A DNA stretch of 16,701 nucleotides, taken from positions 1 through 16,701 of the forward strand of contig JBDKRC010000339.1 of NCBI GenBank assembly GCA_039683575.1, written 5' to 3'. Shown here in pieces: positions 1-16,701 of this stretch. Numbering within the stretch: position 1 is the stretch's first letter; each line of letters starts with the position of its first letter. This stretch comes from Armatimonadia bacterium. Its GTDB lineage: Bacteria; Armatimonadota; Zipacnadia; Zipacnadales; UBA11051. The notes under the pieces were generated by a model. That model was not told the origin of the DNA. It did not search any database and saw only the letters and a program-made list of their open reading frames with translations. The position numbers and the translations under genes are program-made.

Positions 1-119
1 GACAACGTCGTCGTAGAGCGAGGGCGCATGGGGCTGAGACTTGTGCTGCAAGCAGATCACCTCAACCAAGGATTCCCTTGAGACAAAACGATACCTGCTT
101 GCTGTTTTTCAGCGGCTAC
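1..119 (-). mobile_element. Putative left end of an insertion sequence (IS5/ISNCY-like), partial, interrupting the prepilin-type gene
   Basis: Sequence switches abruptly into the middle of the conserved prepilin motif at 120. Read on the minus strand from 119, it begins GTAGCCGCTGAAAAAC, resembling from memory the ...CTGAAAAA termini of IS5-like elements. About 90 nt later an ATG (29-27) opens MRPRSTTTL..., which runs off the window. Transposase body, other end and target duplication are not visible. Confidence 0.4.
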
Positions 120-728
120 ATCATCGCTATCCTCGCCGCCATACTTTTCCCCGTTTTCGCCAAAGCTCGCGAGAAGGCCCGCCAGTCGAGTTGTCTTTCC
201 AATCTCAAGCAGTTGACGCTCGCGTGCGTCAGCTACGCCCAGGACTACGACGAGCAACTTCCCTGGGAAGAGCTCGACACCAACGGCAACGGGACCTTTG
301 ACGCCGGGGACACGACCTGGCGATCCATGGTCTATCCATACACTCGCAACGCCCAGATCTTCTTCTGCCCGAGCGACCGCTCGCCCGCGGGCACGGCCTA
401 TACCGGCGGGGCAGGTGACTTCGGCACAGTCGCCGGCTACGCCATCAACGTCTCTCACTGGGACCCCGGCGCTCCCACACCACCCTCAGGTTCCTCGCTC
501 GGACAGGCCGAGGACGCCGCTTCGGTGATCCTCCTGTGGGAGACCGTGGGCACCCACAAAATCGGCCAGCAGTCCAACAGTCACGGCTACGTTCGCACTG
601 ACAACGCCGCCAAGCGCCACAACGACGGCCAGAACTGCGGCTTCATCGACGGCCACGCCAAGTGGCTCAAGCCCTCGGCGCTGTGCCCCGCCAGTGGCGA
701 TTGCCTGCTCAGCCTCGAAAAAGAGTAG
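120..728 (+). pseudogene. 5'-truncated prepilin-type N-terminal cleavage/methylation protein with DUF1559-like region and C-terminal H-X9-DG motif
   Basis: IIAILAAILFPVFAKAREKARQSSCLSNLKQL...YAQDYDE, FFCPSD and RHNDGQNCGFIDGHAKW (H-X9-DG) are hallmarks of the family. The expected upstream GFTLIELLVVIA is absent and replaced by unrelated MRQNDTCLLFFSGY (ORF track 78..728, TTG start). Stop TAG at 726-728. Confidence 0.8.
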
Positions 729-757
729 CGCCCTCGTTCGCCCCGATGCCACAAACC

Positions 758-791
758 AAACAGGCGCGGCCACCGTTGGCCGCGCCTGTTT
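758..791. terminator. Bidirectional intrinsic terminator
   Basis: Perfect 15-bp inverted repeat AAACAGGCGCGGCCA-ccgt-TGGCCGCGCCTGTTT between convergent stops (728 and 817), with T-rich tails on both strands. Confidence 0.9.
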
Positions 792-816
792 CTATACCGA
801 ATACCGCCCTCAGCCG

Positions 817-1902
817 CTACTTCAGCACTGACGGCACGCCATTCTCCCGTTCATACCTGCTGACGTGTTCCCGGAACAGCCGTGCGACACACGCCGTATT
901 GGGGTGCGTCGGGTCAAAGTAATCGCTTTCACTGCAGCCCATCTTCACGGGATCATACGATCCGACAATCTCGATGTGCTTGGTACTCGCGATAGACTTG
1001 AGGCGGGCTTCAACCTCAGTCATGCTCCGGAAGTCATCATCGGCCAGCATACCCCTGTACTGGTCCGGACGATATGGCGCCAGCAGGAAGACAACCCTTA
1101 TCTTCCGTTTCTGAAGATAGTCCACGAATGCCTCCAGTTCTGCCACCGCCTCAGGATCGATCTTGCCGAACGGCGCTAACACAGACTTGTACCCTCTGCG
1201 TTCCGCCGCCGTCTGCTTGGCCTGGCGCTTCTTCTCGTAGCTCAGAGAGCCATCGCTCAGCTTTATCACAACGTTGCCCTGTTCCAGCTTCGTCTCATAC
1301 AAAGGTCGGGGTTTGGCAAGATGCGCCACCGACGACTGGAGGTAGGCCGGCGAGAACAACTGGAAGTACCGTCGCGCTGCCCCATCAAGGCGGTGGCTCA
1401 GCGTCTGTGGCTGAGCAGGCAGCCCCAGACGCTGTCTGCCTGCCTGGTACTCCGCATCGATGGGGAACAGGCGATCAAGCCGCTTGTTGGTTCGATCAAA
1501 TACCCAGGGGTCGAGCCCCAGTACCACCATTGACGGCTCCAGGTTCTTCGCCGCGTACATCTCGTAGACGGCAATGTAGTCCCTGAGGCTGGCCTGGGTG
1601 ATACTGCTGTTGAAGACGCGCTTCCCCGGGAACAGCGACGCCCGGACCTGCATCGCCCGGCTGGACCCCAGAATGACGACGTCCTTACTCTCGGACAGCC
1701 CGTTGACATAGTGCCGCTGTAGCAGCCGCCCGTCGTAGTTGCCGGCATTGGCAACATTACTGCCCTTCAGGAGGAACTGAGCCACAGTGCGCGTGTACTC
1801 AGAAGCACGGAAGATGTGTGCCGGATCTGCCTTGTAGTTGGCGGCCGCCATCCCCACTAACAGCGGCAGGCACAGAAACAACTTGCCCACAACACGTTTC
1901 AC
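817..1902 (-). CDS. Membrane-anchored SGNH-like O-acyltransferase (DltD/AlgJ-like partner of MBOAT)
   Basis: 361 aa. GTG start with GAGGTG RBS, N-terminal hydrophobic anchor, VILGSSRA (catalytic Ser block) and C-terminal FDPTH (DxxH). Directly downstream of the MBOAT gene. Confidence 0.75.
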   Translation of the reverse strand: MKRVVGKLFLCLPLLVGMAAANYKADPAHIFRASEYTRTVAQFLLKGSNVANAGNYDGRLLQRHYVNGLSESKDVVILGSSRAMQVRASLFPGKRVFNSSITQASLRDYIAVYEMYAAKNLEPSMVVLGLDPWVFDRTNKRLDRLFPIDAEYQAGRQRLGLPAQPQTLSHRLDGAARRYFQLFSPAYLQSSVAHLAKPRPLYETKLEQGNVVIKLSDGSLSYEKKRQAKQTAAERRGYKSVLAPFGKIDPEAVAELEAFVDYLQKRKIRVVFLLAPYRPDQYRGMLADDDFRSMTEVEARLKSIASTKHIEIVGSYDPVKMGCSESDYFDPTHPNTACVARLFREHVSRYERENGVPSVLK

Positions 1903-1925
1903 CCGGAGATCACCTCGTCCGGCGC

Positions 1926-3425
1926 TCAGAATTTGAAGTAGATGAACGACGACTGGCCAAAATTACCGAGAGCAATGATGAACGCACCCAGTGCATAGTA
2001 CGCGGCCCATCGGACCAGGACCGGCTGCTCAGCCAGCGGCCGGCGGTTCTGGGGACGGTCCATCGCCTGCAGCGCCAGCATGAAGCAGCCCGCCACGATG
2101 AGCGTCGGCAGCGCGAACTTGTCCAGCCCCGGGAAGAGCGCCACATACGCGTGCTTGACTATCGCCACCGGGGACATGCTGGCGAATATCCCCGCCACCT
2201 GCCCCGGAAGCCCGCTGAACAGGTGAGTGACGACATACAGCGCGTCAGACATGCCGTCCGCTCTGAAGAAGATCCACGCCAGACACACCAGGTTGAACGT
2301 CGCCACGATCTGCCACACCCGCAGCGCTCGCGTCTTCTCCAGCTTCAGCGAGCGGTAGAGCTTCTTCAGATACGGCGCCGCTATCACCGAGGCGATCATG
2401 TAGCCCCCGTGCAGCACACCCCAGGCCACGTAATGCCAGTTCGCGCCATGCCACAGCCCCGAGACGAAGAAGGTGGCAAACAACGCAATCACCGTGCCAA
2501 CGATCCGGTACTGCCGGAGGTACGTCTGCACGGGCTTGAAGATGTAATCCAGAATCCACCGCGAGAAAGTGATGTGCCAGCGCCGCCAGAAGTCAGGGAC
2601 GCTGGTCGCCAGATATGGGCTGTTGAAGTTGTTGGTCAGCTTGATGCCGAAGAGCTGCGCCACTCCCAGGGCCATGTCGGTATAACCCGAAAAGTCAAAG
2701 AAGATCTGGAAGGCATAGGCATAGGTCCCTATGATCAGCGGCAGCCCCGAGTAGGAGTGGACGTCCAGGTAGATGGGGTCCGCTATCATCGCAAAACGGT
2801 CGGCCAGGATCAGCTTCTTGAACAGCCCTATGCCCAGTAGCAGCAGCCCCGAGCGGATTGCGTCGTATGAAAACTCGTACTTGCGATGCAATTGCGGCAG
2901 CAGGTCCCCCGCCCGCTCGATTGGCCCCTGCATGAGCTTGGGGAAGAAGCTGATGTACAGCGCAAAGTACCCCAGATGCGTCTCAGGCTCCTGGACCTCC
3001 AGGTAGACGTCGCTCAGGTACGATATCGCCTGAAAGACATAGAAGGAGACGCCGACCGAAATCAGGGCATGCGGCACGGGTATTGCTGCGTCGAGCCCCA
3101 GCGACTTCAGGAGCAGGTTGGCGTTCATAGTCAGGAACGGCAGATACCTGGCATACACCAACACCAGCAGGCTGGCGGCAACCCCTGTCCAAAACAGCAG
3201 CCGCTTCCTCGGTTCCCCCTCGGCCCGCTGGATGCCCAGACCGAAGTAGTACGCCGTGATGGAGACAAAAGCCAGCGCGACCAATAGGTGCGGAGCCTTG
3301 AGCACCGCGTAGAAGGCCACGCTGGCCGCAAGCAGCACCATCCATCGCCGGCTGTCCCTGGCGAAGTAGAAGGCAAAGAACGCCAATGGCAGAAAGTACA
3401 GAAAACTGGCCGAGTTAAAGACCAT
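1926..3425 (-). CDS. MBOAT family O-acyltransferase (AlgI/DltB-like)
   Basis: 499 aa polytopic membrane protein with SFYVFQAISY, FFPKLMQGPI, DFSGYTDMA, FWRRWHITFSRW, SGLWHGA (catalytic His) and terminal FIYFKF. AGGAG RBS. Confidence 0.95.
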   Translation of the reverse strand: MVFNSASFLYFLPLAFFAFYFARDSRRWMVLLAASVAFYAVLKAPHLLVALAFVSITAYYFGLGIQRAEGEPRKRLLFWTGVAASLLVLVYARYLPFLTMNANLLLKSLGLDAAIPVPHALISVGVSFYVFQAISYLSDVYLEVQEPETHLGYFALYISFFPKLMQGPIERAGDLLPQLHRKYEFSYDAIRSGLLLLGIGLFKKLILADRFAMIADPIYLDVHSYSGLPLIIGTYAYAFQIFFDFSGYTDMALGVAQLFGIKLTNNFNSPYLATSVPDFWRRWHITFSRWILDYIFKPVQTYLRQYRIVGTVIALFATFFVSGLWHGANWHYVAWGVLHGGYMIASVIAAPYLKKLYRSLKLEKTRALRVWQIVATFNLVCLAWIFFRADGMSDALYVVTHLFSGLPGQVAGIFASMSPVAIVKHAYVALFPGLDKFALPTLIVAGCFMLALQAMDRPQNRRPLAEQPVLVRWAAYYALGAFIIALGNFGQSSFIYFKF

Positions 3426-3442
3426 GCGCTACGCTCCTGCGT

Positions 3443-3679
3443 TTATCCCTGCGTCTTGCTCTCGATGCATTTCATCATGTCCCCGACGTTCTTGAACCCG
3501 AGTATTTCCTTCGGGGTGAACTTGATCCGGAACTTGCTCTCCACCGCCAGGATCACGTTGATGTGCGACAGCGAGTCCCACCCGTCCACGTCATCGGCCG
3601 TCATCTCCGGGGTGGCCACAATCGAGTCATCCTCAAACACCTCGCACAACACCCCGCTCAACGTCTCTGCTGTAGTCAT
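3443..3679 (-). CDS. Acyl carrier protein
   Basis: 78 aa, acidic, with GWDSLSH phosphopantetheine-Ser motif. ATG overlaps the ligase stop (TGATG), with GGAGG 7 nt upstream. The ORF track uses GTG at 3682. Confidence 0.93.
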   Translation of the reverse strand: MTTAETLSGVLCEVFEDDSIVATPEMTADDVDGWDSLSHINVILAVESKFRIKFTPKEILGFKNVGDMMKCIESKTQG

Positions 3680-5313
3680 CACTCAGCCTCCAAAGTCGAA
3701 AGATCGCCGGGATCCTGCCCCAGATACTGCGCCTTCAGCACTCGCCGCATGATTTTGCCGCTCTTGTTCTTGGGAACCGCGTCCACCACCCGAAGCTCCT
3801 GCGGCGTGGCGATCGAGGACACCTTGTTCGCCAGATAAAGGCGGATTTTCAGCTCCAACTCGTCGTTCCACTCATAGCCTTCATTCAGGCAGACGAAGGC
3901 CACCACTTTCTCAAACAACAGATCGTCAGGGGCCCCTATCACGCCCGATTCGGCGATCTCCTCTATCTCCAGCAGCGCGCTCTCGATCTCAAACGGGCTG
4001 ATCAAATGCCCTGCGGTATTGATTACATCATCGCTGCGCCCCACGAACCAGAAGTACCCCTCGTCATCCTGGTACGCGGTATCCCCCGAGTCGTAGTAGT
4101 CGTTCGCAAACTTCTTCTGGTAAGCGGCCTCGTTGTTCAGGTAGGTGACGAACATCGACGGCCACCCGGGTCTGAGGCTCAGGTGCCCCACCGCCTTGAC
4201 CGGTGCCTGGGCCCCTCCCTCGTCAATCACCGCAGCCTCAATTCCAGTGACTGGCTTGCCCATGGACCCCGGCTTGATCGGCAGCCCCGGTCGGTTTGAC
4301 ACCATGATGCTGCCGGTCTCGGTCTGGAACCACGTGTCGTAGACATCCCTGTCCAGTACCCGCCGTGACCACTGGATCACTTCCGGGTTCAGCGGCTCGC
4401 CCACGCTGAAGATATGCCGCAACGAAGAAAGATCAAAGCCCCGGAAAAGCTCCGGATCCTCCTTCATGAGCATCCGCAGTGCCGTCGGCGCCGAATACCA
4501 GACGTTGACCTTCTCCTGCTCGAGGATCCTGAACCACATCTCCGCGTCATAGCCCCCCGCAAAGTGTACCTGCGTAACCCCCAGGCTCCACGGTGCGATG
4601 ATCCCATACGACGTGCCCGTTACCCAGCCCTGGTCTGCGGTGCACCAATACACATCATCTTCGCCCAGCCCCAGTACCTCCGCCCCCGTCGCGCGTTGCG
4701 AAAGCACGCTCCGGTGGACATGCACGACGCCCTTAGGCTTCCCGGTGGAGCCGGAGGTATAGTGCAGAACTGACGGGGTATCGGGCGGGGTCAGCGGCGC
4801 TTCGAACTCCGACGAGGCAGCTTCCATGAGTCGTCCGTAGCTGAGCACGGTCTCCGACTCATGTTCTGGTATGTCCACAACGATGATGTGTGTCAGAGAG
4901 GGCAACTGCGACAGAATGGGCCGCACGCGCTTCAGCAGGCTCTTCTTGGTGATCAGGCACTTTGCCTTCGAGTCCCCGAGCCGGTCCAGCAGCGCTTCCG
5001 GCCCGAAATTGGCGAACAAAGTCCCCGCAATGCCCTGCATCTTGAGAATGCCCAGGAACGCAAAGAACTGCTGGGGCATCTTCGGCAGCAGCGTGAAACA
5101 GATATCGCCGGCGCCGATGCCAAGACCCAGCAGCACATTGGCAAACCTACTCGATTCCCGCTCCAGGTCGGCGAACGAGTAGTCGGTCCTCTCAAGCGAG
5201 CCCGTAAGCCAGCGCAAGGCGACTTTGTCCCCTCTACCAGCCTCGCAGTGCTGTCGCGTGCAGATATCGGCAATGTTGAATTGCTGTGGTGCCCGGGTGA
5301 GGCTGGCGGTCAT
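3679..5313 (-). CDS. AMP-forming acyl ligase, acetyl-CoA synthetase (AcsA)-like; probable acyl-ACP loader
   Basis: 544 aa from ATG 5313. YTSGSTGKPKG (A3), ADQGWVTGTSY, SVGEPLNPE, DTWFQTETG, GRSDDVI and PKNKSGKIMRR (A10 Lys). The ORF-track start at 5397 falls inside the predicted promoter. Confidence 0.9.
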   Translation of the reverse strand: MTASLTRAPQQFNIADICTRQHCEAGRGDKVALRWLTGSLERTDYSFADLERESSRFANVLLGLGIGAGDICFTLLPKMPQQFFAFLGILKMQGIAGTLFANFGPEALLDRLGDSKAKCLITKKSLLKRVRPILSQLPSLTHIIVVDIPEHESETVLSYGRLMEAASSEFEAPLTPPDTPSVLHYTSGSTGKPKGVVHVHRSVLSQRATGAEVLGLGEDDVYWCTADQGWVTGTSYGIIAPWSLGVTQVHFAGGYDAEMWFRILEQEKVNVWYSAPTALRMLMKEDPELFRGFDLSSLRHIFSVGEPLNPEVIQWSRRVLDRDVYDTWFQTETGSIMVSNRPGLPIKPGSMGKPVTGIEAAVIDEGGAQAPVKAVGHLSLRPGWPSMFVTYLNNEAAYQKKFANDYYDSGDTAYQDDEGYFWFVGRSDDVINTAGHLISPFEIESALLEIEEIAESGVIGAPDDLLFEKVVAFVCLNEGYEWNDELELKIRLYLANKVSSIATPQELRVVDAVPKNKSGKIMRRVLKAQYLGQDPGDLSTLEAE

Positions 5314-5384
5314 ACTCTGAACCTTGACTGGGGACTCTGCCTGAGAAGTGGTCCAGCCTCCAGGCTGGCAGTTTCGTACTGGGT

Positions 5385-5413
5385 ATGGTAGTGACACAAT
5401 CTGCCGACGTCAA
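5385..5413 (-). promoter_or_regulatory. Sigma70-type promoter of the ligase-ACP-MBOAT-SGNH operon
   Basis: Minus strand TTGACG (5413-5408), 17-nt spacer, TACCAT (5390-5385), about 70 nt upstream of ATG 5313. Confidence 0.7.
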
Positions 5414-5530
5414 CCATTTCCTGCCCGCGCCGGTTTCACTGACCTTTTCGGCCTGCAAATCACCCGCCTGGGAAGGATCGCGGGCGGCCAAGGAGAAGTC
5501 GGTACCACGACCATCACGGAGGCCACGACC

Positions 5531-8083
5531 ATGAGCCGCGCAATTCGCAGCATCCTGATCGCATGTCTGATCTGCAGCCTCTCCCCGCTCGCACACGCCG
5601 CAGTGCCGGTATACAGGGTGCCGTCGCAGCCTGCGGCCACCTTGGCCGACCTGCCTGCGGACCAGATAATGACCGGCTTCGCCAATGAAGTCGGCAAGCC
5701 TGCACCCGTCCAGACCCGGGCGGCGGCCTTCATAAAGGGCGGCAGCCTCGTATTCATTGTCGAGTGCCTCGAGCCCCAGATGAAGAACCTCGTCGCCAAG
5801 TGCCAGCAGGACGACGAGGGCGCCATCTTCGCCGACGACTGCATCGAACTCTTCCTCAGTCCCGGCGGCGAACCCGGCGACTACTACCACTTCGCCACCA
5901 ACGCCCTCGGCGCCCGCTACGATGAAAAGGGCCGCGGCAACCCCACCTGGGATGGCAAGTGGACCTCCAAGGTCACCCGCGGCGCCGACCGCTGGACCGT
6001 CGAGCTAGACCTGCCGCTAGCCACCCTCGGCCGCGCGCCCCGCCCCGGCAGCGTCTGGTGGCTCAACCTCTGCCGCCAGCGCCAGCCTGGTGGACTGCAA
6101 CTCAGCGCGTGGTCGCCCACCCAGTCCGACTTCCACAACTCCCAGCGCTTCGGCGCGATGATCTTCGACGACGCCTGCGTCAGTTACCTGGCCCCCCACT
6201 ACCTCGCGCCCTTCGACCGCAAAGCCGCCGAGCTGCGGCAACGCGCCCGCCTTCGTCCCGGCGCGGCCCGCCGCCTCGAAGCCGCCCTGGCCCCGGCCGA
6301 GACGGCCCTGCAGCCCCTGCGCAGCCCTGTTGCCAGGCCGGTCTCCGCTGCAGCCTTCGGCACCCTTCTCAGCGCCGGCCAGCAGGCTCTCAAGCATCTT
6401 GAGAGCGCTGAAAGCGACCTGAACGACGCCGTCGCCGGTCTCGAAGTCTCCCGGCTCATGGCCAGGCTGGCCCCCTCCGGCAAAGAGCTTCTCGCCTGGG
6501 TCACCCCGGCCATCACCAACAACAAAATCCTGCCCACCCCCAGGCCACCCGCCAAAGTCTCCCGCCAGCTCTCCCTGCGCGCCTGCCGCGGCGAATACGA
6601 ACCCGCCTCCTTCGTGGTCTACCCCCTCCGCAAGGCCGTCCGCCTCGAACTCAGGGTCTCCAACCTTCGCGGCCCGCAGGGCGCTATCAAAGCCAGCGCC
6701 GTGGACGTCCGTTCGGTCAAATGCTGGTACCAGTCCGGAGGCGCCGACCGCTTCCCCTTCAACAAGGGCCTGCATCTGCTCACACCCGAACTCCTGCTCA
6801 AGGACGACGACCTGATCCGCCTTGACGAGGTCACCAAGCAGGACTTCGTGAAGCTGAGCTACCCCGACGGGACTAGCAAGTACCTGTGCATCAGCAACCC
6901 GGAGGGCACCCCCGAGGAGAAAGATGGGTCCGTCCAGGCCATGCCCATCCGTGACGCGGCCACCCTCCAGCCCGTCACCATCCGCCCTCGCACCGCCAAG
7001 CAATTCTGGGTCACCGTCAAGGTCCCCGGCGACGCCAGGCCCGGCAAGTACCAGGGCAAGATCGAGCTTTCCTCCGCCAATCAGGTGCTCGAGACCCTTC
7101 CGGTCACCGTCGAGGTCCTCCCCTTCGACCTCCAGCCTAACCCCCTCGAGTCCAGCGTCTACTTCCACTGGGGCATCACGCTGGACATGGAGGGGCAGGG
7201 CACGCTCAAAATCGGCAAGCGCAGTCCCGCGCAGTTCAAAGCGGAGCTTCAGAACCTCCTCGAGCACGGCGTAGACAACCCCACCATCGGCGTTCCCTAC
7301 AAGACCGGCCTGCTCGAGCAGGAGCTCAAACTCCGCCAGGAAGTCGGGATGCGTAACGACCGCTTCTATTACCTGGTCGGCAACACCTGGGCCCCCCTGA
7401 CCGAGGTCAAAGACATCATCGAACTCGCCAAGCGCTACGGCTTCAAGGAGTATTACTTCTACGGCCGCGATGAAGCCCAGGGCGACGAGCTGAAGGCCCA
7501 GCGCAAGCAGTGGGAAGACATCCACTCCGTCGGGGGCAAGGTCTTCGTCGCCGGCTCCCCCGGCAAAAGCTTCCCCCTCGTCGGCGACCTGCAGGACCTT
7601 CTCGTCTGCTACGGCGACCCCACCCGCGAGGAAGCCGCCCTCTGGCATGGCAATGGCCACAAGATCTTCTGCTACGCCAACCCTCAATCCGGCATCGAGG
7701 ACCCCGAAACCTACCGCCGCAATTACGGCCTCCTCCTCGCCGTGAACAACTACGACGGCGGCATGACTTACATCTACTACTCCGGCTGGAACGACTACAG
7801 TATCGGCCGCTACCGCCAGCATGACTTCGTCTACCCGACCGCTGACGGCGTCATCGACACCGTGCAATGGGAAGGCTACCGCGAGGGCATCGACGACCTC
7901 CGCTACCTCGGCACCCTCCGCCACGCCATCGCCGCCGCCACCACCGCAGGTGGCCCCGCCGCCGCCGAGGCAAAGCGCGCGCAAGCCTACCTCGACACGC
8001 TCGATGTGAAGGGCGACCTGTACGCAGTCCGGGACAACATGATCAGCCGCATCATCCGCCTGCAGGCGCTGGCGGCGAAGTAG
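5531..8083 (+). CDS. Secreted putative glycoside hydrolase: CBM9-like N-terminal domain plus GH123/DUF4091-like catalytic region
   Basis: 850 aa from ATG 5531 (GGAGG at 5518-5522). Signal peptide MSRAIRSILIACLICSLSPLAHA. DDCIELFLSP...YYHFATNALGARYD (CBM9-like), RGEYEPASF, YGRDEA (adjacent DE pair) and WEGYREGIDDLRYLGTL (DUF4091-like). Confidence 0.75.
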   Translation: MSRAIRSILIACLICSLSPLAHAAVPVYRVPSQPAATLADLPADQIMTGFANEVGKPAPVQTRAAAFIKGGSLVFIVECLEPQMKNLVAKCQQDDEGAIFADDCIELFLSPGGEPGDYYHFATNALGARYDEKGRGNPTWDGKWTSKVTRGADRWTVELDLPLATLGRAPRPGSVWWLNLCRQRQPGGLQLSAWSPTQSDFHNSQRFGAMIFDDACVSYLAPHYLAPFDRKAAELRQRARLRPGAARRLEAALAPAETALQPLRSPVARPVSAAAFGTLLSAGQQALKHLESAESDLNDAVAGLEVSRLMARLAPSGKELLAWVTPAITNNKILPTPRPPAKVSRQLSLRACRGEYEPASFVVYPLRKAVRLELRVSNLRGPQGAIKASAVDVRSVKCWYQSGGADRFPFNKGLHLLTPELLLKDDDLIRLDEVTKQDFVKLSYPDGTSKYLCISNPEGTPEEKDGSVQAMPIRDAATLQPVTIRPRTAKQFWVTVKVPGDARPGKYQGKIELSSANQVLETLPVTVEVLPFDLQPNPLESSVYFHWGITLDMEGQGTLKIGKRSPAQFKAELQNLLEHGVDNPTIGVPYKTGLLEQELKLRQEVGMRNDRFYYLVGNTWAPLTEVKDIIELAKRYGFKEYYFYGRDEAQGDELKAQRKQWEDIHSVGGKVFVAGSPGKSFPLVGDLQDLLVCYGDPTREEAALWHGNGHKIFCYANPQSGIEDPETYRRNYGLLLAVNNYDGGMTYIYYSGWNDYSIGRYRQHDFVYPTADGVIDTVQWEGYREGIDDLRYLGTLRHAIAAATTAGGPAAAEAKRAQAYLDTLDVKGDLYAVRDNMISRIIRLQALAAK

Positions 8084-8297
8084 ATACGTGTCAATCGGCG
8101 GGCCTCTGTTTTCACCGTTCTCGGTAGTGAGTCAGTTTGGATTGTGACGAAATGTGGACGGTCCGGCTGGCCAGGGACGGCTGAGACGAGGCCAAATCCG
8201 GGTGCGTGTCAAAATGAAAGAGCGTTGAAGAAGGTGTCGGCCGCACGCCGATGGAATCATCCTCTCCGCGCTGGGCCACATTGCCCGCGCTAAGCGC

Positions 8298-8328
8298 GTT
8301 TGTTCTGCCGCAGAACCAACTGTATTAA
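8298..8328 (+). promoter_or_regulatory. Candidate promoter with overlapping palindromic operator for the kinase-STAS-PIN cassette
   Basis: TTGTTC (8300-8305), 17 nt, TATTAA (8323-8328). Palindrome GTT-t-GTTCTGC-c-GCAGAAC-c-AAC (8298-8320) covers the -35 and spacer. Confidence 0.5.
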
Positions 8329-8338
8329 GAAAGCCGGC

Positions 8339-9229
8339 ATGCGTGTGGAAGGACCTTCTGCATCAGCGCTCCGTCTTCCCGTTGGGACGATCTATGACGG
8401 AAGTCGTGGAATTGACCAACTCTGCCGCTTGGTCAAGTTCGACGCGGGTAATGCTGCTGAAGTAGTCCTGGACTTGACACGCTGCAGCTTCATTGGCCAG
8501 ACCGCGACAGCGGTGCTGGGTGCCATTGTGAGACGACTTCATTCACGGGGAGTAGGAGTGTTCGCCACGTTCGGAGGCCAAAGCAGAGTGGAGGATCACC
8601 TCCGCCGAAACGGGTTTCTGCACGCGTTTGGGTGGGAGAAATTGCCACCTACTGGTCACGCTGTGCCGTACCGCCAGGACAAGGTACTCAACAGTGCTGC
8701 ACTGACCGACTATCTGATGAACAGTTGGATTGGCACTGGCTGGGTTGACGTGAGTGAATCCCTTAGTAGGGCCATCGCTGGAGCGGTGTGCGAAATTTAC
8801 ATGAATGCCCATGAGCATAGCGAGTCTTCCGTCGGCGTCTTCAGTTGTGGCCAGCACTATGGGGCGAGGTATGGCCGGGAGGCTATTCTGAGGTTGGCGG
8901 TTGTTGACCTCGGGATTGGTATCGTAGAGAACGTTCGTAGGTTTGCGAAGAACCCTGGCATCAAGGCGGATGATGCGTTGCGCTGGGCATTCTACAACGG
9001 CAGTAGCACAAAACACAGTGACACCATGCGCCGCGGACTTGGCTTAGGGCTGTTAAGAGACTTCGTCCAAGTGAACGGAGGCAGCCTTCAACTTCATACT
9101 AATGACGGCCAAGTTATGATTAGGACCGGACAAGATGAATATGCTACCCGGACGGCCCATTTTGGCGGCACGGTGGTCGTGATCGAGATAGTGTGCGATG
9201 AACGACACTACCACTTCAAGAATGAGTAG
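8339..9229 (+). CDS. STAS-like domain plus GHKL/HATPase (anti-sigma-factor-type Ser kinase-like) protein
   Basis: 296 aa from ATG 8339. N-terminal VVLDLTRCSFIGQTATAVL...HLRRNGF (STAS-like). C-terminal N-box EIYMNAHEHS, G1 AVVDLGIGI, G2 RRGLGLGLL and terminal GTVV. No TM segments or HisKA H-box. Confidence 0.85.
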   Translation: MRVEGPSASALRLPVGTIYDGSRGIDQLCRLVKFDAGNAAEVVLDLTRCSFIGQTATAVLGAIVRRLHSRGVGVFATFGGQSRVEDHLRRNGFLHAFGWEKLPPTGHAVPYRQDKVLNSAALTDYLMNSWIGTGWVDVSESLSRAIAGAVCEIYMNAHEHSESSVGVFSCGQHYGARYGREAILRLAVVDLGIGIVENVRRFAKNPGIKADDALRWAFYNGSSTKHSDTMRRGLGLGLLRDFVQVNGGSLQLHTNDGQVMIRTGQDEYATRTAHFGGTVVVIEIVCDERHYHFKNE

Positions 9230-9256
9230 TTTGGGTACTTCCGCGGAGGAACCATC

Positions 9257-9601
9257 ATGAAGATAAGCGTCAAGGAACAAGTAGGTCCAAATTGCCTCAC
9301 TATAGACGACGGCGAGATCATATATCAATTGTTGCACGGGCCACTCATGGCCGGAGAGGATGTCGAACTGGATTTCGGAGGGGTGGAGGTAATAGCATCA
9401 CCGTTCTTCAATGCGTCGGTTGGCCAACTACTCCGTGACATTCCGGAGCATGACCTTCGCGCGAGACTGCACTTTGAGGGATTATCGATTGCGGGAACGC
9501 ACGTGTTGGGGCGCGTCATAGCAAACTCTGCCGAGTACTACAGCAATCCAGATATGCGAAGGACTATTGATGAAATCCTTGATGGGGGAGGCAACGACTA
9601 A
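9257..9601 (+). CDS. STAS-like domain protein (DUF4325-like)
   Basis: 114 aa. GGAGG at 9245-9249. VELDFGGVEVIASPFFNASVGQL matches the STAS/anti-anti-sigma phospho-loop, with Ser48 at 9398-9400. Confidence 0.85.
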   Translation: MKISVKEQVGPNCLTIDDGEIIYQLLHGPLMAGEDVELDFGGVEVIASPFFNASVGQLLRDIPEHDLRARLHFEGLSIAGTHVLGRVIANSAEYYSNPDMRRTIDEILDGGGND

Positions 9602-10239
9602 TGGCAATCAACTATAGAGTTGCTGCCGATGTTGTTGATATCAGGACCGATGCCCCAAGAAGCAGCGACGTGTTCCTTGTTGATACGAACGTATGGTTCT
9701 GGATGACGTATTCCCGTGCCGGCTCCGGAGATCGTCCTCCCAGGCACTATCAGGTCACTGACTACCCCCTATTCGTCCGCCAGGCGCTTGCGGCCCACGC
9801 CAACATCCACCGCTGTGAGTTGTCATTGCCAGAACTCGCATCTCTCGTCGAGAAGACTGAGTTGGCAATCTACAGCGCAGCTACTGGATTTGACAGAAGT
9901 GTTCCGAATGCGCTGAAAATATACCGCCACAACGAGATCGCCGAACGTTCGAATGTGGTGGGAGAGATCCAGTCAGCGTGGTCGTTGTTGACGACGATGG
10001 CGAAGGCTGTTTCTTTTGTGGTTGACGAGACGCTGGGGGCGGGCACTATTGGCTGCTGCAGCAATTGTCAGCTTGACGCGTATGACGCCATGATGGTGGG
10101 GGCGGCCAGCCAGTGTAACATCAGCCAGATCATCACAGACGATGGTGATTACTGTACCATACCGGGTATCACTGTGTTCACCGCCAACCGTAGTGTCATT
10201 GGGGCTGCTAACCTGGCCAATAGGCTCGTGGTCCGATGA
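9601..10239 (+). CDS. PIN domain (VapC-like) ribonuclease
   Basis: 212 aa. FLVDTNVW, SLPELA, LDAYDA and ITDDGDY supply the PIN acidic residues. ATG overlaps the STAS stop (TAATG). Confidence 0.88.
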   Translation: MAINYRVAADVVDIRTDAPRSSDVFLVDTNVWFWMTYSRAGSGDRPPRHYQVTDYPLFVRQALAAHANIHRCELSLPELASLVEKTELAIYSAATGFDRSVPNALKIYRHNEIAERSNVVGEIQSAWSLLTTMAKAVSFVVDETLGAGTIGCCSNCQLDAYDAMMVGAASQCNISQIITDDGDYCTIPGITVFTANRSVIGAANLANRLVVR

Positions 10240-10329
10240 GCATCTTTTGATCTGTCGCATGGGTCGAAGCGAGACACCAAGCTTGCGAAGATCGGTGGGG
10301 TGCAGTTCCTGAAGATGAGATAGTGCCGT

Positions 10330-10359
10330 TTGACAGCCCTGCTCCCCATGTGGCATACT
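10330..10359 (+). promoter_or_regulatory. Sigma70-type promoter of the hyf/ehr-like operon
   Basis: Consensus TTGACA (10330-10335), 18 nt, CATACT (10354-10359) with extended -10 TG at 10351-10352. Confidence 0.7.
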
Positions 10360-10512
10360 GCGCCCGCTCGTACGAGCCCCGTCCCACCGCCGCGAGGCGC
10401 CTCCTGTCCGACGCCCACGACGATGCGCATCTCTTGGCGCTGTCACCTGTTGGTAAGTCCCCGTCGTTCGTCGTCTTCATGAACGGGTTCAGGTCCCCAG
10501 CGTAATCGGATC

Positions 10513-12507
10513 GTGTTCGAAGTGTTACCCCCGGAATTACCCGGCGGCTTCGCATTACCGTGTGAAGCCGCTCTCATTCTTTGGTTCGCCGTATCCGTCA
10601 TCGGCCTGCTCAGGCGCAATCACGCCGGGCGAGTCCTCCCTGCCTTGACGGGTCTGGGCGCCCTCTTATTGCTGCTGACGGCCGTCCTGGGCGGCAACGC
10701 CCGCTTCGACCTCCCGCTGCCCTGGTCGCTCGCGGACGCCCGCCTGTCTCTGCTCGCCGACCCCCTCAGCCGCTGGTTCCTCGCGATCATCGCCCTCATC
10801 GGCCTACCGGTCGTGCTCTTCTCCTCCGGCTATCTGCACCATCTGCGCAGCCGCGTCTCCCTCGGCCTCGTCTGGTCCGGCCTCGCGCTGCTTCTCGCCA
10901 GCATGGCGGGCGTAGTCCTCGCGGCCAACGCCCTCACGTTCCTCGTAGCCTGGGAGCTCATGGCGCTCTCGTCCTACGCTCTCGTCGCCTCCGACAACCA
11001 CCAGCGCAGCATCCGCCAGGCCGCCTTCACCTATCTCGGCGCCACCCGCATCGGCACCACCGCCCTGATGGCCGGCTTCCTCTGGGCCCACCAGCTCACC
11101 GGTAGCTGGACTTTCGCCGACTGGCACCTGCAGGGCCCGAGCGCCCTCGGTCCCGGCCTCTTGATCCTCGCTGGTCTCGCGGTCAAAGCCGGTTGCTGGC
11201 CCTTCCATCTCTGGCTACCCATCGCCCACCCCGCCGCGCCTGCTCCCGTCTCCGCCATCATGAGCGGCGTCATGATCAAAACCGCGATCTACGCCATGGC
11301 CCGCTTCTTCATCGTCGGTGGCCACCTCTCGGCCCCCGCCCTCGGCCCCACGATCCTCATCCTCGGCGCCATCTCTGCGCCCTGGGGCGTCCTCTTCGCC
11401 CTCCTGCAACACGATCTCAAGCGCCTCCTCGCCTACCACAGCGTCGAGAACATCGGCATCATCCTGATGGGCCTCGGCGTCTCCCTGCTTGGCGTGCAGT
11501 GGCACTCGCCCCTGCTCGCCCAACTCGGTCTCGCCGCCGCCCTCTTCCATACTCTCAACCACGCCGTCTTCAAGAGCCTGCTCTTCCTCAGCACCGGGGC
11601 CGTGGACGCCCAGACCCACCTGCGCGACATCGAGCGCCTCGGCGGACTGATCAAGCGTATGCCATGGACTGCCGGCGCCTTCATCGTGGGCAGCGCCGCC
11701 ATCTGCGCCCTGCCGCCCCTGAATGGCTTCGCCAGCGAATGGCTGCTCTATCAGGGCTTCTTCGGCCTTGCCGCAGGCGGCCCTGATGTAGCCTCACGCC
11801 TCGGCGGCCTGCTGCTCATGGGCTGGTTAGGCCTCGTTGGCGCCCTCGCCATCGCCTGTTTTGCCAAGGCCGTGGGCATCGTCTTCCTCGGCCTCCCGCG
11901 CAGCACCGAGGCCGAACAAGCCCACGAGGTCACTCCCGCCATGGTCGCCGCCCAGGCCTTCCTCGGCCTGCTCTGCCTCGCCCTCGGTCTGGCCGTGCCA
12001 ACGCTCCTCGGCCCCCTCGGCCGCATCGCCGCCCCGCTCGGCCCCTCGGGCCCGCTGCAGGCCGCCTGGACCCTCCCTGTGGGTCTCCTGGCCCTGGTCC
12101 TGGTACTCACCCTGTCCGCTCTCGCGGGCTGGATGCTCCTTCTCGCCCGCCGCCATCCCGCGCGCACCTTCATCACCTGGGAATGCGGCTTCGGCCCCCT
12201 CGGCCCCCGCACCCAGTACACCGCCACCAGCTTCGCCCAGCCCATTTCCCGCCTCTTCGGCGCCATCTATAACTACGCCGTCGAGATCAGCCGGGCGGGC
12301 CGCCAGCGCCGCCATTTCCCCGACAGCGTCGCCGTCGAGACCGTCCATGAGGCCTACCTCGAAACGCGCCTCTACGCCCCGCTGCTCCGTGCCCTGCGCC
12401 ACGCCTCCGGCGTCTTTCTCATGCGCCTGCAAGCCGGCAGCATCCACCAGTACCTGATCTACATGGCCCTGCTGCTCATGCTGCTGCTCTGGGTGGGGTG
12501 CCGCTGA
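10513..12507 (+). CDS. hyfB: HyfB-like antiporter-type membrane subunit (NuoL/MrpA family) of an Ehr/hydrogenase-4-like complex
   Basis: 664 aa, hydrophobic. FLVAWELMALSS, KAGCWPFHLWLPIAHPAAPAPVSAIMSGVMIK, KRLLAYHSVENIG, NHAVFKSLLF, PPLNGFASEW and TWECGF...QYTATSFAQP. Exact start uncertain. Confidence 0.9.
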   Translation: MFEVLPPELPGGFALPCEAALILWFAVSVIGLLRRNHAGRVLPALTGLGALLLLLTAVLGGNARFDLPLPWSLADARLSLLADPLSRWFLAIIALIGLPVVLFSSGYLHHLRSRVSLGLVWSGLALLLASMAGVVLAANALTFLVAWELMALSSYALVASDNHQRSIRQAAFTYLGATRIGTTALMAGFLWAHQLTGSWTFADWHLQGPSALGPGLLILAGLAVKAGCWPFHLWLPIAHPAAPAPVSAIMSGVMIKTAIYAMARFFIVGGHLSAPALGPTILILGAISAPWGVLFALLQHDLKRLLAYHSVENIGIILMGLGVSLLGVQWHSPLLAQLGLAAALFHTLNHAVFKSLLFLSTGAVDAQTHLRDIERLGGLIKRMPWTAGAFIVGSAAICALPPLNGFASEWLLYQGFFGLAAGGPDVASRLGGLLLMGWLGLVGALAIACFAKAVGIVFLGLPRSTEAEQAHEVTPAMVAAQAFLGLLCLALGLAVPTLLGPLGRIAAPLGPSGPLQAAWTLPVGLLALVLVLTLSALAGWMLLLARRHPARTFITWECGFGPLGPRTQYTATSFAQPISRLFGAIYNYAVEISRAGRQRRHFPDSVAVETVHEAYLETRLYAPLLRALRHASGVFLMRLQAGSIHQYLIYMALLLMLLLWVGCR

Positions 12508-13421
12508 TGACTGCCCTCCTCTTCCAGCTTCTCAGTCTCCTCGTCATCCCGCTGCTGCTAGTGGGCGTGATCCGCAAGTTCAAGGCCCTCATGCAAAATC
12601 GCGTGGGCGCCTCCCTCCTGCAGCCCTTCTTCGATATCGCCAAGCTGCTGCGCAAGTCCGAGACCATCAGCGTCTCCGCGAGTTGGGTCTTCCGTCTCGC
12701 GCCCGTCCTCGGCCTCGCGGTCGCGCTGGTCGTCGCCGTCCTGGTTCCATGGGCCGGGCCGCTATTGCCCCTCTCACTCGCCCCGGCGACCAACTTCCTG
12801 CTTGTCCTCTACCTCCTCTCGCTGGGCAAGTTCATCGCCATGCTGGCCGCCATGGACACCGGCTCCGCCTTCGGTGGCCTCGGTGCCAGTCGCGAGGCAA
12901 CCATCTCGATGCTCGTCGAGCCCACCCTCGTAGTCGGCTTTGCCGCCCTTGGCCTTGGCGCTCACAGCACCGATCTCCTAACCATCTACGGCGCCCCCGC
13001 CAGCGGCATAGTCGCCGGACTCGTCGCCGCCGCCTTTGTCCTCTCGGCCCTCGCCGAACTCTCGCGTATGCCCGTGGACGACCCCACCACTCATCTCGAA
13101 CTCACCATGGTCCACGAGGCCATGATCCTCGAAAACAGCGGGCGCAACCTGGCCCTGACCGAACTCGCGGTCGCTCTGCGCACCTGCGTGTTTCTTGGCC
13201 TCGCCGCCCAGACCGCGCTGCAGGTCTGGCCCGCCCACGCGGCCCTGCCCCTCACCACCCGCTACGCCCTCGGCCTACTCGCCCTCTTCATCGTGGGCGT
13301 GGCCGTCGCCATCGCTGAGGGTATTCTCGTGAAGCTGAAGTGGCGCAAGGTGCCGAACCTGCTCGCCTTCGCAACGGTATTGAGCCTGCTGGCTGCCCTT
13401 ATGGCCGCCGCGCAGGTGTAG
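12507..13421 (+). CDS. hyfC: HyfC/HycD-like (NuoH family) membrane subunit
   Basis: 304 aa. QNRVGASLLQPFFDIAKLLRK, DTGSAFGGLGASRE and RMPVDDPTTHLELTMVHEAMILENSG. ATG overlaps the hyfB stop (TGATG). Confidence 0.92.
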   Translation: MTALLFQLLSLLVIPLLLVGVIRKFKALMQNRVGASLLQPFFDIAKLLRKSETISVSASWVFRLAPVLGLAVALVVAVLVPWAGPLLPLSLAPATNFLLVLYLLSLGKFIAMLAAMDTGSAFGGLGASREATISMLVEPTLVVGFAALGLGAHSTDLLTIYGAPASGIVAGLVAAAFVLSALAELSRMPVDDPTTHLELTMVHEAMILENSGRNLALTELAVALRTCVFLGLAAQTALQVWPAHAALPLTTRYALGLLALFIVGVAVAIAEGILVKLKWRKVPNLLAFATVLSLLAALMAAAQV

Positions 13422-13430
13422 GAGCTTGTT

Positions 13431-14075
13431 ATGAGTCTCTCCCCAATCGATCTCCTTGCTGCCGGCGTCGCCGTCCTGGGCGTCTGGATGTGCGGCGTCA
13501 CCCGCGTCCGCTCCCAGCTATGGGGCCTCTCACTTCAGACGGCCCTGCTGGCCGGTGTCTGCGTGGCTCTGGGCCTGATGCCGGGCGCCTCCCACTACCT
13601 GGTCCTGGCCCTCACTATCTTTCTGATCAAGGCCGTCGCCATCCCCATCTTCCTGGCCTGGTCCGCCGGTCGCCTCGAGATCACCCGAGACACCGGTACG
13701 GTCCTCGGTCCCACCGGCGCGCTCTTCGGCGCCTGCGCAGCCCTCGCCGCGGCCTACTTCATCGCCCCGCGCCTCGCGGTCCCCGCCCTCGGCAACTCCG
13801 GCGCTGCGGCTGTCTCACTCGCCCTGCTGCTCATCGGCATGCTCCTGATGATCACCCGCCGCCTCGCCCTGAGCCAGATCACCGGCTTTTTGGTCCTGGA
13901 AAATGGCATCTTCCTCTACGGCCTGACCCAGACCCACGGCATGCCGCTGCTCCTCGAAATGGGTATTGCCTTCGAGGTCCTCGTCGCCGTCATGATCGCC
14001 GGCCTGGTCATCACTCGCCTCAACCGCAGCTTCGAGCACATTGACGTAACCCAATTGCGGGGGTTACGCCATTGA
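13431..14075 (+). CDS. hyfE: HyfE-like membrane subunit
   Basis: 214 aa, hydrophobic. IKAVAIP, TRRLALSQITGFLVLENGI and PLLLEMG. AGGAG RBS. Confidence 0.9.
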   Translation: MSLSPIDLLAAGVAVLGVWMCGVTRVRSQLWGLSLQTALLAGVCVALGLMPGASHYLVLALTIFLIKAVAIPIFLAWSAGRLEITRDTGTVLGPTGALFGACAALAAAYFIAPRLAVPALGNSGAAAVSLALLLIGMLLMITRRLALSQITGFLVLENGIFLYGLTQTHGMPLLLEMGIAFEVLVAVMIAGLVITRLNRSFEHIDVTQLRGLRH

Positions 14076-15517
14076 GCCCCGCCCTCTATCTCTTCGCCTT
14101 GCCTCTCCTGATGGCCGTACTGGGTCTCTACCCGTGCGGCGGCCGCTGGCTGCCCGGCACTTCCGCCGTCCTCATGCTGCTGCAGGCCGCCGTCGCCGCC
14201 TGGCTCTGCCATCCGCAGCTAACTGGTGCCACCCCGGCCGCTGGCGCCTTCACCCTTGACGGCCTCGGCGCCGCCTTCGTACTCATCACCACCCTCGTCG
14301 CCGCTGCCGCCGTTCTGCAGGCCGCCTTCCTGCTCCCGGCCGAAGGCACCGGCGAAGAGGCCGTCAGCCAGCGCCGTCTCTGCTTCTTCTACACTCTCGC
14401 CGGCCTCTTCCTGTGCGCGATGTACGCCGTCCTGCTCGCCCAGAACCTCGGCTACCTCTGGATCGCGATGGAAGCCACCACGCTTATGTCTGCGCCGCTG
14501 GTGCATTACCACCGCAGCCGCCGCTCGCTCGAAGCCACCTGGAAATACCTCCTGCTCTGCAGCGTCGGTATCGCCTTCGCCCTCTTCGGCACGGTGCTGA
14601 TCTTCGCGGCCCAGCACTCCATCCCCGGCGAGGCCACCCTCTCGGTCACTGGCCTCCTCGCCCGCGCCACGCAACTTGACCCGCGCCTCCTGCGGCTTGG
14701 CTTCATCTTCTGCCTGCTCGGATACGGCACTAAGGCCGGCCTCTTCCCGCTGCACAACTGGCTCCCCGACGCCCACAGCGAGGCCCCTGCTCCCGCCTCC
14801 GCGATGCTCTCCGGCGCCCTGCTAAACTGCGCCCTCGTCGCCCTCTGGCGCCTCTCGCAGTTGGTCACCGCCGCCGGCCAACCCGACCTTGTCCGCCAGA
14901 TTCTCATCCCGGCCGGAGCCATCACCGTCCTCGCCGCCAGCCTCATGCTCGTACGTCAGGTTGATCTCAAGCGCATGTGGGCCTACTCGAGCGTCGAGCA
15001 CGTCGGTCTGCTCGCCCTCGCCATCGGCCTCAGCGCCGGGCCGCTCTTCATTCTCCACGCGTTCAATCACAGTATCGTCAAAGTCGCGCTCTTCCTGCTT
15101 GCGGGCAATCTCCTGCAGCACTACCACACCAAGCGCCTCAGCAAGCTCACCGGCCTGCTCGGCGGCGCCCCAGTCTGGGGCCTCCTGCTGGCCGCCGGGA
15201 GCTTCGCAATCGCTGGCAGCCCGCCCTTCGGCACCTTCCTCAGCGAGTGGCTCATCCTGCGCGACACCTTCGCCGCTGGCGAAATCCTCGCCGCGGTCGT
15301 GGTCCTGATCGGCCTGACCATCACCTTCATCGCCGTCTCAACCCACATCGGCCGCGTGCTCTTCGGCGCCCCGCCGCCCAAACCAGCCCCGGCCGCCCAA
15401 CGCTCCTGGGGCTTCACTCCCGCCATCCTGATCGGCCTTTCGCTGGCCGCGGGCCTGATGCTCACCCCCGCCGCCATGTCCCTGCTGGCCCTGCTCGGAC
15501 GGGGGGTGCTGCAATGA
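14072..15517 (+). CDS. hyfF: HyfF-like antiporter-type membrane subunit
   Basis: 481 aa. WIAMEATTL, SLEATWKYLLLCSVGIAFALFG, GYGTKAGLFPLHNWLPDAHSEAP and KRMWAYSSVEHVG. TTG start overlaps the hyfE stop. Confidence 0.92.
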   Translation: MSPALYLFALPLLMAVLGLYPCGGRWLPGTSAVLMLLQAAVAAWLCHPQLTGATPAAGAFTLDGLGAAFVLITTLVAAAAVLQAAFLLPAEGTGEEAVSQRRLCFFYTLAGLFLCAMYAVLLAQNLGYLWIAMEATTLMSAPLVHYHRSRRSLEATWKYLLLCSVGIAFALFGTVLIFAAQHSIPGEATLSVTGLLARATQLDPRLLRLGFIFCLLGYGTKAGLFPLHNWLPDAHSEAPAPASAMLSGALLNCALVALWRLSQLVTAAGQPDLVRQILIPAGAITVLAASLMLVRQVDLKRMWAYSSVEHVGLLALAIGLSAGPLFILHAFNHSIVKVALFLLAGNLLQHYHTKRLSKLTGLLGGAPVWGLLLAAGSFAIAGSPPFGTFLSEWLILRDTFAAGEILAAVVVLIGLTITFIAVSTHIGRVLFGAPPPKPAPAAQRSWGFTPAILIGLSLAAGLMLTPAAMSLLALLGRGVLQ

Positions 15518-16701
15518 TCGCCGTCCAGCGCACCACCGCAACAGTTGACACTCTCCCGCAGGTAGTCCCGGCTCGACTGACCCAGCCCGGCTGGCGCTTC
15601 GGCCACCTGACCGCCCGCCTGCTGAGCCCCGAAAGCGTCGCGCTTGAGGTCCTGCTGCTTGACACCACCTCCGGCTCGTGCGAGATCCTGACCGCACCGC
15701 TGCCGCCCGCGGTGCTCGAATACCCGTCCCTCGCGCCCGCCGTGCCCGCCGCGCATCGCGCCGAACGCGCCGTGCACGACTTCTTCGGCGTCCGCGCCGT
15801 GGGTCCGCGTGGCTCTCAAAGCCTCATTCTCCACGACGACGTCTGGCCGCTGGATGTCACGCCCCTGGCCCCCGAACTCGGCGGCACGCGTGACCCGTAC
15901 GTGTTCCGCAAGGTCCTCGGCGAGGGCGTCCACGAGATCCCGGTCGGCCCCATCCACGCCGGCATCATCGAGCCCGGCCACTTCCGCTTCAGTTGCGTCG
16001 GCGAGATCATTACCAACCTCGAAATCCGCCTCGGCTACCAGCATCGCGGTATCGAGAAGCGGCTCGCCGAGCTACCGTGGCAGCAAACGCGCTACCTCGC
16101 CGAATCCGCCAGTAGCGATACCGCCGCCGGCAATGCCCTCGCCCACGCCGTCGCTATCGAGTCGCTCCTTGGTGTGGACTGCCCGCCGCGCGCCCAGGCC
16201 CTGCGCACCCTCGCCCTCGAGGTCGAGCGCCTCGCCAACCACGCGGGTGACCTTGGCGCCCTCGCCGGTGATATCGGCTACAGCCCCGGCGCGGCCCTCT
16301 TCCCGCCCCTGCGCGGTGCCGCCCTGGCCCTGGCACAACTCCTCAGCGGCAACCGCCGCCAGCGCTGGTATATCCGCCCCGGTGGAGTAAGCCGCGACCT
16401 GCCGCAGGATCGCCTGACTGACTTCAGCGCGGGCCTGGCCGACCTCAAGCGCCGCCTGCACGACTACGTGCCGCTAATTCTCGACAACCCCTCGGTCCTC
16501 GACCGCATGGAGGGCACCGGGCGCGTCACGCCGTCCATGGCCCGCGACTTCGGCCTCGTCGGCCCCGCCGCCCGCGCCGGCGGCAGCACCTACGACGCCC
16601 GCACCGCCTTCGCCCACGGCGTCTACCCGACCCACGCGCCAAATCCCGCCACCCTCGAAACCGGCGACGTGCTAGCCCGCGCCCAGATCAAAGCTGACGA
16701 A
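15514..16701 (+). CDS. hyfG: HyfG/HycE-like large subunit (NuoC+NuoD-like) lacking L1 cysteines (Ehr type); 3'-partial
   Basis: Not in the ORF track because it has no stop in the window. Translated by hand from ATG 15514 (ATGA overlap with hyfF) and open for 396 codons: YPSLAP, AERAVHDFFG, GVHEIPVGPIHAGIIEPGHFRF, RLGYQHRGIEK, LEVERLANH, GPAARA and GDVLAR. Confidence 0.92.
   Translation, partial: MIAVQRTTATVDTLPQVVPARLTQPGWRFGHLTARLLSPESVALEVLLLDTTSGSCEILTAPLPPAVLEYPSLAPAVPAAHRAERAVHDFFGVRAVGPRGSQSLILHDDVWPLDVTPLAPELGGTRDPYVFRKVLGEGVHEIPVGPIHAGIIEPGHFRFSCVGEIITNLEIRLGYQHRGIEKRLAELPWQQTRYLAESASSDTAAGNALAHAVAIESLLGVDCPPRAQALRTLALEVERLANHAGDLGALAGDIGYSPGAALFPPLRGAALALAQLLSGNRRQRWYIRPGGVSRDLPQDRLTDFSAGLADLKRRLHDYVPLILDNPSVLDRMEGTGRVTPSMARDFGLVGPAARAGGSTYDARTAFAHGVYPTHAPNPATLETGDVLARAQIKADE

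Follow-up and report, generated by a model that had tools for sequence, protein, structure and literature searches.

A probable vapKSC operon encoding a STAS-GHKL kinase, a STAS antitoxin, and a PIN toxin in a horizontally acquired cassette

Very probably, the three-gene cassette analyzed here is a vapKSC operon with all of its genes intact, and hence a toxin-antitoxin and abortive-infection module of three components; we put the probability of this reading at about 0.88. The operon type was named by Chambers, Rani, Min, Villa, and Corbett (EMBO J 2026, PMC13373217; preprint 10.64898/2026.02.02.703251), who described VapK as a kinase with STAS and GHKL domains, VapS as a STAS antitoxin, and VapC as a PIN toxin. 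In the window (the whole stretch of DNA that was analyzed, 16,701 nucleotides), we found the vapK-vapS-vapC gene order, a VapC homologue with D28, a VapS homologue with S48 and the VapS C terminus, and a VapK that combines STAS and GHKL domains, lacks an HTH domain, and retains the conserved Phe. The VapC and VapS proteins of the window are about one third identical to their Escherichia counterparts (identical letters counted in alignments), and the cassette is a fairly divergent new example of an already published system. Its genes, otherwise labeled "hypothetical," "DUF4325," and "PIN," can be annotated as vapK, vapS, and vapC.

The published experiments supply the functional framework for this assignment. 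VapC of Escherichia sp. E4736 is toxic, and its D28A variant is nontoxic; the Escherichia VapS neutralizes VapC, and the two proteins were crystallized as a 2:2 VapS2VapC2 complex (PDB 9z7o), in which VapS leaves the catalytic Mg2+ in place, unlike many VapB proteins. Neutralization is lost either by the S48E substitution, which loses binding, or by loss of the C-terminal region 94-116. The Escherichia operon provides about 2 logs of protection against phage Bas42, and this protection is abolished by VapC D28A, VapS S48A, or VapK F54A (PMC13373217). The residues mutated in that study are all present in the window, namely, D28 of VapC, S48 and the C-terminal helix of VapS, and F51 of VapK (F54 in Escherichia), and we infer that this copy is active.

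Beyond Chambers et al., its preprint, and a one-line PIN.4 entry in Matelska et al., our literature search found no other name for the system and no earlier description of it. The 2026 publication already covers the architecture, the toxin-antitoxin complex structure, the phospho-switch, and an anti-phage phenotype; the PIN-DUF4325 linkage was noted in 2017. In the accessible text of another preprint (10.1101/2025.09.30.679545), HATPase is mentioned only in a different system, Ambrosia.

Layout and composition of the cassette

The cassette consists of three intact ORFs on the plus strand (Table 1). vapK and vapS are separated by 27 nt, a Shine-Dalgarno sequence (GGAGG) lies 8 nt 5' of the vapS ATG, and vapS and vapC share a 1-nt overlap. 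The GC content of the cassette is 0.542 versus 0.619 in the left flank and 0.684 in the right flank, and the GC3 values of vapK, vapS, and vapC are 0.59, 0.56, and 0.63 versus 0.85 and 0.87 for two flanking genes. The genome of origin carries one copy of the cassette, and VapC was found in none of 40 related genomes; with this distribution and its foreign composition, the cassette is horizontally acquired. The host genome itself is high in GC, and the flanking genes are of planctomycete type.

No VapB-like gene, sigma factor, or HTH protein was found inside or beside the cassette, among window ORFs of at least 120 aa and the 10 annotated flanking ORFs, and the cassette holds no PP2C phosphatase gene. 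A sequence-only reading of this DNA had described three tightly linked, lower-GC genes encoding a STAS-like and HATPase protein with intact N, G1, and G2 boxes, a stand-alone STAS protein, and a TAATG-coupled PIN nuclease with intact acidic residues, with neither a VapB-like antitoxin nor a sigma factor; all of these observations hold. That reading had also pointed to PADLOC and to a possible defense-island setting, and here the result was negative. No model in PADLOC-DB 2.0.0, which is older than the vapKSC paper, matches VapK, VapS, or VapC; the 10 flanking ORFs annotated with Pfam are of the housekeeping type, with no defense genes among them and no defense-island context. NCBIfam returned only subthreshold noise for the three proteins.

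Table 1. Positions of the cassette genes, protein motifs, and associated sequence elements in the window
Feature	Coordinates	Strand	Remarks
Upstream intergenic region, presumed promoter region	8084..8338	+	GC 0.573
Terminator-like hairpin	8286-8298		In the upstream intergenic region; motif scan
vapK	8339..9229	+	296 aa from the ATG at 8339; predicted STAS plus SpoIIAB/RsbW-type GHKL serine kinase
VapK motif C49-S50-F51-I52-G53 (conserved Cys-x-Phe)	8483..8497	+	F51 corresponds to Escherichia VapK F54
VapK N box, E152...N156...H160	8792..8818	+	Invariant columns, 26/26 sequences
VapK G1 box, D190-L-G192-I-G194	8906..8920	+	D190, G192, and G194 invariant, 26/26
VapK G2 box, G233-L-G235-L-G-L-L239	9035..9055	+	G233, G235, and L239 invariant, 26/26
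vapS	9257..9601	+	114 aa; predicted STAS/DUF4325 antitoxin
VapS putative phospho-acceptor serine motif, I46-A-S48-P-F-F-N52	9392..9412	+	S48 codon at 9398-9400
VapS C-terminal region, Y94-D114	9536..9598	+	Equivalent of the helix reaching the VapC active site
vapS/vapC stop/start overlap, TAATG	9599..9603	+	Read from the sequence; translational coupling
vapC	9601..10239	+	212 aa; predicted PIN-domain toxin
VapC catalytic aspartate D28 codon	9682..9684	+	Invariant column; aligns with the FLVDTNVW motif of Escherichia VapC
Weak terminator-like hairpin over the vapC stop codon	10224..10241	+	6 pairs, 3 of them G-C, T-rich tail; consensus match only

A promoter scan found no sigma-70-like site on the plus strand of the upstream intergenic region (8084-8338); one such site lies at 10330-10359, between vapC and the downstream Hyf/complex-I-like operon. 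The GC3 of that operon is host-like, and the operon lies outside the foreign cassette. No flanking direct repeats were found, the repeats detected being short, two-copy, and chance-like, and no Rfam family reached the gathering threshold anywhere in the window. Two genomes of the same genus carry an orthologue of a GH123-like flanking gene (73% nucleotide identity). In the roughly 6.1 kb and 4.0 kb that follow these orthologues, tblastn detected none of VapK, VapS, VapC, HyfB, and HyfC. The right flank is nonsyntenic in these genomes, and no clean insertion site can be defined.

Three runs of one metatranscriptome study contain five contigs of 173 to 203 nt that are identical to parts of the cassette. 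They cover positions 8348-8550 (in two runs), 9425-9597, 9595-9781, and 9758-9936, which are parts of all three genes; none lies on the flanks or across a gene junction, and the absence of cover elsewhere carries no meaning. These contigs are a weak hint that the cassette is expressed, with DNA carry-over possible.

Domain structure of VapK

Pfam alone gives VapK weak matches below its cutoffs, with scores of 20.3 bits for STAS (cutoff, 22.6) and 19.0 bits for HATPase_c (cutoff, 26.4). The structure model (mean pLDDT of 86, pTM of 0.86) settles the predicted architecture: an N-terminal STAS domain and, after it, a SpoIIAB-like kinase domain. Residues 4 to 100 resemble STAS domains (3oir_A, Z 9.4; 4qtp_A, 9.2; 1sbo_A, 8.6; RsbS 6jhk_A, 8.4), and residues 106 to 289 match SpoIIAB (1l0o_A) with a Z score of 14.6 and an RMSD of 2.4 over 136 of 141 residues; UsfX, RsbW (6m36_A, Z 10.9), and the RsbW domain of Rv1364c follow at Z 10.4 to 11.2. 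Foldseek returned GHKL ATPases as all of its top matches to the model, at modest E values (1e-4), and nothing for the STAS half; both domains were resolved by a second, Foldseek-independent search. No Pfam HTH family matches VapK, and the first domain is the STAS domain, starting at about residue 4. The pLDDT falls below 50 only at residues 231 to 234, which probably correspond to the mobile ATP lid, as would be expected.

The structural matches of the kinase domain are those of anti-sigma kinases, the best of them being SpoIIAB in complex with sigma F. One could accordingly picture a partner switch of the SpoIIAB/SpoIIAA or RsbW/RsbV type for a sigma factor whose gene lies elsewhere, the PIN gene being an unrelated neighbor. 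The lack of a sigma factor in the window and of a PP2C phosphatase in the cassette speaks against this picture, as do the homology of VapS to a protein crystallized in complex with VapC and the gene order in relatives given below.

We place the vapK start at the ATG at 8339 in preference to that of a 266-aa database call (P0121), because the family alignment opens near window residue 8 and residues 11 to 32 are confidently modeled; the database call appears to be truncated at its 5' end. An in-frame TTG at 8300 would give an N terminus longer by 13 aa.

Of 55 VapK sequences, that of the window among them, 54 have Phe in the F51 column. Escherichia VapK, read from the residue list of the authors' AlphaFold 3 model as C52-R53-F54-L55-R56-P57-N58, shares the Cys-x-Phe motif of the window. 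Around this motif, the window VapK departs from consensus at G53 (Arg in 47/55), T55 (Asn in 50/55), V59 (Phe in 53/55), and L46 (Phe in 54/55). The same positions are off-consensus in its two nearest relatives, P0122 and P0123 (60% and 47% identity), and since the unusual residues are the same in kind at these identities, we regard them as a lineage trait and not as random decay. Compared with the family, this subclade of three has Gly or Ser for Arg, Val, Ala, or Leu for the second Phe, and GHAVP-x-R for GNSIPYRED; the stacking aromatic residue (F, W, and F) and all catalytic boxes are retained. With such departures beside F51, the sensing surface of the window VapK may differ. That the subclade is tuned to a trigger other than the ssDNA proposed for Escherichia VapK, for example, another form of nucleic acid or a phage protein, seems to us unlikely; if it were so, the STAS domain of VapK would be an exchangeable sensor.

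VapS and VapC match a crystallized antitoxin-toxin pair

VapS is a clear DUF4325 protein (Pfam E value, 9.2e-16), and its sole PDB sequence match is 9z7o_A, "Escherichia VapS" (E = 2.5e-21, residues 2 to 109). S48 is invariant in 26/26 sequences. In the C-terminal region, Y94 is invariant and R101 is nearly so, and the alignment to Escherichia VapS runs to residue 109; the last five residues, GGGND, are unlike the family consensus. No DNA-binding domain is present in the 114 aa of VapS, which ends in a short helix region.

VapC likewise has a sole PDB sequence match, 9z7o_C, "Escherichia VapC" (E = 6.6e-30, residues 2 to 206), and its Pfam PIN score is 17.9 bits, below the cutoff of 23.6. Eight acidic residues (D28, E78, E84, D159, D162, D180, D181, and D183) are invariant in 24/24 aligned homologues, window included. 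A search at E <= 0.001 gave 287 VapC homologues. One 309-aa protein (P0114) that carries DUF4325 and PIN in a single chain was considered as a natural VapS-VapC fusion and set aside: its linker is unlike any VapS C terminus, and the chain may be a frameshift read-through.

These features bear on whether the kinase and the STAS protein form a transcriptional switch of the CapK/CapS type, in which phosphorylation of a STAS repressor de-represses the downstream Hyf/complex-I-like genes. CapK and VapK are related STAS and GHKL kinases, capKS lies upstream of the operon that it controls, and the sigma-70-like site between vapC and the downstream operon would suit such an arrangement. We nevertheless consider this reading extremely unlikely. 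The VapK and VapS of the window lack the HTH domains that mark CapK (N-terminal) and CapS (C-terminal, winged), and this already contradicts it; moreover, VapS matches the VapS of 9z7o and not a repressor, vapS is translationally coupled to the gene for a PIN toxin, and the downstream operon is host-like in GC3 and no part of the foreign cassette.

Gene order and distribution in relatives

Loci were fetched around VapC relatives from many phyla, so that the search began from VapC, and 76 of them with enough upstream sequence were informative for VapK. In 79 of the 80 fetched loci, the gene immediately 5' of vapC, in the same orientation, is vapS; the two genes overlap by 1 nt in 48/79 and by 4 nt in 15/79, 63/79 together. 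Of the 76 informative loci, 54 have a full-length VapK immediately 5' of VapS and with it the complete vapK-vapS-vapC order, 13 have a fragmented or truncated VapK, and in 9 no VapK was detected. This order recurs in distant phyla and is therefore far beyond chance. The three genes, whose co-conservation the sequence-only reading had put forward as a check, occur together in most informative loci. The loci represent the family described by Chambers et al., since three of them belong to genomes in Dataset EV3 of that paper: Planctomycetes bacterium GWA2_39_15, Pseudomonas sp. GM84, and Desantisbacteria CG2_30_40_21. Several related loci adjoin type I R-M, HepT/MNT, or DUF499 genes. Among 72,556 plasmid and 50,697 phage records, tblastn found no VapC relatives at E <= 1e-5.

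The near-constant adjacency and the 1- or 4-nt overlaps already contradict the view of the PIN gene as an unrelated neighbor of a sigma factor switch, which we now regard as scarcely credible. The broken or undetected VapK in 22/76 loci indicates that the kinase is dispensable for keeping VapSC. Together with the off-consensus positions of the window VapK, the fragmented, truncated, or undetected copies could be taken to mean that the present cassette is a decaying, nonfunctional remnant of an acquisition. This is very unlikely in our judgment: the three ORFs are intact, the invariant columns (27 in VapK, 13 in VapS, and 29 in VapC, defined with the window included) are all kept, two relatives have unusual VapK residues of the same kind, and the metatranscriptome contigs identical to parts of the three genes give a weak hint in the same direction.

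Relative to the published picture, the cassette and its relatives make a modest addition. The survey of Chambers et al. began from VapK (PMC13373217); starting from VapC, about 3 in 10 VapSC pairs are seen with a broken or undetectable VapK. In addition, the window represents a diverged VapK subclade. Both the kinase-decayed loci and this subclade would bear on what activates VapK in the model.

Proposed mechanism and biological role

In the vapKSC reading, the PIN nuclease VapC would be held inactive by VapS in a VapS2VapC2 complex, with the STAS domain of VapS binding VapC and the C-terminal helix of VapS lying across the entrance to the active site. VapK would be switched on by a signal of damage or infection, for which ssDNA stacking on the conserved Phe (F51 here) has been proposed, and the activated kinase would phosphorylate S48 of VapS, which is predicted to sit in the VapS-VapC interface. 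Phosphorylated VapS would then let go, and free VapC could cleave RNA and stop growth. For the Escherichia proteins, AlphaFold 3 models and mutant phenotypes are the basis for proposing that VapK phosphorylates VapS and that ssDNA activates VapK; VapK was insoluble (PMC13373217). For the window, we likewise infer direct phosphorylation of VapS by VapK, ssDNA as the signal, and RNA as the target of VapC.

The sequence-only reading had anticipated much of this scheme: it assigned the antitoxin role to the STAS protein and proposed that the SpoIIAB-like kinase, by phosphorylating this protein upon a stress or phage signal, sets the PIN nuclease free. Homology to the chains of 9z7o, conservation of the tested residues, and the results in PMC13373217 support that proposal. 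The same reading had mentioned a CapK/CapS-related report with a VapC and had allowed that the class might not be wholly new; the report exists as PMC13373217, with the operon type vapKSC published in 2026. The HMM and Foldseek searches that it had suggested gave a clear DUF4325 and GHKL ATPases, respectively, with the Pfam STAS, HATPase_c, and PIN matches staying subthreshold.

The same machinery might serve here as a general growth-arrest module for DNA damage or stress, or as an addiction module, and not as a dedicated anti-phage system. This possibility differs from the vapKSC abortive-infection reading in biological role, not in mechanism. It fits the housekeeping flanks of the window, where no defense gene occurs among the 10 annotated ORFs, and the persistence of VapSC with a broken or missing VapK in relatives, as expected of an addictive pair. 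In the published survey, moreover, only 103 of the 289 vapKSC loci (36%) have a PADLOC hit within 10 kb, the Escherichia operon was shown to protect against a single phage, and the boundary between immunity and stress response is fuzzy in the authors' own view (PMC13373217). Against it stand the roughly 2-log protection by the Escherichia operon, for which all three genes are needed (PMC13373217), the type I R-M, HepT/MNT, and DUF499 genes beside several related loci, and the patchy distribution and foreign composition, which are typical of defense cargo. On balance, we hold a purely stress-related or addictive role to be possible but doubtful.

Comparison with known systems

The closest known system is the VapKSC of Escherichia sp. 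E4736, with which the cassette shares the gene set and order, full-length VapC and VapS homologues, the tested residues, and a VapK without an HTH domain. It differs in its identity of only about one third, its high-GC host, the lack of defense genes nearby, and a VapK subclade that replaces near-invariant residues beside the Phe. The PIN.4 subfamily of Matelska et al. (2017, NAR, PMC5499597) is similar by description, the window VapS being a DUF4325 protein; that paper notes the PIN-DUF4325 linkage, assigns no function, and makes no mention of a kinase.

CapK/CapS, the regulators of Bub, CBASS, and other immune operons, have in common with the cassette a STAS and GHKL kinase and a conserved Ser in the STAS partner, and in both systems ssDNA is the proposed or shown activator, acting via an aromatic residue (W68 of CapK, F54 of VapK). 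Unlike the N-terminal HTH of CapK and the C-terminal winged HTH of CapS, which serve transcriptional de-repression, VapK and VapS have no DNA-binding domain, and the predicted outcome is the release of a nuclease.

In the SpoIIAB-SpoIIAA and RsbW-RsbV pairs, the STAS substrate is phosphorylated on a conserved Ser, and its binding partner changes. The kinase fold of VapK is closest to that of SpoIIAB (1l0o_A, Z 14.6), with RsbW (6m36_A) also similar at Z 10.9. However, the kinase holds a sigma factor in those modules, whereas here the STAS protein would hold a PIN toxin; VapK also carries its own N-terminal STAS domain, and the operon contains neither a PP2C phosphatase nor a sigma factor.

As in the VapBC type II toxin-antitoxin systems, finally, the toxin is a PIN protein whose acidic active site is canonical, and the antitoxin gene precedes the toxin gene with translational coupling. 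VapS, in contrast, is a STAS/DUF4325 protein with no RHH, AbrB, HTH, or PHD-like DNA-binding domain, and the VapKSC toxin is described as released by phosphorylation rather than by proteolysis (PMC13373217).

Organization and composition of the cassette

The cassette consists of three linked plus-strand genes, vapK, vapS, and vapC, whose coordinates are collected in the table together with those of other features. vapK and vapS are spaced by 27 nt, with GGAGG located 8 nt 5' of the vapS start, and vapS and vapC have one A in common within a TAATG junction. The GC content of the cassette is 0.542; to its left and right, the window has values of 0.619 and 0.684, respectively. Third codon positions show a much sharper difference, with GC3 values of 0.59 (vapK), 0.56 (vapS), and 0.63 (vapC) compared with 0.85 and 0.87 for the two adjoining genes. 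The ORFs, GC, and GC3 thus bear out the sequence-only reading, which had described three linked lower-GC genes, the PIN gene being coupled through TAATG. The 255-nt gap between the GH123-like gene and vapK holds a terminator-like, G+C-rich 5-bp hairpin with a T-rich tail, 40 nt 5' of the vapK start, which could insulate the cassette against transcription from upstream.

Coordinates of features in the window and in loci (L numbers) fetched from other genomes around VapC relatives
Feature	Sequence	Coordinates	Strand	Remarks
Terminator-like hairpin	Window	8286-8298		
Alternative vapK start	Window	8300		In-frame TTG, +13 residues
vapK ORF	Window	8339-9229	+	296 aa counted from ATG
Part omitted from P0121	Window	8339-8428		
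vapS ORF	Window	9257-9601	+	114 aa
TAATG junction	Window	9599-9603		
vapC ORF	Window	9601-10239	+	212 aa
Sigma-70-like site	Window	10330-10359		
Hyf/Mrp/complex-I-like operon	Window	10513-16701		GC3 0.87 (very high)
Strong hairpin	Window	10543-10572		Just within first gene of operon
Kinase-less VapSC	L023	1099-4403		Region with VapSC 3' of HsdM and HsdS
Kinase-less VapSC	L075	2497-4499		Region with VapSC 3' of HsdS
kaiC-linked VapSC	L009	2675-5606		Floridaenema evergladense
Common end of two VapK fragments	L007	4639		F. flaviceps
VapS frame	L051	4210-5001		Cyanobacterial
VapS frame	L060	4210-5001		Cyanobacterial
No VapK detected (9)	L009, L023, L034, L051, L058, L060, L061, L066, L075			
VapK in pieces (13)	L007, L008, L017, L027, L031, L039, L047, L048, L049, L057, L067, L069, L080			

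Domain architecture and structure model of VapK

In Pfam searches, VapS gave a clear match to DUF4325 (E=9.2e-16), and the matches of VapK to STAS (20.3 bits) and HATPase_c (19.0 bits) and of VapC to PIN (17.9 bits) were below the curated cut-offs; searches of the cassette proteins against PADLOC-DB 2.0.0 and NCBIfam yielded nothing useful. Because Pfam was weak for the kinase, the VapK structure was modelled from a 26-sequence alignment (mean pLDDT, 86; pTM, 0.86). The top Foldseek matches are all GHKL ATPases. In a structure search independent of Foldseek, residues 106 to 289 best matched SpoIIAB (1l0o_A; Z, 14.6; rmsd, 2.4; 136/141 residues), followed by UsfX, RsbW, and the RsbW domain of Rv1364c (Z, 10.4 to 11.2), and residues 4 to 100 resembled the STAS domains of sulfate transporters and anti-sigma antagonists (Z, 8.4 to 9.4). 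The N box (E152, N156, and H160), G1 (D190, G192, and G194), and G2 (G233, G235, and L239) are invariant family columns. Pfam, the model, structure searches, and alignments together show that all three proteins had been correctly assigned, as STAS+HATPase with N/G1/G2 boxes, stand-alone STAS, and PIN.

The public call of the window's VapK (P0121, 266 aa) begins 30 residues after the ATG. The family conserves these 30 residues, and the model folds them into the first STAS strand and helix, with pLDDT above 90 in residue blocks 11 to 30; being conserved and confidently modelled, they favor the longer ORF as the better call, with P0121 probably truncated at its 5' end. The nearest relatives, database proteins P0122 (60% identical) and P0123 (47%), form with the window VapK a diverged subclade that retains every invariant residue and an aromatic at position 51; in the window VapK, the neighboring Arg, Asn, Phe, and Phe that are near-invariant elsewhere give way to G53, T55, V59, and L46, respectively.

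Conservation across genomes

A search for VapC homologues found 287 at E<=0.001 among 754 candidates, and from the best 120, 24 were picked for taxonomic spread and aligned; D28, E78, E84, D159, D162, D180, D181, and D183 are invariant in this sample. A scan for VapC relatives with one genome per species gave at least 166 coding stretches. The best 80 loci were kept, which range over Planctomycetota, Acidobacteriota, Cyanobacteria, Chlorobia, Desulfobacterota, Nitrospirota, Gammaproteobacteria, Bacillota, Bacteroidota, and Synergistota, with one Methanospirillum. Of these best 80, 79 carry a same-strand VapS homologue directly 5' of VapC, the exception (L006) having an upstream sequence of only 70 nt; the two frames overlap by 1 nt in 48/79 and by 4 nt in 15/79. 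VapK was judged in 76 loci, the 4 others being too near a contig end: 54 have it as one full-length ORF and 13 in fragmented or truncated form, and in 9 the family profile did not detect it. Among these loci, the cassette is a conserved system.

One database protein (P0114; 309 aa, 20,406-nt contig) carries DUF4325 and a VapC-like PIN in a single chain. Since its linker is unlike the VapS C terminus, it may be a frameshifted read-through, not a true fusion.

VapSC pairs with broken or missing VapK

Coupled, intact VapS-VapC accompanies a VapK that is in pieces or undetectable in 22/76 informative loci. Such loci would be invisible to the survey of Chambers et al. (EMBO J 2026, PMC13373217) because it searched from VapK, whereas ours started from VapC. 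Some of the breaks may be assembly errors, many loci being MAGs; if they are real, VapSC would be a self-standing pair and VapK a detachable trigger.

The surroundings of three kinase-less loci are a defence-type context, which the window is without: in L023, VapSC comes directly after two type I R-M genes, HsdM and HsdS; in L075, it comes directly after HsdS, and a HepT-like/nucleotidyltransferase pair also adjoins; and a DUF499 ATPase adjoins in L061. In L009, a full-length kaiC, itself closely preceded by kaiB, ends 15 nt before vapS begins, and in its sister species (L007), two VapK fragments occupy this position; a deletion or rearrangement may have taken VapK away. In L051 and L060, an open VapS frame of 263 aa, which matches DUF4325 at residues 166 to 224, comes after a large TPR protein (of 802 and 1163 aa, respectively); either VapS is extended at its N terminus or the frame is merely open 5' of the real start.

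Genomic setting, origin, and expression

The neighbors of the cassette are of housekeeping type (DUF1559, MBOAT, an AMP-binding ligase, the GH123-like protein, and, downstream, a Hyf/complex-I-like membrane operon encoding two Proton_antipo_M proteins, NADHdh, and Complex1_49kDa). The cassette was found once in its own genome and in 0/40 relatives, of which 3 share its genus, another 12 its family, and 25 its order (completeness, 66 to 98%). Given this absence and the GC3 contrast, the cassette was acquired horizontally. No empty insertion site was definable in two same-genus genomes with the GH123-like gene, because the right flank is nonsyntenic in both. One metatranscriptome study contains five short contigs identical to portions of vapK, vapS, and vapC, a weak hint that the cassette is transcribed.

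Relation to vapKSC and other known systems

The window cassette falls outside three established definitions, having no VapB-type antitoxin (VapBC), no sigma factor (sigma-factor partner switch), and no HTH domains (CapK/CapS); the first two absences had been noted before and hold in the features tested. The report of CapK/CapS-like proteins with a VapC, mentioned in the sequence-only reading, does exist. Chambers et al. (PMC13373217; preprint February 2026) name the operon type vapKSC, with 289 instances, 103 within 10 kb of a PADLOC match; beyond it and the earlier Matelska et al. (NAR 2017, PMC5499597), who had noted a PIN-DUF4325 linkage, our literature search found no other descriptions. 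In Escherichia sp. E4736, they report that VapC is toxic and its D28A mutant nontoxic, and that VapS restores growth; a 3.4-Å crystal structure shows VapS and VapC in a 2:2 complex. The interface buries VapS S48, the S48E mutant neither binds nor rescues, and VapS without residues 94 to 116 does not rescue. The operon protects by ~2 logs against phage Bas42, which is lost with VapC D28A, VapS S48A, or VapK F54A. Because VapK was insoluble in their hands, VapS phosphorylation and ssDNA activation were only inferred, from AlphaFold 3 models, mutants, and the related CapK/CapS pair, for which both are described as shown (PMC13373217).

The sole PDB sequence matches of the window VapC (residues 2 to 206; E=6.6e-30) and VapS (residues 2 to 109; E=2.5e-21) are the Escherichia chains 9z7o_C and 9z7o_A, respectively, with about one third identity as counted from identical letters in the alignments. 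S48 is invariant in an alignment of 26 VapS proteins, and the window VapS retains the C-terminal region. Two conserved VapK Phe columns were candidates for F54; the residue list of the authors' AlphaFold 3 model, which places F54 in Cys-Arg-Phe-Leu-Arg-Pro-Asn, decided for the column aligned with window Cys49-Ser50-Phe51, which is Phe in 54/55 sequences. Three of the best 80 loci (L002, L037, and L042) come from genomes listed in the paper's Dataset EV3, and therefore the two families are one. The homology to the 9z7o chains and the retention of the tested residues support the proposed partner switch, in which STAS is the antitoxin and the kinase releases PIN. The window cassette is a fairly divergent vapKSC copy, and its interpretation was anticipated by the 2026 paper. 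Two observations add modestly to the questions of the kinase step and its trigger: the window VapK belongs to a diverged subclade, and VapK is often decayed or lost beside intact VapSC.
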